Shown: positions 1 through 64,000 of the stretch, piece by piece
How positions within the stretch are numbered: the first letter of the stretch is position 1
How the letters are laid out: the number at the start of each line of letters is the position of its first letter
Sequence record: MW598459
Direction: 5' to 3' (one strand)
From: Escherichia phage vB_EcoM_RZ
Length of the DNA: 64,000 bases
Program-made: the position numbers and the translations under genes
Notes under the pieces: model-generated
What the model saw: the letters and a program-made list of their open reading frames with translations, nothing else
Databases searched by the model: none
Told to the model about the DNA's origin: nothing

Positions 1-112
1 GAAGCGTTACATACGGCTCGCAGGGCGGAGCCGGGCGCGCGGTATTCGGAAGTTCACCTTCCTGGGGAGCAACGGGCACAATTTACGGCTCATGGTTATA
101 GTACATAAGCGT

Positions 113-120
113 TATAAATA
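113..120 (+). promoter_or_regulatory. T4-type late promoter -10 box (TATAAATA) upstream of the holin gene
   Basis: Exact TATAAATA about 19 nt upstream of ATG 139, followed by SD AAAGGAG; T4 late genes use this box with gp55. Confidence 0.5.
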
Positions 121-138
121 TCTTTAAAGGAGAAAAGT

Positions 139-792
139 ATGGAACCAAAAGTAGGAATATCAATACCCGACCTACTTTTTGGACTTCTTGATAGAATTTT
201 TAAAGATAATGCGACCGGGAAAGTTGTTTTTTCCCGGGTACTAGTTATTGTTCTATTATTTTTAATGGCGGTAATCTGGTATAAAGGTGATGCACTTTTA
301 GATGCGTACAGGGATGCTTCATATGCCTCATACACTGAAATGATAAGGCAAGACCAGGATAACAGATTTAAAATTGCAGCTATCGAGCAAATCCAGATAG
401 TCCACTCGTCAAGTGGGGCAGACTTTACAGCAATATATTCTTTTAGACCAACTAACCTTAACTACTTTGTGGATATGGTGGGATATGAGGGAATATTGCC
501 TGATACAGTCGACGAAAAAAATTTAGGTGGGTTTCCAATAGATAAAACTTCGGCGGAATATTTGGCGGGGGTTAACGGTAATTATTTTGAATCCAGCACG
601 GAATCTGTATTCTTACCAACAAAGAAAAAAAGCAGCTTCTCATATATGTTCAGCTGCCCATTCTTTAATTTGGAAAACGTTTATGCAGGCACAGTCTCGC
701 TGTACTGGTATAAGCAAAAACCTAGCCTTGGTTTTGATAGGCTTTCTGCTATGTGTGGACAAGCAGGTCGTACGCTTGGGCGTACACGTTAG
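139..792 (+). CDS. t: Holin / lysis-inhibition protein T
   Basis: 217 aa; N-terminus ...DLLFGLLDRIFKDNATGKV... and overall pattern match my recollection of T4 gpT (218 aa); strong SD. Confidence 0.88.
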   Translation: MEPKVGISIPDLLFGLLDRIFKDNATGKVVFSRVLVIVLLFLMAVIWYKGDALLDAYRDASYASYTEMIRQDQDNRFKIAAIEQIQIVHSSSGADFTAIYSFRPTNLNYFVDMVGYEGILPDTVDEKNLGGFPIDKTSAEYLAGVNGNYFESSTESVFLPTKKKSSFSYMFSCPFFNLENVYAGTVSLYWYKQKPSLGFDRLSAMCGQAGRTLGRTR

Positions 793-1064
793 AATCCGGA
801 GGTATACATCATAAGATAACGGTGTATATCTTCGAATCCTTCGTTAAATTGTTCAATGATTTGTTCAATTTCATTTTCAGATAAACTTTTAAACAACTTG
901 TTAAACGATACATTGTTTAACTCATTACCATTCTCATTCCTCAATCCCAACTCATTCAAAAACGCGATAAACACATCACGCTTCATCGTAATATCTTCCC
1001 GGTCGGTTTTAATCAAAATTGAAGTTACAGTAACAATTTCAGAAACGATTTCAAATTTAGTCAT
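789..1064 (-). CDS. asiA: Anti-sigma70 factor AsiA
   Basis: 91 aa; ...VTSILIK..REDI.....FIAFLNE...FNEGFE..YRYL.MYT matches recalled T4 AsiA (90 aa); position next to t as in T4. Confidence 0.85.
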   Translation of the reverse strand: MTKFEIVSEIVTVTSILIKTDREDITMKRDVFIAFLNELGLRNENGNELNNVSFNKLFKSLSENEIEQIIEQFNEGFEDIHRYLMMYTSGF

Positions 1065-1122
1065 TTTAATTTACTCAAGTATTCAATAAGACATTCAATT
1101 ATTCAGTAAGGATATTGTACTA

Positions 1123-1287
1123 TTATTCCTCTGGGTTGTACACATGATTTTCCATCTGTACAACATATTCCTGATACATCTGTTCAACTGGTTCCTGGAA
1201 CTTAAAATCAGCTCCAAGGAATTCCTCAAAGCAAGCCTGCTCGCGTGTACGCTGACCAGTGACGGTGTTCTCTAAGTTATGACTCAT
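1123..1287 (-). CDS. Small acidic hypothetical protein (54 aa, not in ORF track)
   Basis: My own translation MSHNLENTVTGQRTREQACFEEFLGADFKFQEPVEQMYQEYVVQMENHVYNPEE; fills gap between flanking genes. Confidence 0.35.
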   Translation of the reverse strand: MSHNLENTVTGQRTREQACFEEFLGADFKFQEPVEQMYQEYVVQMENHVYNPEE

Positions 1288-1376
1288 AGTGATTCCCTTT
1301 GTGCTTCTGCTTACGTTTGGACTGCATTTTGGTTTTCTTCTTGTCCTTATGGACAGACGCCTTATTGAAATCGTGC

Positions 1377-1655
1377 TTAGCTACCAGATTGTTCATGCAA
1401 TTTCCTTAATTGATATTCAAGAGAACTAATAATTTCTTTATTGGTTGCTATATACATATCACGTAGGAAGGGTTTCAGACCTTCTCTAACTCTATACGTG
1501 TTATCACTAATATTCTTTATATATTCATGGTCTAAAGCATCCCAAGCCGGCTGGTTAACATAAGTTCCCCAATTGTCTTCCATCATGGTGTTCAGACGTT
1601 TGATATGATTGATATGGTTTTCGATTGCATCAATCTGGAGTTGTTTAAGGTTCAT
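1377..1655 (-). CDS. Hypothetical protein (92 aa); possibly arn by position only
   Basis: ORF in minus-strand array between asiA and motA; same length as T4 Arn but sequence not recognised. Confidence 0.4.
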   Translation of the reverse strand: MNLKQLQIDAIENHINHIKRLNTMMEDNWGTYVNQPAWDALDHEYIKNISDNTYRVREGLKPFLRDMYIATNKEIISSLEYQLRKLHEQSGS

Positions 1656-2143
1656 TAATAAAGGTCCTCTGAATAAAGTTCTTTTTCACTACCGCCACGT
1701 TCAATACGCACCTGATTTGCATAAGTCGCAATAATCATCGCTTCTTCACGGGTCCAGTAATTGCTGTATTGGTCAATGAACCCTTGGTCGTCACCACAAA
1801 CATGGTCTGACACAAGTTTATCACTTACCTGGTCAAGCACTTCTGCCATATCTTTTGAATAATGTCTGGCACCAGGAATAACCAGAGTCCCACCATCTTT
1901 TAACTTAAAGCGGTTGGCTGCACATACAATCCGTCGCTGATATTTTTCATTATTGTTCCAATGAGCAATCTGCCAACAGATTTCAGGAACTTCTTCTAAA
2001 ACATCCTCTTCCGTATATTCGGTGTAGTCACCATAGGCCTGTAATTTAGCTGCTAGACTTTCGGGCGTCTCACGAGAAAGAGCTTTATCTAATAAAGCCA
2101 TTCGGTCTTTAAAGGATAATTCTTTACCTTTTAATGGATTCAT
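1655..2143 (-). CDS. Hypothetical protein (162 aa)
   Basis: ORF abutting neighbours head-to-tail, stop/start overlap. Confidence 0.45.
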
Positions 2144-2499
2144 TTGACAATTACCTTATAGCCTTTAACTTTAGAAAATGATTGGATTTTGGAACCGGTT
2201 TCTATCAACATATCTTCATTAGAAGAAGATAGCATTATATCCACGATTTGACCTTTACCGTATGGGTTGATAGAAACTTCTTCCTTGGCAATCATAGCTA
2301 AAAATCTATTTAACTGCATACCAAATTCAAGAGTCACTTCATGAATACGAAGGTTAAGCTGGTATACTTTCTTAACACCGTTAACTAAGGAAGCCATTTC
2401 GTCCCATGCATTACGTTGTTCTTCGCGAGGCTCTTCAATCAATTTAAGGGAATGGCCTTCGCCATCCCAATTTAGTTCCATAGGAATCATTTGAACCAT
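2140..2499 (-). CDS. Hypothetical protein (119 aa)
   Basis: ORF with ATGA-type overlap to downstream gene. Confidence 0.45.
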
Positions 2500-2819
2500 C
2501 CTTTAACACGTTGCCACAGACTTTTCTGTTGTGCTTTATTAACACCAATTGAGCGAATAACTGGTTGTGATTCCTGGTATTCTTTGTAGTCAGCTTTATA
2601 TACTTCATATGCTGCTGGAACAAAGGCACCAATCGCTGCCATGAAGTTCTTGCGTGCACCAAATGGAGCTACTGCATCATCCTGACGATGGATAAGATAC
2701 TGACCAGCTTTGACCTTGACAATAGTTCCAAGGTAAGCGCCATGATACCAAACATCCCAACCCTCTTGAGTAGGTTCTACACAAGCGCGCAATTCATTAA
2801 TAATATTCAGCTTATTCAT
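2487..2819 (-). CDS. Hypothetical protein (110 aa)
   Basis: ORF in minus-strand array. Confidence 0.45.
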   Translation of the reverse strand: MNKLNIINELRACVEPTQEGWDVWYHGAYLGTIVKVKAGQYLIHRQDDAVAPFGARKNFMAAIGAFVPAAYEVYKADYKEYQESQPVIRSIGVNKAQQKSLWQRVKGWFK

Positions 2820-2826
2820 AATTTCC

Positions 2827-3435
2827 TCACTTTAAGATGTTAATAACATGTTGAATGTTTTCAGTTGACATAACGTTGTCAATGTAGGTATTCAATCCAC
2901 CCACTTTAACGCTAAATCCCACGTCTGTAAACTGTTTTACTATCTTTTGTTCAGTATTATACGCATGTACGCGAATCTGACCATCACGACGAACATCAAT
3001 CTGTTTTAATGTCTTGACACGCTTGAACTTCACAATCAGATTGCTGCGGTCTTCTGAAATGCTCTTAAAGTCAATACCAATAGACAACAATTGCTCTTTG
3101 ATATATTCTGCAGTCGCTTCCATTTCATCAGTGACACCGCGCTTTGTTCTTGTCTTCTTCACTTCCAGAAGGTCAGGATTATTTTCATTCGCCCAAAGTT
3201 CAGCTGCATCCAGAATAAGGTCAACACCCTTTTCTGTAATCATCAAACCATCACCAGAAGCTTCAACATAGTTGTTATTCAACAAGGTCTGCACACTATC
3301 AATTGATGTGTTCTGCTGGTCTAAAACAACCTCTGGACTCACGAAGTTGTTTTTGTATACAAACACCAGAGCATTGACATCAGTCTCATGCAGCGCGTTC
3401 TGGGAGCATTTAACGATATAATTTAACTTGTTCAC
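2827..3435 (-). CDS. motA: Middle-transcription activator MotA
   Basis: 202 aa; M.K..YI.K.S....SGDGL.IT...ENNP.LL..TR..R...QKFTD.G.S.K pattern matches recalled T4 MotA; adjacent to gene 52 as in T4. Confidence 0.75.
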   Translation of the reverse strand: MNKLNYIVKCSQNALHETDVNALVFVYKNNFVSPEVVLDQQNTSIDSVQTLLNNNYVEASGDGLMITEKGVDLILDAAELWANENNPDLLEVKKTRTKRGVTDEMEATAEYIKEQLLSIGIDFKSISEDRSNLIVKFKRVKTLKQIDVRRDGQIRVHAYNTEQKIVKQFTDVGFSVKVGGLNTYIDNVMSTENIQHVINILK

Positions 3436-3437
3436 AA

Positions 3438-3665
3438 TTATCCCTTAATAGATTTCATATAATTTGATGCATATGATTGTACCACAGTACGTTTCATATG
3501 GGAAGTAGAAACAATCACATCAATCGCTTGTTTACGTTCTTCTTTGGAGTTTGCCAGTTTGAACATATCAAAGTAGTAGTAACAAGCTTCTTTGTTAGAT
3601 TTGAATTTAGCGTTGATGTATTCTTGACCTTCATTCTGTTGTGCAGTAAACATTTTATTCTCCAA
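3438..3665 (-). CDS. Hypothetical protein (75 aa)
   Basis: ORF downstream of an early promoter, SD GGAG. Confidence 0.45.
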   Translation of the reverse strand: MENKMFTAQQNEGQEYINAKFKSNKEACYYYFDMFKLANSKEERKQAIDVIVSTSHMKRTVVQSYASNYMKSIKG

Positions 3666-3695
3666 AGTTTTTGTGATTCATTGTGTAACTCAGTA

Positions 3696-3731
3696 TGGAA
3701 TCATTATGCAGTGGGTCAAGGGGATTGTACA
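3696..3731 (-). promoter_or_regulatory. T4-type early (sigma70) promoter
   Basis: Minus strand TGTACA (3731-3726), 17 nt spacer, CATAAT (3708-3703), then conserved leader GATTCCATACTGAG. Confidence 0.55.
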
Positions 3732-3739
3732 CTACTTTT

Positions 3740-3770
3740 TTAAAATAAAAAAGGACCCCGAAGGGTCCTA
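3740..3770 (-). terminator. Rho-independent terminator downstream of gene 52
   Basis: Hairpin GGACCC-CGAA-GGGTCC followed on the minus strand by a T-run. Confidence 0.6.
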
Positions 3771-3862
3771 GTCTTTATCTATCTTATTACCAATAAACAT
3801 ACCAACAATCACACCTGCGATTGCCGCAAAAATACAAAGCAATGCAAACTCAACTCCAAAAC

Positions 3863-5194
3863 TCATAGAGCCTCCAAATCATTAAGGTATTCAGTTTTAA
3901 CATCAGTTGTCTTCCAGTACTCATGCTCAGCTTTCTTAGCCTTTGCTTCGTCTGCAAGCTTCTTGGCTTCATCAGAGGTCATATGGTAGATGTTCATCGC
4001 CACTAACTTCTCTGCATAATCGCCATATATTTCACTCGCCTGGAGTTCCTCAATCAACTTCTTACGAGGTTTCCCTTGGATAACAACCTTACCGTCAATC
4101 ACTTCTTTAATAAAGAAGACTTTTGCCCGGGCCAGTTTAAACGCTGCTTCAGTTTCTTTAATCTTACTGTCAATTCGCACTTGAACATAAGTCTTACGAA
4201 CATCAACGAAATCGCGAATCAGGTCAAGCGTGTTGGTGTATTCGGCCAGTTTGCCTTTGTGATTAAGCACCGTTAAGTTCTGGGAGAGCTTCTCAATCAG
4301 ACCAAAGTCTTTCATGATTTTCTCATGATTTTCTTGTTCAGTACCATCCAGCTTGTATTCTTTGCGGAATTTAATCTTAAACCCAAAACCATGCTCGCCA
4401 CAGTTATCTTTCCAGGTGATAAAACCTTTCTCTTCCAGCGGGTCCAGGATTTTACTTGTATACTTTTCCAGGTTCCATTGGACCGGAATTTCAGTAATTT
4501 CCATTTGGGTCCTGGAAGTCATTTTGTATGTGCCATGAAGCTCATACTTACCAGGCTCTTCCAGCTCAACCACTTCACCACGGAATTCTGGATATTTTAC
4601 TTTCGGAGCAACCGGCTCACGACCTTCCACGATAGCTTTAACAGCTTCCTTGACGTCCTGGAACGAATGAGGAAGAATATCAGTAGCGAAGCCAACAGCA
4701 ATCCCAGAAGTGGCGTTAAGTAATACAGTAGGAATAACAGGAAGATAAAAAGCAGGAGGCTTATGTTCTTCATCAGGATGGACCGGAGCATATTCTGTAT
4801 CCTTAAACAAGTTATAAAAGTTCTTTGAAACCCTTGCGAATACATAACGAGCTGATGATGCTTCTGGCACCATTCTGGAACCAAAGTTGCCTTGCCCATC
4901 AAACATGGGGTATTCATTTTTATATGTTGCGACCAGACCAGAAGTTGCTTCTTCCGCTGATGCTTCGCCGTGGTGATAACCATAATCAGCTACGCCACCT
5001 GCGATGGATGCAACTTTATGGAATTTATTCTTATCACCACGAGCCAGGTCTAATGCTCTCGCCATAACAAATCTGTGAACTGGTTTAAAACCATCAATCA
5101 TGTTTGGGATGGCACGACCTTCCACAGTGTAGATAGCATATGACAATGCTTCCACGTCAATAATGTCTTTTAAATCACGTTTATTCAGTTGCAT
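3863..5194 (-). CDS. 52: DNA topoisomerase II medium subunit (GyrA-like)
   Basis: 443 aa; matches recalled T4 gp52 (442 aa). Confidence 0.93.
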   Translation of the reverse strand: MQLNKRDLKDIIDVEALSYAIYTVEGRAIPNMIDGFKPVHRFVMARALDLARGDKNKFHKVASIAGGVADYGYHHGEASAEEATSGLVATYKNEYPMFDGQGNFGSRMVPEASSARYVFARVSKNFYNLFKDTEYAPVHPDEEHKPPAFYLPVIPTVLLNATSGIAVGFATDILPHSFQDVKEAVKAIVEGREPVAPKVKYPEFRGEVVELEEPGKYELHGTYKMTSRTQMEITEIPVQWNLEKYTSKILDPLEEKGFITWKDNCGEHGFGFKIKFRKEYKLDGTEQENHEKIMKDFGLIEKLSQNLTVLNHKGKLAEYTNTLDLIRDFVDVRKTYVQVRIDSKIKETEAAFKLARAKVFFIKEVIDGKVVIQGKPRKKLIEELQASEIYGDYAEKLVAMNIYHMTSDEAKKLADEAKAKKAEHEYWKTTDVKTEYLNDLEAL

Positions 5195-5335
5195 ATTTTT
5201 ACCATATCAGTGAATGTACTGCCATTATAGCATCAGAAATAAAAAGCACAACCTGCACTAATGCAAACATAACTCCATAATACAGCGCTACCAATAAGGC
5301 AGCAAGGGCTAATGAATAGCCCAAGATTTTCTTAA

Positions 5336-5500
5336 TCATTTATTAACCGCTGATTCCAGAAATTTGACTAAGGCATCCAGTACAAACCATGTGCAAATAA
5401 ATCCTGCAAAAAGAGTACTTGGGACCCATACACCTGTAGCAAAAAGAGTCACAGCAACGATAACAGCTACGAGCCAGATAAAAGTAAAAACTGTTTGCAT
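5336..5500 (-). CDS. Small membrane protein (possibly ac-like)
   Basis: Hydrophobic 54 aa from internal Met (MQTVFTFIWLVAVIVAV...); position between 52 and stp. Confidence 0.4.
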   Translation of the reverse strand: MQTVFTFIWLVAVIVAVTLFATGVWVPSTLFAGFICTWFVLDALVKFLESAVNK

Positions 5501-5507
5501 ATTTTCC

Positions 5508-5588
5508 TCAAGGGCGTCCAAAGACGCCAGTTAATTTCAGATTATGACGATGCCATTGCATCACATGTTCATTATGGAAATTACTCAT
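5508..5588 (-). CDS. stp: Stp peptide (activator of the host PrrC anticodon nuclease)
   Basis: 26 aa, my own translation [26 protein letters not shown]; near-identical to recalled T4 Stp; too short for the ORF track. Confidence 0.85.
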
Positions 5589-5589
5589 A

Positions 5590-6039
5590 TTAATAGCTCT
5601 GTAGAATGAATTTAAAGTTATCAGCAAGCATGCGATTCATTTCTGAAAGGGTCTGGCAATCAGAACTATGCGAGCGAGTGAACGCCATCGCAATTTGACC
5701 TTTACCATAACCAGTTGTCAGAGGTTTCATTTTAGAAACCGGGACAAACAGGACTTCATAGATAACCCCATTGTTCGCCATTGTGCGAGACAGTTGAGAA
5801 CGCTGTTTGCGGATGTGACTTAATACAGTGTCAAACCCTTGTTGTGAACGTTGGTTACCAACATAAAAACGTGCGGCAACAATACGTGATTCGCCTTCAC
5901 CTTTGACCACGAAATAAAAACCTGGTTGGGTGATAGCTTCTTTAGTTGGACGACCCGCAACATAATTACCATTATGGATGTAAGCAATAGTGGTAGCGCC
6001 AGCATTCAGTACGTCACGACGAGTCATGTAAGTAGTCAT
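5590..6039 (-). CDS. ndd: Nucleoid disruption protein Ndd
   Basis: 149 aa; ...[28 protein letters not shown]...MKPLTTG.GKGQ.A.AFTR.H.....[14 protein letters not shown] matches recalled T4 Ndd. Confidence 0.9.
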
Positions 6040-6075
6040 ATTAATTTCCTCAGTAAGTTAAAGTTTTGTGCTCCA

Positions 6076-6114
6076 GTGGGGTCATTATACTCTGACCCCA
6101 AGAGTTTGTACACT
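6076..6114 (-). promoter_or_regulatory. T4-type early promoter upstream of ndd
   Basis: Minus strand TGTACA, 17 nt, TATAAT; 44 bp identical to 17711-17754. Confidence 0.6.
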
Positions 6115-6457
6115 ATTTTTGTAGCTGTTCTAAAATAAATCCGCTGGTGTAAAGGCTTGCATTATACAGGCGGTCAAGAGACAACGAATCCAATCTATAA
6201 GCTTCACGAATTGCATTAATAACACTTTCATAACTTGTATAATAAACATCACGATAATCGCGGTCCATAGTCATGCGGAACTTAATAAATTTGTAGAAAC
6301 CAGTTTCAGGGTCCTGATAGAATGCAAATTCTGCAGACATCAAATTTTTAAGGTTAACAGCTTTTGTGCCACCTGAATAACTTAAATCAAATGCTTCTGA
6401 TATGCTAATCTGTTTAAAGAACATAATGTTGCGATTACCAAAAAATACTTTAGACAT
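6113..6457 (-). CDS. Hypothetical protein (114 aa)
   Basis: ORF in minus-strand array. Confidence 0.45.
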   Translation of the reverse strand: MSKVFFGNRNIMFFKQISISEAFDLSYSGGTKAVNLKNLMSAEFAFYQDPETGFYKFIKFRMTMDRDYRDVYYTSYESVINAIREAYRLDSLSLDRLYNASLYTSGFILEQLQK

Positions 6458-6467
6458 AATATTTTCC

Positions 6468-6671
6468 TTATTCAGAAATAGCCATCAGTTCATCAAAAGT
6501 AAGACACTGTACACTAGGACCTACGCAAAAACGCTTAGTTGAATCATTGAGGTATGTAGCATTAACAGGTTGTAATTCGGTCCCAACTTGGGAAGGAGAA
6601 ATACGAATAAGTTGTTGGCCATTATGCAATAGAAAGCTCTCACCGACTACTACATCTTTAAAAAGTTTCAT
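6468..6671 (-). CDS. Hypothetical protein (67 aa)
   Basis: ORF in minus-strand array. Confidence 0.4.
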   Translation of the reverse strand: MKLFKDVVVGESFLLHNGQQLIRISPSQVGTELQPVNATYLNDSTKRFCVGPSVQCLTFDELMAISE

Positions 6672-6688
6672 AATATTTTCCTCAGTAA

Positions 6689-6835
6689 TTAAAGAATTTC
6701 TTCAATTTGAATGTATTTGCTATAACCTTCCTCAATGAGGATATCACGAGCACAATCAGCACTGATATAAGCATTAAAGCTAAGGGTTTTAATCACTTTA
6801 CCATGCAGCTTTACTTTATAAATTCGATTACCCAT
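6689..6835 (-). CDS. Hypothetical protein (about 48 aa from internal Met)
   Basis: ORF 6689-6877 trimmed to the Met preceded by SD GAGGA. Confidence 0.35.
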   Translation of the reverse strand: MGNRIYKVKLHGKVIKTLSFNAYISADCARDILIEEGYSKYIQIEEIL

Positions 6836-6845
6836 AATATTTTCC

Positions 6846-6956
6846 TCAGAAGTTAAAGAATACGCGTACATGGTCAATCATAAAAACAATTGGGAAAATG
6901 CTCAGGACAACAAACAGTACAAACATGTTCCAAATGGCTTTAAGTAACTTTTTCAT
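6846..6956 (-). CDS. Small hydrophobic peptide (36 aa, not in track)
   Basis: My own translation MKKLLKAIWNMFVLFVVLSIFPIVFMIDHVRVFFNF; preceded by leader box and GGAG. Confidence 0.3.
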   Translation of the reverse strand: MKKLLKAIWNMFVLFVVLSIFPIVFMIDHVRVFFNF

Positions 6957-7101
6957 AATCATCTCCAGTAGTTGATAGGTTCATTATACTACAACCACTG
7001 GAGATGTACACTCTTTTATGCAAGGTTCAATAATAATAAACTAAAACAAACGCAAATTACTGGGATACACAACATCCAGATAAGGCACCACGTTTTGCTA
7101 C

Positions 7102-7446
7102 TCATAATACTATCTCTTTTATTTCCATAAACCCATCATTCAGTGCATGGCGGAGTTCATAATGAATATCTATACCATCGACATTATCTAATTTACCGTC
7201 GATAAGTTTTTGTAAATCTTTTTTTGATGCTAGCAAAGGACGAAGAAATCTACAATTAGAAAGGGATAATTCCGTAATAACATCATCACCTGATGCATCG
7301 TACATGGCAGCAACAACTTTACCCGTAACTTTGTGTTTAGCGTAATATAATTTGATATCCATTTTGTTTTCCTCATGCATAACGATTGTATGTATTTTTG
7401 CGACATGCGTAAAATTGACGCTCAGTAACTGCAAAACTTTTTCCAC
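7102..7446 (-). CDS. Hypothetical protein (114 aa)
   Basis: ORF in minus-strand array. Confidence 0.45.
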   Translation of the reverse strand: MEKVLQLLSVNFTHVAKIHTIVMHEENKMDIKLYYAKHKVTGKVVAAMYDASGDDVITELSLSNCRFLRPLLASKKDLQKLIDGKLDNVDGIDIHYELRHALNDGFMEIKEIVL

Positions 7447-7559
7447 GCTGTTGCATTAATTTAAAAAATTCAGTAATATCGCCATTAACTTCAAGATATA
7501 AAGTCATTGCATATTGAGCAGGTTTCATTTTATTCTCCAGTCTGTTTGGTAACTCAGTA

Positions 7560-7600
7560 TGGAATCATTATACATAGACTCCATACTGATGTACACTACT
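7560..7600 (-). promoter_or_regulatory. T4-type early promoter
   Basis: Minus strand TGTACA, 16 nt, TATAAT, leader GATTCCATACTGAGTTACC. Confidence 0.5.
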
Positions 7601-7606
7601 TTTTAA

Positions 7607-7972
7607 TTAATTGTGCATTTGTTCTTTAACTTCTTTATATGCGCCAACTGCATTCACGACCCCAGTAAAATCTGCAGTCCCACGATAGAGATAGAATGCA
7701 ATTTCAGTCAGGTGGTATACTTCAAATTCTGAAAGATAAATGATAACGTCATAATATGCAACTTGACCCTGGACTTCGTTGAATACCACATCAAAAATTT
7801 CATGGGTTGGAAAATTAATGTTGTTGTTTTTGAGTGCTTGGATAAGAATTTGTTTGATGTTGTGAGTAGTAACGTGTTCCATGATAATGTCCTCATTTGT
7901 TGGTATGAGGACATTATTACACAGTTGGTTCAGCTTGTAAACCGGTGATAGGGAAATTTTTCTTCTGAACAA
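7607..7972 (-). CDS. Hypothetical protein (121 aa)
   Basis: ORF in minus-strand array. Confidence 0.45.
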   Translation of the reverse strand: MFRRKISLSPVYKLNQLCNNVLIPTNEDIIMEHVTTHNIKQILIQALKNNNINFPTHEIFDVVFNEVQGQVAYYDVIIYLSEFEVYHLTEIAFYLYRGTADFTGVVNAVGAYKEVKEQMHN

Positions 7973-8523
7973 GAACGGAGGTACCAGCCATCCCCTTGTG
8001 ACTTCTGCACAAGACCAGACTCAGGAACGAAAGCACCAGGCCCAGCAAGGAATTTTGGTTTAAATCTATAACCTTTGAGAGTCTCTTTTACATTAAACAT
8101 AATCATAAGGTCAGCAAGTTTGTGCTGCATAAAGGGACCAAGATTAACCCCGTAACCATGTGGATAATCGCCCTGGTGGCCAGTATGTACGGATATCCAT
8201 TTGGAACCAGACTGATGAGTCTTGACTTCGATTCTTACCCCTTCCTTCGAAACTACATCAAATGCAAAGGAATAAGGATTATCGTAATCTTCATCACCGC
8301 CACATAAAAAACCGGAGGTCCATTTAGCAATAGCTTGTTCAGCCATTGTAGCCACCATACATCTTTGCATGACTTGCTCACGGTCCTGACCCGGGTCTTT
8401 ACGCAATGAATACCTGGCTGTATCTACAATCTTTTGTAGGGATTCGGGGGTTAAGTCTTCCTTTGTATAAAGAAAGGAGGGCATCTTTTTCAGATGCTCC
8501 CATGTTTTACTCTTCTGAATCAT
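7930..8523 (-). CDS. Hypothetical protein (about 198 aa); denB-like by position only
   Basis: ORF 7930-8607 trimmed to an internal Met so it no longer overlaps the upstream gene; no motif recognised. Confidence 0.4.
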   Translation of the reverse strand: MIQKSKTWEHLKKMPSFLYTKEDLTPESLQKIVDTARYSLRKDPGQDREQVMQRCMVATMAEQAIAKWTSGFLCGGDEDYDNPYSFAFDVVSKEGVRIEVKTHQSGSKWISVHTGHQGDYPHGYGVNLGPFMQHKLADLMIMFNVKETLKGYRFKPKFLAGPGAFVPESGLVQKSQGDGWYLRSCSEEKFPYHRFTS

Positions 8524-8527
8524 CAGC

Positions 8528-8848
8528 TCATCCTTTAAAATACATATCGGATTTTTCGACAATATCCAAAGAATTTTGCTCAGCTTGCTCTTGATAATCA
8601 CTGCCAATATAAACTTTGTCTACATGAACGACACCATAATAAATTCTGGCACTTTCGGCTAGAGTAGAACGGTCCAGACTACGAAGTTCTTCTTTCGTTG
8701 CAAGAATGATGTCTCTCGCATATAACCGGCCAGTTGACTTTGTGGAAGCATAATGACAATCAACACAATAAACAATATCTGCAACATGATTACCATGCAA
8801 CCGGATTTCGTTAATAGATTCATCGCCAACGTTCATATAGTTAATCAT
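8528..8848 (-). CDS. Hypothetical protein (106 aa)
   Basis: ORF in minus-strand array. Confidence 0.45.
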   Translation of the reverse strand: MINYMNVGDESINEIRLHGNHVADIVYCVDCHYASTKSTGRLYARDIILATKEELRSLDRSTLAESARIYYGVVHVDKVYIGSDYQEQAEQNSLDIVEKSDMYFKG

Positions 8849-8851
8849 AAT

Positions 8852-9049
8852 TTATTCACCAAAATAAGAGATACGAACCGCCAGTACATGAACATAAGCG
8901 CCCATCGCATCTAACTGGGCAATCAAAAGACCTTGTTGACGAGCATCGAGAGTTTCAAAAATACCGCCTTTAATAAATTCTTCAAGAGCATTAATTTTCA
9001 AAACCAACTGGTCATGTTCTTCAATTACACGTGCTTGGAAACCTAACAT
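8852..9049 (-). CDS. Hypothetical protein (65 aa)
   Basis: ORF in minus-strand array. Confidence 0.4.
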   Translation of the reverse strand: MLGFQARVIEEHDQLVLKINALEEFIKGGIFETLDARQQGLLIAQLDAMGAYVHVLAVRISYFGE

Positions 9050-9082
9050 AAAGCCTCATTAGGGGCCGAAGCCCCGATTAAT

Positions 9083-10057
9083 TTAGAATTGTTCAGTTAC
9101 ATCATCAAGGACCAGGTAACCACAGACCCGCATTTTGGAATCGTTATAATCAACCGGGATACTTACAACATCACGCGGGTGAACTTTACAGGATACGATG
9201 CGTCCATCACCATGACCAAACCCACTTCCGATATAGCCTTTAGAGCAAACATGCAGACCAGTTGAACAAGTCTGTTCGTCATTGTCATTCACACGAGAGC
9301 GCGGCATTTTAACATATTGACCAGGGCTGTTGTCGAATGTGTTTGAGTGGCAATCTTTGTAAGTTGCACGAACCATTTTCCATGCGATGAAATGACCGTC
9401 TTCGGTGATTTCGATATCGTTTGCAACCAGGAAGTCAAACAAACGCTGTACAGCTTTCTCACTCGGGTTCTCAAGGAGATTCTCAAGGAACGGCAGATAG
9501 AATTCAAAGTCTTCGCCATTTTGCATTGAATCAATGATACGAGTAACCAGGCCGGAGCGCAGTTCAATTCCCTGATAGAACAAACTACCACCTTCAATAC
9601 GCACATCACCTTTCACATATTTTTGTACTGCAGCTTTGATTGAGATAAACTCGATAGCATCATCAAAACGAGATTCTTTGAGTGCCTGGATAATAGCATC
9701 AAAGTGTTTATGGTCTTTTGTTGCGTTCCAGACCGTACGGCCTTCGGTGATGGAAACGAACTTGCTTGATGCGTTCCATACGATTTCTGGGCGGCTACCG
9801 CCGATTGTACCTTCAGCAACCGGGACTTCAACCGTTACTGTCACCGGGGCATTAATCGCCACACCAGCGGCTGCTTTTAGTGATGCAGAAATGGTTTTAG
9901 CTAATTTTGATTCTTTATCATTTTTCAAAACGCGGCGAATGGTGTCAACGGACACAGCAAAATATTCTGCCAATTCAGGCTGGGTATAATTGCCCGTTGA
10001 ATACATCTGGACCACATCAGCTTGTTCGGCTTTAGACATACATTTGATATTAAACAT
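9083..10057 (-). CDS. rIIB: rIIB protein
   Basis: 324 aa; N-terminus MFNIKCMSKAEQADVVQMYSTGNYTQPELAEYFAVSVDTIRRVLK matches recalled T4 rIIB. Confidence 0.9.
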   Translation of the reverse strand: MFNIKCMSKAEQADVVQMYSTGNYTQPELAEYFAVSVDTIRRVLKNDKESKLAKTISASLKAAAGVAINAPVTVTVEVPVAEGTIGGSRPEIVWNASSKFVSITEGRTVWNATKDHKHFDAIIQALKESRFDDAIEFISIKAAVQKYVKGDVRIEGGSLFYQGIELRSGLVTRIIDSMQNGEDFEFYLPFLENLLENPSEKAVQRLFDFLVANDIEITEDGHFIAWKMVRATYKDCHSNTFDNSPGQYVKMPRSRVNDNDEQTCSTGLHVCSKGYIGSGFGHGDGRIVSCKVHPRDVVSIPVDYNDSKMRVCGYLVLDDVTEQF

Positions 10058-10058
10058 A

Positions 10059-11072
10059 TTATTCCTTATTGGCCGCTTCCACGGCCTTCATGATTTGAGC
10101 AACGTTCTGTACTTGTTCAGTTGACATAGCGTTACGGTTATATAAAAAGTGTGAAACAATCGGGTGATTCTTTTCAAATTCAAAAACCATTTTATCGCTT
10201 GTTACCGAAGCGTTTTTGGTCAGGTCGTCATAAATCTTATTACAAAGGACCAGAGTTTCCTGCATGGTCTTATCAACTGTTCCACTGTTATATGCGTTAT
10301 AAGCAAAGAACTTATTGAACTGCATTAATTCGGCATAGTCAGTATTCACATCTTTCTGAACATCTTTTGCATAAAAATACTTGAACATAAAATTCAGTTC
10401 TGCATATTCAGACAGGATAGGAATATAATAACGCGAACGGCTTGAAGCGGCAATGTACTGGTCCGCATCAACCGCATCAATCAATTCCACATAACGATTG
10501 ACTGCAGCTTCAATCAGACAATCACACTGCGCCAGCTTGGTAATCTTTTTCTGAAGCTGTGGACGAATAACACAGAATTCATTGATTTCCAACAGGTTTG
10601 CCAGTTTACACAATGTCTGGGTCCCGAAGGTCGTGGTGCCATATTCTTGATTCAACGGGGAAATGCTACTGCGGTTAATGAATACAGCATAACCATCGAT
10701 TTCCTCTGCATCAGCTGCACATGTAAATTCTTCAACAGACTGCCAGCGACCATTGGTTTTAGTCCAACGAATCACCGATGGAGTCTTTGACTTAACACGC
10801 TCTTTCGGGTCCGCAACCGGAATCCAGTCTTTTACAAGGGCGGTCAGTTCAGACGTACGATAGATATTAACCGTATCGCCTTTAAATCGTTCCTGGAGTT
10901 GAACCATCAACCGTGTTTGAATTTCGCTGGTTGGGTCAACGAACAATAGACTACTACCTTGTACAGTCGGGACTTTACCAGAGGCTTTGAGCTTTTTGGC
11001 TTTCGCGCTGGTGTCATACAGCATTGAACTGATGCCCCGTCGCAATTCGCCCTTTAGCATCGTCAATAACAA
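10059..11072 (-). CDS. rIIA: rIIA protein, C-terminal part (frame-shifted relative to the N-terminal part)
   Basis: 337 aa ORF directly downstream of the rIIA N-terminal ORF, overlapping it by 59 nt in another frame. Confidence 0.7.
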
Positions 11073-12288
11073 TGTTCAAGGTATCATTCTGAATACCAAA
11101 CATGCTCGTCAGACTTGCAGTATTCGTGTTCGAGCTTGAGTTACGCAGACGTTTCAGACGGGTAGTGCTATAGATATCATAGACAACCCCGGCATTAATA
11201 AGGTCTTTGTCCAGCTCGAACATTTCGTACATCTGGTTAAAAGTCAGTTGTGATTTTGTAAATTTCGTTTCAGCATTACGAGCTTTCAGAAAATTACGAG
11301 CTTCATAATTCAGATTCTGTAATTCGCGATACGTGTGGCGGATACATTCTGATTCCTGCCATTTCTTACAATCATCTTCCATGACCTTCTTATCAAGCGA
11401 TTCAATACGTTCAATGATATTTGCGACCGTACGTTTGTCCAGTGATAATGCTTCGCGAGAAGGTGCAATATCCAACGAACCCATCGGGAACTTAATAAAG
11501 ACAACATCATTTTTGGCGGTCATCCAGGTTTTCTTTGTATAACCGTCACCAATCGGATAAACAATACCGCCGTAAATTGCATAAAGTCCATAACGTTCTG
11601 GGCTGCTATAATCAATACGCGCTGGAGCATAATAATCATCAAATTCTGGGAAGTAATTAATTTCGCCTGCACCTTGCACTTCAGCCAGTCCAGCAAATGG
11701 ACGCATGATATATGCAATCTCGTAGCGGAACTTACCAAAATCATTACTATCAACCGGGACAACAACTTCAATCCCTGTGCGGTCACCAGGTTTCATTGGT
11801 TCGCTAAAGGTTGGCTTAATCTGTGGACCATCGCCGTCCATATAAGCGACATAACCATTAACTTGCCCATCATGATATGAAATCAGGCTAAACGTCTCTG
11901 TATAACTAAACGGAGATTTAGAACCCAGACCAAAGCCACCAATAAAATCGTTGGATTCCGCCTTGGATGATGCAAAGAAACTGTTATACAGACCTGGGGT
12001 ATTTTCATCACCACGAATCTGGAAATCACTCATACCTGGACCAAAGTCACGGCATACAAAACGTGGGTCCAGTTCACCAGGAGCTTGCACAATGAATTTA
12101 TCCTGGCAGCCATTGAGCATATGAGCATCAATCATATTGGTAATCAGCTCACGGACAACCGCGCGCACCTTGTTTGTATAAAGGTCGCTGGTCAGAATCT
12201 TAAACACCTTTGGAGATGCCTGGATTGTGAATGCTGATGCCTTGGCACCATTACCAAGGATTGTTTCCTTTTCAGTTTCTAAAATCAT
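11014..12288 (-). CDS. rIIA: rIIA protein, N-terminal part
   Basis: 424 aa; ...[31 protein letters not shown]....FGPGMSDF...[21 protein letters not shown] matches recalled T4 rIIA N-terminus. Confidence 0.85.
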
Positions 12289-12295
12289 GTTTTTC

Positions 12296-12505
12296 TCACT
12301 TTATGTTACGTTTGATTAATTCTGCAACTTCAAGAAGTTCATCCTTTGTTGCGGTGTCTGAAGCTATTTTAATACGGATTTCTTTGAAGCGTTCTTTAAA
12401 CTCTTCAGCTTCTCTTATATCAAAAAATCGTTGGATAACACGGTATTCTTTATGGATAGCCTTATCAAACAGTTCCATATTAACTTTGAAGTTCGTCATT
12501 TCCAA
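12296..12505 (-). CDS. Hypothetical protein (69 aa; rIIA.1 position)
   Basis: ORF between gene 39 and rIIA. Confidence 0.45.
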
Positions 12506-12764
12506 TCTCCTGCAATATTTTTCTCATACTACGCATGGTAGCTTTATGTTCTTGGCCATGGTATATCAATGCAAGGAGTGCTTCAATTCGCTCCTCAGGG
12601 ACCTTCTGGCCAGTCTTAATGCTCATGGCTGATGCTCTTACAGCCAACAAGTAACTTCGCTTCCTGTCGCTATCTGGGAGCTCCTGCACCTTCCTCAGGC
12701 CTGCTTCCATAATACAACGAGCAACATTCTGTAGATTAACTAAACTTCCGTCAGACATAATCAT
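12480..12764 (-). CDS. Hypothetical protein (94 aa)
   Basis: ORF between gene 39 and rIIA. Confidence 0.45.
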   Translation of the reverse strand: MIMSDGSLVNLQNVARCIMEAGLRKVQELPDSDRKRSYLLAVRASAMSIKTGQKVPEERIEALLALIYHGQEHKATMRSMRKILQEIGNDELQS

Positions 12765-12813
12765 ATTTTCACCTCAAGGACATCTTAACGCAATTTTTAT
12801 GGCTTGTACATAA

Positions 12814-12840
12814 TAAAAAAGGACCCGAAGGTCCTTTTGG
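12814..12840 (-). terminator. Rho-independent terminator (bidirectional shape) downstream of gene 39
   Basis: A-run, GGACC-CGAA-GGTCC hairpin, T-run. Confidence 0.6.
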
Positions 12841-13035
12841 CTACTCAACTTTATAGACTTGCCCATACGCGGTATAGTATTCACCATCCCAGGTCTCGCA
12901 CATAATGGTGACAAAGGATGCAAACAGGGGTTTAGTATCGGCCCACAGATAACCGTATTCGCCATTTGACAACGTAACCCACCACTTTTTCATGGACTTC
13001 TCCTATAAGACGGGAGAATATTCTCCCACATCTAT

Positions 13036-14874
13036 TTATAGCGTCGCATTCATCCAGTCTTTACGCTGCTGGGAATCTTTACCGAATAGCATTTCGAACA
13101 GTTCTTTCCAGTTGTCGGGCAATTGAACAACTTCGAATACCGGTTCGAGCAATACGCGTTTGTACTCGGAATCTTCCAGAGAACCAAGCCCCTTGATATA
13201 TCGGATGGTGTGCTTCGGAAGTTTATCCTTAGCTTCTTCATAGTCAGGAAGAGAATAGAACCATTCTTGTTTATCTTTGAGCTGTGCAATAATAACAGGA
13301 GTTTTCACAAAGCGAATTCGTCCTTCATGGAACAGCTCTGGCCAGTTACTGAAAAACGCCAATAACGATGGATAGATACTACCGACACCATCCACATCCG
13401 CATCTGTCATGATAGCAATGTTTCGGTAATTCATATTCTCGGCCGGTTGTCCAATCGTTAAACCAGTAATCGCACACACATCAAAGGCTTCGGCGTTCTT
13501 CATAACGTCAACAGCTTTCAGACCCCATGTGTTTTTGAACTTACCACGTAACGGATAAGCACCTTGTAATTCACGGTCGCGGACCTTGATAAATGGACCG
13601 GTTGCAGAATCACCTTCGGTCAGGAACAGAGTCGTTTCCAGCTTATCATTGCCCCATTCGTTGGCCTTGATATGCTTTTGCACCTTGGCCTTTGAAGCTT
13701 TCTTATTCGCCTTGGTCTCTGCTGCTTTCTCTGCAGCCAATTTACGAGCTAATGCAGCTTCAATAATGGGCATCAGAATAGCTTCTGTTTTTAACAGCGA
13801 GCTCGCCAACTTTTTACCATCAACCTGGATATGTGATTTAATTTCGCCAGCCGGAGAAGTCAATCGCTCCTTGGTCTGGGAGTCAAATCGCATATTTTTC
13901 ATATTGCGAATAAACATCAACAATGTAATACATTCTTTAACACGCGCTTTGGTTACTTCAATTTTATACTTGCGTTTAATTGCTGGGATTAACACATCAC
14001 ACATTTCATCCATAACACATTCAATATGGTGACCACCATTTTTTGTGTGGATGTTGTTGACGTAAGTCAGATGTCTGAATCCGTCAGGTGACCGACCGAT
14101 TGCAATTGAGCAATTATCTTGTTCCTGGATAATGATTTCATCATCATATTGTTTAGCAAACTTTTTAAACTGACCTTGTACCTTTTTACCATTGAATTTG
14201 AATTCAATATCAGGATAAACAACAGCAAGAGTCTGCAGACGGTCAAGAGTAATATCCAGATAAATTTTATCAAAACTGTTCATTTCAAAATGGCTAAAGT
14301 CTGGAATAAACTCAACCTTGGTGCCATTGGATTTGGTCGGTTTGATTTTCCATGATACATTATCGGCGTTATTTGAACAACTTACACGAAGCTCATTTTT
14401 ACCGTCAGATGTGGTCCCCGTAAAAAGGATTGAAAAAATATTAGTAAGACTTGAACCCACACCATTTTGGCCACCGGTCACACGTTCTTTGTCATCACCG
14501 AAATTCCCACCCGCTTTGGTTTTCGTCCAGGCCGCCACCGGTCCAGGCAATTCTTCCCCTTCTGGGGTTACGACAACAGCTTGTGGAATACCACGGCCAT
14601 TATCTTCAACAGTAACTTTGTTATCAGTCAAAGAAATATCAACGGAAATTTTATTGGCAAATTTGAAATTTGTACGTATAGCTTCATCAACCGAGTTGTC
14701 AATAATCTCATCAACTAGTTTTAATACACCCGCCACATAAGATACTTTAGTATATTCACCAAATAAAAATCTTTCGTATTCTTCATATGAAACACTTCCT
14801 ATGTACATTCCCGGACGTTTCAAACAATGGTCTTTATCTGAAAGCATTTCAATTTTATTTTCAATCATAATCAA
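13036..14874 (-). CDS. 39: DNA topoisomerase II large subunit (GyrB-like), apparently fused gp39+gp60
   Basis: 612 aa single ORF; N-terminus ...KRPGMYIGS... typical of type II topoisomerase ATPase subunits; T4 splits this across genes 39 and 60. Confidence 0.92.
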   Translation of the reverse strand: MIMIENKIEMLSDKDHCLKRPGMYIGSVSYEEYERFLFGEYTKVSYVAGVLKLVDEIIDNSVDEAIRTNFKFANKISVDISLTDNKVTVEDNGRGIPQAVVVTPEGEELPGPVAAWTKTKAGGNFGDDKERVTGGQNGVGSSLTNIFSILFTGTTSDGKNELRVSCSNNADNVSWKIKPTKSNGTKVEFIPDFSHFEMNSFDKIYLDITLDRLQTLAVVYPDIEFKFNGKKVQGQFKKFAKQYDDEIIIQEQDNCSIAIGRSPDGFRHLTYVNNIHTKNGGHHIECVMDEMCDVLIPAIKRKYKIEVTKARVKECITLLMFIRNMKNMRFDSQTKERLTSPAGEIKSHIQVDGKKLASSLLKTEAILMPIIEAALARKLAAEKAAETKANKKASKAKVQKHIKANEWGNDKLETTLFLTEGDSATGPFIKVRDRELQGAYPLRGKFKNTWGLKAVDVMKNAEAFDVCAITGLTIGQPAENMNYRNIAIMTDADVDGVGSIYPSLLAFFSNWPELFHEGRIRFVKTPVIIAQLKDKQEWFYSLPDYEEAKDKLPKHTIRYIKGLGSLEDSEYKRVLLEPVFEVVQLPDNWKELFEMLFGKDSQQRKDWMNATL

Positions 14875-15582
14875 TTATTCCTTGCTTTGTTTCAAGTATT
14901 CTATCGCGGTTTCTAATGAAGCAATATTGTCTTTAAACATGCCCAAGCCTATATTGCATTTTGAGCATAAAATACCCCGGACTTTACCAGTTGAATGACA
15001 GTGGTCTACATTGAACCAAGTGCTTTTTGATAAAGAAGTCGAATTGTTTGTTAGTTTTATTTTACAAATTTCACAATACGGAGTATCCTCAATTAACTTC
15101 AAAACGTCGCGCTTTTTCATCTTTATGGAATGACTATATGGCAAGTCCAGTGATTGAGTATCTCTTGCTTCTTTACCACAGGAATCTGAACAATATTTTT
15201 GAGTCCTATTCGTAGCCGTATACTTAGTATCACACACAGGACAAATACGCTCTTCTTCAAATATCCCACCACCCTGGCATTTAACGGAACAAAATTCATG
15301 GTAACCAGTAGCAAATGTGTGATAGTTAACAGGTTTACCGCACTTACATAAAACTTTTCCTTTTATATCATGTAAAATACGATAACAGACCTCATTATAT
15401 GGGTGTTGGTCTCTTTTACCTCCTTGACAATGCAGTGCTTCTGTTCTAAAGACATTTGCTTCTTCTGGATATTTTTCCCAGAATTTTTTGGCAAATTCTA
15501 AATCATTTTTAAACAAATTACCGTTAAGACGATTCGGGTTCTTAGTTAAAAGATTTTCTTCAATAAATTGTTTTAAGTTCAT
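14875..15582 (-). CDS. Endonuclease VII-like His-Me finger nuclease with Cys-rich N-terminus (putative freestanding homing endonuclease)
   Basis: C-terminal NVDHCHSTGKVRGILCSKCNIGLG parallels DHDHELNGPKAGKVRGLLCNLCN of gp49 in this window; track start is GTG, ATG at 15582 preferred. Confidence 0.65.
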   Translation of the reverse strand: MNLKQFIEENLLTKNPNRLNGNLFKNDLEFAKKFWEKYPEEANVFRTEALHCQGGKRDQHPYNEVCYRILHDIKGKVLCKCGKPVNYHTFATGYHEFCSVKCQGGGIFEEERICPVCDTKYTATNRTQKYCSDSCGKEARDTQSLDLPYSHSIKMKKRDVLKLIEDTPYCEICKIKLTNNSTSLSKSTWFNVDHCHSTGKVRGILCSKCNIGLGMFKDNIASLETAIEYLKQSKE

Positions 15583-15588
15583 GGAGGT

Positions 15589-15613
15589 ATTATAAGTCAC
15601 ATATTTTAAAGCA
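15589..15613 (-). promoter_or_regulatory. Putative T4 middle promoter (MotA box TGCTTTA, 12 nt, TATAAT)
   Basis: Minus strand TTTTGCTTTAAAATATGTGACTTATAAT immediately upstream of the nuclease gene. Confidence 0.45.
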
Positions 15614-15636
15614 AAAAGGCCCGAAGGCCTTTTATT
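15605..15636 (-). terminator. Rho-independent terminator
   Basis: AGGCC-CGAA-GGCCT hairpin followed by T-run on the minus strand, directly after the upstream ORF stop. Confidence 0.55.
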
Positions 15637-16030
15637 TGAATCGAAGCTGCTCTAACATTTTAATAGCTTGTAGACGTCCGGCTTCAGTTTTAACCGTAAT
15701 AATAACATCACCGCCGGTAACAACGATATCCTCTTTTGATTCCTGTTCGGTTATTTCAGAATCACATTCCGGGACTTCTTCAAAATATTTAAATTCATCA
15801 CCAAAAATAAGACCGGTTCCATTACGACTATGGAAAGAAAACCCAGTTCCATCGATAGTACTAAATTCCGTAACAACATTTGCTTCCATCTTAGTGACTG
15901 AAAACTCTTTGGTAGTAACCAAATCAATGATAGAGGTTCCTTGTTGGTTCAAAATGCTACCAGGCATACCAACATGTTTAAGGAAGCCATCTAAATCTTT
16001 AATGTGATAACTCTTTCCAATTTTAAACAT
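15632..16030 (-). CDS. Hypothetical protein (about 133 aa from internal Met)
   Basis: ORF 15632-16207 trimmed to the Met preceded by SD GAGGA; the longer form overlaps the lipoprotein gene. Confidence 0.45.
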   Translation of the reverse strand: MFKIGKSYHIKDLDGFLKHVGMPGSILNQQGTSIIDLVTTKEFSVTKMEANVVTEFSTIDGTGFSFHSRNGTGLIFGDEFKYFEEVPECDSEITEQESKEDIVVTGGDVIITVKTEAGRLQAIKMLEQLRFK

Positions 16031-16037
16031 AATATCC

Positions 16038-16298
16038 TCATTCAAATCGGATGGTTGAATTCTTAAACAGCAATCCAGAACAAACGGTTCCTTCAACTTT
16101 CTTACCAGTTGGGCCCACGGCTGTAAAACCTGTGTGTTGAAAATCATCTTTACCACAAGATAACCAGTTATATCCGGTGATTTGGATTTGCTCATAGCCG
16201 TTTGCATCTAATACACGAATGGCATTATCTGCATCAGTACAACCAGCCAATGAAACCGCCAGTACCAGTGCGGCAATAGAACGATTAATGTATTTCAT
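16038..16298 (-). CDS. Putative lipoprotein (signal peptide with lipobox LAGC)
   Basis: MKYINRSIAALVLAVSLAGCTDAD...; SD GAGGA upstream. Confidence 0.55.
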   Translation of the reverse strand: MKYINRSIAALVLAVSLAGCTDADNAIRVLDANGYEQIQITGYNWLSCGKDDFQHTGFTAVGPTGKKVEGTVCSGLLFKNSTIRFE

Positions 16299-16304
16299 AA
16301 TTCC

Positions 16305-16481
16305 TCACTTAGTCAGCAGGTCGTAAAAACCGCCATTAACATGTTTAGGAGCCGAGACTAACCGAACAGCCAGCCGATGGCAATCAGGGCAAACATCATT
16401 ATCTCTTTCGGAGATTTTCTTGATTTTTTCGTATTCTTTCGCGCAGTCTTCGGATTGACATTTGTAGTCATAAAGTGGCAT
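16305..16481 (-). CDS. FmdB-like zinc-ribbon protein (58 aa, not in track)
   Basis: My own translation MPLYDYKCQSEDCAKEYEKIKKISERDNDVCPDCH...; CxxC..(17)..CxxC arrangement. Confidence 0.45.
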   Translation of the reverse strand: MPLYDYKCQSEDCAKEYEKIKKISERDNDVCPDCHRLAVRLVSAPKHVNGGFYDLLTK

Positions 16482-16482
16482 G

Positions 16483-16857
16483 TTATTCCTTAAAGTGTGC
16501 TTTCAACATCTGGTAAACGGTCCAGGCTTCAGAGTTATTAGAAATTGTGATTTTAGTCAAAGGGAATTCGCTTGGTTCAAATGTTTCATCAGCGTCTTCG
16601 CATTCATCTTCAGTATCGTCATCTTTTTCTTCTTCAAAGAAACGACGTTCATCTTCCTTTATGAATATTCTCTCCATTCCACCGGTCGAAAATTCTATCC
16701 GATATACATCACCACCTTCAATTCCGACTGGTCTAAATCCTTCACCATTGATTATAGCATCAGCTATATTATCATTATCAGAGCATAACAAACGAAATCT
16801 GCTTTCAGCAACATTATCTTTAAAATAATACCATTTATCAGTTTCAAATTTCAACAT
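16483..16857 (-). CDS. Hypothetical acidic protein (about 125 aa from internal Met)
   Basis: ORF trimmed to MLKFETDKWYYF...; acidic stretch EEEKDDDTEDECEDADE. Confidence 0.4.
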   Translation of the reverse strand: MLKFETDKWYYFKDNVAESRFRLLCSDNDNIADAIINGEGFRPVGIEGGDVYRIEFSTGGMERIFIKEDERRFFEEEKDDDTEDECEDADETFEPSEFPLTKITISNNSEAWTVYQMLKAHFKE

Positions 16858-17074
16858 GATAAGTCTCCTTCCAAAAATCTGTACCATCTTCTGATTCTTC
16901 GCGGAACAGCGCATAGCTAGGTAATTCCGCACCTTCATACGCATACACATAAATGATATCAGTGGTGCAAAGAAATTCATTGATGTTTTTCTTAACAATC
17001 ACTTTATCACTTTCAGCGGTTTCCCAGAACTCTTCAGCGGTCAAGGAAGTGGTCACACAATCTTCATTAAACAT
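16844..17074 (-). CDS. Hypothetical protein (76 aa)
   Basis: ORF in minus-strand array. Confidence 0.4.
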   Translation of the reverse strand: MFNEDCVTTSLTAEEFWETAESDKVIVKKNINEFLCTTDIIYVYAYEGAELPSYALFREESEDGTDFWKETYHVEI

Positions 17075-17122
17075 AATATTCTCCTCATTGATAGGGCAAA
17101 ATTACCCTATCATTTTTATAAT

Positions 17123-17683
17123 TTAGGCAAAATGAATATCAGCATACTCAACGATAAAGCTCTCAGGAACAACCTTAAAGGTTCCAAGGAACACAATATT
17201 ATACAGTTTAACCCCTTCTTCAACCCACTGGTCGGTGATGTAACCAGACATGCTAGTGGTTTCATAAGTACCAAAAGGTTCGTCAACATATTCAAACGGT
17301 TTAGGTGAAACAAAAAAGACACCTTTGCCCAATTTCCATTTAAAATCAACCCCAACATGAGACTGGTCAATGGTTTCAACGTCTTGAGCAATTACGCCAC
17401 GGATATCATTGCTTTCGCACACATATCCATCATGGGATTCAACTTCTTCAACCACAGGGAGGTTGGCGGCAGTAATAGCAGTTGATTCCAGGAATTTAGC
17501 ACGAACATAAGCGAATTGAGTTTCAGTCTGACCATTTTTGGGAATGATACGCACCTTTACTTCATTATCAGGATGGTCAACAAAAATATCAGCACGAATA
17601 CTGACAACCTCAACAAAACGTCCAGCGGCTCTTGAACGAGATTTTTTGGATACGCGAACGATTTCGCCAGCTTCAACTTTCAT
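17123..17683 (-). CDS. Hypothetical protein (186 aa), paralog of 17763-18515
   Basis: C-terminus GYITDQWVEEGVKLYNIVFLGTFKVVPESFIVEY resembles GWVTDQWIEESVELLNVVHAGEFTVVPRSMVVEI of the neighbour. Confidence 0.5.
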   Translation of the reverse strand: MKVEAGEIVRVSKKSRSRAAGRFVEVVSIRADIFVDHPDNEVKVRIIPKNGQTETQFAYVRAKFLESTAITAANLPVVEEVESHDGYVCESNDIRGVIAQDVETIDQSHVGVDFKWKLGKGVFFVSPKPFEYVDEPFGTYETTSMSGYITDQWVEEGVKLYNIVFLGTFKVVPESFIVEYADIHFA

Positions 17684-17710
17684 AATTTTCTCTCTTGGTT
17701 AATAAGTTTA

Positions 17711-17754
17711 TTCTCCAGTGGGGTCATTATACTCTGACCCCAAGAGTTTGTACA
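17711..17754 (-). promoter_or_regulatory. T4-type early promoter (44 bp duplicate of 6071-6114)
   Basis: Minus strand TGTACA, 17 nt, TATAAT. Confidence 0.6.
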
Positions 17755-17762
17755 CTTTAAAT

Positions 17763-18515
17763 TTAATTAAAAATTTCAACAACCATGGAACGTGGTACAA
17801 CAGTAAATTCACCAGCATGGACAACGTTCAGGAGTTCAACACTCTCTTCAATCCACTGGTCTGTTACCCAACCACAAATGGAACTGTTAAATGGGCGTTT
17901 GATTTGAACTGGTTTACACAGCAAGTCAATAGGGTCACCCAGTTCGCTAACTTCTTCCAGCAGTACAGATTCACGTGGATAAAGGATAGCTTCAAGATTG
18001 TCACCTGATTCATTGACTGCAGTAAATTCAAAGATGCTTTGGTGATTGTGGTACTTAACTGTTTTAACTGTAAATGGAGCAAATCCAAAAATACCTTTCA
18101 GTACCCGCCAACCGGCATTCAATGCATTAGTATTATCAAAATCACCATATCCAACAAGTTGATAGGTTTTGTCAACTTTGATAGGAGCTTCTTCAACTTC
18201 TTTGAAGAGTTCAATCTCAGCTTCATAAACCATAATTTTTTCTACTTCATTTGTATCAAGGCGACGTGCATGCAGAATATATGCTTTATCAAACCAGTTA
18301 CTTTTTACAAAAGTTTCAACAATAAATTCACCTTCACCTAAAGCATCAGTCAGAGTATTATACCCAGAAACCATAGCTGCATTTTGAATAATAGGTTCAA
18401 TCAGTTGATAAGTTTTGTTAATTTCAATAGTCATATTTTGTTTCTCAAGTTTTAATGGTTTAATTGGGCGAACATACATACTTACAACATCAAAGTCAAT
18501 AAATTCTGGTTTCAT
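17763..18515 (-). CDS. Hypothetical protein (250 aa), paralog of 17123-17683
   Basis: Shared C-terminal motif with neighbour. Confidence 0.5.
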   Translation of the reverse strand: MKPEFIDFDVVSMYVRPIKPLKLEKQNMTIEINKTYQLIEPIIQNAAMVSGYNTLTDALGEGEFIVETFVKSNWFDKAYILHARRLDTNEVEKIMVYEAEIELFKEVEEAPIKVDKTYQLVGYGDFDNTNALNAGWRVLKGIFGFAPFTVKTVKYHNHQSIFEFTAVNESGDNLEAILYPRESVLLEEVSELGDPIDLLCKPVQIKRPFNSSICGWVTDQWIEESVELLNVVHAGEFTVVPRSMVVEIFN

Positions 18516-18772
18516 TATGCAACCTTATTGAACATCGCCAGTTGATTAGGTTGTACAACCATAATTTCACGACGACCTTTTGCATTTGACACGTTCAGGT
18601 AGATGCCTTTGTTCATATCAGTTTCTTTATCATATACCGCAATTTTATTGACAGTAAAGATTTTACCACGAATATTTGCAAATGCACATTCAAACGCTTT
18701 AGTCAGACCTGCTTCAGCAGCTTGAAGAGCGGACATTTCATATTGTTGGCCAATTTCAAAAGAAGTAATCAT
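18515..18772 (-). CDS. Hypothetical protein (about 85 aa)
   Basis: ORF trimmed: the first 16 codons of the track ORF translate the conserved leader box and the promoter -10. Confidence 0.45.
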   Translation of the reverse strand: MITSFEIGQQYEMSALQAAEAGLTKAFECAFANIRGKIFTVNKIAVYDKETDMNKGIYLNVSNAKGRREIMVVQPNQLAMFNKVA

Positions 18773-18796
18773 TTTGTTATCCTCATCAGTAGTTGA

Positions 18797-18834
18797 TGAG
18801 ATGATTATGTCTCTTTCCATTGGCCTTGTACACT
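18797..18834 (-). promoter_or_regulatory. T4-type early promoter
   Basis: Minus strand TGTACA (18832-18827), 17 nt, CATAAT (18809-18804), then leader hairpin CTCATCAACTACTGATGAGG. Confidence 0.55.
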
Positions 18835-18839
18835 ACTTT

Positions 18840-19523
18840 TTATCGTTTTTTCGGTAAAGATAACGGGTCTGCATCTTCTTCGGAAGGAACTTCATCTAAA
18901 CCAAGGGCATAGCGCTGGGCATACTTCAACATCAAAATATCTTTCGCGCAGTCATGTACCGAATCGTGCGCCACAAATCCATCTAAAGTCCCTTTCGGTA
19001 ATGGGGTTTCACACATCTTACGGACGAGTGACAAGGCTTCGATGGCTGTCCTGATATCTCGCTGGTTCCAGAATACAACCGGCTCCAGGTCATAGGTATT
19101 CAATTCACGCTCAGGAATCCCCTCATTGCGCTGTAGGTCGCGGATAAGGTCAACAAACAACGGGAAGTCAAAAGACATCCCACGGCACCACATAAGGCTT
19201 TCGTATTTGTTAATTCCATTGCCATTCAGATAGTCAATCGCCTGTTGGATACCGGTCAGAGTATCAACATCATGCGCAGAAGGAACCAGGTTAACACGAG
19301 CTTCTGGTGATTGTTTTTTCCACCAACCCATGGTTGTTGTGTCGAACAGACGTTTTCCTTTTTGGTATTCGAGACTGAACTTAATACGTTTGCCGCGATT
19401 AACCAGAGTTTCGAATGATTCCACAATAGCAGGGTCAGATTCGAATGTAATCAGGGCCAGGTCAATAACGGCCCCCTTCGAGCCGTTTCCCAGAGTTTCA
19501 AAGTCAATAATAGCATCAATCAT
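18840..19523 (-). CDS. dexA: Exonuclease A (DexA)
   Basis: 227 aa; N-terminus MIDAIIDFETLGNGSKGAVIDLA matches recalled T4 DexA (DEDD exonuclease). Confidence 0.88.
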   Translation of the reverse strand: MIDAIIDFETLGNGSKGAVIDLALITFESDPAIVESFETLVNRGKRIKFSLEYQKGKRLFDTTTMGWWKKQSPEARVNLVPSAHDVDTLTGIQQAIDYLNGNGINKYESLMWCRGMSFDFPLFVDLIRDLQRNEGIPERELNTYDLEPVVFWNQRDIRTAIEALSLVRKMCETPLPKGTLDGFVAHDSVHDCAKDILMLKYAQRYALGLDEVPSEEDADPLSLPKKR

Positions 19524-19791
19524 CGCACATCTCTTTTAATTTCTGAATTTCGCCAGCAACATAATCAGAGATAAAAATCCCTGGCTCTTCATTGTTAAAA
19601 TATTCAATCGCGGCCATACGTTTCCGAATAAGGTCCAGTTCCAGTAAAACGTAATTGCCCTGTTGGACGATAGTCGGATTATCTTCGAAAAATTCAACCG
19701 CGTCCTGAATACCATAGATAAGAGTATCTAAATCTTCTTTATGTACTTTATACATAATATGCGTCGTACCTCGCTCGTGTGATTCCAACAT
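19516..19791 (-). CDS. Hypothetical protein (91 aa)
   Basis: ORF between dexA and dda. Confidence 0.4.
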   Translation of the reverse strand: MLESHERGTTHIMYKVHKEDLDTLIYGIQDAVEFFEDNPTIVQQGNYVLLELDLIRKRMAAIEYFNNEEPGIFISDYVAGEIQKLKEMCDD

Positions 19792-21076
19792 AAGCCAACT
19801 GGCTCGCTAATGAAGCTTCGGCCATATGGATGCATGGAGTATAGATGAATGCTTTGTCCACTGAAACGCCCTGGGCCTTGTGGATTGTACTAACCGGAAG
19901 AGCACGAACTTTCAAGAAGGTCCGGCGAGCTTTCCAGAAGTCTTTCCACTCTGGACGTTTACCAGCGGCTTTCATCTGTTTGTATGTGTCAGCAACTTTA
20001 GCCAGATATGCCTGGAATTTCGGTTGCTGGTCTTCTGGTAAAACTTTGATGCGGTCAACCTGATATTCTTCATCTTCATCAATTGACTCAACTTCCAGGT
20101 CCCAGTAATTAATCACCAACTGGTGCGATTCACCTTTACAACGGAGAATGGTGGAAGTGTATTTGCAATCCTTGATGCGAACCAACTGACCATTATTAAA
20201 AATGGTTTCGCTGAATTTCTTACCTTCAAATTCCAGTTCTTTCATGTGTGGCTCTTGCATAACCAGGACTTCATACGGTAAAAATGCTTTATCCGTTTCA
20301 TAGAGCTTACGGCGAATGATATTGTTCAGTTTTTCAACTGATTTATTCGTGTAAGCATACATCCTGTTTTCCATCAACATATCAGCATCTTTTACAATAC
20401 CGAAATAGTTTATCATGAAATCCTTTAAAGCGGTTTGTGAGGTGAAACCCTGTACACCATGACCATCATACATACAGTCACGGAACCAGCCACCATTACG
20501 AATTTCTGTCGCCACTTCAATGATAGGAGCATTGCTTCGCATGACCTCAGTCAGATGAATCTGTTTGAACTTAGGATGCGTAAAGAATGGACTTATCTTT
20601 TGTTGTGTGCTTCCTGGGTCAACTGGCTGCAGCTGGTGCATATCACCAATCCCAAGAATAGTACACCATTCAGGAACAGAGTTAAGAATAATCTTAAACA
20701 GAGACCCGTCATACATACTTGCTTCATCACAAACCAGAACATTGCATTTTGACATGTCAGGCATTTCGCGCTGTTCAAAAACGTTTTGGTCTTCATATGT
20801 GGTCGGGTTAATCTTCAGAATACTATGGATTGTATTCGCCGTTTGACCAGACAATTTAGATAGAACCTTTTTTGCCTGGTGAGTTGGTGCAGCAAGCACA
20901 ATTCCCATAACTCCATTACGCACTAAATGGTCAATGACAAATTTTGTCAGAGTAGTTTTACCTGTACCAGCTGGACCATTCAGAGTGATACATTCCCCTG
21001 AACGTCGCTGAATAGCTTCAGTGATATAATCAAAAGCTTCTTTTTGTCCTGTGTTCAAGTCTTCAAATTTAATCAT
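19748..21076 (-). CDS. dda: Dda DNA helicase (SF1)
   Basis: 442 aa; Walker A NGPAGTGKTTLTKF; matches recalled T4 Dda. Confidence 0.93.
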   Translation of the reverse strand: MIKFEDLNTGQKEAFDYITEAIQRRSGECITLNGPAGTGKTTLTKFVIDHLVRNGVMGIVLAAPTHQAKKVLSKLSGQTANTIHSILKINPTTYEDQNVFEQREMPDMSKCNVLVCDEASMYDGSLFKIILNSVPEWCTILGIGDMHQLQPVDPGSTQQKISPFFTHPKFKQIHLTEVMRSNAPIIEVATEIRNGGWFRDCMYDGHGVQGFTSQTALKDFMINYFGIVKDADMLMENRMYAYTNKSVEKLNNIIRRKLYETDKAFLPYEVLVMQEPHMKELEFEGKKFSETIFNNGQLVRIKDCKYTSTILRCKGESHQLVINYWDLEVESIDEDEEYQVDRIKVLPEDQQPKFQAYLAKVADTYKQMKAAGKRPEWKDFWKARRTFLKVRALPVSTIHKAQGVSVDKAFIYTPCIHMAEASLASQLAYVGITRARYDAYYV

Positions 21077-21372
21077 GCCAATTTTACTCGCTTAACATAT
21101 AAAGTATATAAAACCTGTTTCAATTCTCGTGCGTGTTCTTCAGTAGGAAAAACAGTTTTTGTTTCCCGCTTATCAAACCACCATTTTCTGGGAATATACC
21201 GTGTTTCAATACGTCCCATGCGTAAATAGCGGTTTGTAGTATATGAATAGTTGGCAAGTTCATACTCTGCGCCCGGTTTTGTGGTGTATAAGGTAACCTT
21301 TCCATCATACTCCAATGGGCGTTCAAAACCATCTTTATCTTTGTGAACCAGCACATATGCGTAGTACATCAC
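21073..21372 (-). CDS. Hypothetical protein (99 aa)
   Basis: ORF with overlap to dda. Confidence 0.45.
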   Translation of the reverse strand: MMYYAYVLVHKDKDGFERPLEYDGKVTLYTTKPGAEYELANYSYTTNRYLRMGRIETRYIPRKWWFDKRETKTVFPTEEHARELKQVLYTLYVKRVKLA

Positions 21373-21373
21373 A

Positions 21374-22120
21374 TTAACCTCTAATCAGTTTAAAAATTGA
21401 CGCGTTCAAAGGTAGACCACGTTTCAGTTTTAATTTACCAATAAAACCAATCTTCTCAAAACGCTCAAGACCTTGAATGATTTTATCATAGCAATCAAAA
21501 AGCGTTTCAGCATCAGTTAATTTCTTGGTAACTTTCCAGTCATTACCTTTGAGCAGGACGTTCAATTTAGTAAGCTCATGACCTTCCGCAACACGGGAAC
21601 CATCAATGCGAGCCTTCAGAGCAACCATTTTTAATTGGTTTTCTTTGGACTGCTCTGATTTACTCATTTGAGCATAATGTTTAACGCGGTTCTCACGTTT
21701 GTGCTGGATGTTCTTTATATGAGTATATGACTTTTTAATCTGTTCCCATTTCTCTGCAGTCAGATTTAACTTTTCAATCTTCTTGACGGACGGACGAGCA
21801 ATTTTTACAGCAACATCATCGCGACGTTGTTTAAGCTCATCCAGGGACCAATCAGAACGCATGGTATTGTATTTCTTTTTAACAGGAATAACATTACCTT
21901 TGATATAACCAATATCATTGTTAAAACGCTCTAATGATAACTTCTCACCTTCAATAGAGTTATTAAATGTCTCACCAGAATAAGCACAAACTTTTTGGTC
22001 AAGAATGTTAACCAGATAATTAAAATCCAGGTTAAAGTCTTTACCGCGACGTTTAGCGGAAGCTTGAGTGTGTTCCAGACGACGTTTAACTTTCAGCGTT
22101 TTGGTTTTTGATAAAGTCAT
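21374..22120 (-). CDS. Hypothetical protein (248 aa); srd-like by position and size only
   Basis: ORF between dda.1 and modA positions. Confidence 0.45.
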   Translation of the reverse strand: MTLSKTKTLKVKRRLEHTQASAKRRGKDFNLDFNYLVNILDQKVCAYSGETFNNSIEGEKLSLERFNNDIGYIKGNVIPVKKKYNTMRSDWSLDELKQRRDDVAVKIARPSVKKIEKLNLTAEKWEQIKKSYTHIKNIQHKRENRVKHYAQMSKSEQSKENQLKMVALKARIDGSRVAEGHELTKLNVLLKGNDWKVTKKLTDAETLFDCYDKIIQGLERFEKIGFIGKLKLKRGLPLNASIFKLIRG

Positions 22121-22159
22121 GATATTTTTCTCATCTTACGGACGATTGAAAACTCAGTA

Positions 22160-22196
22160 TGAAATCATTATACACTATTCATCTTTTATGTACACT
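22160..22196 (-). promoter_or_regulatory. T4-type early promoter
   Basis: Minus strand TGTACA, 15 nt, TATAAT, leader GATTTCATACTGAG. Confidence 0.45.
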
Positions 22197-22276
22197 ACTT
22201 TTTCACCTTTAACGCTTTTATTTTTACTGTGTATAATGGTTCTAAGGTCTTTGGCCTTTTGTTAACCCAGAATACT

Positions 22277-22891
22277 TCAGTAAGAAAGAACGGAAAGATT
22301 CCATAATTTATAGTCTTCCCATCTATAAATGCTCTCAATAGAGTCCACGCGTAGCGTAGTTCCCGCAGGGAACATCATCTCATCTTCATCATTTACTAAT
22401 TGCAAGTTTGAAGAACGAGTTATTTCAGGATATAGTCCGTTGAACTCTTCAGGAGGTGCCGCACAAATCATTTTAAAAATCGCTTCCTGATAATCAAATG
22501 CGAATGGTGCATCATTAATACAGAAAATATTTTTGGTTCCATAGAAGCTAAAGGAAGCAAAGTTACGCGCAACACTGAAATCTTTGGAGAAACTCATTAC
22601 ACGGTCAAACTCAATCGTAGCACCAACACATCCTACGGTTTCAAGATATGCCAAAGTTTTCTTAGAAATCCCGCGATATAACTTACCAGGCACAGCAGAA
22701 GTCAAATTCTTACGAATAATTTTGTTCAAAGTTTCCTGGATAGTGTCTGGCTTATTTTCCATACACTGCCAGAGTGTACTCTGTTCCAACTCAGAGTAAA
22801 TTTCATCAATTTCAATCTGGGTATTTTCACGAAAATATTCACATTTAACTGCATTGATGTACTCTGCTAATTGGTGACTTGCGTACAGCAT
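22277..22891 (-). CDS. modA: ADP-ribosyltransferase, ModA-like
   Basis: R-S-E type motifs: YRGIS, MSFSKDFSVARNF, acidic EDEMMFPAGT; start trimmed past the leader-box translation. Confidence 0.65.
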   Translation of the reverse strand: MLYASHQLAEYINAVKCEYFRENTQIEIDEIYSELEQSTLWQCMENKPDTIQETLNKIIRKNLTSAVPGKLYRGISKKTLAYLETVGCVGATIEFDRVMSFSKDFSVARNFASFSFYGTKNIFCINDAPFAFDYQEAIFKMICAAPPEEFNGLYPEITRSSNLQLVNDEDEMMFPAGTTLRVDSIESIYRWEDYKLWNLSVLSY

Positions 22892-22935
22892 TTTATTATC
22901 CTCATCAGTAGTTGATAGGAACATCTTAACGTGTC

Positions 22936-23496
22936 TTATTGCTCTTGTACACAGTCAAGAACATAATAATCACCAACAAATCCAGCATCAACCACCACGA
23001 ATTTCTGGTCAACTGGAACAAACCATTCAAGCTCAGAATCAATCATGTCCATGTATTCTTCACGTCTTAACGTTGCTGCCTGTTTGGAACCAGAGGCTGT
23101 ATTGAAGAATTCCAGTGGAACATCAAGCGCGATTTTGCGCATCGCATCATGGTAACAAAAAGCTTTTGTATGATTTAATCTTATGATAGTCCTTGACACA
23201 TATTCCATTGCAGCAAAATCCCTGGCAATACCATAGTCTTCTGTAAAGGAGGTTATCCTTCCAAATTCAAAAGGTTGCATTGATTTTTTTGCTTCATCTA
23301 ACAAATCAATCTCTTGTTGGGTAACCCCACGATACAAGACTGTATCAGGTACAGATAACCTTGACTTGATGATTGAGTTAACGTTTGAATGCAAGGTCTT
23401 ATCAACCTTTGATGTGCGGCATTCAAATAATGAAGATATCTCCATTTCACTAAATTTTAACTGGTTGGGTTCGGTATCAGATTTGATGATGTTCAT
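22936..23496 (-). CDS. modB: ADP-ribosyltransferase, ModB-like (tandem paralog)
   Basis: YRGVT, ITSFTEDYGIARDF, SELEWFVP motifs. Confidence 0.65.
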   Translation of the reverse strand: MNIIKSDTEPNQLKFSEMEISSLFECRTSKVDKTLHSNVNSIIKSRLSVPDTVLYRGVTQQEIDLLDEAKKSMQPFEFGRITSFTEDYGIARDFAAMEYVSRTIIRLNHTKAFCYHDAMRKIALDVPLEFFNTASGSKQAATLRREEYMDMIDSELEWFVPVDQKFVVVDAGFVGDYYVLDCVQEQ

Positions 23497-23552
23497 AATG
23501 GCCTCTCTGTTGTAAGAAAGACCATTATGTCATTAGGAGGGGAGTAAGTAAA

Positions 23553-23807
23553 CTACTTAAATACTCCAAGTGGGACGCCAAAGACTGCAATGTCTACGGC
23601 CATGCCAATCGGAGATTGATATGATGAGTAAGAACTTTTCGATTCTGTCGGGCGTTTGACTTTAATTGTCTCGGATTCAGTCTTAATCCTTTGTAAGCGA
23701 TTAATTTTTTGTTGCTCAATTTCCTTATGAGCGTGTTTACGGTCGATATCCAGCGCCGATGTGGGAATATTTGTTAACCAGTTCATCGTTTCACCCATGG
23801 TGCCCAT
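23553..23807 (-). CDS. Hypothetical protein (84 aa)
   Basis: ORF; hydrophobic C-terminus. Confidence 0.4.
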   Translation of the reverse strand: MGTMGETMNWLTNIPTSALDIDRKHAHKEIEQQKINRLQRIKTESETIKVKRPTESKSSYSSYQSPIGMAVDIAVFGVPLGVFK

Positions 23808-23961
23808 GGAGGTGGGTCGTCGTAATATGAGGCCAGGTCGCGTAGAACTTCCATTGGGAGACTAAAACCATGCTTCTGTATAATCGCATCAAGTTCGTCA
23901 ACTAGGTCCACACGGGCTTCCGTAGGAGCTTTAGGCTCTTCAAAAAGTTCAAATAAATCCA

Positions 23962-24444
23962 TTAGTAGCCACCGATAGGACCGTAACCATACATACGAGC
24001 ACGCATTTTAGTATCTTGAATAGCTTCTTCTGTTAAAGTAAAGCGTAGACCAATATCAAAGTGCTTCCAAATCTGACGTTCGACTTCAGCAAGGTCGTCG
24101 GTAGTGGAAATCAGATATGTGCGACCTTGAAGACGTTCAGTGGCCATTTTATCTCTATCTTTATAGAAAATGATATCTTCGCCATAAAGGTCCGGGTGAC
24201 GATACCCTTTGATGTGCAGAGCTTCAGAAACAGTAAACGGACACCCTTCGGCAACATCAACGTTTTTTCTATGAAATACCTTCAGCATAACGTTTTCTGG
24301 CATCGTCAGGTTCATTAATTTTGTTTCCAACGCAGTGACCGAATCCATGCCATTGTAAACCATGATAAGACATGCGGTAGCATCGTAAGGTCGTGTTTGA
24401 CCTGCCGAATCACGGACATAGAATTCTAATTCGTATACTTTCAT
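23962..24444 (-). CDS. Hypothetical protein (160 aa)
   Basis: ORF in minus-strand array. Confidence 0.45.
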
Positions 24445-24586
24445 AATGATTTCCTCTTACCAACTAATGGACCATCAGGAACTTTATTTTCCTTGATGTA
24501 CTTTTCGTTTTCTTCCATCATTTTACTGCCAATTTTCAAAAGCAAATCCAGTGCTTCTTTTGCTCGGCGTTCAGCATCTTCTTGTG

Positions 24587-24781
24587 TCATGATTTATCTC
24601 CGTAGATATCACGCATCAGTTTAAGCGCTGCTCGTTCGGTCTTCTTTTCCTGCATGGCTTTAAGCCCCGTAGCAGCCCATTCTTCAGCTTCGCGCTGCAT
24701 TTCTTCTTCGGCTCTGGCCACCCAGGAATCATCAATTCCTGGGGTAACCAACCAATCTTTAAGCCAACTTGTAATTCTCAT
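24587..24781 (-). CDS. Hypothetical protein (64 aa)
   Basis: ORF in minus-strand array. Confidence 0.4.
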
Positions 24782-25123
24782 TTAATCACACGAGCTGGAA
24801 GACGAATCACAGCTTCCTGAATCATAGGAGGAATAAGACGAATCACCAGTCCACGAACTAACTGCGGCAGCGGTGACCACAATCGAAGCAGTATCGATAC
24901 TGCTTTGCGCTTGAGTTCTTTGTTCTTGCAGTCGAGTTAAACGTTTTTGTAAGTCTTCTTCTGACATTGTAGAATATAGGTCTTTTGATTTCGATTTGAC
25001 CACTTCTTCCATCATGCCATCACCCATGTAAACATATTCTCTTAGCTTGACATCTGGTAGGCTAACAGGAACCACACCTTCGCCCGGTTTGGTCTTGAAC
25101 AAATTCTTGAGCCAACTAATCAT
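24782..25123 (-). CDS. Hypothetical protein with Ser-rich C-terminal tail (113 aa)
   Basis: ORF; tail SSYSSYDSGSCDSSSSSCD. Confidence 0.4.
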   Translation of the reverse strand: MISWLKNLFKTKPGEGVVPVSLPDVKLREYVYMGDGMMEEVVKSKSKDLYSTMSEEDLQKRLTRLQEQRTQAQSSIDTASIVVTAAAVSSWTGDSSYSSYDSGSCDSSSSSCD

Positions 25124-25317
25124 AGGAAACCTCGTTTAAATTCAACTTGACCATCATCATAACGGATTTCAATATTGAATTCTAAAGAGTCATCGTCATG
25201 CATCATGAATGAATGTACGATAACTTCATCAAACACACCCAGACCATACTTAAAATGGACATCATGAGCAATAATTTCATCTAAAGCTTTGTTTGGTTTA
25301 ATCCAACGGTTTAACAT
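25120..25317 (-). CDS. Hypothetical protein (65 aa)
   Basis: ORF in minus-strand array. Confidence 0.4.
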   Translation of the reverse strand: MLNRWIKPNKALDEIIAHDVHFKYGLGVFDEVIVHSFMMHDDDSLEFNIEIRYDDGQVEFKRGFL

Positions 25318-25361
25318 AGTATTCTCCTCTGTAATTGAAATAATTATACCACTTCTATTAA

Positions 25362-25390
25362 AAGCAAAAAGGGAACCCGAAGGTTCCCTA
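25362..25390 (-). terminator. Rho-independent terminator downstream of soc
   Basis: GGGAACCC-GAA-GGTTCCC hairpin followed by T-run on the minus strand. Confidence 0.6.
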
Positions 25391-25393
25391 TAA

Positions 25394-25627
25394 TTAAACT
25401 ACTGGGGTAGGCGTAAACATCGCCGCGTTCTTAGTTCGCCAATCAGCTGCACTAGACGCTACGGTGACATAAGCGGCCTTTTCGGAAGGAAAAGTCTGAT
25501 AGTGTGCATTCGCAATACGATGCTCATTTGAATAGATTTCAAACGGAACAGATACTTCAACACCTTTAACTTCTTTACCTTCACCAGCTGGATGCGTAAA
25601 GGTTTTGATATTAACGAAACCACCCAT
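25394..25627 (-). CDS. soc: Small outer capsid protein Soc
   Basis: 77 aa; VNIKTF...ANAHYQTFPSEKAAY matches recalled T4 Soc. Confidence 0.85.
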   Translation of the reverse strand: MGGFVNIKTFTHPAGEGKEVKGVEVSVPFEIYSNEHRIANAHYQTFPSEKAAYVTVASSAADWRTKNAAMFTPTPVV

Positions 25628-25668
25628 AATTAACTCCTTTGTTGTTTAATTACGGGTGTATTTATAAC

Positions 25669-26205
25669 TTAATAACCCCGGTCCTGACGAGCAAAGTTCT
25701 CGGCATTTTTCAGGTAATACAGTTTAAAGATTTCTTCTGCAGTCAGTCCAAGGCCGTGGAACATGTTCAGAACAAAGTGCAGGATATCAATCATCTCAAA
25801 TTTAATTTCGAGCTGGTCTTCGGGAGACAACTCATCAATACGACGATTACGGAATTCAGCATGTTGGACTTTCCAAGGCTTCCATACACTAGATGCAGCT
25901 TTCTCGCCATTAGACATACCACCGAGAGAAGTCAGAAGTTCACGGAATTCGTCGTCGACATAATCTTTCTGGTTACGAAGCCATGCAACAACATCACCTG
26001 CAGTAGCCAATTCATCTGGATGTGAGTTATATTCTGGTTTTTCAGTAGCCAGACGAACTTGCAATGATTTCTGCATATCAAGCATAATCTGCAGCGGGTC
26101 AGTACCTTTTGTAATCGCATTGTCATAAGCTTCTTCAGCTTTATCAACACCAGCAATCAGTTGGGAACACTCGTTAAAATGAGCCATTATATTTTTCCTT
26201 ATCAA
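25669..26205 (-). CDS. 56: dCTP pyrophosphatase gp56 (MazG-like)
   Basis: 178 aa; position next to soc; similarity to recalled T4 gp56. Confidence 0.8.
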   Translation of the reverse strand: MIRKNIMAHFNECSQLIAGVDKAEEAYDNAITKGTDPLQIMLDMQKSLQVRLATEKPEYNSHPDELATAGDVVAWLRNQKDYVDDEFRELLTSLGGMSNGEKAASSVWKPWKVQHAEFRNRRIDELSPEDQLEIKFEMIDILHFVLNMFHGLGLTAEEIFKLYYLKNAENFARQDRGY

Positions 26206-26271
26206 TTCATATTGTTTGTATGTTAATTATATCGTATTGGTTTGAAGCATAAATACAAGAAAGGAGGATGT

Positions 26272-26469
26272 ATGCTCAAACTATCTAGTCTAATTCAAGC
26301 CATCAAAGGCAGTCGTAAGCGAACGATTCTGGTCCTTTCGATACTCTGTTTTGTTCTACTCTGGAATTTCATTGTTGCCCCTATTGCATTGGCACATGGT
26401 GTTATATTGCCAGTCGTCGCGCTCGAATCAGTTGTAGATGTTTCACTAGCATTAATCGGCCTTATATAG
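26272..26469 (+). CDS. Small membrane protein on the plus strand (65 aa)
   Basis: Strong SD AAAGGAGG 6 nt before ATG 26272; hydrophobic; ORF 26242-26469 trimmed to the SD-linked ATG. Confidence 0.5.
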   Translation: MLKLSSLIQAIKGSRKRTILVLSILCFVLLWNFIVAPIALAHGVILPVVALESVVDVSLALIGLI

Positions 26470-26648
26470 GTGGAACTATGTGAACATTATTCTATCGGAT
26501 TTGGAAATTAACCAGTAAGAAAAGCCCATGATGTTTCTCTGTGGAACTTACTGGTTGTGCCTATCGCTGCAACACAAGGGGTGCACTTACCTCAGGTCAC
26601 AACGGAACATATCCATTCCATCATCGGTTACTTTACCGGAATCCCTTC

Positions 26649-27398
26649 CTAAACTTTTGCGTACTTCCAAAAATGGCCGTTTGACCTATACATTCGGCCT
26701 GTCTTTTTATTTCTTTTACAAGCTGTGTATATATTTTGAGTATTGCCCGCCAATTGTAATAATTCCTTTGCCTCAGCTCCCGAATTATACTTTTCAAGTA
26801 TATTACCAAATTCATCGCATCTACAAACCGGTGTTCCAGTTGCCTTTCGGCATGCTTCTCGGCGCAACTTTTTCGTTTCTTCGGTTTGCGGATTTTCTTT
26901 AAATCGTCTCATTTGTGCATCGCGATTCTTTTGCCGTTGTTCATCAGTAATTGGATTATTTTGATAATACAATTTTAATGAGTTGGCTATTTTGCTTTTG
27001 GTTTTATCAGACACAGGGTGGTCGTTATGTCGCTTGTGTAAAGCAATTAACATTTTGTCTTTAAACTCGGATTGACTCCATAAGTTTGACATATGTTCAC
27101 TAACGGCTTTACTATGTTCTTTTCGCATCCATTCATATTTTGCGCTATCAAATTTGTCACCACACATCCGGTGTATAGCAAACATTAATTTAGAAAGTCG
27201 ATAAATTTTAAAAAGTAACAAATGCGCAATAAAATGTTCTCTTGCTGATAACAATACCAAATTATCTTCGGTGTCAGGCCCACCCAAACACCTTGGTAGT
27301 ATATGATGGGACTCCGTATAAAATGGGATATTCTTTTTGTTTAGGCCCCTTGCGAGGCCTTTGTCTATTAATTTATTATATAATTTTAGATAATTCAT
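26649..27398 (-). mobile_element. HNH homing endonuclease gene (249 aa)
   Basis: N-terminal ESHHILPRCLGGPDTEDNLVLLSAREHFIAH HNH motif; C-terminal helix-turn-helix-like DNA-binding repeats; inserted between 56 and 61. Confidence 0.8.
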
Positions 27399-28423
27399 AT
27401 TTTTGCATATTTGGATAATCGAAGTTTTGCCATTAAACCTTGTGCAATATTATCATTCATATAGGCTTCAATTTGCTCAGGCGTTGCTCCTTCCGATTTA
27501 ATCATTTCATTTATATCTTTCGTATGCCACGGTGCATTGTCCCAGAACATAACAGCTTCTCCTGCATCGACTAATTTCTTCATACGTTTAATCGTATCAG
27601 GATGTCTTGCTTCTGAATCCATCACCCATACTCTGGTTTCTGGATAAGGAACGGCTTCCAATGCTAATGTTCCACCGGTTATCGCAATGCTGTTAGGGAT
27701 AAACAAACTATCAATCGGACCTTCCATTACCCACACGCGCTTGCGCTCGTCAATCTTGTCTACACCATAGACTTTGGAAGCTTCTGGGTGGGCTTTGATT
27801 GTGATATATTTTTGTGGTGCATCTTTGCGAAGAGCTCGTCCTTGGAAAGATTCGATTTCTTTTTTGCCGTTGAAGATAGGAATAACCAAGCGTGGTTCAT
27901 TCGTTTCATTCTTATACGTCCCAGGATTAACGGAGTTAACTAATGCAGGCCATTTGTTTGTAAACCATAACCGGTTCCAAACATTGCTCGGAATACACCG
28001 ACTTTTTACATACTTAACTATCGGATGCGCTTCTGGTAAAGTATCGATTCTTTCGCAAAAAGCAAGCTGCTCAATAACCGGAGTTTTTTCTGGTTCTTTC
28101 GGAGTTTCTGCAACTTCATTACGTTGTCTGCCAAAGGCATTCTCCTTATACTTCTCAACCATATATTCCCGGTGCAAATCCGGCTCAAACTCTTTTATGT
28201 ATTTGCTTATATGCGTGGAGTAGTCACAGTTAAAACATTTCACGTAAACCGCACCATCAGCCGGATTAGTATACGCCCAGAATCGAGCCTTGTGTGAATC
28301 TTTCTGGGAGTCCCCACAAACCTTGCAACGACAGTTTGCTTTAAATGTGCTCCCGGTGACTTCTCTATAACGTGGTTGATACGATAAAGCTCTGACTGCA
28401 AATTCTTTATCAATATATGACAT
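27395..28423 (-). CDS. 61: DNA primase gp61
   Basis: 342 aa; zinc-binding CRCKVCGD...CFNCDYS N-terminus; matches recalled T4 gp61. Confidence 0.9.
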   Translation of the reverse strand: MSYIDKEFAVRALSYQPRYREVTGSTFKANCRCKVCGDSQKDSHKARFWAYTNPADGAVYVKCFNCDYSTHISKYIKEFEPDLHREYMVEKYKENAFGRQRNEVAETPKEPEKTPVIEQLAFCERIDTLPEAHPIVKYVKSRCIPSNVWNRLWFTNKWPALVNSVNPGTYKNETNEPRLVIPIFNGKKEIESFQGRALRKDAPQKYITIKAHPEASKVYGVDKIDERKRVWVMEGPIDSLFIPNSIAITGGTLALEAVPYPETRVWVMDSEARHPDTIKRMKKLVDAGEAVMFWDNAPWHTKDINEMIKSEGATPEQIEAYMNDNIAQGLMAKLRLSKYAKI

Positions 28424-28642
28424 AGTTTCCTCATTTCAATGGCCCCGAAGGACCATTATACTGTAGGTTTATCGTCTTTGTTCTTACGCTTTTTTGATGG
28501 GATTTGTTCAGGGCCTTTATTGACAACTGCCCCGGAAGTGGTACCTGTTGCGATATTAGTTGGGTTTCCACCTGCATCACCGGCAACCATATTTTCGTTG
28601 ATAAAATCTTTGAATGTTTTCATAACACCCCCTTTCCGCTAT

Positions 28643-28834
28643 TTATACAACGAAGATAGCTTTATCACCATTTGCATCAGTCACTTCATAAGTGTCTTCA
28701 TGATACAATGGAATAATCCAGGTAACACCATCATCAGCGATAACATGGATTGCTTCTTGGTCTTGCGACACGATTTCATATTCTTCAAAAATCTGGAAGA
28801 CGGAAATCTTAGAGCCCGTACACATTGCACTCAT
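28643..28834 (-). CDS. Hypothetical protein (63 aa)
   Basis: ORF in minus-strand array. Confidence 0.4.
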   Translation of the reverse strand: MSAMCTGSKISVFQIFEEYEIVSQDQEAIHVIADDGVTWIIPLYHEDTYEVTDANGDKAIFVV

Positions 28835-29030
28835 ATTGTTCCCTTCTTTTAATCAGTTGACGATGTGCCTTTTTAAGTTTACGAATCTGACGTTTAGTCG
28901 GTCGCGCAACATAAGCTTGAGTAGTTACTCGTCCAAAAACTCCATACTTGGGAGACGGCGTATCAATAAAGACTTCCCACTGGCAAGAGTAACTATATAT
29001 TGCTTTAGAGAATTGGGTCAAAACAAACAT
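28809..29030 (-). CDS. Hypothetical protein (73 aa)
   Basis: ORF in minus-strand array. Confidence 0.4.
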   Translation of the reverse strand: MFVLTQFSKAIYSYSCQWEVFIDTPSPKYGVFGRVTTQAYVARPTKRQIRKLKKAHRQLIKRREQYECNVYGL

Positions 29031-29031
29031 A

Positions 29032-29385
29032 TTAACCTCGCTTCATGAAGGCATTAAAAATCTGGTCGTCAACAGACTGTTCTTGAGCTTTGACCCAAGC
29101 TCCTTCCAGAATGTCATTCGCTTCAGTAGATATCATGACCCCAATTTCAGGGTTTCCTGTTATCCATGCTGCACAATCGCGTACATTCTTTTTATCAAAT
29201 GGATAGCCGCGAGTATCTTCATAAGGTCCATTCATTACCATAAATGAGCGAGCCTTTATGATAACATCATCTTTGACGATAATATAGCCAATCGCTTGAT
29301 TAAACCGAGGCTCACGGAATTCATAATGAGCATTACCATCATTATTGCTCACCAGTTCAAAATTCAGAAAATTATAATAACTCAT
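29032..29385 (-). CDS. Hypothetical protein (117 aa) with C-terminal tail shared with upstream neighbour
   Basis: Ends ...SVDDQIFNAFMKRG. Confidence 0.45.
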   Translation of the reverse strand: MSYYNFLNFELVSNNDGNAHYEFREPRFNQAIGYIIVKDDVIIKARSFMVMNGPYEDTRGYPFDKKNVRDCAAWITGNPEIGVMISTEANDILEGAWVKAQEQSVDDQIFNAFMKRG

Positions 29386-29386
29386 A

Positions 29387-29824
29387 CTAATCTCGCTTCA
29401 TGAAGGCATTAAAAATCTGGTCGTCAACTGAATAAACGGGGGTTTCCAGAATTTTCAAAAGACTGTTTTTGATGTACTTACCCGGGATACCCATATTAAC
29501 AATACTGTCATTCAATTCATTGTCAGGGTTGATGTCTTTAAATTCAAACCCATCAAATTCAACCTTGTCAGGAATACCATCGGCGAAAAAATAAACCAAT
29601 TGGTGCATTGTATTGCACGAAAATAATTTGGACTTGACCGCAATAAGTTCTTGCCAATGGTTTAATTCTTTGTTAAGGAGTTTATGGGCAAACGTAATTC
29701 TATTATCACTATCAACAAGAAAATAACCCAGGTATTGAAGGTCGTCGCTCCAAAACGCCCTGTATGCTTGTGCATTTGGATTTTTACAACGAAGTTTTTT
29801 GATAACTAAATTTCTGTTAATCAT
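29387..29824 (-). CDS. Hypothetical protein (about 146 aa) with the same C-terminal tail
   Basis: Ends ...SVDDQIFNAFMKRD; start trimmed to avoid overlap with sp. Confidence 0.45.
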   Translation of the reverse strand: MINRNLVIKKLRCKNPNAQAYRAFWSDDLQYLGYFLVDSDNRITFAHKLLNKELNHWQELIAVKSKLFSCNTMHQLVYFFADGIPDKVEFDGFEFKDINPDNELNDSIVNMGIPGKYIKNSLLKILETPVYSVDDQIFNAFMKRD

Positions 29825-29825
29825 T

Positions 29826-30119
29826 TTATTCACCTGTAACCCATTGAACAATTTTGCTATTGTCAAATGAAGCATCGCAATACAGAACATAGTTATACTG
29901 CATAACGTCACCAGAAGTCAATTGGTCAGATACTTCTTTAACCATATCAGGGCGGTCACGTTTAGTAATATTCATGATATCAGCATAAATCTGATGTTCA
30001 ACATCAGTCTGGTCAGCAGTCATAGACCACTCACAAAGGTCTTTATCAAGTCCAGCAGTAACTGGAGCTGTACCACATGATGCTACGGTAAGAATTGCTG
30101 CGATTAATAACTTTTTCAT
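29826..30119 (-). CDS. sp: Spackle periplasmic protein
   Basis: 97 aa with N-terminal signal peptide MKKLLIAAILTVASCG; size and position as T4 sp. Confidence 0.7.
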   Translation of the reverse strand: MKKLLIAAILTVASCGTAPVTAGLDKDLCEWSMTADQTDVEHQIYADIMNITKRDRPDMVKEVSDQLTSGDVMQYNYVLYCDASFDNSKIVQWVTGE

Positions 30120-30179
30120 TTCAATCTCCTCAGTAGTTGATAGGGATAATATACTGCATTACCCCTTTGATGTAAACTG

Positions 30180-30383
30180 TTATTTTTCGTTAGAACGATA
30201 ATCATATTCAAAAACTTTATTGTCATTAACAAAGGCTTTAACCAGCGCATTATTCACTTCTGCATACTGTACTGTAACCCATTCAATCATATTTTTGTCA
30301 CTGACATCCAGGGCGGTTTCTTTGGTAAACATATTACCATTTTCAAACCAACCAATAAACACTACGTTCTCTAATTTATACAT
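30180..30383 (-). CDS. dmd: Dmd antitoxin (inhibitor of RnlA/LsoA)
   Basis: 67 aa; VVF.GWF.N..MFTKE......QYAEVN.ALVKAF..D.KV matches recalled T4 Dmd. Confidence 0.8.
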   Translation of the reverse strand: MYKLENVVFIGWFENGNMFTKETALDVSDKNMIEWVTVQYAEVNNALVKAFVNDNKVFEYDYRSNEK

Positions 30384-30701
30384 TTAGATTTCCTCACAAA
30401 ACGCCCAGGCGGCGTGATAAACTGTTGCGCCTTTAGTGTCATTTAAACAAACCACGTCAACAGGTGCAATCACACGATAAAGACGGGGTTCTCCTCCATA
30501 TGAGCGAGATGCTCTTCCTGCATAGATACGCGCCAAACCAATATCTTCAGTAAAAAACACACGCCCTAAATTTTTCTTACGCCCAACTTCTGACAGAACA
30601 CCAGTTGCATCAGGAGGGCAAAGCATATTTTGGATTCCAGCATTAGAGCTTGACCCATGATAATAAACTTTGTATTCTGCCTTGCAATCAATGGTTTTCA
30701 T
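30384..30701 (-). CDS. Hypothetical protein (105 aa) with YHGSS motif
   Basis: ORF preceded by leader box. Confidence 0.45.
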   Translation of the reverse strand: MKTIDCKAEYKVYYHGSSSNAGIQNMLCPPDATGVLSEVGRKKNLGRVFFTEDIGLARIYAGRASRSYGGEPRLYRVIAPVDVVCLNDTKGATVYHAAWAFCEEI

Positions 30702-30739
30702 TTTATTCTCCAGTAGTTGATAGAGTCATTATAACATAA

Positions 30740-30766
30740 GAAAAAGGGGCTGTAAGCCCCTTTATT
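30740..30766 (-). terminator. Rho-independent terminator
   Basis: GGGGC-TGTAA-GCCCC hairpin flanked by A and T runs. Confidence 0.55.
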
Positions 30767-30769
30767 CAC

Positions 30770-31072
30770 TTACGCCAACTCATAGTTGTGCATAGTCAGA
30801 CAACGAATTTTCCCAGTAGTTGGGTGCATAACAGTCACACTAATTGTGTAATCATCACACACGTTAACAAAAGGTTCAGCGATAACATATACTGCCCCGC
30901 CTGCAAGCAGATACTCACGAAGAGAGCTGCGAACAGATGAAGGTTGAACATCGCTTTTGAGCTTTATTAATTTACCAGTTTGAATGCCTGATGCGATAAG
31001 AGCAGCACAGTTTTCATCACGGCGAGCGAACTGACCAAAATAGTAACGGTTCATATCGGTTTGATTAAACAT
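30770..31072 (-). CDS. Hypothetical protein (100 aa)
   Basis: ORF downstream of an early promoter. Confidence 0.45.
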   Translation of the reverse strand: MFNQTDMNRYYFGQFARRDENCAALIASGIQTGKLIKLKSDVQPSSVRSSLREYLLAGGAVYVIAEPFVNVCDDYTISVTVMHPTTGKIRCLTMHNYELA

Positions 31073-31114
31073 ATGGTTTTCCTTTTAACAGTTGGTTTAT
31101 TGTGTAACTCAGTA

Positions 31115-31152
31115 TGGAATCATTATGTCCTAAGACAAGGGGCTTGTACACT
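31115..31152 (-). promoter_or_regulatory. T4-type early promoter
   Basis: Minus strand TGTACA, 16 nt, CATAAT, leader GATTCCATACTGAGTTACAC. Confidence 0.5.
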
Positions 31153-31399
31153 ATTTTAATTCATTAATTAAATGAAAATCTTGTGCATTGAAAGTAATGA
31201 AAAAATAATCATTCCCTTCAACTGAAGCATGACAGGCAACACTACACCAACGCCTTGCTCTGTTCAAGGAGCAATCCAAAATTTTAAAAGGCTTCAGACC
31301 AACAATGGCAGCTGTTCTTTTATTATGCTCACAAATATCAGCATACTTTTGGAGAGCTTCTTCAGATTTGAACTGGTAATGCACATTAACTAATAACAT
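31151..31399 (-). CDS. Hypothetical protein (82 aa)
   Basis: ORF preceded by leader hairpin. Confidence 0.45.
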   Translation of the reverse strand: MLLVNVHYQFKSEEALQKYADICEHNKRTAAIVGLKPFKILDCSLNRARRWCSVACHASVEGNDYFFITFNAQDFHLINELK

Positions 31400-31419
31400 T
31401 TTATTATCCTCATCAGTAG

Positions 31420-31462
31420 TTGATGGGATAATAGTACACCCTTTTTATGGTGATGTAAACAC
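31420..31462 (-). promoter_or_regulatory. T4-type early promoter
   Basis: Minus strand GTTTAC (31460-31455), about 17 nt, TACTAT, then CCCATCAACTACTGATGAGGA leader. Confidence 0.5.
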
Positions 31463-31469
31463 CCTAAAT

Positions 31470-31492
31470 GAAAAAGACCCGAAGGTCTTTAG
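31470..31492 (-). terminator. Rho-independent terminator downstream of gene 41
   Basis: GACC-CGAA-GGTC hairpin with flanking A and T runs. Confidence 0.5.
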
Positions 31493-32928
31493 AATTTCAT
31501 TTGAGCAGCAAGGTCGTCCAGGTCGCTCCTGTTGACCCTGGTTTGTCTATTCATTTCAGCCTGGCGATTCATCTCACCAGTGGCTTCTTTAACCGTAGGG
31601 CCTTGCTTAGGAGCTGAATCATCATCAACCTCATACCAGCGTTGATTACCTTTCTTAACACCCATCTTGAATTTATTATAGTAGTTCTTATCGCCATAAC
31701 GAGACTTAAGCTGTTTGATTAACTGCAGTCCCATTTGAGCGAATTCTTCGGTCTCAACAACACCCAACATAAAGTCGGCCGTGTGAGCAATACCAAAGGA
31801 TTCTGCGATGTCAGCCATATCAATCTCAGCTGCAACGTTCGCACCCCTGGTTGTCTGTGCTGCAGTCCACAGGACTACATTTTTCTCAACCGCCAGACCA
31901 CGAAGTTCTTCTGCAACCATCTTAATCAGGCCGTAACTGTTTTCGGTAAACGTTTTCAGTCTTGAGCTTGCACAGATTGCCAGGTAGTCAACAATAATCA
32001 CATCCGGCACAAACCCTTGCTTCAGTTTGTATTCATTCAATAATGCACGGAAGGTATCCGCATGAGCGCCACCGGTTGGATATTGTTTTATCTTCAGAGT
32101 CCCAAGAGTCCCGGAAGCACGCCATTTTTCCATCTTAGCTTTATATTCCGCCCATGATATATGACCTTCATCAATATCATCCAGAGACACATCCAACAAG
32201 TTGGCATCAATACGTTTGGCACATACTTCTTCAGCCATTTCCATGCTTATATAAAGCACGTTATGACCAGTCTGAAGATAGTCAGCGGCTAATGAACAAA
32301 GTCCAAGGGATTTGCCGACGTTTGTCCCAGCCAGTAAAACGTTCTCTGTACCGTACTCAACCCCACCCTTTGTGATTTTATTCAGGATGTTAATACGGAA
32401 CGGAACCTTCTTCGATTTGTTCAGATAAGTCTGGAATCGAGCTTCGTAATCGTTTAACCAGTCATGGCCCAGAGCGGAGTCAAAACAGATAGACAATGCA
32501 TCGCGCATGATGTCGGGGATAGCACCAATATCCGGGATTCGTTTATCACGTTTATCTTTCGGAAGTTCGGCATTACTCTGGATTTCGATAATCCTGGATG
32601 TGGCATTGAACATCGCAGACTTCTGTACATACTTCTCGGTTTCTTTAACCAACCATTCCTGGTCTTCTGGAGTATCGGCCAGGACTCCTAAGAGTTTCTT
32701 TGTGCCTTCATATTCGACTTCAGAAAGGTCAGAACTATCGAGCGCGATATCAAGTGCAGTCTTAGTTGGTACCGCTTGATATTCTTTTACGTGTTCGTTA
32801 ATCGTATTAAAAAGGGTCTTTGCAGGACCCTTTTCAAAATATGTGTTATTCAGATATGGCCAGACTTTAACAAAATATTCCTTGTTAAAGAGTAGCTGGG
32901 ATAAAATAGTTTCTACCACTTCCACCAC
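31489..32928 (-). CDS. 41: Replicative DNA helicase gp41 (DnaB-like)
   Basis: 479 aa; Walker A GTNVGKSLG; matches recalled T4 gp41. Confidence 0.93.
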   Translation of the reverse strand: MVEVVETILSQLLFNKEYFVKVWPYLNNTYFEKGPAKTLFNTINEHVKEYQAVPTKTALDIALDSSDLSEVEYEGTKKLLGVLADTPEDQEWLVKETEKYVQKSAMFNATSRIIEIQSNAELPKDKRDKRIPDIGAIPDIMRDALSICFDSALGHDWLNDYEARFQTYLNKSKKVPFRINILNKITKGGVEYGTENVLLAGTNVGKSLGLCSLAADYLQTGHNVLYISMEMAEEVCAKRIDANLLDVSLDDIDEGHISWAEYKAKMEKWRASGTLGTLKIKQYPTGGAHADTFRALLNEYKLKQGFVPDVIIVDYLAICASSRLKTFTENSYGLIKMVAEELRGLAVEKNVVLWTAAQTTRGANVAAEIDMADIAESFGIAHTADFMLGVVETEEFAQMGLQLIKQLKSRYGDKNYYNKFKMGVKKGNQRWYEVDDDSAPKQGPTVKEATGEMNRQAEMNRQTRVNRSDLDDLAAQMKF

Positions 32929-33257
32929 CTCTTTTTCATTTTAATCTTATCAATTTCATCTTGTATTTGCATTGTAACACACTTTTCTACATGCACTGCA
33001 AGCTCCGCTTTGCGGTCTTCGGAAGGGGTGCCGAAATCAACTGAAACTTTTCCAGATGGTTCAATTTTAATTCCGGTTACGTACACAATGTGACTGGACC
33101 CATCAGGGAGTGATAACAGAATTTCCTGTCGCACGGTTCCCATGGATTGCCGGATAATCTCCAAACTTTTTTCGTAGTAAGGTACAGAAGGAGCCTTAGC
33201 TCCCTCCGCATCTTTCTCGAAATTATCTAAATCAGATAAATCGATATCATTCATCAA
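32913..33257 (-). CDS. Hypothetical protein (114 aa); gene 40 position
   Basis: Lies between uvsX and 41 as gene 40 does in T4; sequence not independently recognised. Confidence 0.5.
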   Translation of the reverse strand: MMNDIDLSDLDNFEKDAEGAKAPSVPYYEKSLEIIRQSMGTVRQEILLSLPDGSSHIVYVTGIKIEPSGKVSVDFGTPSEDRKAELAVHVEKCVTMQIQDEIDKIKMKKRWWKW

Positions 33258-34425
33258 GGTCTTCCATCATATCTAAATCGTTTTCAATATCTGCAGCAGA
33301 CGGTTTTGTCTTACCTTCCGGAGCAGTGTATTTTTCAACCTTGGAGGCAATAAGCGCGTCAACTTCGGCATCAACAACAGCATTGCTATCGATTGCACCC
33401 AGTTGGTAATGGCGTTTGATTGCATCACGGAAAGGTTCGTGTTTGAACAGTGGGCCCCAGAATTCGGTGCAGTTAGTATCTTTTGCGCGCCATGATTTTT
33501 CTTCGCGGACCATTTCACCGGTCTCAACATCAAGATATTCACGGTTATACCAACCAACTTTTGGTTTCACCACAAATCCGATTTCCATTGCCATATCAAG
33601 CAGGCCAGAATACGGGTCAATACCGCCATCGAATTTTACATCAATGAAGAATTTACTTTTCTCTTTGACCATACGAGATTTTTCGGCGTTCAGAACAAAT
33701 TGGAAGCCTTCAAGTTCTTTACCAGTTTCTTTAATCTGGCGTTTGCCGATAATGAATACGGTGTCCGCGGAATACATAACACCTGTACCGCCGGTCATAA
33801 CGGTTTTACTGTACATCTCAATCGTCTCGATTGTATGGTTAACCGCGACACAAGGAATATCCTTGATGCTAAAATATGGAGTAACAATACGGAACAGAGA
33901 TTTCAGGGATTTAGCACGAGTCATATCGCCAACAACTTTTTCGTTCATCGCATCTTCTGTTTCTTTTTTCGACGCCATGTTACCGATTGAGTCAATAAAG
34001 ATAATGACTTTTTCACCACGCTCAATTGCTTCAAGCTGGTTAACCATATCAACTTTCAATTGTTCAACCGACTGGATTGGTGTATGGATAACACGCTCCG
34101 GGTCAACTTTCATTGCACGAAGATAGGCTTCTGTGATACCAAATTCTGAATCATAGAACAAACAGATTGCATCGGGGTATTTGTTCATATATGCAGAGAC
34201 CATCGTTAAACCCATATTGGATTTAAAGTGTTTTGACGGACCAGCAAAAATAGTCAAACCTGACTGCATACCACCATCTAGTGCACCGCTGATTGCAATG
34301 TTCAGCATTGGGATTTTTGTACGAACTACATCTTTATCATTAAAGAACTTGGACTTGGTAAGAGTCGCAGTCATTTTGGATGTAGAAGCTTTAATCAAAC
34401 GGGATTTCAAATCTGCAATAGACAT
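33247..34425 (-). CDS. uvsX: UvsX recombinase (RecA-like)
   Basis: 392 aa; Walker A region AGPSKHFKS; matches recalled T4 UvsX. Confidence 0.93.
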   Translation of the reverse strand: MSIADLKSRLIKASTSKMTATLTKSKFFNDKDVVRTKIPMLNIAISGALDGGMQSGLTIFAGPSKHFKSNMGLTMVSAYMNKYPDAICLFYDSEFGITEAYLRAMKVDPERVIHTPIQSVEQLKVDMVNQLEAIERGEKVIIFIDSIGNMASKKETEDAMNEKVVGDMTRAKSLKSLFRIVTPYFSIKDIPCVAVNHTIETIEMYSKTVMTGGTGVMYSADTVFIIGKRQIKETGKELEGFQFVLNAEKSRMVKEKSKFFIDVKFDGGIDPYSGLLDMAMEIGFVVKPKVGWYNREYLDVETGEMVREEKSWRAKDTNCTEFWGPLFKHEPFRDAIKRHYQLGAIDSNAVVDAEVDALIASKVEKYTAPEGKTKPSAADIENDLDMMEDLDE

Positions 34426-34767
34426 TCATTTTTTCCATAGGCACCATTATATTTTTCTCACAGGTTTAAGATAGGATAATTATATCACTGTATTTTTAGA
34501 GCAATTAACGATTGAAACCACGATTAATTGCACGTTCAACAATCTTCCGGGTCTGACGTTTGTCCCACCAGTACATAAAACCAATACCAAATGCAGACAA
34601 CATCCACAGACTAATCAATAGCACACCAATCATAATATTTTTCCCGCAGTTCAGAGTAATTTAGTAAACGTTTCCACGTTTCCAGTTTTCTTCAGCCAAA
34701 TGCTTATTACGCTTTTCTAATAGCAGCAAACCAATTACTGTTCCAACAATCAGAAGTAATAATAACA

Positions 34768-35271
34768 TCAGTTAATACCTTGGCGTGCTTTCTCTTTAGC
34801 TACACATTTATTAATATAGCTCAGACGGTTTTGAGCAGAACGCTGATACATATCGCGGTACTCATTAGCTTTTGGAGAACCCGTCTCTGCTGCCTGATAA
34901 GCTTCCGCGCGCATAATGTTTATCTGCATATTGATGTATGACATGCAGACCTGTGAAATCTGGTTAACAGTGTCAAGGTCATTTTGTCGCTTGGTTTCTG
35001 CTTCCAGTTTGGCAATGATTTCGTCATGCTTCGCAGCTTGTTCGCGTTTGTACTCAATTTCACGTTGAGCATATTTCGCGCAGTTGTTTCCACATTGATT
35101 GTTGTCGCGTTTGTAGATAAGTCCAGTACCACCTTTGAAATCAAAGGAACCATTATGCACCTGACGGTCTGCAGCAATTCGCGCTTTACCAATCTCATTG
35201 GCATTAACAACATCACCCTGGTAAGCACAACCAGATAGCAGCATAACAGCTGCGATAGCTAACTTTTTCAT
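34768..35271 (-). CDS. Putative lipoprotein (about 167 aa)
   Basis: MKKLAIAAVMLLSGCAYQ signal peptide with lipobox; start trimmed to this Met. Confidence 0.55.
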   Translation of the reverse strand: MKKLAIAAVMLLSGCAYQGDVVNANEIGKARIAADRQVHNGSFDFKGGTGLIYKRDNNQCGNNCAKYAQREIEYKREQAAKHDEIIAKLEAETKRQNDLDTVNQISQVCMSYINMQINIMRAEAYQAAETGSPKANEYRDMYQRSAQNRLSYINKCVAKEKARQGIN

Positions 35272-35421
35272 TGTATTTTCCTCAATTAAAACATTCATAG
35301 CGGGCTTGGAGTCCCAAAAATACCCAACCCAAAATTAAAGTTGGAATCATATGCGGAGTCATTATTGCCCAATAGATTGACATACTAAAAAATGCAATCA
35401 GTACAATAATTGTAATTATCT

Positions 35422-35664
35422 TCATTTGGTTTCCTTGATGATAATTACTTGTGCGTTTGATTTACGCTCAGCAACGAGTGCCCAGATAAATGCAATAAAC
35501 CATCCGACCATTGTCCAACCTAACAGGAGGTTAACAAAGAAGATTCCGCAATTACTTTTGGTTCCTCGCAGTAGCGCGATAATCCATGGCAGAAAATATG
35601 CCAGTGCAGCCAGGAAGAAAGAACCAGCACCAAGAACAACAGTACCTGCAATTAATGTTTCCAT
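35422..35664 (-). CDS. Pmp3/YqaE-family proteolipid-like membrane protein (80 aa)
   Basis: FLPWIIALLRGTKSNCGIFFVNLLLGWTMVGWFIAFIWAL resembles the YqaE pattern as I recall it; two TM helices. Confidence 0.45.
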   Translation of the reverse strand: METLIAGTVVLGAGSFFLAALAYFLPWIIALLRGTKSNCGIFFVNLLLGWTMVGWFIAFIWALVAERKSNAQVIIIKETK

Positions 35665-35736
35665 TTTAATATCCTTAATTTAATCATCAGTAGTTGATGG
35701 AGTAATCATACGGCAATCCTTTGCCGTTGTAAACAC

Positions 35737-38451
35737 TTAAAAATCAAACATATCAAAAAGAGATGCTTTTTTCTCGTAATCAACCTTAGCTGCTTCAGAG
35801 AACCCTGTTAATGGTTTGACAAAAGTCTTCTGGAACAGTGTGTTGTAGTCCATCCACTGCAAGACTTGGTCACGAATTTCAATCGGGAGTTCAATCCCTG
35901 ATGGCCATGCAATCACGGTTTCGCCAAACGGGTTACCAACTTTAAGAGGAAGCACATACACCTTTTCCCCTTCCATGATTTGTGGAACAGTCTTCAGACC
36001 TTTAGTTGCACGCATATATGCAAGCACACCTTTGATATGAGCCGGGCACTTAAATCCAGGGAAACCGCCTTCATTATATTTCTGGATGTTGTTAACCGAT
36101 GATACACCTGCGATGGTCATGTAGTTAAGCTCATTAAATTCCTTATTGAATTCCTTGAAGTATGTCTGCAGAGATTCTTCACCTTCTTGCAACATGCGGC
36201 GGATACATTCTTTCAGAGCTTTCTGACATGCCTTTGGAGTGCTCGACTTTTGAGTTTCCAGACCCATGATTTTCAGTTTCGGAACAGCATATCGTGTGCC
36301 TTCCATATCGTACACGTTCAACGCATAACGCTTCTTCGCCGTCCAGAACCCACCAACACCTTTAGAACCCAGCGGAGGACATGCAATCGCTTCACGGTCC
36401 ATAAACATAAGGTGCTGTTTGTTGTTCATGTATTCAGCCAGCTCACGGAAAGCTTTATCGATTGCCGGTTCCAGACGGTCTTTCGCGAACTTGTCCATGA
36501 AGTCAACCAGGTGGTTTGTATCACGGAATTTAGATTCACCACCAACCTTTTTAATCAGGTTATCGCACTGGATATAAATGGAGTCAGTGTCACCATAGAA
36601 TACGTAGGTTTCGCCGTTTGTCCCACAGACACTATCGAAGTATTCGTTAACTTTACGCTCAATCCACTGCAATGCAAGTTGTCCGAAAGATGTAATCGCG
36701 GTTGCATTTCGCAGGTCAAAGTAACGGAACCAGATATTACCCAGAGCGCCATAACAACTGTTGATAAGCAGTTTACGGTTAATCTGTGCGGTCATGCCTG
36801 CAACTTCTTCCATTTGTGCTTTGTACAACATACCATTCAGAACTGTTTGATTCAGTCCATGCAAGGTTGTTTTCATATTGTCATCAAAGTCATGACGATA
36901 ATCAACTTCAGGCTCGGTTGTACCAGTTCCTGGATTACGCAGAGCTTCCTTAATCAGTTCACCATTACGTTGAGCCGCAAGCATATAGCCTTTGTGTTCT
37001 TTACGCTGATTAAACACCTTGGTGACTTCTGTTGGAATAATACCTGCAACATCTTTAAAATACATCATACCATTTGGGGCACAACTAAATGTATCAGATG
37101 GACGGTCAGCAGTTCCTGCGATGTATTCATACATCTGGGCTGGAGCAAATGAACCGGCAATCGTTTCGGGACTGATGTTAATCTGTCGGATGATGCTCGG
37201 ATACAGAGATGTTAAGTCACAGCTCATTACATATTTGTATGCGTTCGGAATAGGTTCCTTAACAAATGCACCGGGGAACGATTGACGAACATGCGATTTG
37301 GTTTCCGGAATGACTTTGTTTTGAGTCTTCAGGCTGTTAAAGATAATCGCATCCCAAGTTTTGATTGGGCTGAATACAGACTGAATCTGCATCTTTGCAT
37401 AATAACCCATTGACTGACTCAGGTTAATAAACTGCCGCTTACGGTCAATCTGCACAACACGATAAACGTCGATGATGTTATAAGAAATATACCGTTGGTG
37501 ATTTGATTCACGCAGTTTAGAAATTGGGCCATCATATGGGAGTTTACCAACACCCAGTTCAGATTCCGCAACATAATCCAACGAATAAGACGGTTGATTT
37601 GTGAAGCTGAACTTTTTATACAGGTCCAGATAATCCAGAACAGAGATACCCAGAATCTGAATGATTTCTTGTTCTTCACCGAAACCGTTGTTAATGACCT
37701 TAACTTTTGTACGACGATGCGGACTCAGACGTTTTGCCGTAGCTTCACCAAATACATTTTTAAGACGGTTGTAGATATATGGAATATCAAACTTCTCGAT
37801 GTTCCAACCAGTTAACATAACCGGAGTTTTCTCGTTCCAGAATACCAAATACTGCTGGAGCATTTCTTCTTCTGAATCGAAAGCCATATAAACAATTTTT
37901 TCCAGGATTTCTTCAGGGACTTCATCGCCGCCATCTTCTTGCAGCTTAGCAGCAATATCAATAGACCATTGCTCCACAGTGGCGTATGGTGAGCTCAAAA
38001 GGTCAAAGACATAGAATTTATCGTCTACCGAATCATAGTGCGTCAGGGCATCAATAGGGTGACGTGCTTCAGACGGCTCAGGGAACCCATCGGGAGATGT
38101 CACCTCGATATCGAAGTTAGCAACACGGATTTTACTTGAATCATATTTGATTTCGTGTGGGTAACGGTCGGACAAGTATGCAAGTTTAAAGTCATCCATA
38201 CCCATAGCTTCGAGACCCATGTCATTCATTCGCTTCATCCACTGGGATGCATCACGCATGGAATCGAATTCTTTTTTCACACAACCTTTATTATAGATGT
38301 CTGTATACTTTGCAGCCTGGTCTTCACGGGCGTGCATAAACAAGCATGGAGCATAAGGGATTTCACGAACACGTTCATGACCGTTCTTGTCAATGTATCG
38401 TTCGAGCAGATTGTCACCGATTTGTTCGATAGTTAAATAAAATTCTTGCAT
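35737..38451 (-). CDS. 43: DNA polymerase gp43 (family B)
   Basis: 904 aa; motifs YGDTDS, KILINSxYGALG and exonuclease FDIE present; matches recalled T4 gp43. Confidence 0.96.
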   Translation of the reverse strand: MQEFYLTIEQIGDNLLERYIDKNGHERVREIPYAPCLFMHAREDQAAKYTDIYNKGCVKKEFDSMRDASQWMKRMNDMGLEAMGMDDFKLAYLSDRYPHEIKYDSSKIRVANFDIEVTSPDGFPEPSEARHPIDALTHYDSVDDKFYVFDLLSSPYATVEQWSIDIAAKLQEDGGDEVPEEILEKIVYMAFDSEEEMLQQYLVFWNEKTPVMLTGWNIEKFDIPYIYNRLKNVFGEATAKRLSPHRRTKVKVINNGFGEEQEIIQILGISVLDYLDLYKKFSFTNQPSYSLDYVAESELGVGKLPYDGPISKLRESNHQRYISYNIIDVYRVVQIDRKRQFINLSQSMGYYAKMQIQSVFSPIKTWDAIIFNSLKTQNKVIPETKSHVRQSFPGAFVKEPIPNAYKYVMSCDLTSLYPSIIRQINISPETIAGSFAPAQMYEYIAGTADRPSDTFSCAPNGMMYFKDVAGIIPTEVTKVFNQRKEHKGYMLAAQRNGELIKEALRNPGTGTTEPEVDYRHDFDDNMKTTLHGLNQTVLNGMLYKAQMEEVAGMTAQINRKLLINSCYGALGNIWFRYFDLRNATAITSFGQLALQWIERKVNEYFDSVCGTNGETYVFYGDTDSIYIQCDNLIKKVGGESKFRDTNHLVDFMDKFAKDRLEPAIDKAFRELAEYMNNKQHLMFMDREAIACPPLGSKGVGGFWTAKKRYALNVYDMEGTRYAVPKLKIMGLETQKSSTPKACQKALKECIRRMLQEGEESLQTYFKEFNKEFNELNYMTIAGVSSVNNIQKYNEGGFPGFKCPAHIKGVLAYMRATKGLKTVPQIMEGEKVYVLPLKVGNPFGETVIAWPSGIELPIEIRDQVLQWMDYNTLFQKTFVKPLTGFSEAAKVDYEKKASLFDMFDF

Positions 38452-38511
38452 TTGGTTTCCTTTATAGTCGAGTGATTGACTTTTGTTTTATGACTTGACG
38501 CTATTATACTA

Positions 38512-38535
38512 CAAAAGGGACCGAAGTCCCTTTGC
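38512..38535 (-). terminator. Hairpin terminator upstream of gene 43
   Basis: GGGAC-CGAA-GTCCC hairpin followed by T-run on the minus strand. Confidence 0.45.
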
Positions 38536-38536
38536 T

Positions 38537-38764
38537 TTAAATTTCTATTGTACGACGTTCGATAGTCGGATTACCATTTTCATCTTTAGTTCTAACCATA
38601 GCCTGGAAGACTCTCTGCCCAGGATGTAATAATTTATTGAGTTCCTTTTGAAATTCTATTTGAAGTTCTTTGGAAAGGTCAAAAATAGTTTGAGTTGGGG
38701 AAAGTCCATATATTTCTTTAAGGCGTTCACATGTTTCAATTTCATGCTTCATATCAATTACCAA
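38537..38764 (-). CDS. Hypothetical protein (75 aa)
   Basis: ORF between regA and 43. Confidence 0.4.
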   Translation of the reverse strand: MVIDMKHEIETCERLKEIYGLSPTQTIFDLSKELQIEFQKELNKLLHPGQRVFQAMVRTKDENGNPTIERRTIEI

Positions 38765-39122
38765 TTGTGTATTTGGCTACAAGCTTCCAGTCGTCTTTTT
38801 GTTTGAAGGAGATAACACGGAAGTTGTTTGTTACTGCGAACAATTCATTATGCTCTTCTTCTTTGATAGCGATTAAGCCCCAGTCTTCAAGCAGTTGGGC
38901 AATGGAATCACGGCGCTGATAGTCTTCGCCGTCAATATCCACCTGACGACCATCCATGCGCAGCATTTCTTTGAAGTGAACAATATAATAACGACCTTGC
39001 TTCTGGAGGATGTGACAGCTCTGGTACAGCACACGGTCTTTATTATTTGCGATGCCCATACGGGTCAGAGTTTCTTTAACTTTCAGGAAGTCTTCAGGTT
39101 GCTTTAATGTAATTTCAATCAT
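38754..39122 (-). CDS. regA: Translational repressor RegA
   Basis: 122 aa; matches recalled T4 RegA length and position after gene 62. Confidence 0.85.
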   Translation of the reverse strand: MIEITLKQPEDFLKVKETLTRMGIANNKDRVLYQSCHILQKQGRYYIVHFKEMLRMDGRQVDIDGEDYQRRDSIAQLLEDWGLIAIKEEEHNELFAVTNNFRVISFKQKDDWKLVAKYTIGN

Positions 39123-39123
39123 T

Positions 39124-39702
39124 TTACCATTCCAATATTTGTTTTTTAATTTCTTTTTGTTCTTTCACATTACTGGTAACGGTCTTTAAGAATTCATCCG
39201 TTACCAGACCTTTTGTCTTTTTCAAAACATCTTTAAGACTACCTTTGACTTTCAATGTTTCCATATACATCAAAGCATCATCTGCATTAATTGTATAATA
39301 TTTCATTAAAAGCTTTAACACAAGCTGGACGTTGACCGCATCCGGCTCAGCCTTTGCCCATTTGCCATAACGCTTGCCTTGTGGAACTGCATGCAGCAAA
39401 TAATTATAATGCTGTTGGTCTGTTAACCCGGAACCGATTAAGTTCATCACATTCACCTGCATAATGCAATCGACATGTTGGCTCAATGCGTTTTCCAACC
39501 AGAATTTATTGTAGTTTTCTGATTGAATCAGGTTCCGTGGTTTTTTGCTAACGGTTATGTCGTTAAGAATCGCGAACAATTCATTTTCTGCTTTCTCTTT
39601 GTATGAATCGGACAATTCCTGAATTTTGTTAAAGTCGCGTGATTTCCACGCAACCTCATGTTCGTTTAATTGAACGTCATCATCAAAGAGACTTACAGCC
39701 AT
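39124..39702 (-). CDS. 62: Clamp loader small subunit gp62
   Basis: 192 aa; position between gp44 and regA. Confidence 0.8.
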   Translation of the reverse strand: MAVSLFDDDVQLNEHEVAWKSRDFNKIQELSDSYKEKAENELFAILNDITVSKKPRNLIQSENYNKFWLENALSQHVDCIMQVNVMNLIGSGLTDQQHYNYLLHAVPQGKRYGKWAKAEPDAVNVQLVLKLLMKYYTINADDALMYMETLKVKGSLKDVLKKTKGLVTDEFLKTVTSNVKEQKEIKKQILEW

Positions 39703-40652
39703 TTCATTTCCCCAGCCAGTTGAGCAAACAGATAAGTCAAGTGAACTTCAGTATTGGCTGCAATGCCATGGTACTGATTATTCTCACCCACAATCTCATA
39801 CATACGGATGATGCTTGCACCAGTCAGTTTGCCATACATTTCATCAGCCAGCTTTGCAATGAAGCTTGAATAATCATTTGCATGCTTAGGAGCCAGCCCA
39901 CGGAGAACTTTAAAGTTACGGTCCTTAAGGGCATCAATCACATCATCAATTGGTGTGCGATTGTTTGTCACGATGCTCAGAATACCGGAATCGATAACAC
40001 CTTTTGCAGAGTAACGGTCAAGCTCATTAATTGTCTTACGCAGGTCCGGGAAGTTATGCTTAACCAGAGCAGCAACAACTTTCAGGTCTTCGATTTCAAC
40101 GCCTTCGTTTTTACATATCGCGACTGCACGATGAATCATCTCTTTCATCATAGTAGTCTGGTCAGCTGGAGTTGCTTCACCAAACTTAATTACGCGGCAA
40201 CGAGACTGCAACGGAGTGATGATACCATCGATATTGTTCGCGGTCATAATGATTGAACAGTTGCTCGAATAAGCTTCCATAAAGCTACGAAGGTGTCGTT
40301 GTGATTCAGCCAGACCCGCACGGTCAAACTCATCGATAACGATTACCTTACGGCGTCCTTCGATTGATTTAGATGATGCAAAGCGAGTCAATTCATTACG
40401 CACAAAGTCAATTCGACAATCGGAGCCGTTAACAAACAGCATATCAGAATTCGTATCCGCACACATAGCTTTTGCAACTGTTGTCTTACCAGTACCAGGG
40501 GAAGAACTGACCAGAATCAAGTTAGGAATCAAACCTTTTTTAACAATCGCCTCTAATGTTTCTTTATCATGAGCCGGAAGAATACACTCTGATAATGTAC
40601 CTGGACGGTATTTTTGTTCCCACATGAATTCTTTGTCATTAACCGTTAACAT
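39693..40652 (-). CDS. 44: Clamp loader large subunit gp44 (AAA+)
   Basis: 319 aa; Walker A SSSPGTGKTTVAKA. Confidence 0.93.
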   Translation of the reverse strand: MLTVNDKEFMWEQKYRPGTLSECILPAHDKETLEAIVKKGLIPNLILVSSSPGTGKTTVAKAMCADTNSDMLFVNGSDCRIDFVRNELTRFASSKSIEGRRKVIVIDEFDRAGLAESQRHLRSFMEAYSSNCSIIMTANNIDGIITPLQSRCRVIKFGEATPADQTTMMKEMIHRAVAICKNEGVEIEDLKVVAALVKHNFPDLRKTINELDRYSAKGVIDSGILSIVTNNRTPIDDVIDALKDRNFKVLRGLAPKHANDYSSFIAKLADEMYGKLTGASIIRMYEIVGENNQYHGIAANTEVHLTYLFAQLAGEMKWL

Positions 40653-40708
40653 ATATTTTCCTCATATTAGTTTCTACTTTGTACTCCATGGGGCCGAAGC
40701 CCCATTTA

Positions 40709-41404
40709 TTAATCTTGGAATTCGTGGCTAGAGCCTTGTTCCATTGCAATCACATAGCTTGCTTGTGTGCCTTCAAACTTCGTAGCAAATTTATCATCTT
40801 TTGCCCAAAGCATAACACGATAATCAGCCGGAATCATTTTCATGTTCAGTTTGTTAATGATAAATTTAAACGCTGCATCACCTTCGTAATCGCCACACAC
40901 CAGGGAATACAATGGACGCGCTAACTCTTTATCTTCGAGCTGATTATAACCATGGATAACAATCTTACCGTCTTTGTTGGTGATTGCAAAAGTATCCAGA
41001 GACAAACCACCAGCCACACGCAGAAGCTGTTGCAGGTCACTACCTTTCAGGTCGAAAATAACCTTAGCTACCGGGAAAGGAATCTTCTTAGCAGGGAACA
41101 CGATAGTGCTCGGGTCTGCAGCAGGCCAGTGAATCGTTGAACGTTGGTCTTTGATAATGATGTTTGATGCATCTTCAGCCAGAGATACTTCAGCTTGGTC
41201 AGTTACCAGGCCCAGGATACTTAAGAAGCCGTTTAGGTCATAAATTGCAGCTTCAAAGTCGATTGTATCATTGATTTCGGCTTCGCCATATGACGCTCCA
41301 GTTACGGAACGAGTCAGGATGGTATTACCTGGCTTAAGCATAATGCCAGAGTAAATGGAAGTGAAGTTTTTCAGAACTGCGATAGTGTCTTTAGAGAATT
41401 TCAT
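40709..41404 (-). CDS. 45: Sliding clamp gp45
   Basis: 231 aa; MKFSKDT.A.LKNF..I.SGIMLK matches recalled T4 gp45. Confidence 0.9.
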   Translation of the reverse strand: MKFSKDTIAVLKNFTSIYSGIMLKPGNTILTRSVTGASYGEAEINDTIDFEAAIYDLNGFLSILGLVTDQAEVSLAEDASNIIIKDQRSTIHWPAADPSTIVFPAKKIPFPVAKVIFDLKGSDLQQLLRVAGGLSLDTFAITNKDGKIVIHGYNQLEDKELARPLYSLVCGDYEGDAAFKFIINKLNMKMIPADYRVMLWAKDDKFATKFEGTQASYVIAMEQGSSHEFQD

Positions 41405-41431
41405 TTAATTACCTTTTATTCAAATCAAAAA

Positions 41432-41863
41432 TTAAGCAACAACTGCCATTTGTTTGCGGATAGCTTCCGGAAGAGATTCAATATACTCTGGAAGTTGTGC
41501 AGCAATAATAGAACCAGCTTGCACCAGATGGTCATCAGAGTTAACACAATAATCATCTTCAAGACGTTCGGAACCGTCACGGTCGATAACCAGTTTAGCA
41601 CCAGCAGCCAGTGAATCGTTGTAGTGATTACGCATCAGTTCAATCCACTTATCAGATACATCAGTATCAATCACACCGTATAGCATGAATTTAATTTCTT
41701 GCGGCAGAGACTGCAGACGGGTAGCAGATGCTTCATCGCATGCCAGGACCCAGGATTTACGAACACGGTTTTGGTTATGCGGGTTAGCGTCAGTGCGGAT
41801 GGTTTTAACTTGGATATCTTTAGCAGTTACGTTGTTCATAATATTCTCTCTATTCATTATCAA
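41432..41863 (-). CDS. rpbA: RNA polymerase-binding protein RpbA (by position)
   Basis: 143 aa ORF between 45 and 46 as in T4. Confidence 0.55.
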   Translation of the reverse strand: MIMNRENIMNNVTAKDIQVKTIRTDANPHNQNRVRKSWVLACDEASATRLQSLPQEIKFMLYGVIDTDVSDKWIELMRNHYNDSLAAGAKLVIDRDGSERLEDDYCVNSDDHLVQAGSIIAAQLPEYIESLPEAIRKQMAVVA

Positions 41864-42055
41864 TTAATCAAAGTATTCATATGCGAACCAGGCATTGTGT
41901 CTGTTCGCGATTATTTTAACATATTCTTCACCGAAAGCGTTTTGCAAGTCACGTTCAGTGACAAGGTGTTCATCTTTCGAAAAGGTATTAACTAACACAT
42001 ACCGTTTAATTTCAGGGACAGCCAATAAATGCTGCCCGGTTAAGAAGTCAGCCAT
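41864..42055 (-). CDS. Hypothetical protein (63 aa)
   Basis: ORF in minus-strand array. Confidence 0.4.
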   Translation of the reverse strand: MADFLTGQHLLAVPEIKRYVLVNTFSKDEHLVTERDLQNAFGEEYVKIIANRHNAWFAYEYFD

Positions 42056-42090
42056 AATAGCCTCTATTATAACATCCTTGTTTTAAAACA

Positions 42091-43773
42091 TTATTCCATA
42101 ACAGTGAATCGACCAACTTTTTTCATCTGGAGATGTTGTCCGTATGCTTCCGGGTCATGGTCTCGGTGACTGATGATAAAGATGTTGGTGTCTTCCAATT
42201 TGTTCAGGATGGTAGCAATTGCTTTAACACCCTCTACGTCAGTGGCCGAGTCAAAAACTTCATCCAGAATCAATGTGTTAATATTAACACCAGATACTTT
42301 CGCAGCAATATCGCGCCATGTAAACAGCAATGCAATATCTATACGAGCTTTTTCGCCCTGGCTAAATGATGCATAACTAAAGTCTTCACGACCACGAGAT
42401 TTAATCGTTTCGTTGAACTCTTCATCTAACGTAAAGCTATAATCAGCTTCCATAACTTTAAGATAAGCGTTTATCTGCTTATTAAAGATAGGAATATATT
42501 TCTTAATAATCGCGCCCTTAATACCAGAATCTTTCAACATATCCGTTAAGATACCACGTTGATATTTTTCCATCACAAGGTCGGATTTTTGTTTGACTAT
42601 TTTATCAAGCTGGTCTTGAAGCATTTTAATGTCTGCTGCATGGTCAATAAATTCCGACTTAGCTTGCTCGATTAATGCTTTAACCTTTTTAGCTTTTTCG
42701 ACAGTCTGGACTAAGGTTTGTTTCTTAGTTTGAATGTCTTGAGCTATTGTACGCTGGTTTTGTCTTGCCTTGGTATACGCATCAAATTGCTCTTGAACAG
42801 CATTCTGGCGAGCTTTATGCTTATCAGCTGATGCATTACATTCTTCAATCTTTGACTCAATCCTGGCGACAATAGGGTCTCCTGGATGCAACTGACTGGC
42901 ACAAGTCTGACAACAACCGCCCTTCTCGTACAGACCAACAACCTTTCGGTAATCGTCAATCTTCGATTTAATCAGGAATGATTCCTGCTTTAACTTTGTG
43001 AGTTCGTGCTCGGGGTCTTCTCCCAAAATTATCTCGGTCAGTCTTGTTGTTGCTTCTTCGATAGTTGTCTTGATTCCACGTGCTTCTGTAGCAAGTTCAT
43101 CATACATCGTTTGCAGCCGCAACAGATTATCACCTGACAATTTTCTTTGACGGTCTTCGTTGTCCTGATAGATTTTAATCTGTTGAACGATACCGTCATG
43201 CTGTACATCCATAACCTGGATTTGGCTATTGACTTCGCGGATAAGAGATTTGTTCAGCTTATCCATATCGGCCAGTACAGAAACCTCTAAAAGGTCTTCG
43301 ACAAGCTTTCTTCTGGCAGGAGTGGATAGGCCCATAAAAGGGGTATATCCAGCTGTGCCGAGTACGACAATTTGTTTGAAACTGGCGTATGACATTCCGA
43401 TAAGCTGTTCAAATTCCGCTTGGAAGTCTTTACTGCTGGCAGATTCATCAAGACGTTTACCGCCACAAGAGATTTCAAAAACATTGGGTTTTTGCCCGCG
43501 TTTGATATAGTATTCTTTTCCATCATATTCCATCCACAATTCAACGAGCATATCTTTTTTGTTGCTCGAGTTAATCAACTGGCCTTTCTTTACATCACGG
43601 AAAGGCTTACCGAACATAGCAAAGGTAACCGCTTCAAGGAACGTAGATTTACCCGCGCCATTCTTGCCGGTGACCAGAGTTTTCTGGACTTTATCCAGTT
43701 CAACAGTAATCGGTTGAGCACCAACCGACATAATATTTTTATAGATAACTTTCTTAAGCTTAAAAGTCTTCAC
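42091..43773 (-). CDS. 46: Recombination endonuclease subunit gp46 (Rad50/SbcC-like)
   Basis: 560 aa; Walker A GKNGAGKST, coiled-coil middle, zinc hook CCQTC. Confidence 0.93.
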   Translation of the reverse strand: MKTFKLKKVIYKNIMSVGAQPITVELDKVQKTLVTGKNGAGKSTFLEAVTFAMFGKPFRDVKKGQLINSSNKKDMLVELWMEYDGKEYYIKRGQKPNVFEISCGGKRLDESASSKDFQAEFEQLIGMSYASFKQIVVLGTAGYTPFMGLSTPARRKLVEDLLEVSVLADMDKLNKSLIREVNSQIQVMDVQHDGIVQQIKIYQDNEDRQRKLSGDNLLRLQTMYDELATEARGIKTTIEEATTRLTEIILGEDPEHELTKLKQESFLIKSKIDDYRKVVGLYEKGGCCQTCASQLHPGDPIVARIESKIEECNASADKHKARQNAVQEQFDAYTKARQNQRTIAQDIQTKKQTLVQTVEKAKKVKALIEQAKSEFIDHAADIKMLQDQLDKIVKQKSDLVMEKYQRGILTDMLKDSGIKGAIIKKYIPIFNKQINAYLKVMEADYSFTLDEEFNETIKSRGREDFSYASFSQGEKARIDIALLFTWRDIAAKVSGVNINTLILDEVFDSATDVEGVKAIATILNKLEDTNIFIISHRDHDPEAYGQHLQMKKVGRFTVME

Positions 43774-43988
43774 AAAAGATTCCTTTTAATGTATCTTTTA
43801 GACCATTCTATCATATCATCATAATCTAAAAAGCATTCATCAAATTCAGCCATGCAAACCACTCCCTGCGCCGTTTTTGATGTGATATAAATTATTCCGA
43901 CATATCTAGAATTTTCTTCGGTATAATCAATATTTGCTACAAATTCATCATCAAGATTAAATTCAAAAGTCTTCATCATAATAAGCAT
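43770..43988 (-). CDS. Hypothetical protein (72 aa)
   Basis: ORF in minus-strand array. Confidence 0.4.
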   Translation of the reverse strand: MLIMMKTFEFNLDDEFVANIDYTEENSRYVGIIYITSKTAQGVVCMAEFDECFLDYDDMIEWSKRYIKRNLL

Positions 43989-44226
43989 CCTTGATGCATG
44001 ATTCAGCCATATGAATTAATGTCTCTGGAGTATCATCTTCCATTACATTAAAGCTAAATTCTACGGCCCAATCGGTGACTACATAGACTTTGATAAGTTG
44101 ACCGGTTTCCCGGTCGGTGATAGCTTCAAACCAATACTTAATAGTATTCGGTTGATTATCGTCGTCAACCACATCACATTCGCGGATATGCTCAAGCCCC
44201 GCTTCATTAAAATCGTAAAGTCTCAC
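43963..44226 (-). CDS. Hypothetical protein (87 aa)
   Basis: ORF in minus-strand array. Confidence 0.4.
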   Translation of the reverse strand: MRLYDFNEAGLEHIRECDVVDDDNQPNTIKYWFEAITDRETGQLIKVYVVTDWAVEFSFNVMEDDTPETLIHMAESCIKDAYYDEDF

Positions 44227-45242
44227 GGTTGCACCTCAAGATATAATTTGTTGGCCAATGCTTTGAGAGCTTTTGATTCTTTCTCATTGGCATCAGGTAA
44301 TGCATCGATATATTCTGCCATCATATCAGTTAAGCGTTTTATGTCTAACTCTTCTTCGGAGTCAGTCGTATCAACACTATTGTCAACCTTATTGACCACA
44401 CGCAAATCATGCACGCGCTTTTCTAATTCAGATTCAAACTTGGTCAGGTCTTTATCGACTTTTTCTACAATAACACGGACTGATAAGTCTTTAAAGTCGT
44501 CGTAGTTAATAGTTTCGTTTGGATAGAAAATCTTCCGATGCCAGGTGGTTTCATTCGGAATAAATTTCATCTCTTCGGTTTCGGTGTCAAATTCCCAAAA
44601 CCCACGAGGGTCATTCTCATCACCTGCTGTTAATGTCCATGGTGTCCCTATGTACTTAACGTTTGCAGCTTCTGAAATGGTATGGAAGTGTCCAGACCAA
44701 ACTTGCTTGTACTTCTTAAGGAAATCAGGCTCAAGCCCGTGGGATTTCAATCCTTTATAGAAATAAAACCCGGACAATTCCCAGTGACCAATGCAATATT
44801 CAGCACCAGAAGTTTTGATGTGTTGATGAATGTCAGTCGCGTTCTCGTCACACATCCATGGAATCATATCAATCTGACAGCCGTCAAAATCAACAGTCGT
44901 TGGCTTGTCGTAGATTTTAACATGGTCATACTTATTCAGGAGTTCGGTGATAGCATTAGGATGAATCTTATTCTTCAGATTCATGTCATGGTTCCCGACT
45001 ATCGTGTGCATAGTAATTCCTGCTTCACGAAGGAGTTCCATAATCTCGCGACTGAATTCCATCGTCTTATGCGTTACGGCCTTACGGACGTCAAAGATAT
45101 CACCATATTGAATCCAGACTTTAATTCCATTCGCCTTAGAATATGCAATCGCCTGTAAAATACCATCACGTTGAATGTTTTGAGCCCATGGGTCGTCAGC
45201 TTTGACACCTAAGTGCCAATCACCTAAATTTAAAATTTTCAT
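44223..45242 (-). CDS. 47: Recombination nuclease gp47 (Mre11/SbcD-like)
   Basis: Start trimmed to MKILNLGDWHLG (339 aa); calcineurin-like phosphoesterase motifs GDWH, GNHD. Confidence 0.92.
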   Translation of the reverse strand: MKILNLGDWHLGVKADDPWAQNIQRDGILQAIAYSKANGIKVWIQYGDIFDVRKAVTHKTMEFSREIMELLREAGITMHTIVGNHDMNLKNKIHPNAITELLNKYDHVKIYDKPTTVDFDGCQIDMIPWMCDENATDIHQHIKTSGAEYCIGHWELSGFYFYKGLKSHGLEPDFLKKYKQVWSGHFHTISEAANVKYIGTPWTLTAGDENDPRGFWEFDTETEEMKFIPNETTWHRKIFYPNETINYDDFKDLSVRVIVEKVDKDLTKFESELEKRVHDLRVVNKVDNSVDTTDSEEELDIKRLTDMMAEYIDALPDANEKESKALKALANKLYLEVQP

Positions 45243-45382
45243 AAGCCAAGCGCCATTATCGCAATGCAAAATAAAATTATTGAAATGAACCCGTCAGGAG
45301 TAGAAAAGAATCCTATCCAACAAGCTCGTGTGAATGTGTAGAATGCCATGAATAACACGACATATCCTAAAAATAATTCCAT
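45239..45382 (-). CDS. Small membrane peptide (47 aa, not in track)
   Basis: My own translation MELFLGYVVLFMAFYTFTRACWIGFFSTPDGFISIILFCIAIMALGL; SD GAGGAG; stop overlaps gp47 start. Confidence 0.4.
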   Translation of the reverse strand: MELFLGYVVLFMAFYTFTRACWIGFFSTPDGFISIILFCIAIMALGL

Positions 45383-45425
45383 ATACTCTCCTCAGTTGGT
45401 TCATTTTATCATCCCGAATATAAAG

Positions 45426-45452
45426 CAAAAAAGGAAGCACTAGGCTTCCTTT
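45426..45452 (-). terminator. Rho-independent terminator
   Basis: GGAAGC-ACTA-GCTTCC hairpin followed by T-run on the minus strand. Confidence 0.5.
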
Positions 45453-45694
45453 CCAATTAATACACCATACAGAGGTTCGCGATTAGACTTGAACTTGATT
45501 TTCTTATGGGTAATAGTACCTTCATTTTCTGCTTTAATACGAGCGGCTTCAAATTGAAGTATCATCTCATTTTTGTCAGATTTAATCTTATCAAAATCCG
45601 TCGAATTCGTCATTCATATAGCCTCTTAAACTTTTTCGTATTCGTCATTCATAAGTTTAAAAATCCGGGTGTTCGTCTTCAAAGCAACCGATAT

Positions 45695-45895
45695 TCATCG
45701 CTGCCACCACTTCTTAAGTTGATGTGAATCCACCCAAACCTTGGCCACGGGCTCAATCTGAAAAATACCATCAGAATACTGCCCAACCATTTTATATTCG
45801 GTTTCGGTCTGCTTGATACAGATATTACCGTATGAGCGAAGTCTGAAAGCGGCTCCAACAAGAAGCCGTTTAAAAGGTTTATTTACTAATGCCAT
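45695..45895 (-). CDS. Hypothetical protein (66 aa)
   Basis: ORF in minus-strand array. Confidence 0.35.
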   Translation of the reverse strand: MALVNKPFKRLLVGAAFRLRSYGNICIKQTETEYKMVGQYSDGIFQIEPVAKVWVDSHQLKKWWQR

Positions 45896-46190
45896 TTACG
45901 ATTTCCCAAATTTGTTTGCGAGTAGTTTCCCACATCAACTTAATCAGGTCTTCCGTAACTGGTTGGCGGTAAATTCCACGCAGTTTAACTAAAGCATATT
46001 TGTATGCTTCAAAATTGTTTTCCAGCACCGCCCCTTGAGCATGCTTATTCAGTCGTGCAATTTCACGAGCATTCTTTTTCAGAATCTTTGCTGCTTGACT
46101 CTGTGCTTCGAGTGCGTTCGCTTCTTCGAGACGTTCCTGTGCTTCTTCAATCTGCTTATCGGTCAGTTGAGAAATATCTGGAGCTTGCAT
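45879..46190 (-). CDS. Hypothetical protein (103 aa)
   Basis: ORF in minus-strand array. Confidence 0.45.
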   Translation of the reverse strand: MQAPDISQLTDKQIEEAQERLEEANALEAQSQAAKILKKNAREIARLNKHAQGAVLENNFEAYKYALVKLRGIYRQPVTEDLIKLMWETTRKQIWEIVNGISK

Positions 46191-46191
46191 A

Positions 46192-46443
46192 TTAATCCTT
46201 GGGAGTTAACTCAATTGTAAAATATAGATTAGCATTATCCACATGATAACGGTAATCAACGTTATTATCCGGCGAAGTAAATTCCAAATTCCGGACGTTT
46301 AAAGGGTCGATATCAATTGGAAGACCTTTTATGTCTCGCAGATAAAGTTTAATGAAATATGGGAGCGCAGTAAAGTCTTCCTCGATTTTATCTAAAAAAT
46401 CGGTAATATCAAATTGATGTTCCATATAAAAAATCCAAATCAC
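46192..46443 (-). CDS. Hypothetical protein (83 aa)
   Basis: ORF in minus-strand array. Confidence 0.4.
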
Positions 46444-46966
46444 CTTCTTTATCTTTGGCGCTCTTATCAGACCCTGGCGCTTTAACTAAAGAGGATTCGT
46501 ACTGTGTCATTTTGTCATAGATGTCCTGGATAAATGTTTCATCAGCCAGAGCCACCATATCGTCGTCACGTGAATCATACACGTTATGAACGAAGTAGCT
46601 ATATTTCTTTGCCATTTCTTTACGTTCTTTTTTGATACGCTGAACGAAAGCATTGAAGCAAGCCATTGTTATGTAAGCATGTGGATTATCGTATTTTGTT
46701 TCGTCGAAGTTATGAAGACCTTTTATTGCGGCCTCAATTCCATCCGCTATCATTTCTTGCTTCCAGGATTGGGTATATCCGGAGAAGTTGAAACGTTTGC
46801 TAAGACCTTCGGCTATAAGCATAATTGCCAGGCCAATAACATCGTTCTGGCGAATAATTTTGTTCGGGTCGGTGTTCGCATTCAGCTTCTGTTTCCACTC
46901 CGAAATAGCTTTCAAAAGCTCTTTATTATTTACATAGTTATTCTTGGTTAATTTAATTTCGTTCAT
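46409..46966 (-). CDS. 55: Late-transcription sigma factor gp55
   Basis: 185 aa; matches recalled T4 gp55 length and N-terminus. Confidence 0.9.
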
Positions 46967-47014
46967 ATCGCCTCACTTAGTATATGAATATTATATCATC
47001 CTTTATACAAAGCA

Positions 47015-47281
47015 TTAGCGAAGTAAACAGTAAGCCTGGAAGACCTTCTCCATAATTGCCTTAAATTCATGGATGTCAATATAAGGGATAACCTCGGCAT
47101 CACTAATGAATTCCATCAAACGGTCATGCTCGTTGTGGTATTGTCCTTCATTCAGCATACTGATATGGGACTCCCAAGAGCCGTACCCTTCTGCGTGCGG
47201 GAAGAATGTTATTTTCATAAATTCATCCACCCAAAACGTTCCCAGGTCCTGGACGGATATCATTGTATGATTGATGTGCAT
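47015..47281 (-). CDS. Hypothetical protein (88 aa)
   Basis: ORF in minus-strand array. Confidence 0.4.
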   Translation of the reverse strand: MHINHTMISVQDLGTFWVDEFMKITFFPHAEGYGSWESHISMLNEGQYHNEHDRLMEFISDAEVIPYIDIHEFKAIMEKVFQAYCLLR

Positions 47282-47547
47282 CAGTACACCATCTGAGCAG
47301 CTTCTAAAACATCGTCAAGCTTATCAAACTGGTCAACATAATCAATCCCACCTACTTCATCTTTGGCATACAACCAATACTGATGGAATTCATATTCAAT
47401 AATAAAGTGGTCACCTTCAATCTGGAGAACACCAACATCATTAAATTGAACTGCATAACCCGCCAGACGTACATCATTCAGGAGTTCTTCTTTCATAGTA
47501 ATCATTTCCAGGTTTTTATCGTAATTAGAGAGTTTTATTTTAATCAT
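47281..47547 (-). CDS. Hypothetical protein (88 aa)
   Basis: ORF in minus-strand array. Confidence 0.4.
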   Translation of the reverse strand: MIKIKLSNYDKNLEMITMKEELLNDVRLAGYAVQFNDVGVLQIEGDHFIIEYEFHQYWLYAKDEVGGIDYVDQFDKLDDVLEAAQMVY

Positions 47548-47788
47548 TTAAGTAGTCCAGGAATTCGTCTAATGTCATGCCTTCCGCCCAAGCTATTTTA
47601 GGGTCAGGCATTTTCATATAAGTGGTCTTAGAGCTTATAGGAAGTATCCTGAAATCATAATGACTTCCACGTAGCCTCTTAGCCTCTTTTATAATAGTTT
47701 CACTATTAACCATCATAGATGTACGTTGGAAACCAGATAAAGCTTTAAGGACGATTATGGCTGATACACCTTCTGGTAAATTATTCAT
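47540..47788 (-). CDS. Hypothetical protein (82 aa)
   Basis: ORF in minus-strand array. Confidence 0.4.
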   Translation of the reverse strand: MNNLPEGVSAIIVLKALSGFQRTSMMVNSETIIKEAKRLRGSHYDFRILPISSKTTYMKMPDPKIAWAEGMTLDEFLDYLND

Positions 47789-48111
47789 TTCGCACCCTTA
47801 ACAATTTTCAGGTCAACAAAACCTTTCTTGCGCTGGGACTTCATACGCTTGATAGCTTTATCAGAAACTTCTTTGTTTTCGCGCAGAAGCGGCAGACCAA
47901 ACGCTACTACATCAAATTCGTTCAGGATATACTGGACAAGGCTTTCACGAATACGCGCTTTACCCATTGTCTGACCTTCTGCAATAATCAACTTCTGTAC
48001 ATCGCCTTCCCACTGGTCCAGAATCTCAGGGGTAACGAAACCAGATTTCATCAGAGTGTTAACTTTAGCAAATGCGAAATTAGCGATGGTGTTAGTGATA
48101 GATGCAGTCAT
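47785..48111 (-). CDS. Hypothetical protein (108 aa)
   Basis: ORF in minus-strand array. Confidence 0.45.
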   Translation of the reverse strand: MTASITNTIANFAFAKVNTLMKSGFVTPEILDQWEGDVQKLIIAEGQTMGKARIRESLVQYILNEFDVVAFGLPLLRENKEVSDKAIKRMKSQRKKGFVDLKIVKGAK

Positions 48112-48183
48112 GATATATTCCTCAGTCTCATTAAATTAAAATTTTATTATCCTAGGGTCATTATACCATGACCCCGTTGGTTT

Positions 48184-48381
48184 TTACTGCGCTTTAGCGC
48201 CTTTCCAACCTTCATACATCATTGCGGCGGAAATTAATATTGCTCCTGCACATTTTGAATAATAGAGATTCCAAAACCAGTTTAGAAAAACTTCATCATC
48301 AATACCTTGAGCTATCATATTTTCAAAGAACTGACGACGAGATTCAGCAATTCGCTGTGATAATTTAGATTCAGGATTCAT
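48184..48381 (-). CDS. Hypothetical protein (65 aa)
   Basis: ORF in minus-strand array. Confidence 0.4.
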   Translation of the reverse strand: MNPESKLSQRIAESRRQFFENMIAQGIDDEVFLNWFWNLYYSKCAGAILISAAMMYEGWKGAKAQ

Positions 48382-48606
48382 TTAAATTTTCCAGTTACCG
48401 TTTTCATCAATAAATTTAATCCAGTCATTTACTGACCACTTAGTTGTATCGCCTTTTGGAGCAGAATTTAAAGCGTATAATCCTTGTTTAAAAAGCATTC
48501 GTTTGATATTCATGTTTTCCTCAGCTGTAACGATAGCACTCGTTTGATTTACGTTTTGCAACAAGATGAGAAGTATTATAATCCAAATCATCCTCAACGT
48601 ATACAT
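48382..48606 (-). CDS. Hypothetical secreted protein (74 aa)
   Basis: N-terminal signal-peptide-like segment; overlaps the upstream ORF. Confidence 0.35.
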   Translation of the reverse strand: MYTLRMIWIIILLILLQNVNQTSAIVTAEENMNIKRMLFKQGLYALNSAPKGDTTKWSVNDWIKFIDENGNWKI

Positions 48607-48814
48607 CTTTTTTCAACTGACGAACTTCTTTACGAAGCTGGCGATTCATTTCATTCTTAACTTCAGAATCAACACCACGCATACGCTTCCATTTGTCTGA
48701 ACGGAAGATATTTTCTTCAACTTGTTCCTGACTTACACCATCAGGTGCCTGACGGCGTCCTGAATAATAAAAATCTTTTACAGACAATTCTTTGCGACGA
48801 ATAGTTTTACCCAT
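48521..48814 (-). CDS. Hypothetical basic protein (97 aa)
   Basis: ORF in minus-strand array. Confidence 0.4.
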   Translation of the reverse strand: MGKTIRRKELSVKDFYYSGRRQAPDGVSQEQVEENIFRSDKWKRMRGVDSEVKNEMNRQLRKEVRQLKKDVYVEDDLDYNTSHLVAKRKSNECYRYS

Positions 48815-48816
48815 AG

Positions 48817-49071
48817 TTACCTCAGCAGTTTGTATCCAATAAGATTTTTAATGTACTGGATATCTTTGACATCCAAATCCAACTTAAGGTCTTTCAGACG
48901 GTCACCCAGGGTCAAAAAGGTTACATGTTTCCAATTCTTCACTGGGCAACAATAAGTCTTAGGACCATTTGCAATTTCAATATTCTTATCAGTGACGGTG
49001 ATAAAAATCAGGCGCTCATCATCAAGATTAAGGGTGGCGACATTTTTCATTGAATGTAATTTCAGGCTCAT
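48817..49071 (-). CDS. Hypothetical protein (84 aa)
   Basis: ORF in minus-strand array. Confidence 0.4.
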   Translation of the reverse strand: MSLKLHSMKNVATLNLDDERLIFITVTDKNIEIANGPKTYCCPVKNWKHVTFLTLGDRLKDLKLDLDVKDIQYIKNLIGYKLLR

Positions 49072-49244
49072 AATTTAATTTCCTTAGCTACTGAACAAAA
49101 TACACCACGGTCACAAATCATTTTAATATTAAGGTCAATTATGGTATACCACACATCCAGACTAGATATTTCAGTTACTAGAACAGCTTTGCCGTTGATT
49201 GAATAATACTGGTTGACTTTAATTTCTTTATCTTGGATAGTCAT
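49068..49244 (-). CDS. Hypothetical protein (58 aa, not in track)
   Basis: My own translation MTIQDKEIKVNQYYSINGKAVLVTEISSLDVWYTIIDL...; preceded by leader hairpin and early promoter. Confidence 0.4.
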   Translation of the reverse strand: MTIQDKEIKVNQYYSINGKAVLVTEISSLDVWYTIIDLNIKMICDRGVFCSVAKEIKL

Positions 49245-49276
49245 TATGTTTTCCTCATCATTAGTTGATGGGATAA

Positions 49277-49304
49277 TGATACACCGTTCAAAGGGGCTTG
49301 TACA
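49277..49304 (-). promoter_or_regulatory. T4-type early promoter
   Basis: Minus strand TGTACA (49304-49299), 16 nt, TATCAT, then leader hairpin. Confidence 0.5.
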
Positions 49305-49310
49305 CCCCTT

Positions 49311-49628
49311 TTAATCTTCAATTAAGTCCTGGTCATATCCCAGGGATATCAGTTTTGTTTTAAAGGCAGGAATATTTGTCATTTTTTCATCATTGACAAA
49401 AATCACTGGGTAACGAATGTTAAGGGTAGGATATCCAGCACGCTTAGCCAAAGACACGATTAATGGCCTGTCATAAGCGATTTCAGAGCCTTGTTTGTTA
49501 AGGACTGAATAGAATGTATAAGGAAGGTTTAAGGAGCCCAGAAGGCTCCTGACGTGCATACAACCAGGGCATCGACCGACTTCTTCGGGGATACCATAGA
49601 TTTCAATCTTAGTCGAGTTTTGGCCCAC
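49311..49628 (-). CDS. nrdH: Glutaredoxin-like protein NrdH
   Basis: 105 aa; CPGC redox motif; position beside nrdG as in T4. Confidence 0.65.
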   Translation of the reverse strand: MGQNSTKIEIYGIPEEVGRCPGCMHVRSLLGSLNLPYTFYSVLNKQGSEIAYDRPLIVSLAKRAGYPTLNIRYPVIFVNDEKMTNIPAFKTKLISLGYDQDLIED

Positions 49629-49908
49629 AGGAAATCACTCCTTGGTAGTTCCAGGTTTTAATAACTTCTTCATCGCTGGTGGTTGCATACGGGACATAAA
49701 CCTGAATAAGGAAACCTGTGTCATCGAAAGAGAAATAAACCGTCGGTTTGATTCCATGAATCTCAGATAGAGCATAGATATCTTTAAGGTCTTCTTCTTT
49801 ATCAGCAAAGAATTTCGGGTCCAGGTCACAGTCGTGGAAGTACCATTCATCACCGAACTTGTCCCACGCGGTCCAATTAGTAGCTACATATTCTTCAAAA
49901 CGTTTCAT
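49609..49908 (-). CDS. Hypothetical protein (99 aa)
   Basis: ORF in minus-strand array. Confidence 0.4.
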   Translation of the reverse strand: MKRFEEYVATNWTAWDKFGDEWYFHDCDLDPKFFADKEEDLKDIYALSEIHGIKPTVYFSFDDTGFLIQVYVPYATTSDEEVIKTWNYQGVISCGPKLD

Positions 49909-50144
49909 TCTTTCACCTTCATCATTTTAGCAATAACACTATGCACAGCCTGGATTCGTTTGTCGAACTCAGACCCTTCGAGGCCCTTTTCAGTACTCAG
50001 GGCGCCAATCATCACAAACAGCAATCCAAATGGGATAACCAGGATTAAAAGGCACACAATAAACAGGACAAATGTAATATTGGCCAGGATATCAGAAACA
50101 GCATTACGAAATTTATTCATATTTACCCTTAATTGATTAACCAA
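49905..50144 (-). CDS. Hypothetical membrane protein (79 aa)
   Basis: Hydrophobic segment ITFVLFIVCLLILVIPFGLLFVMIGAL. Confidence 0.4.
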   Translation of the reverse strand: MVNQLRVNMNKFRNAVSDILANITFVLFIVCLLILVIPFGLLFVMIGALSTEKGLEGSEFDKRIQAVHSVIAKMMKVKE

Positions 50145-50234
50145 GCATTGATAAGCACTAAACTATACTGCGAATAAAATTCTGGACCAAAATGAAAAAT
50201 CATATCATTTATAGTATCCATAATATAATTAAAT

Positions 50235-50705
50235 TTAATCATGTTTCCACACCCCATCGGTATTTGACCAAAGTCGCTGATTATCTGACCCTCGCCACAG
50301 TTTTTTGGTCGGAAGATTTTTCTCATACTTCCCATCAATAATAATATCAACATATTTAAGCATTTCTAGTTGTTTAATATCTTCAAACTTATATCCTGTC
50401 CACATCCAAATGCTTTTATTTGGATAAAGATTTTTAACAGTTTGAACCACAGAGTGAATAACATCTCGGTTATCAGGATAGAGAGGGTCTCCTCCGGTTA
50501 TAGTTAATCCTTCTATATAATCATTATTCAAACATTCAATTAATTGTTCTAGTGTTTCACCAGTGAATGGAATGCCATTTCTAGCATTCCATGTTGATTT
50601 ATTATAACACCCTTCACATTTATGCAAACAACCTGTGACGAAAAGAACGACCCTGCATCCAGGGCCATTCACAAAATCGCAAGGATAAAATCTATCATAA
50701 TTCAT
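50235..50705 (-). CDS. nrdG: Anaerobic ribonucleotide reductase activating protein NrdG (radical SAM)
   Basis: 156 aa; CLHKCEGC (CxxxCxxC) cluster motif. Confidence 0.9.
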   Translation of the reverse strand: MNYDRFYPCDFVNGPGCRVVLFVTGCLHKCEGCYNKSTWNARNGIPFTGETLEQLIECLNNDYIEGLTITGGDPLYPDNRDVIHSVVQTVKNLYPNKSIWMWTGYKFEDIKQLEMLKYVDIIIDGKYEKNLPTKKLWRGSDNQRLWSNTDGVWKHD

Positions 50706-52519
50706 TGGTGTTTAACCCTATGCATGATTTCTTTATTTTTGCCGAGATTAAATCCGCGTTCGTTCGGATTTCCCAAATAACCACAAGTTCTTCTTATTGT
50801 GTTCATCTTTTTAGGGTCAGTTTCTCCACAAATAGAACAAACAAATCCGTTTTCAGTAGGAGTCATTTCATGAGTACTTCCACACGTAAAACATTTATCT
50901 ACTGGCATATTAACACCAAAATAATCTAAATGTTGTGCGGCATAATCCCATACAGCCTCAAGACCTTTTAAGTTATTTTTCATATCAGGAAGTTCAACAT
51001 AAGAAATGTGACCACCTGTCGCAATGAAATGATATGGGGCTTCGCGAGAAATCTTTTCAAACGGAGTGATATTTTCTTCTACTGAAACGTGGAAACTGTT
51101 AGTGTACCAGCCTTTATCAGTAACATCCTTTACACTTCCATATTTTTCAGTATCAAGTTTACAAAAGCGATAACAAAGGTTTTCAGCAGGTGTAGAATAC
51201 AAACTAAAAGCAAAACCGGTTCTTTCAGTCCACTGCTTAAGACGAGCATTCATTTTAGTTAAAATTTCTTGCCCAATATCACGACCGGCAAGAATATTCA
51301 ATTCGTGAATACCAATGTATCCCAAAGACACTGAACTTCTACCGTTTTTAAATAACTCAATTATGTCGTCATCAGGTTTAAGACGAACCCCGAATGCACC
51401 TTCTTGGTAAAGAATAGGAGCAACAGTCGCTTTAACTCCTTTTAAAGAACTAATTCTACACATCAATGCTTCAAAGCATAAATCCATTCGCTCATTGAAC
51501 AATTCGATAAATTTCTGTTCATTGAACTGTGTTCCAATATAAGAATCTAACGCAATGCGAGGAAGATTCAGTGTTACAACACCAAGATTATTACGCCCAT
51601 CAAGAATTTCATTACCAGTCGAATCTTTCCATACGCTCAAGAAACTACGACAACCCATTGGAGAAACAGGAATAGATGAACCGGTGATAGCTTTGTTATT
51701 CTTAACTGAAATAATATCAGGATACATCCTTTTGCTTGCACACTCTAGAGCAAGCTGCTTAATATCATAGTTCGGGTCGTCTTTATAAAGATTAACACCT
51801 TCTTCAACGAACATAACAAGTTTAGGGAAAATAGGAGTTATCCCATCGCGACCAAGACCTTTGATACGATTTTTCAGAATTGCTTTCTGAATCATTCGTT
51901 CAGTCCAGTCAGTTCCCGTGCCAAACGTAATTGTCACAAAAGGCGTTTGCCCATTTGAACTAAAGAGCGTATTTACTTCATATTCATAAGCTTGGAATGC
52001 ATCATATACGTCTTTTTCTGTTTTAGATTGAGCATAATTCAATGCATCAGTGATTTGCCATTTTTCTGCATCTTCAATATGTTTTGCGTATGTACGTTTA
52101 ACATAAGGAGAAAATACTTTGTCTACATTAGCAAAAGTCGTTCCACCATATTGGTGAGAAGCAACCTGTGCAGTAATTTGTGCCATAATTGCAGTAGCAA
52201 CACCAATTGATTTAGGAGTTTCAATCTGCGCATTACCGAGCTTAAACCCGTTCTCAAGCATTCCTTTTAAATCTACTAAACAGCAATTAGTAAATGGAAG
52301 AGCGGGGGAATAATCAATATCATGGAAATGAATAATTCCACTTTCATGTGCTTTCATAATAAAAGACGCGACCATATTTTTGGCAATGTGTTTAGATACA
52401 ATACCAGCCATAAGGTCCCGTTGAGTTGGAAAAACACGAGAATCTTTATTAGCATTCTCGTTTAAAAGGTCTTTATTAGTTTTATGAATCAATCCTTCAA
52501 TTTCGTTTTCAATTGTCAT
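50702..52519 (-). CDS. nrdD: Anaerobic ribonucleoside-triphosphate reductase NrdD
   Basis: 605 aa; C-terminal glycyl-radical motif RTCGYLG and zinc ribbon CFTCG...CSICG. Confidence 0.95.
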   Translation of the reverse strand: MTIENEIEGLIHKTNKDLLNENANKDSRVFPTQRDLMAGIVSKHIAKNMVASFIMKAHESGIIHFHDIDYSPALPFTNCCLVDLKGMLENGFKLGNAQIETPKSIGVATAIMAQITAQVASHQYGGTTFANVDKVFSPYVKRTYAKHIEDAEKWQITDALNYAQSKTEKDVYDAFQAYEYEVNTLFSSNGQTPFVTITFGTGTDWTERMIQKAILKNRIKGLGRDGITPIFPKLVMFVEEGVNLYKDDPNYDIKQLALECASKRMYPDIISVKNNKAITGSSIPVSPMGCRSFLSVWKDSTGNEILDGRNNLGVVTLNLPRIALDSYIGTQFNEQKFIELFNERMDLCFEALMCRISSLKGVKATVAPILYQEGAFGVRLKPDDDIIELFKNGRSSVSLGYIGIHELNILAGRDIGQEILTKMNARLKQWTERTGFAFSLYSTPAENLCYRFCKLDTEKYGSVKDVTDKGWYTNSFHVSVEENITPFEKISREAPYHFIATGGHISYVELPDMKNNLKGLEAVWDYAAQHLDYFGVNMPVDKCFTCGSTHEMTPTENGFVCSICGETDPKKMNTIRRTCGYLGNPNERGFNLGKNKEIMHRVKHQ

Positions 52520-52989
52520 TTTAAACTCTTTCTAAGCTGCTTCTTAAATGAAGCCATTAATTGTGTTTTGGTGTCAGATTCATTATAAGTCATACCATTC
52601 AAAAGCATTTCCCGAATCATTTCTTCTTTCCCCAGACGACCGAACTCTTTGGCTTTGTCTGCCACAAAATTAGGGTGAATATTGTTTTCGGTATAATCAG
52701 ATTTCAGATAGACAAGCAAACTCTCTAACCATTCCAGGTAGTCAACATCGCGACTTTTCAGACCCGAACGGCTGAACTTATGCTTCATTTGTCCTTCTGT
52801 CCCATTGCACAGATTGCATAGTAACCCGCGAACCTTACCAGCTTTTGGCCCGTTCAATTCGTGGTCATGGTCAAGATGGTTGGCCTGAACATCAGAGTCC
52901 AAATCACGGTGGCAAATTGGACACTTACCAGCTTGTGCATCATAAAGTTTTTGTTTTTCTTCTTTGTATAATTTGCCAGTCAACAACAT
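52516..52989 (-). CDS. 49: Recombination endonuclease VII gp49
   Basis: 157 aa; LDHDHELNGPKAGKVRGLLCNLCN and overall near-identity to recalled T4 endo VII. Confidence 0.95.
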   Translation of the reverse strand: MLLTGKLYKEEKQKLYDAQAGKCPICHRDLDSDVQANHLDHDHELNGPKAGKVRGLLCNLCNGTEGQMKHKFSRSGLKSRDVDYLEWLESLLVYLKSDYTENNIHPNFVADKAKEFGRLGKEEMIREMLLNGMTYNESDTKTQLMASFKKQLRKSLK

Positions 52990-53490
52990 AATAAACCCTT
53001 ACCATTATTAGATAAGGGTATTTATTAAATATTATAGAACGAACGGTGCAACCGTTTAAATTGACGAATCATCTTTTTGGTAGGACGAGTATACAATCCT
53101 ACACAGGTGGCCATAAACTGGTCAGTAGGACTTCCTTTGATAAGAAGTTTCCAGACCTTGCCACCATTTAACTTTTCGGTATAGACTAATTTAGTTTTCA
53201 TCAGAATGCCTTATCAGCAAAACGAAGTTGAGCTTCGAGCCAATGTATATAATCAGCCGCAGCTTTAATCAAGTCAGATTCTTCATCGGGTAACTTACGA
53301 GAATCTGACAATTCGTAAAGCGAATGTTCAATCAGACGGCCTTTGTGACGGCCAACTTCAATTTTGGTACTCATATCCAAACTCCATATCGATTAAATCA
53401 TTGTTTGAAGGTTCATTATAATCTATTTCGGAATCGTTGTAAACAGGTTCCTCTGGCTCGACAGTTTCCCATCGAGCGGTATACCATGGC

Positions 53491-53799
53491 TTAACGGTCA
53501 CACCAATAACAACTTACTTCAAAATCAGGCTCGCCGTCGTCCCAGTACCAAGGACCAACCGGATGCCAATCGCCATGCTTATCTTCTTCATATTCTATAG
53601 ATTCAAGCCCAACGTATTGCCATTGGACTTCATAAGCAGTGCCACCAATTACAACAGTGTTCTCACCATACGGGTTAGCCACAGCAAAGTCAATACCTTC
53701 TTCCTTTGCCAGGGCGACCATGTATTCGTAGAGTTTATATTCCAGGTCGTCTTCGTTGCCATCGCCCAGATAAATTGTTTGTCCGTCTAATTCACTCAT
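53491..53799 (-). CDS. Hypothetical acidic, Trp-rich protein (102 aa)
   Basis: ORF; strongly acidic composition. Confidence 0.45.
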   Translation of the reverse strand: MSELDGQTIYLGDGNEDDLEYKLYEYMVALAKEEGIDFAVANPYGENTVVIGGTAYEVQWQYVGLESIEYEEDKHGDWHPVGPWYWDDGEPDFEVSCYWCDR

Positions 53800-53985
53800 A
53801 ATTCCACCATAAATTTGTCAATCATTTAAAGTTCCAGAATGAAGCACCAACCAGAAATAAAGGCCAACAAATCATAGACGTCAGCCACCAACAAAAGTCA
53901 CCTGCACCGAAATCATCTAATTTAGCTAGGGTCTTAGCATAACCAATACCGATGATAAGATACAAAATACCCAACAATAATTCAA

Positions 53986-54249
53986 TCATTTAAAATATTC
54001 TCGCAGTTCAGTGAATCCGCCAATATGACTTCCGTCAGGAGCAAATACTTGCGGCATGGTCAAACCAATTTGAGATTCGCGACCAAGTGCAGCCAGGAGT
54101 TGGGCAATCTTCTCATCATCAAACACACCTTTTTCTGGCATAACGTTGATGAACTCGTAAGGTTGTTTTTTAACATCCAAAAAACGTTTTGCATTATCGC
54201 AGAATACACAGCGATGAATAGATGAATCATAACCATATACTTTAAACAT
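53986..54249 (-). CDS. nrdC: Glutaredoxin/thioredoxin NrdC
   Basis: 87 aa; MFKVYGYDS.IH.CV.CDNAKR...PQVFAPDGSHIGGF..LREYFK matches recalled T4 NrdC. Confidence 0.9.
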   Translation of the reverse strand: MFKVYGYDSSIHRCVFCDNAKRFLDVKKQPYEFINVMPEKGVFDDEKIAQLLAALGRESQIGLTMPQVFAPDGSHIGGFTELREYFK

Positions 54250-54250
54250 A

Positions 54251-54508
54251 TTATTCCTTAATTCCTAATACTTGTTTGAAGGTCTCAGTATAATCGGGGT
54301 ATTGACCGGTTTGTTCTTTATGTTTGACCATAATACCATAAACTTCTGAACGCATATTATTATATGAACGAGTTAAAGCAGATTTCAATACTGAATAACT
54401 ATCCGGAAGTTTACCGTGTTCTTTATAATAGGCCAGAGTTAATTCACGGACCGCCTTATCAGCAGTCTCAAGATATTCTTTACGCTTTGCCATTTTCGTC
54501 TCGCTCAA
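54251..54508 (-). CDS. Hypothetical protein (85 aa)
   Basis: ORF in minus-strand array. Confidence 0.4.
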
Positions 54509-54812
54509 ATTTGTGTTTACAATGTCTGCATTTGTAACGAAGAGTACTAGTCTGCCAATGGACTAACTGGACCTGTTCAGTTCCGCATTCTGGACAGTTT
54601 GGAACACGCTTAGAAGCACGTTCCCGACGGCGAACCATAGTCATTACCATATCCCAATCAGTAACCTGACTATAATCGCCACAGCCATGAATCTTTCCCA
54701 ACTGCACAAGGTCAGCATCAATAAATTTTAAAAGACCTTTATTAACCCCCGCAGCGGGGGTCCATTCTGGAAATGCAGTTTCTGCAATATCTTCAGCTAA
54801 ACGTTGTTTCAT
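54480..54812 (-). CDS. Hypothetical zinc-ribbon protein (110 aa)
   Basis: CPECG...CRHC pairs of cysteines. Confidence 0.4.
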
Positions 54813-55840
54813 TTCAGCAGCTCCAGAGCCTGTTCCAGTTTATCCAGACGATTAGTTGATTCTTCCCAAAGTCGCTTGGCTTTGGTATAGTCTTCAGTTG
54901 CCTTTTTATTAATAGCAAGAGCTTCATTATACGCTGTTTCCAGGGCAACAATTTCAGGCGCTTTTTGTTTCACTGGCTCATTATTCAGATTATCAATCAG
55001 GTCTTCAAGGGTGGTAACTTCATGCGGAGCATTCATAATTTCCTCACTTTTCTTTTTATAAATTTCTGCATCAGTTGGTTGTTTTGCGCATTTAACTTCA
55101 CGCAATGTCACCACAATTTTCCAACCTTTCCAACCATGAGTACTGGTGATAGGGTCTACTTTAATTTTTTCAACAGTACGCATATAATTAAGGGCACACT
55201 GCATCTGTGAAGTAAGCGTGCTCGCGACATCAAGATACTTTTTGACATTTTCTGGAGTAGCTACCGGCGTAAAGAATTCATACTTAACTGTAATAATTAC
55301 CTGGTTTTCACCAGACTCTTTAACATTTATCATGTGCTCAGCCAAATGGGAAATAGTGCGATAATCGCTACCCATCAATTTTGTCGCTGATTTGATGATA
55401 GACATTTTGTTATCTCTGAATTCACGAGCCCAGCAATTTGCGAATTCAGAAACAGTATAGCCTTGTTTATCAAGGTAGTATTTTTCAACATCACCAAACC
55501 AATGATATCCAATTGTACCTTTACCATGTCTGGATTCAACGCCAAACTTATTAAGAAGGTCTTTATTAACCAGGTATGCCAGGACTCGGGAACCTTTAAA
55601 AGTTTTCTTGATATCATCTTTACCTGCACGACTCGCAATAGTCGCGATGTCTTTTTCAAAGCGACCAGATGCAACAATAGTCGAATCAATCTGATTTAAC
55701 CAGGAATTGATAATCGAAAGGATAGCCGATTCACCTGTTAATGGTTTTACTTTTGCATCGATAGTGGTGTTAAAGGCCCGGATATATTCGTTACGTGTCA
55801 TAGTGTTCTCCTCATAAAGTAGGAATTCATTATACTCCAT
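54809..55840 (-). CDS. Hypothetical protein with C-terminal coiled coil (343 aa)
   Basis: ORF; heptad-like C-terminus. Confidence 0.5.
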   Translation of the reverse strand: MEYNEFLLYEENTMTRNEYIRAFNTTIDAKVKPLTGESAILSIINSWLNQIDSTIVASGRFEKDIATIASRAGKDDIKKTFKGSRVLAYLVNKDLLNKFGVESRHGKGTIGYHWFGDVEKYYLDKQGYTVSEFANCWAREFRDNKMSIIKSATKLMGSDYRTISHLAEHMINVKESGENQVIITVKYEFFTPVATPENVKKYLDVASTLTSQMQCALNYMRTVEKIKVDPITSTHGWKGWKIVVTLREVKCAKQPTDAEIYKKKSEEIMNAPHEVTTLEDLIDNLNNEPVKQKAPEIVALETAYNEALAINKKATEDYTKAKRLWEESTNRLDKLEQALELLK

Positions 55841-55859
55841 CCATCCCTGGAAGTAAACA

Positions 55860-56795
55860 TTATTTTAATGCTTTGATTGCCGCTTGCAATTTATTGCGTT
55901 GTTTTTCCATATTCTTGATGCGATTCAGAACATCCTGGATACCCTTTTTCTCATCTTCAATCAGACCATTTAAGCGGTTAACTGATTCCCGGATAGCATC
56001 AGCATGATAGCTCTCAATAGGCTTCATTGGTGGGTTAAAGATTTCAAGAGAGCTGTTTGGCTGGATTTTCCATTGATACATATTTTTAACTTCCAGTGGT
56101 GAAATTTTAGTCTGGTCGTAAGATTTAAACTGACCTGCAAATGCTGGGCCATATGATGCGGTAGGGATACGTTCCATTTCTGGTTCCTTTTTATCTTCTG
56201 GTTCATTTTTCTCTTGATAAGGAGCATAAGATAAAAGATATTCTTTAGTCAATTTAATATCAATGGCTATAGTTTTGAGGAATTTTTCCGTTTGGTGGAT
56301 ATAATTTGTATCTTCATCAAACGTGTACGATTCAACAGCATGGCGCATATAAAACAGCGCAATACCCATAACCTCTTTAAAGTTATGACAAAGAGCAACA
56401 TCGCCCTTGGTAGTTGGTTTGAACTTAATCTGTACACCATCATTCTTAATATTGATAATCAAGTTGTCAGAGTTAAAATTATAGTTCTTGATGTTAACCG
56501 GAGCTTTGCGAATACGAAATCCGCCGGCCAGAATTTCCTTGATACTCTTACGAACCGTGGCACCAAACAAAAACGCTGGGCGACGGCAGTAATCATTCAG
56601 AGAGTTAATTCTTACAATACGTTGACCATACCCCTGGGTAGCAGAACCTGATTTGATTTTGCCAAAGTTAACCAAAGAATTCATTGCGATAAGACGAGTC
56701 ACACGACCGTCATGTGGTTCATAACTACTAGCGTATTCTTTACGTGTTTTAATTTTCATATCATAGTCCAAATAATTTTTCATAGAATTTAGCAA
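55860..56795 (-). CDS. Hypothetical protein with C-terminal coiled coil (311 aa)
   Basis: ORF; C-terminus LNRIKNMEKQRNKLQAAIKALK. Confidence 0.5.
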   Translation of the reverse strand: MLNSMKNYLDYDMKIKTRKEYASSYEPHDGRVTRLIAMNSLVNFGKIKSGSATQGYGQRIVRINSLNDYCRRPAFLFGATVRKSIKEILAGGFRIRKAPVNIKNYNFNSDNLIINIKNDGVQIKFKPTTKGDVALCHNFKEVMGIALFYMRHAVESYTFDEDTNYIHQTEKFLKTIAIDIKLTKEYLLSYAPYQEKNEPEDKKEPEMERIPTASYGPAFAGQFKSYDQTKISPLEVKNMYQWKIQPNSSLEIFNPPMKPIESYHADAIRESVNRLNGLIEDEKKGIQDVLNRIKNMEKQRNKLQAAIKALK

Positions 56796-56976
56796 TAGGC
56801 CAACACACCATCATAATTGCCAAAACAAACCAAAGCAGAGGCCATACTAGTGTAATGAATACTGCATCATAGCTTGATTCAATTTCGATTGGATTCCAAT
56901 CACCCGATTTATGAATGATAATGGTCGTCATGAATCCTAGCACAAAGTAAAGGAGAATAAAACCTACAATTTCCAT
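56761..56976 (-). CDS. Hypothetical membrane protein (71 aa)
   Basis: Two hydrophobic helices. Confidence 0.4.
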   Translation of the reverse strand: MEIVGFILLYFVLGFMTTIIIHKSGDWNPIEIESSYDAVFITLVWPLLWFVLAIMMVCWPIAKFYEKLFGL

Positions 56977-57060
56977 ATTAACCTACAATATTTGAGAATA
57001 TCAGCCACAGAATACCTGTGGCAACGATTGCATAACCAAGAACAGCAAGCCATTCCATAA

Positions 57061-57909
57061 TTAATCCTTAAGCAATTCAATAACGTTCATCAGTTTCTGA
57101 CGTTCGGCTTTCGCTGCGCTATTCAGTCCTGACAGACGGAAAATTTCATCATCTTGCTGCTGGATGGTGATGTTAAGCTCTTCAATCTGTTTAGTGAAAA
57201 GCTCAATTTGCTCTGAATATTTTTCATTGCTTCGCACTGGAACAGGTTCCATTTTAGGAGCTTGTTCAATGGGGCTCTCGACTTCAACTTGGTCTTTAAT
57301 TTGACATAGTTTAATACGCTGGACGCCTCCAGTTTTAACATCATAAAAGGTAAGAATGCCGTGACATTCCAGTACAGACAATGCCAAACGAAGATGGAAT
57401 TTCCAATTATCATATTGACATCCACTAAAAGAAGAAATACTGTATTCACCTTCTTTTTGACCTTTAATAACATTAAATAGTTTATAATCTAAAGAATTAT
57501 TGGTTTTAAAGGTCATTTGTTTATCTTGACCGCTTGCTAAACGAGCGCCTAATGCCAATAAACGGCGCTGGTTTTTCCAAAGGTCTTTAACCACTTCATC
57601 AAACGTCATGGTGCTAATCGCACGACCATAAAGGTCATAGCCTTTATTATAATTTTTAAGTAGAATTTTGGCATTAGCACGAGACAACATACCTGAACGA
57701 TGAAGAGATTTCATGACTCGGTCTTCTAATGTAAGAAGACCAGTGGTCTTTTCAAAGATTTTAGTGAATTCAGCGGAATTAGTACAAACATTGAACTTAT
57801 TCCACATCATATATAAAACATTTAAAACCACATCTTTAGTGCTTGGAATACTGTTAAATTTAACAACTTTTTTAACTTCAGAACGAATTTCATTAATTGC
57901 TTGTGACAT
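57061..57909 (-). CDS. Hypothetical protein with C-terminal coiled coil (282 aa)
   Basis: ORF; C-terminus AKAERQKLMNVIELLKD. Confidence 0.5.
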   Translation of the reverse strand: MSQAINEIRSEVKKVVKFNSIPSTKDVVLNVLYMMWNKFNVCTNSAEFTKIFEKTTGLLTLEDRVMKSLHRSGMLSRANAKILLKNYNKGYDLYGRAISTMTFDEVVKDLWKNQRRLLALGARLASGQDKQMTFKTNNSLDYKLFNVIKGQKEGEYSISSFSGCQYDNWKFHLRLALSVLECHGILTFYDVKTGGVQRIKLCQIKDQVEVESPIEQAPKMEPVPVRSNEKYSEQIELFTKQIEELNITIQQQDDEIFRLSGLNSAAKAERQKLMNVIELLKD

Positions 57910-57972
57910 AATAATTTCCTCAATAGATTAATCAAAGGTCAGAACCATTATACCATCCTTGGTATAAAGCGT

Positions 57973-58497
57973 TTATGCGAGAACCGTCTTTAAACGCTCT
58001 TCAAACTTCTGAAGGAGTACCTGGCGCTCTGCTCTTTGTTTGGTATAGGTTTCAATACGCTCTGAAGTGAGATTGTATTGTTCATTAACTGATTCCCGCA
58101 TGAATTCAGGAATCTCTTTACATGCTTTGATTTCATTGAACTTATCAAGCACCGCTTGTTGTTCAGCAATCAGACCATCATAATATTGGATATCTGATTT
58201 GATGTTTTGTACATCAGATTCAGTAGGCATATTTTTCTTTGCTCTTGTCGCCTGATACTCAGCATTAGTCTCTCTTGACCAGAACAAGGAGCGGTTTTTA
58301 TTGGTGTTTTTATACACATCAACAATACCAACTGAATCAACAGTCACAATCCAGTTCCAGGTGTTTTTATAAGTTTGACCACCTGATACTGTAATCTCAC
58401 CAGCACAAGCAACATCATTAAAGAACTTGCTTTGTGCTTCTGATTTAAAATTACCATTATTGTAATTAATCAGATTAAAGATTGATTTGGCTTCCAT
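57973..58497 (-). CDS. Hypothetical protein (174 aa)
   Basis: ORF downstream of early promoter. Confidence 0.45.
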   Translation of the reverse strand: MEAKSIFNLINYNNGNFKSEAQSKFFNDVACAGEITVSGGQTYKNTWNWIVTVDSVGIVDVYKNTNKNRSLFWSRETNAEYQATRAKKNMPTESDVQNIKSDIQYYDGLIAEQQAVLDKFNEIKACKEIPEFMRESVNEQYNLTSERIETYTKQRAERQVLLQKFEERLKTVLA

Positions 58498-58527
58498 TTT
58501 ATTCTCCAGTATTTGGTAACTCAGTAT

Positions 58528-58565
58528 GGGAACATTATACGTCTATCCCCATACCATGTACACAT
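58528..58565 (-). promoter_or_regulatory. T4-type early promoter
   Basis: Minus strand TGTACA, 18 nt, TATAAT, leader CCCATACTGAGTTACC. Confidence 0.45.
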
Positions 58566-58868
58566 TTAATTAAAAGTTCTTTCAGTATTTTCACCACTGA
58601 ACCAGACGCTCTTAACGGCTTGCTGGGCGCGATGGAGCTGCTCTGCCATATAAACACCAAGGGCCTCAGCTTTACGTGCCCTGTGAGCTTCTGCGGCGAC
58701 TATTTGCAACTTATCCATCATGATAAGAGCTTTACATTTCTCCTTCAGAGCATATCGCTTCTTCTCTTCTGGGGTTTTGACCATTCCTCTTAACTTGTGC
58801 ATTTTCAACTTAAAATGGTCAGCAGATTTCAGACATGCCTCAATCATGTCAAGTTCATACTTTTTCAT
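58566..58868 (-). CDS. Hypothetical protein (100 aa)
   Basis: ORF in minus-strand array. Confidence 0.4.
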   Translation of the reverse strand: MKKYELDMIEACLKSADHFKLKMHKLRGMVKTPEEKKRYALKEKCKALIMMDKLQIVAAEAHRARKAEALGVYMAEQLHRAQQAVKSVWFSGENTERTFN

Positions 58869-58874
58869 AATTCC

Positions 58875-59081
58875 TCACTTGCGACGACGTTTTGGTAATG
58901 GTTTAGGGAAGAACATTGCTTTACCTGCAGGGGTCAAAGTCACACGCAAAGCATTACCAATACCAAGGGATGCTTTAACCAGACCTTTGGCTTTTAACTC
59001 ACCAAATGCTTGACGTTGTTCAGGGTCACGAGTGTTAACCATCAGACCTTTTTCACCAGCAGCTTTGATTAATTCTAACAT
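58875..59081 (-). CDS. Hypothetical basic protein (68 aa)
   Basis: ORF downstream of early promoter; C-terminal KPLPKRRRK. Confidence 0.4.
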   Translation of the reverse strand: MLELIKAAGEKGLMVNTRDPEQRQAFGELKAKGLVKASLGIGNALRVTLTPAGKAMFFPKPLPKRRRK

Positions 59082-59114
59082 TTTATTCTCCGTTTGTTTA
59101 TTTGGTAACTCAGT

Positions 59115-59152
59115 ATGGAATCATTATGCATCATGACCATCTGGTTGTACAC
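59115..59152 (-). promoter_or_regulatory. T4-type early promoter
   Basis: Minus strand TGTACA (59151-59146), 17 nt, CATAAT (59128-59123), leader GATTCCATACTGAGTTACC. Confidence 0.55.
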
Positions 59153-59198
59153 ATATACTAAATAAAAATACTTAATAAAACCATAAAGGAGAAAGTTT

Positions 59199-59945
59199 AT
59201 GATTTTATCCGGAAGAACTGTTGATGAACTCAATGAAAAAGTCCAGGCTGCCTTGGCTGATAATTGGTATTTGTTTGGTTCTACTATGGTGTTGCCGAAT
59301 ACCCCTACAGATAGCAAAGAGCGTTTTTTCCAAACTATGTCCAGCTCGGAAACTCAGATACCGGGTCCGCTTGGTCCCAAAGGAGAACCGGGTGTACCCG
59401 GACCAAAAGGAGACCCAGGTGGGGATGGAAAATCTTCTTATCAGATATGGCTTGACTTGGGAAATACAGGAACTGTTGATGATTTTTTAACTGATACAGC
59501 AGGAAAGAGGGAAAAATCCGAGGTGTTTTGGAGTGGTATAAACGTTCTATTAACTAATGGTACGACTTCAAACATAATTAGTGTTTTAAAGGGGATTCCA
59601 CCGACTGCAGGGACTCTATCTCCGTTTTTTAGAACCACTGATGATAAGTTGTGGCCATATAACCAAGACAGAAGCCTAATGTTTAAACTCAACCTTATTG
59701 GTAATTTTGCAGGAGCCTCGCAAGCTCGAAGTATAACATTAAATTTCGTTGGAACCAACGGAAACACTTATATACAGAATCGTCCGGAAAATGCTACAGA
59801 TATTTTGTCTTTTACAACGTTCTTTAGCATTGATAAAGATGGGGCAATGGCAACCAATGGTACAGCTATAACTGTTATGCCAAATGGCGGCAACTTTACA
59901 ATAACCTCCGCATTGTTAGTAGCCGAACAAACAGTGACTTCATAA
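59199..59945 (+). CDS. Collagen-like repeat protein on the plus strand (248 aa)
   Basis: SD AAAGGAGA before ATG 59199; Gly-X-Y run GPLGPKGEPGVPGPKGDPGGDG; Asn/Thr-rich C-terminal domain. Confidence 0.55.
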   Translation: MILSGRTVDELNEKVQAALADNWYLFGSTMVLPNTPTDSKERFFQTMSSSETQIPGPLGPKGEPGVPGPKGDPGGDGKSSYQIWLDLGNTGTVDDFLTDTAGKREKSEVFWSGINVLLTNGTTSNIISVLKGIPPTAGTLSPFFRTTDDKLWPYNQDRSLMFKLNLIGNFAGASQARSITLNFVGTNGNTYIQNRPENATDILSFTTFFSIDKDGAMATNGTAITVMPNGGNFTITSALLVAEQTVTS

Positions 59946-59968
59946 ACAAAAAAGGGCCATCCGGCCCT
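59946..59968 (-). terminator. Hairpin terminator between convergent genes
   Basis: A-run, GGGCC-ATCC-GGCCC hairpin; T-run on the minus strand. Confidence 0.5.
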
Positions 59969-60210
59969 TAGATTGCACTCCAAAAATTATGGAATCTTAT
60001 AGTATTGATAGCCCAGTTAACAAACCTGCGAGTTTGTTTGGGAGTTGGTTTACATATGTACTTATTGTTGATTCGTCTGCCAGTTTCCCGACAGACTGCT
60101 TCGAGATACCAGCGCCGACCTTTATTAGGTCTTCCGTATGATAAGAAGACCTTCATTTCTTCATTAACGATAATAGGAATTGTGGTTGTCAAGGTATACC
60201 TCTTCAACAA
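59968..60210 (-). CDS. Hypothetical basic protein (62 to 80 aa)
   Basis: ORF; track start overlaps the upstream gene, internal Met likely. Confidence 0.35.
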   Translation of the reverse strand: MLKRYTLTTTIPIIVNEEMKVFLSYGRPNKGRRWYLEAVCRETGRRINNKYICKPTPKQTRRFVNWAINTIRFHNFWSAI

Positions 60211-61174
60211 ACTTGTCCCAGAACTTCATGTCTACCTTATCAGGCATACCATTCTTAGCAGCCTGGATGGCCAGAACTTCAACTAAATCGACAGTATCTT
60301 CAAGAAGTTCTTGAACTTCTTTAAATGGTAATTCACCAGCTTTAATCAGCTTAATGATAGAGGCTTCACGCAATGGGAATACCAAGTCACCTGTTTGGTA
60401 GATTTCCATCAATTGATACCCTGCACGATAAGCATGGCTCAGTGCTTTCCAATCAATACCTTCGTTAGCTTCTGCTTTACGAGCACGTTCACCATATTCG
60501 GCGTCGAGTTTATTCAGAGATTGCTTGAGCTCGATTAATGACAGAGTAGTTTGGTACTTACGTCCGAGAACAGTATAGAACGTTTGTGGACCTGTTTTCT
60601 CATGGTTATGGAATACCCATTCACAGAACTCGTTTTCAGGGAGTCTGTGTTTGATATCTTCTACCTTAGTACGACGAAGTCTATCAGGGATTCCTTCTTG
60701 ATAATCGACCCACTGTTCAGGAATCTGGTTAACAATTGCCAGTACACCACGCAGTGCAGCCAATCGAGAACCTTTAACACCATATTTGGAAGCTTGCTTA
60801 CGGACGTACCCCAAATAGGCTTTCATGTTAGTTGTATAGAACCGCGAACGGTTGTCTTGAATAAACTTCCATACATCTGGTAAATCGGATTTGACAACCA
60901 GGTTAGCCGGGGTGTGAATCATGTCCAGAGCAACGGTTTCGCCTTCGGCTGCCAGTTTAAAGAAATATTTCAGGCTATAAAGTTCATGGTCAATATCGTC
61001 TTTTGTATTTTTGGTAGCCGTGTTATTCGTGTTCAGGTTTGTATGGTTCATCGCGGTTCCGAGCAGGATATCTCGCGGATGAGGAACAAAGATTTCTTTA
61101 AAATCAACATCAGATTCCGGAGTGCTTGTTCCATAAAGATGGCTACCGAAGTAGCCTTTCATAACTGTTCTCAT
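60164..61174 (-). CDS. Pol-beta superfamily nucleotidyltransferase-like protein (about 336 aa)
   Basis: N-terminal GSHLYGTSTPESDVDF fits the GS-x(9-13)-DxD NTase motif, with a downstream ALDMIH candidate third acidic residue; start trimmed to MRTVMKGYFGS. Confidence 0.5.
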   Translation of the reverse strand: MRTVMKGYFGSHLYGTSTPESDVDFKEIFVPHPRDILLGTAMNHTNLNTNNTATKNTKDDIDHELYSLKYFFKLAAEGETVALDMIHTPANLVVKSDLPDVWKFIQDNRSRFYTTNMKAYLGYVRKQASKYGVKGSRLAALRGVLAIVNQIPEQWVDYQEGIPDRLRRTKVEDIKHRLPENEFCEWVFHNHEKTGPQTFYTVLGRKYQTTLSLIELKQSLNKLDAEYGERARKAEANEGIDWKALSHAYRAGYQLMEIYQTGDLVFPLREASIIKLIKAGELPFKEVQELLEDTVDLVEVLAIQAAKNGMPDKVDMKFWDKFVEEVYLDNHNSYYR

Positions 61175-61623
61175 TTTTTGTCCTCGAAGTGGATTACAGG
61201 ACACATCTTAGATTTACGAGCTTTAATGTATTGAATAACGATGTTTTCTTTAGTTTCCTTTCCTTCACGTTTGGCTAGAATACGTTGCCATTCCTTTTCT
61301 TCTTTACGTAAATCATACCATGCGTGCAAATTCATCGCACCTAATGCCAAACCAATGGATAGCGCAATAATAAGAGCTATTGCAATCAACCCTAAAACAA
61401 ACCCTAGACTCAACAGAACAGGAGTACTTAATACAAAGAAATGCTCTAATACACCAGCTCCTGCAACAGTTAATCCAAAAAGCGTACTACCTGCAACAAC
61501 AGCACAAGCAAAACAAGCCCAAACCATTTTCCAGAAGTAAGCACACAAAGAGTGTGGTCGAGAATGACGGTCATAAAAACGGTCGTGTAATTTAACGTGC
61601 CAAGAGTTTGCATTGATAATCAT
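61171..61623 (-). CDS. Hypothetical membrane protein (150 aa)
   Basis: Two or three hydrophobic helices, basic C-terminus. Confidence 0.45.
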   Translation of the reverse strand: MIINANSWHVKLHDRFYDRHSRPHSLCAYFWKMVWACFACAVVAGSTLFGLTVAGAGVLEHFFVLSTPVLLSLGFVLGLIAIALIIALSIGLALGAMNLHAWYDLRKEEKEWQRILAKREGKETKENIVIQYIKARKSKMCPVIHFEDKK

Positions 61624-61633
61624 AATATTTTCC

Positions 61634-62194
61634 TTAAGAGTTCATAGTTGGGATAACAGAGTTCAGATAAGAGACTAAAACTTTTAGCTCGTCCTTAGTA
61701 AATACCACTTCATTAAAACCATCGTGTACTTGGGTAATACATAGTTGGTCACGACCATCATGCTGAACAACAGTCAGTTCAGTATTATAATTCAATTCCT
61801 CTTCGTCACCGTCAAAGGTTTCACTAGAGCGAATCACTGCATCTTGACCTGGGACTTTCCATTCAACTTCTGGCTTACATTCTTCCTGGAACAGTTTGAA
61901 AATACAATCAAAGAATTTATCAGAATCGCTAATGCTCAGACATTTTTCATCTGTTTCAATATTAAACCCACCATCGTGCTTATAAATGCGAGCACATACA
62001 TCATCGTTAATATCAAATACACCACTAAAACTACCACTAAGATATTCGTCTTTATCCAAAACCTTTAAATCATAAAGTGGTTTAATATCTTGGATAGTCA
62101 GTACGATTTTATCGTCTTCTTGACAAAGCTCAATTGCATTATTAACTACTTCAGCGGTCAGTTCGCCAAACAATTCAGTTGTTTCAATAATCAT
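61634..62194 (-). CDS. Hypothetical protein (186 aa)
   Basis: ORF in minus-strand array. Confidence 0.45.
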   Translation of the reverse strand: MIIETTELFGELTAEVVNNAIELCQEDDKIVLTIQDIKPLYDLKVLDKDEYLSGSFSGVFDINDDVCARIYKHDGGFNIETDEKCLSISDSDKFFDCIFKLFQEECKPEVEWKVPGQDAVIRSSETFDGDEEELNYNTELTVVQHDGRDQLCITQVHDGFNEVVFTKDELKVLVSYLNSVIPTMNS

Positions 62195-62204
62195 TTTCTG
62201 TTCC

Positions 62205-62489
62205 TCAACGGTTATGTTTTAAAATACTATAAAGTGCTTCTACTTGGCTTGCATCCAGGTAAATAACATCATCATCTTGCTCAATGGAAATCCCACCGGT
62301 ATTACCTTTAACAAAATTACATTCGCATACTTCAACTGGGCGGTATACGTCACCAACTGGATGCTCAGGCTCCAGAACAATCACACCATTTTCAGAATTG
62401 CCGCTTGGGTCATATAACATTACATTTTCCTCACTAACCACGAAAAGAATAAACCGATTAAAATAGGACCTATAATCATTGTTGACCAA
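62205..62489 (-). CDS. Hypothetical protein (94 aa)
   Basis: ORF in minus-strand array. Confidence 0.4.
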   Translation of the reverse strand: MVNNDYRSYFNRFILFVVSEENVMLYDPSGNSENGVIVLEPEHPVGDVYRPVEVCECNFVKGNTGGISIEQDDDVIYLDASQVEALYSILKHNR

Positions 62490-62511
62490 GCCCAGGGTTC
62501 TAAGTAATAAA

Positions 62512-62769
62512 TCATCTCATGCTCCTGTGCCAACAATTTCTTGGTTCACGTTTAAAAATTTCATCATGCATTGATTGACAACCAACACAATATATCACAC
62601 CTTTAATCGCTTGTCTCCGCGCTTCAGGAATTTTTTCGTCGCAGTCAAAACAGAATTCAGCAGACTCCCTTTCAACTGCAACCTGTGCTCTCGCATGGGT
62701 GATAGCGGCCTGTACAACCGCTTCCATCTCTAACTGTTCAGCACCATCTTTTGCAAATCCAACAGCCAT
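62512..62769 (-). CDS. TraR/DksA-family C4 zinc-finger protein (85 aa)
   Basis: CFDCDEKIPEARRQAIKGVIYCVGCQ fits the TraR/DksA C4 finger pattern. Confidence 0.6.
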   Translation of the reverse strand: MAVGFAKDGAEQLEMEAVVQAAITHARAQVAVERESAEFCFDCDEKIPEARRQAIKGVIYCVGCQSMHDEIFKREPRNCWHRSMR

Positions 62770-62951
62770 TATTCTTTCAACCCATTCAGATAAGCAATTA
62801 ATTCTTCTTTAGAACTATTCAAATCACGCTTACACTGTTCTATTCCAGAATATGAATAACCTTCACAATATTCAACAGCCAGGTCATTGGATGCATTTTC
62901 AATGTGCCAAGCGAGTTTGATAATTTTCTCAATCTGTTCAGTAGTTAACAT
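62769..62951 (-). CDS. Hypothetical protein (60 aa)
   Basis: ORF in minus-strand array. Confidence 0.35.
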   Translation of the reverse strand: MLTTEQIEKIIKLAWHIENASNDLAVEYCEGYSYSGIEQCKRDLNSSKEELIAYLNGLKE

Positions 62952-63208
62952 TATGCAGTCCTGTAATCAATAATTTCGTCAAGGAACATATCCAATGCTT
63001 CCAGAGCATTGCCAACTTTTGCTTCTAATTCTTTACCGCCAGATACAGATGGGGCTGCCCAAGCATAAGCTGCCATTTCATCATCTGCTTCACGAATTGC
63101 TGCAACTAATGCAGAGATTCTCTTTGCTTGTTCTAAAGTAATCATTATTCCACCACATATGATAATGAGAAAATTGCTGATGAAAGATGAGTAGCATCTT
63201 CTTCGCAC
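62951..63208 (-). CDS. Hypothetical protein (85 aa)
   Basis: ORF in minus-strand array. Confidence 0.4.
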   Translation of the reverse strand: MRRRCYSSFISNFLIIICGGIMITLEQAKRISALVAAIREADDEMAAYAWAAPSVSGGKELEAKVGNALEALDMFLDEIIDYRTA

Positions 63209-63348
63209 AGTTCAAATGGAGCTTTCTGCAAGAGTTCAACCACTTCTTCATCAGTGGCACTGTCCATAAAGATTGCATAATCATTAAGATAGATAACAAC
63301 CTCATCACCAGTATTAACTGCATCAATCTTGATATTTTTAATTCTCAT
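63145..63348 (-). CDS. Hypothetical protein (67 aa)
   Basis: ORF preceded by leader box and early promoter. Confidence 0.4.
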   Translation of the reverse strand: MRIKNIKIDAVNTGDEVVIYLNDYAIFMDSATDEEVVELLQKAPFELCEEDATHLSSAIFSLSYVVE

Positions 63349-63369
63349 TGTATTCTCCTCAGTAGTTGA

Positions 63370-63410
63370 TGGGATAATAGTACACCCTTTTTATAAGGAT
63401 GTAAACCCCC
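63370..63410 (-). promoter_or_regulatory. T4-type early promoter
   Basis: Minus strand GTTTAC, about 17 nt, TACTAT, then CCCATCAACTACTGAGGAG leader. Confidence 0.5.
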
Positions 63411-63414
63411 TAAA

Positions 63415-63450
63415 TGAAAAAAGGTCCACCCGAAGGCAGACCTTTTGAAT
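63415..63450 (-). terminator. Rho-independent terminator
   Basis: A-run, AAGGTC...GACCTT hairpin, T-run. Confidence 0.5.
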
Positions 63451-63833
63451 TACTCTAGTGTTAACAGATACTTAGTCTGAAAGAAAACTCCAACGATATC
63501 GTCCAGAGTCGATTGAATAGCCTTAGGTACAACTTTATAGACTCTTTCCGAGCTTTTAATCATTTCATCTAAAAACAAAATTGTATCTTTCGGCAAGTCC
63601 GAGGCGGACGGTAATGCAGCTTTGTATTGTTTCCCGCTGTAACCTAACCATTGCTCACTGAACTGGTCGAGTGGACCTTGGATTTCTGTGAAGTAGAAAT
63701 CATAAGCTTTATGGCGGGCGTAACTTTTGGTTTCAAGATGGGCGGATTTAAAATAAGCCAAAGAGACTAACAACCACCCAATATATGAATCCACCTCAGA
63801 CCCACGACCCGTTACGAAATCATCAAATTTCAT
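63450..63833 (-). CDS. Hypothetical protein (127 aa)
   Basis: ORF in minus-strand array. Confidence 0.45.
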   Translation of the reverse strand: MKFDDFVTGRGSEVDSYIGWLLVSLAYFKSAHLETKSYARHKAYDFYFTEIQGPLDQFSEQWLGYSGKQYKAALPSASDLPKDTILFLDEMIKSSERVYKVVPKAIQSTLDDIVGVFFQTKYLLTLE

Positions 63834-64000
63834 CTTCCAATTTTACCTTCATTAATTTAGCGTATTCGACTGCAGCAGCACGGCCATCAATTTGACATGT
63901 GATTTCATTTACACATTGACTCTTATTGTTCCATTCAGTTTTAATAAAAGCCCAAAATTGTTCGGACTGCTCGACGCTGGGTTCTTTGAATTGCGAATAG

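Follow-up and report, generated by a model that had tools for sequence, protein, structure and literature searches.

The genome of Escherichia phage vB_EcoM_RZ (sequence record MW598459) carries, among early genes, a gene that runs against all of its neighbours. The phage belongs to the VR7-like T-even phages (genus Gaprivervirus) and shares 99.8% identity with Escherichia phage DK-13 across the 2 kb that were compared. In the window, the 64,000-nucleotide stretch of this genome that was analysed, all other credible genes from 57 to 62.5 kb lie on the minus strand, and the knob gene, a 248-codon reading frame that starts with ATG, is the sole one on the plus strand. What kind of protein does such a gene encode, when in infection would it be made, and where would the product act? 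The first-pass annotation, made from the letters of the window, had proposed a collagen-like gene on the opposite strand. That description is verified by the reading frame, its Shine-Dalgarno sequence, eight uninterrupted Gly-X-Y triplets and the minus-strand neighbours. The features discussed below are collected in Table 1.

Table 1. Features of the knob gene, its cassette and the adjoining early units in the window (positions are those of the window; aa, residues of the 248-aa protein).
Feature	Position	Strand	Remarks
Sigma-70-like promoter matches of the next early unit (58875..59081 and downstream)	59072..59151	-	Left edge of slot; context
Swapped 811-bp cassette: promoter-like region, Shine-Dalgarno sequence, ORF, most of hairpin	59153..59963	+	
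Overlapping near-matches to the T4 late promoter TATAAATA: ACTAAATA (59157-59164) and TAAAAATA (59163-59170)	59157..59170	+	
Shine-Dalgarno sequence AAGGAG	59186-59191	+	7 nt before ATG
CDS, 248 aa: DUF1737-like domain, collagen stalk, neck, Sf6-type knob	59199..59945	+	
N-terminal domain, aa 1-50, beta-alpha-beta-beta, divergent DUF1737	59199..59348	+	
Collagen-like stalk, aa 56-79, 8 Gly-X-Y triplets (GPLGPKGEPGVPGPKGDPGGDGKS)	59364..59435	+	Pfam Collagen E 0.0057
Neck, aa 78-102, two-helix KSSYQIWLDLGNTGTVDDFL motif common in phage fibre proteins	59430..59504	+	
Sf6-type knob, aa 103-248, TNF/C1q-like jelly roll	59505..59942	+	
Hairpin AAGGGCC-ATCC-GGCCCTT followed by T-run on minus strand	59952..59969	-	Also 3' hairpin of knob mRNA
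Converging small early gene, VR7ORF100c homologue (DUF7279)	59968..60156	-	Context, outside cassette

The gene, its slot and its expression signals

The knob gene is intact and under purifying selection. Its frame is open in all eight relatives examined, so that the disruption in close relatives that the first-pass annotation had named as counter-evidence was not seen. The dN/dS ratios to these relatives are 0.10-0.24, within-genus values that are based on just 10-19 differences; against phage C6, the ratio is 0.19 over 120 differences. Inspection of the 248-aa sequence found neither a signal peptide nor a membrane segment.

Homology to VR7 breaks off at 59152 and restarts at 59964, which indicates that the 811-bp segment between these points has been swapped. 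The cassette is present in eight Gapriverviruses, window phage included; of 121 phage records with a match to the 2-kb region, only seven have it in full. In VR7 the slot holds VR7ORF099c instead (locus L002 4650-5046); this gene is small, lies on the minus strand and encodes a protein with a Gly/Ser-rich region and an N-terminus that is hydrophobic and resembles a signal peptide. The slot is empty in UPEC07 (locus L010 about 2150-2200) and in VR20 (locus L008 about 2150-2200), where the DUF7279 gene is missing too. At least four alleles of the slot thus exist between the VR7ORF098c homologue and nrdC.11 among near-identical Gapriverviruses. The empty allele keeps the sequence ctactttttaaaataaaaaagg, and its similarity to ctacttttataaatatttta in the promoter region of C6 and AnYang is a hint that deletion of the cassette produced the empty state.

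The knob gene lies between the nrdC.9-side genes and nrdC.11, flanked by the VR7ORF098c homologue (58875..59081, minus strand) and by the small DUF7279 gene that precedes nrdC.11. The latter, the VR7ORF100c homologue, encodes 62 aa from its ATG and matches Pfam DUF7279 at E 8e-8; in the ORF listing it begins earlier, at a TTG (60210), and overlaps nrdC.11, and the start annotated in phage P8 is the ATG at 60156. The location between two early units, also proposed earlier, is confirmed: an early terminator flanks the gene on one side, and sites that resemble early promoters flank it on the other. The sigma-70-like matches at the left edge count as positional evidence alone, because they are no more numerous than in shuffled sequence. 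A freshly inserted mobile element was considered and ruled out: repeats and an endonuclease are absent, and the position close to nrdC.11 is conserved across genera. The best reading of the locus is a self-contained accessory cassette that occupies the space from an early terminator to the following early promoter and lies on the strand of the late genes.

The hairpin between the converging genes has a 7-bp, G+C-rich stem (-12.7 kcal/mol, z = -3.2). In relatives the stem is conserved around a variable loop (atcc, agat, gtat, atat). Beyond the stem the plus strand reads AGAUUGCA; because the T-run is on the minus strand only, the hairpin is probably mainly the intrinsic terminator of the converging early unit. 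Alleles that lack the knob gene have a hairpin of their own at this site, GGACCC-cgaa-GGGTCC, whose T-run likewise lies on the minus strand; this assigns the position to the terminator of the early unit. The hairpin that the first-pass annotation described is therefore real, but as a terminator it serves the minus strand, not both genes as had been suggested.

Judged by its relatives, the knob gene would be transcribed in the late class. A promoter scan found no plus-strand sigma-70 promoter before the gene. In the window the overlapping near-matches ACTAAATA and TAAAAATA sit 28-34 nt before the ATG. All Gaprivervirus copies have TAAAAATA, with its mismatch at the third motif position, at the homologous place, overlapped by ACTAAATA. 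Both TAAAAATA and TATAAATA occur at chance-level frequency in the 64-kb window, for which reason TAAAAATA cannot be claimed as a promoter on statistics. The region is homologous to one with a perfect TATAAATA in the Dhakaviruses C6 and AnYang, and a perfect TATAAATA is found 20-60 nt upstream of the gene in three lineages (C6/AnYang, fHe-Yen9-01 and contigs L019/L020). Pseudotevenvirus homologues have CATAAATA upstream rather than TATAAATA; the first position of the late-promoter motif is poorly conserved in T4-like phages (PMC1524935). Since the motifs of the window phage are at chance frequency, late expression there is inferred from its relatives, and the gene is best described as a putative accessory late gene. 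The earlier assignment to a late or moron-like class stands in so far as the gene comes and goes among close relatives and its homologues have a perfect late promoter; the window's own motif is imperfect. As a separate observation, the knob gene of Pseudotevenviruses starts 27 nt from a divergent cytosine methyltransferase gene (IME-CF2, L006 3473-3501; Margaery, L014; L017), and their CATAAATA overlaps the start codon of that gene (CAT being ATG on the other strand).

Domain architecture of the protein

Thr, Asn, Ser and Gly abound in the C-terminal part of the protein, which is confidently predicted as a globular domain. This domain matches Pfam PF16532 at E 2.6e-32 (112.3 bits, aa 99-244; gathering score 27) and PHROG 1030 at E 3.3e-67, and a 50-sequence profile searched against the PDB retrieves only the HS1 and Sf6 knob structures (4K6B and 3RWN, E about 1e-62). 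The AlphaFold2 (AF2) monomer model has a mean pLDDT of 80.9, rising above 90 in the knob. Foldseek aligns this model with 3RWN and 4K6B at E 2e-17, with a target-normalised TM-score of 0.88-0.90 and an rmsd of about 2 A; sequence identity to the Sf6/HS1 knob is 36-38% over the C-terminal 146 aa. Weaker Foldseek matches are the knob of the phi812 central spike, C1q-like domains, ExsFA, PRD1 P5, EDA and TNF-like lectins. The Pfam, PDB profile and Foldseek searches thus agree with the first-pass annotation that the C-terminal domain is of a fibre-tip type, and identify it as an Sf6 knob with a TNF/C1q-like fold. The further suggestion that the domain binds a receptor is not supported, as such a role is not established even for the Sf6/HS1 founder of the family: the knob did not set host range there and was dispensable in P22 hybrids (PMC3741392).

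Knob residues E108, K163, S210 and D212 are invariant in the 50-sequence alignment and correspond to E146, K200, S248 and D250 of Sf6, the tetrad that contacts bound L-glutamate in the Sf6 and HS1 knobs (PMC3741392). The predicted glutamate-binding site is conserved in the knob.

Between the knob and the N-terminal domain the protein varies in length from one homologue to another. The Gly-X-Y run has more than 20 triplets at its longest and almost none at its shortest. The neck module, 'KSSYQIW...GNTGT...FL', lies between collagen and knob and occurs in one to five copies; in some homologues the stalk is made up of these one to five modules, and both ends of the protein stay conserved. A length-variable stalk between conserved ends suggests the behaviour typical of a fibre.

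The N-terminal domain, conserved in all full-length homologues, was missed by the first-pass annotation. Searched alone, the domain of the window protein matches Pfam PF08410 at E 0.0032, its 17.7 bits falling short of the gathering score of 24; of 13 N-domains from homologues, 12 hit the same family, the best at E 2.6e-6. Profile-profile comparison by hhalign with canonical DUF1737 domains, including the N-terminus of phi24B vb_24B_21 (gp84/NanS-p), gives a probability of 99.0% and E 4.8e-18. In the AF2 model (pLDDT about 70-80 in this region) a strand at residues 2-5 is followed by a helix at 8-20 and strands at 24-32 and 42-48, and one helix with three antiparallel strands agrees with the description of the phi24B gp84 DUF1737. 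A search of the N-domain profile against 1.84 billion representative proteins retrieved 21, among them stand-alone DUF1737 proteins that pass the Pfam cutoff. Against PDB sequences, a set that does not include the phi24B capsid structure, the profile gave only chance coiled-coil matches (E 0.5 or higher).

Other proteins also carry the domain, or may do so. Two metagenomic proteins that the N-domain profile also retrieved, the fibre-like P0126 (520 aa) and P0132 (151 aa), combine one or two DUF1737-like N-domains with 'IQWR' repeat stalks and other C-terminal heads, fusions that are as expected of a portable anchor with exchangeable cargo. A tblastn search with stand-alone DUF1737 against phages returned weak matches (E 0.05-0.9), with the N-termini of knob genes among them, and at this strength it is suggestive only. 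The same search gave weak matches to unannotated or hypothetical ORFs (H106-H111) in KVP40-like giant Vibrio phages (ValKK3, VH7D, phi-Grn1 and others); proteins of the DUF1737 type may thus be more widespread in Straboviridae.

The DUF1737 domain of phi24B gp84 is reported, from cryo-EM, to sit as a hexamer in the central pore of capsid hexons, where it is anchored by Tyr42 (bioRxiv 10.64898/2026.04.10.717836). By analogy with this domain, the likely location of the window protein shifts from the tail to the capsid or the virion surface. The two proteins share a plan in which an N-terminal DUF1737-type domain of about 50 aa is joined by a linker to a displayed module; the module is an esterase in gp84 and a collagen stalk with knob in the window protein. 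They differ as well in that the corresponding loop of the window protein, NTPTDSK, has no equivalent of Tyr42, and in that the shell is of the T=9 HK97 type in phi24B and a T4 gp23 prolate head with Hoc in the T-even phage. Homologues in Tegunavirus and Pseudotevenvirus do have a Tyr in the anchor loop.

Homologues and known systems

The knob domain is found in 293 phage records, and in 40 of them the match covers at least 80% of the window protein. Full-length homologues occur in Dhakavirus (C6 and AnYang), Tegunavirus (fHe-Yen9-01), Pseudotevenvirus (IME-CF2 and Margaery) and metagenomic T4-like contigs (the Pseudotevenvirus-type L017, and L019/L020). Across at least five T4-like lineages, Gaprivervirus included, the homologue is always a lone opposite-strand gene in early-gene surroundings near nrdC.11/RlaP. 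A full-length homologue in the Klebsiella siphophage Carvaje (roughly 57 kb) directly follows the gene for the terminase large subunit rather than tail genes. The knob alone is also the C-terminal end of podovirus needles and of a protein whose N-domain is that of a T7 tail fibre. That T4-like phages have homologues of the knob, with unknown function, had already been noted (Leavitt et al., 2013), and the family itself is catalogued; the novelty lies in the architecture assembled from known modules. Neither the DUF1737-collagen-knob arrangement nor the position as a lone late-strand gene was found described in the literature searched.

Short collagen triple helices that end in a trimeric TNF/C1q-like jelly-roll head are known from PRD1 P5, C1q-family proteins and collagen X. 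The window protein, with Gly-X-Y repeats followed by a C-terminal TNF/C1q-like head, shares this architecture, as an architecture only. The heads of PRD1 P5, the C1q family, collagen X NC1 and Bacillus exosporium ExsFA are Foldseek matches to the window knob at E 3e-5 to 1e-3. Because identity is only 7-14%, the likeness is one of fold or convergence and does not amount to family membership. The anchors of these proteins are unlike that of the window protein, and for ExsFA the likeness is confined to the head fold.

T4 Hoc is a dispensable, late-expressed outer capsid protein that varies between relatives and for which surface adhesion has been proposed. It resembles the proposed fibre as a non-essential surface protein with the same proposed role; it differs in its Ig-like fold and its monomeric state, and is unrelated to the knob fibre. 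Phages that carry the knob gene retain Hoc, so the fibre would be an addition to Hoc and not a replacement. VR7 (NC_014792.1; locus L015 7817-9100) also has the gene of another collagen-like protein of far greater length, VR7ORF196w (427 aa; E 9e-42 to Pfam Collagen), which adjoins two Hoc-like genes on the late strand. A DUF1737 anchor was looked for in VR7ORF196w and is absent; the protein may be another head-associated fibre of Gaprivervirus.

A proposed fibre and its likely location

We tentatively favour, at a probability somewhat short of even, the view that the knob gene is an accessory late gene for a homotrimeric anchor-stalk-head fibre on the virion surface, most likely on the capsid. 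In this model the 50-aa DUF1737-type domain would serve as the anchor, a short collagen triple helix and the two-helix neck would form the stalk, and the Sf6-type TNF-like knob, its glutamate site intact, would be the distal head. By analogy with the binding of phi24B gp84 to hexons, the fibre would be displayed on the virion surface, most probably that of the capsid, and it might add a dispensable adhesion or surface-sensing function of the kind provided by Hoc or the PRD1 P5 spike. Late expression, trimer formation, virion association, capsid binding and adhesion in the window phage would each follow from likeness to relatives and known systems. A knob-only homologue was represented by 16 spectra in CsCl-purified Kuttervirus virions, weak evidence since non-structural proteins were detected there as well (PMC10892097). 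A literature search on virion proteomics of carriers and homologues (fHe-Yen9-01, GuL6, Carvaje and CBA120) yielded nothing usable.

Several points weigh against a capsid site. The centre of the capsid hexamer is occupied by Hoc in T4, and carriers of the knob gene keep Hoc. The loop of the window protein lacks the anchor tyrosine. The collagen stalk and knob would be trimeric and the DUF1737 ring hexameric, a mismatch unless each ring held a pair of trimers. That DUF1737 binds capsids comes from one preprint, in which the hexamers sit on a capsid of another type, the HK97-type T=9 shell (bioRxiv 10.64898/2026.04.10.717836).

The same modules could instead be placed at the tail or neck, as an accessory fibre of the collar or baseplate, like fibritin whiskers, with the N-domain on a six-fold ring and the knob aiding adsorption. 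Databases name the family 'tail needle knob', the knob tips podovirus needles and a T7-type tail-fibre protein, and a related fold caps the central spike of phi812; an N-terminal anchor of roughly 50 aa with a trimeric fibre also resembles, we presume, T4 fibritin. In every lineage examined, however, the knob gene lies outside the tail module, the sole mapped partner of DUF1737 is a capsid hexon, and the protein lacks both a P22 gp26-type plug and a coiled-coil region, so that we regard a tail or neck site as unlikely. For the narrower claim that the protein is a true tail needle of the P22/Sf6 type, homology of the C-terminal domain is the single argument, and the claim is scarcely credible: the genome is that of a contractile-tailed T-even phage, the protein has only 248 aa, and its gene is in the early region. 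The domain content refutes a gp26 needle, since Pfam and PHROG searches find DUF1737 and collagen in place of the plug and long coiled-coil shaft of the P22/Sf6 gp26 needle, and the gene of this myovirus stands apart from its tail genes. The 'tail needle knob' annotation cannot be right for a contractile-tailed phage, and the label fits the C-terminal domain only.

That the product leaves the virion out altogether seems to us decidedly unlikely. It would then be a late, soluble trimer, freed when the cell lyses, with debris, glycans of the host surface or receptors as its targets, and would act, for instance, as a decoy or a block to superinfection. The gene is dispensable, varies between close relatives and stands apart from the structural modules, the fold is shared by trimeric TNF-like lectins (BC2L-C and PLTL), and phi24B gp84 is partly freed from its DUF1737 anchor by proteolysis (bioRxiv 10.64898/2026.04.10.717836), all of which would suit such a protein. 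Against it, the sequence has neither a signal peptide nor a membrane segment; the anchor-stalk-head layout with its variable stalk is typical of virion fibres, and the Kuttervirus homologue came from purified virions. It is improbable, finally, that the cassette is a remnant, poorly expressed or on its way to being lost after its late promoter mutated from TATAAATA to TAAAAATA. The third-position mismatch shared by all Gaprivervirus copies, the chance frequency of the motif and the loss of the gene from many close relatives are what such decay would leave, but the intact frames in eight of eight copies, the low dN/dS within the genus (on its few differences) and the retention of the Shine-Dalgarno site and of the hairpin stem, with variation in the loop only, speak for a gene in use.

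The capsid fibre that we favour leads to a bolder and rather doubtful proposal. T-even phages may have a second optional system for capsid display besides Hoc and Soc, in which DUF1737 rings on gp23 hexamers, or on another six-fold site, would each carry a pair of knob trimers, collagen-stalked, TNF-like and glutamate-binding, which would serve as adhesins for host or mucosal surfaces or as sensors of them. Phages with and without the 811-bp cassette, otherwise nearly identical, offer natural comparison pairs. Should the fibre prove absent from the virion, the family would be a late soluble TNF-like trimer, which is likewise unusual. If it is on the head, it would be a new dispensable decoration for the best-studied family of phage capsids and a natural trimeric display scaffold, and would back DUF1737 as a portable capsid-binding module. 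Were the two-trimer proposal true, DUF1737 would be a general 'capsid plug-in' anchor that crosses families, from podoviruses (phi24B) and siphoviruses (Carvaje-like) to myoviruses.

Follow-up and report, generated by a model that had tools for sequence, protein, structure and literature searches.

By 2006, NrdC.11 of phage T4 had been recognised as a nucleotidyltransferase (NTase; PMC1524935); a preprint from 2025 placed it in cluster 5 of the RlaP family, the definition of which is credited there to Burroughs and Aravind (PMC12776372). Two Pseudomonas RlaPs (PfRlaP and PaRlaP) add one or two NMPs to the 3'-OH ends of RNA with a preference for Mn2+, favor a mimic of a cleaved tRNA, and restore the aminoacylation of a tRNA lacking one anticodon-loop nucleotide; labeling of E. 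coli protein or DNA was not seen for the tested RlaPs (PMC12776372). Here, we present an analysis of an NTase gene in a 64-kb stretch of DNA (the window) from Escherichia phage vB_EcoM_RZ. A first-pass annotation of this stretch had singled out a 336-aa open reading frame (ORF) with an NTase signature, joined it to an upstream membrane protein as a possible nucleotide-signaling, RNA-repair or anti-defense module, and noted no comparable gene in T4.

The ORF lies at 61174..60164 on the minus strand, contains the GS-x10-DxD motif, and its translation of 336 aa begins with MRTVMKGYFGSHLYGTSTPESDVDF; the deposited vB_EcoM_RZ protein is 100% identical to it. Because a GAGGA Shine-Dalgarno sequence at 61185-61181 on the minus strand is located 6 nt ahead of the ATG at 61174, we prefer this start codon over an upstream GTG at 61204. 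T4 does have a counterpart: NrdC.11 (NP_049709), which RefSeq annotates as a nucleotidyltransferase, is 80% identical to the ORF over 336/336 aa. The similarity is thus full length, and the position in the nrdC-mobD early region is kept, placing the ORF in the orthologous group of T4 nrdC.11. In SP18, a close relative with ~89% nucleotide identity over the nrdC.11 region, the gene order is mobD.1, a membrane gene, and nrdC.11, followed by nrdC.9/nrdC.8/nrdC.6, and the window matches SP18 in the first three of these genes. Judged by sequence comparison, the flagged ORF is an ordinary, widely conserved and already known gene of T4-like phages, nrdC.11, of the RlaP family. The gene has carried this name ever since annotation of the T4 genome. 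The first-pass annotation had allowed for the ORF being a well-characterized Tevenvirinae gene of known function; conservation (nrdC.11-type NTases occur in at least 1511 phage records) and an assigned family are indeed found, whereas the role of the gene is a predicted one.

Translated in six frames, the window contains GS-x(9-13)-DxD two times compared with 0.88 +/- 0.86 times in shuffled sequences and, therefore, the occurrence of the motif by itself does not exceed chance. Rather, we accept it as real because of homology and fold. The ORF scores 49.4 bits with Pfam RlaP (PF10127), above the gathering threshold of 23 (E 6.4e-13), and matches PHROG 388 with 5.8e-131, and all 71 of 71 diverse aligned homologues match Pfam RlaP. 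The Pfam match spans only residues 8-135 of the NTase, corresponding to model positions 25-143 of 249. Similarly, hhalign of the NTase profile against the canonical RlaP profile gave a probability of 94.7% with the N-terminal 130 residues alone aligned. Searches of PDB sequences using the single protein and the 71-sequence profile returned only noise (E >= 0.19). In the AF2 model (pLDDT 92.4), a Pol-beta NTase core is accompanied by a beta-rich insert and by a helical bundle. The model has the alpha/beta fold of NTases and, as expected for the Pol-beta superfamily, the strand after hG[GS] carries [DE]x[DE]. The NTase fold proposed in the first-pass annotation is correct.

All of the following parts of the gene are on the minus strand. 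The NTase core (residues 1-135; 60770..61174) is the sole region that can be aligned to canonical RlaP and contains the GS-x10-DxD motif (G10 S11 ... D22 x D24; 61103..61147). In an alignment of 71 sequences with 33-81% identity, G10, S11, G15, S21, D22 and D24 are invariant; D24 is inside strand 23-30 of the AF2 model and D22 at its border. The first-pass annotation had named the acidic residue in ALDMIH as a candidate for the third acidic residue. This residue, D84 (codon 60923..60925), is nearly invariant; however, the model places it in helix 80-85, and its counterpart in canonical RlaP is the invariant E94. D62 (codon 60989..60991) is also nearly invariant, is on the predicted beta-strand 61-67, and aligns with D72 of canonical RlaP, which is the third Asp there and invariant. 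Based on the alignments and the model, D62 is the likelier third catalytic residue, and D84 is a conserved acidic residue that probably does not have this function. The beta-rich insert (residues 154-208; 60551..60715), with strands 154-159, 162-168, 184-191, 195-202 and 205-208 in the AF2 secondary structure, is specific to the nrdC.11-type subfamily, and hhalign aligned no counterpart of it in canonical RlaP. The C-terminal helical bundle (residues 209-336; 60167..60550) carries the invariant motifs YGxRA and DWKAxSHAxRA and ends with a long helix; here too, hhalign gave no profile alignment to canonical RlaP. Beyond the gene, a hairpin rich in G+C and flanked by T-runs (59952..59969), detected in a terminator scan, forms a putative bidirectional terminator-like site that would close both the minus-strand unit and a convergent plus-strand gene for a knob-domain protein.

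Immediately upstream of the NTase gene, an ORF of 150 aa (61171..61623, minus strand) encodes a protein with a continuous hydrophobic stretch at approximately residues 25-102 (up to 2.9 in a 19-residue Kyte-Doolittle window; the NTase peaks at 0.91) and matches PHROG 944 (1.2e-55). This membrane family is phage-only and without a Pfam domain, and it has the conserved motifs M-I-N-x-N-S-W-H at the N terminus and KARKxKxCPxI at the C terminus; a scan of viral contigs with the membrane protein returned close relatives alone. A weak Pfam match to Oleosin (20.6 bits; cutoff 25) is due to the hydrophobic composition of the protein and not to homology. The TGA of the membrane gene and the ATG of the NTase gene overlap in ATGA (61171..61174, minus strand), confirming the overlap read previously.

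The first-pass annotation had suggested that the two genes could form a module. In one such module, a nucleotide or oligonucleotide signal, made or consumed by the NTase, would gate the membrane protein in the manner of Hailong or CBASS; in another, the two proteins would form an anti-defense or superinfection-exclusion pair of the phage. We checked the pairing in 11 phage lineages and found that it is not conserved. In T4, the NTase is present, the membrane gene is absent, and the mobD homing endonuclease occupies its slot; in VR26, mobD is inserted between the two genes; and in Klebsiella phage KP1079, two other genes separate them. In Miller, VH7D and 44RR2.8t, unrelated non-membrane proteins are encoded upstream of the NTase, Miller and VH7D having no membrane gene with it, and, conversely, Aeromonas phage AP1 and contig L010 have a homologue of the membrane protein with no NTase nearby. 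An obligate pairing is therefore rejected. Because unrelated upstream genes share the ATGA overlap in KP1079, Miller and VH7D, this overlap represents generic gene packing; that two genes in the early region of a T4-like phage overlap by 4 nt gives no evidence that they function as a pair. Moreover, none of 80 cellular homologues of the NTase has a conserved membrane neighbor, and the match to HalB, with 13% identity, covers the generic NTase core only. For a defense or anti-defense module, PADLOC yielded nothing credible beyond sub-threshold matches of 17 residues, and the NCBIfam MntA model scored far under its cutoff. For CD-NTases of the CBASS type (cGAS/DncV-like), there was no PADLOC CBASS match, no Pfam match, and none among the best 50-60 structural matches. 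We consider a signaling, defense or exclusion module highly improbable. The membrane protein is an independent accessory gene product, a neighbor and not a partner, which shares an early transcription unit and the 4-nt overlap with the NTase only in the lineage of vB_EcoM_RZ.

The genomic context of the cellular homologues points in a different direction. In the 80 loci from cellular genomes and metagenome-assembled genome (MAG) contigs, with 32-52% identity to the phage protein, a canonical short RlaP is encoded nearby in 25 and mostly directly downstream, arguing that the long and short RlaPs are not redundant. In 15 of the 80 loci, genes for RNA repair (RtcB, RtcA, Hen1, Ro60, Rnl1 or Pnkp) are present within 6 kb. 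For instance, locus L047 has the order Ro60-RtcB-RtcA-long RlaP-RlaP-Hen1; in L088, the long RlaP, a T4-type Rnl1 and Pnkp are encoded by overlapping genes; L018 has the same three genes, except that Pnkp precedes Rnl1; and in L089, the long RlaP is found alongside Hen1 and a Pnkp-ligase. Several of the short cellular contigs on which Rnl1 and Pnkp are linked to the long RlaP may be of viral origin and have been binned into MAGs, a caveat to this context. We also considered whether T4 nrdC.10 could be a MoxR-type ATPase tied to repair operons, and rejected this as the P-loop matches were all sub-threshold and there was no similarity to the AAA_5 gene of L047. Within the 64-kb window, there are no RNA ligase or RNA-repair neighbors of nrdC.11 and no tRNA genes. 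pseT and rnlA are encoded elsewhere in related genomes, in SP18 ~90 kb from nrdC.11. Their presence in SP18 speaks for a role in repair; that nrdC.11 does not adjoin rnlA or pseT in T4-like phages counts against it.

From orthology, core family membership, the catalytic set, the fold model and the repair operons of full-length cellular homologues, we infer that the NTase functions in RNA repair, which is the best supported among the three functions proposed in the first-pass annotation. Specifically, with a probability of about 0.6, this ortholog of T4 nrdC.11 makes untemplated additions of nucleotides to the 3'-OH of broken RNA in tRNA repair. According to this model, NrdC.11 would add a single nucleotide or a few, the likeliest acceptor being the 5' fragment of a tRNA cleaved within its anticodon loop, and the phage Pnkp (PseT) and RNA ligase 1 (RnlA) would then heal and seal the halves into a full-length tRNA. 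Nucleotide addition would be important where the anticodon nuclease of the host, e.g., RloC, not only cuts the tRNA but also removes a nucleotide. We speculate further, at somewhat less than even odds, that the classical T4 tRNA-repair pathway of Pnkp and Rnl1 includes a third enzyme, missing so far, that this enzyme is the long RlaP of the NrdC.11 type, and that it re-adds the nucleotide(s) excised by anticodon nucleases such as RloC, with the beta-rich insert and the helical bundle recognizing the broken anticodon loop, and that in bacteria it acts together with the downstream short RlaP. We found no experiment on NrdC.11 itself in the literature searched. Speaking against the repair function, the characterized RlaPs belong to cluster 1a and NrdC.11 to cluster 5, and the two align over the N-terminal 130 residues of NrdC.11 only and not over its 200 C-terminal residues, to which the beta insert belongs; the substrate and product of NrdC.11 could therefore differ from those of the characterized RlaPs. 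T4 stays viable in the laboratory after losing the nrdC.11-mobD.3 segment (PMC9825161), and therefore any role of NrdC.11 is conditional.

Two other activities have to be weighed against tRNA repair. The NTase could alter RNA 3' ends for host takeover, either by adding nucleotides to the acceptor ends of host tRNAs and so blocking their charging, as toxins of the MenT type do, by tailing host RNAs for decay, or by rebuilding CCA on phage tRNAs. T4 tRNAs without an encoded CCA rely on the host Cca enzyme, as known from classical work, arguing against a CCA-adding activity of the phage. The gene is located within an early accessory region rich in genes for host takeover, and RlaPs in vitro act on many RNAs including full-length tRNA and rRNA with little NTP specificity (PMC12776372). 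However, the cellular homologues of the subfamily are found in operons with RtcB, RtcA, Hen1, Pnkp, Rnl1 and Ro60 and not in toxin-antitoxin pairs, and no conserved antitoxin-like partner was seen, making a takeover function unlikely. Alternatively, the acceptor may not be RNA but a protein or small molecule that is nucleotidylylated, as by KNTase/ANT or MntA-like AMPylases. The structural scores for such enzymes are low, with Z <= 7.4 and Foldseek E values of 0.01 or worse. NCBIfam MntA, which has a cutoff of 60 bits, scored 15.2 bits and matched just 18 residues. By contrast, the sequence membership is in RlaP, of which the tested members labeled neither protein nor DNA of E. coli (PMC12776372), and the genomic context of the homologues is RNA repair. 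We regard a non-RNA acceptor as very unlikely and favor repair of broken tRNA.

As a discovery, the locus carries little weight, the gene, the NTase assignment and the RlaP membership all having been known beforehand. If NrdC.11 restores nucleotides excised by RloC-type anticodon nucleases, then the textbook T4 repair pathway of Pnkp and Rnl1 would be complete, and a role in countering RloC would account for the retention of the gene by at least 1500 sequenced phages, although it is dispensable in the laboratory.

Compared with known systems, the gene most closely resembles T4 nrdC.11, which encodes a Y05H-type protein in the nrdC-mobD region with the same length of 336 aa, the same catalytic motifs and a slot downstream of mobD.1. 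The surroundings differ: the gene immediately upstream encodes the HNH homing endonuclease MobD in T4 and the membrane protein in vB_EcoM_RZ, while nrdC.10 is downstream in T4 and a convergent gene for a tail-needle-knob-domain protein in vB_EcoM_RZ. Canonical RlaPs share the homologous NTase core with GS, DxD, a third Asp and an acidic residue conserved in the next helix, as well as the succession of an NTase domain and a helical domain, and both types associate with RNA ligase operons. However, canonical RlaPs have ~255 aa and match the whole Pfam model, whereas the nrdC.11 type has ~320-336 aa, matches model positions 25-143 only, and has a beta-rich insert and a C-terminal bundle unaligned by profile. 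In Hailong, HalB has 217 aa and makes protein-primed oligo-dA, and HalA is a membrane channel. Unlike HalA and HalB, which form an obligate two-gene bacterial defense operon, the NTase and membrane genes described here are often apart or alone in phages. Finally, KNTase/ANT(4') and MNT-HEPN proteins similarly have an NTase core followed by a helical bundle; however, the structural scores are weak and there is no sequence-family match.

The 336-aa ORF on the minus strand at 61174..60164 (N-terminus MRTVMKGYFGSHLYGTSTPESDVDF) is almost certainly the ortholog of T4 NrdC.11, an RlaP-family Pol-beta nucleotidyltransferase (NTase) whose catalytic set is intact. Its sequence matches a database protein of Escherichia phage vB_EcoM_RZ at 100% identity. 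The first-pass annotation correctly called it an NTase, a call borne out by matches to Pfam RlaP (PF10127, "RNA repair pathway DNA polymerase beta family"; 49.4 bits versus a gathering score of 23; residues 8-135) and, over the full length, PHROG 388 ("nucleotidyltransferase"; 5.8e-131), and by a confident AlphaFold2 model (pLDDT 92.4, pTM 0.80). In the model, an alpha/beta NTase core ends near residue 135, residues ~154-208 form an insert rich in beta strands, and the remaining C-terminal part is a helical bundle. The annotation was wrong about T4 lacking a comparable gene: NrdC.11 (NC_000866 55435-56445) is present in T4, with 80% identity over 336/336 residues and no gaps, and is widespread. 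Using tblastn, we found the NTase in at least 1511 phage records, including phages of Escherichia, Klebsiella, Aeromonas, Acinetobacter, and Vibrio, and an exhaustive search of representatives of 50%-identity protein clusters identified 3211 relatives (837 below 1e-30), nearly all full length. The DNA of the region is 91-95% identical to that of Gaprivervirus- and Dhakavirus-type phages, which have the same gene order. The NTase gene is thus nrdC.11, already known and conserved in Tevenvirinae, for which an RlaP assignment is already in the literature: nrdC.11 orthologs were matched to the COG3541 nucleotidyltransferase domain in 2006 (PMC1524935), T4 NrdC.11 has been explicitly assigned to RlaP sequence cluster 5 (PMC12776372), and its RefSeq name is already "nucleotidyltransferase". 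Many GenBank/UniRef orthologs are erroneously named "thioredoxin", evidently via the nrdC gene-name prefix, and one database record wrongly describes an ortholog as "HNH homing endonuclease".

Both ORFs of the proposed pair, the membrane character of the upstream protein (61623..61171, minus strand, 150 aa), and the ATGA in which the TGA of the membrane ORF overlaps the ATG of the NTase had been described accurately from the window sequence. An ORF finder extends the NTase to a GTG; however, the ATG is favored because a GAGGA Shine-Dalgarno sequence lies 6 nt 5' of it, within the 3' end of the membrane ORF. Based on hydropathy, the NTase has no long hydrophobic block. The GS-x(9-13)-DxD signature that had suggested an NTase is present but not diagnostic by itself: the six-frame translation of the window contains two, compared with 0.88 +/- 0.86 in shuffled sequence, and the motif alone is not significant. 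Rather, homology and fold support that this is a real NTase. Separately, in codons 7-12 (GYFGSH), a C(UUCG)G tetraloop caps a perfectly paired 6-bp stem (GGCUAC-UUCG-GUAGCC; 61141-61156, minus strand), a hairpin that begins 19 nt past the ATG. It is kept via synonymous codon choice in the window and three collected loci (L003, L005, and L008), is absent from the same gene in the close T4-like relative SP18, T4, RB51, and KP1079, and could modulate translation or mRNA stability.

In an alignment of 71 NTase-family sequences (33-81% identity), G10, S11, G15, S21, D22, D24, Y131, R230, D241, K243, H247, R250, and P267 are invariant, and K26, N56, D60, D62, D84, K130, and K134 are among the nearly invariant residues. 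Profile-profile comparison with the canonical short RlaP (the ~255-aa bacterial form) aligned residues 6-133 only (94.7% probability, E 5.7e-8), pairing D62, on the strand 61-67, with the invariant third Asp and D84, in a helix of the model, with an invariant Glu. D84 (in ALDMIH), the candidate third acidic residue of the first-pass annotation, is a conserved family residue; however, by alignment and strand position, D62 is the likelier third catalytic carboxylate. The domain that could not be placed earlier corresponds, in its ~200 C-terminal residues outside the alignment to canonical RlaP, to a subfamily-specific elaboration. It bears the invariant motifs YGxRA and DWKAxSHAxRA, of which the basic residues plausibly line an RNA/NTP cleft.

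Scanning one genome per prokaryotic species, we identified 80 loci with full-length nrdC.11-type (long RlaP) homologues (32-52% identity) from Desulfobacterales, Nitrospirota, Alphaproteobacteria, archaeal MAGs, and others; some short contigs among them may be viral sequences assigned to MAGs during binning, but the linkage in operons carries information whether the contigs are viral or cellular. ORFs were called, and neighbors were clustered and identified with Pfam and tblastn. RNA-repair genes lay ≤6 kb from the long RlaP in 15 of the 80 loci (RtcB in 10, Hen1 in 4, Pnkp in 3, RtcA in 2, Ro60/TROVE in 2-3, T4-type RNA ligase 1 in 2, and a bacterial Pnkp-ligase in 1). One locus has the order Ro60 - RtcB - RtcA - long RlaP - short RlaP - Hen1 (L047), another has overlapping genes in the order long RlaP - Rnl1 - Pnkp (L088), and a third has these genes with the last two swapped (long RlaP, Pnkp, Rnl1; L018). 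Because a single-copy gene, e.g., rtcB, would by chance lie ≤6 kb from any given gene in far fewer than 1% of loci, we infer a strong enrichment, although this is not a computed statistic. Altogether, in cellular genomes and MAGs, members of the nrdC.11-type subfamily belong to RNA-repair operons of three different kinds. A canonical short RlaP (~255 aa), matching the full-length Pfam model at 5.9e-81, is near the long RlaP in 25/80 loci, mostly immediately downstream and often overlapping, suggesting that the two paralogues cooperate; T4-like phages have the long form only. Loci with both forms include L025, L027, L031, L032, L038, L044, L047, L057, L067, L075, L080, L085, L086, and L094.

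RlaP enzymes are predicted to put back nucleotides lost from RNA ends ahead of ligation. In a 2025 preprint, Carruthers, Fatma, and Huang reported that two Pseudomonas RlaPs, which have NTase and helical domains and a closing helix at the C-terminus, add 1-2 NMPs to RNA 3'-OH ends with Mn2+ as the best metal, favor the broken end of a cleaved-tRNA mimic, and partly restore aminoacylation of a tRNA lacking one anticodon-loop nucleotide (PMC12776372). Our literature search found no experiments on NrdC.11 itself; a genome-reduced T4 without the nrdC.11-mobD.3 segment is viable (PMC9825161). Among the functions suggested by the first-pass annotation, RNA repair is favored by the repair operons in cellular loci, and we assign a probability of roughly 0.6 to the NTase acting in this process. 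The NTase would act between removal of the 2',3'-cyclic phosphate by Pnkp and sealing by Rnl1, and would be required only if the host nuclease also excises a nucleotide, like RloC. The 5'-phosphate ligase chemistry of Rnl1 fits a 3'-OH product, a point made in the preprint for ligases of that class (PMC12776372). In SP18, pseT (Pnkp) and rnlA are both present, ~90 kb from nrdC.11. Addition to RNA 3' ends could instead serve host takeover rather than repair, which we consider unlikely. An acceptor other than RNA, as for KNTase or MntA, seems somewhat less likely still; the Pseudomonas RlaPs add nothing to DNA or protein (PMC12776372).

The membrane protein is a member of PHROG 944 (1.2e-55), a family confined to T4-like phages (104 clusters in a large protein collection), and matches no Pfam family, an "Oleosin" match being sub-threshold and compositional; at least one record erroneously calls it "oleosin". 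Its single hydrophobic block (~25-102) is long enough for two or three predicted membrane spans. Divergent members share an N-terminal M-I-N-x-N-S-W-H, a C-terminal KARKxKxCPxI, and a Cys/Tyr pair ahead of the block. In the family alignment, M-x-I-N-x-x-x-W-H and K-x4-K-x-C-P are strict and the hydrophobic core between them is poorly conserved. This pattern suggests that the soluble ends, not the spans, may bear the function. Between genera in which the NTase is still ~80% identical, the membrane protein falls to ~31-35% identity.

Upstream of the membrane gene are a mobD.1/y05I-like gene (61634-62194, minus strand; Pfam T4_y05I_N 2e-42, T4_y05I_C 2.3e-18, described as "putative transcription factor") and an ORF (62512-62769, minus strand) whose equivalent in the relative EAWsc9 is annotated as a DksA C4-type zinc-finger protein. 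On the other side, a 248-aa ORF (59199-59945, plus strand), opposite to all surrounding early genes, fills the slot of T4 nrdC.10. Its product combines a collagen-like stretch (Gly-X-Y) with an Sf6-type tail-needle-knob domain at the C-terminus (Phage_tail_NK, 2.6e-32; PHROG 1030), placing a knob-domain protein gene within a myovirus early region. This ORF and the NTase gene run toward each other and meet at a terminator-like hairpin common to both (59952-59969). In Citrobacter phage Miller, a distant relative, a "tail needle knob" gene likewise converges with nrdC.11, ~0.8 kb downstream of it.

The membrane gene adjoins nrdC.11 in Dhakavirus, Gaprivervirus, and many Tequatrovirus genomes. The boundary between them (61171-61174 in the window) is where mobD, a gene for a free-standing HNH homing endonuclease, inserts: mobD lies between both genes in VR26 (1737-2501 in locus L097) and occupies the membrane-gene slot in T4 (12430-13209 in locus L002), where the membrane gene and RB32ORF097c are missing. 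In Klebsiella phage KP1079, the membrane homologue is 1.2 kb upstream of nrdC.11 with two other genes between; in Miller, Vibrio phage VH7D, and Aeromonas phage 44RR2.8t, unrelated non-hydrophobic proteins are encoded upstream of nrdC.11; and in Aeromonas phage AP1 and a metagenomic viral contig, no NTase lies within 3-4 kb of the membrane homologue. Neighbor clustering of the 80 cellular loci revealed no conserved membrane neighbor at any homologue. Because the pairing breaks and the same 4-nt overlap with nrdC.11 occurs for unrelated upstream genes in Miller and VH7D and for the intervening KP1079 gene, the ATGA reflects the close packing that is usual for T4-type early genes. The proposed coupling is therefore unsupported, with adjacency interrupted or missing in T4, VR26, KP1079, Miller, VH7D, 44RR2.8t, and AP1, and the arrangement amounts to synteny inside a single clade rather than a module. 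That the two proteins form a signaling or effector pair, as their adjacency had suggested, is accordingly very improbable, this adjacency not being conserved outside one clade of phages. A known system of this kind, Hailong (HalB NTase and HalA channel), is by definition an obligate two-gene operon, a test that the nrdC.11/membrane pair fails, and the likeness to it extends no further than the generic NTase core (13% identity).
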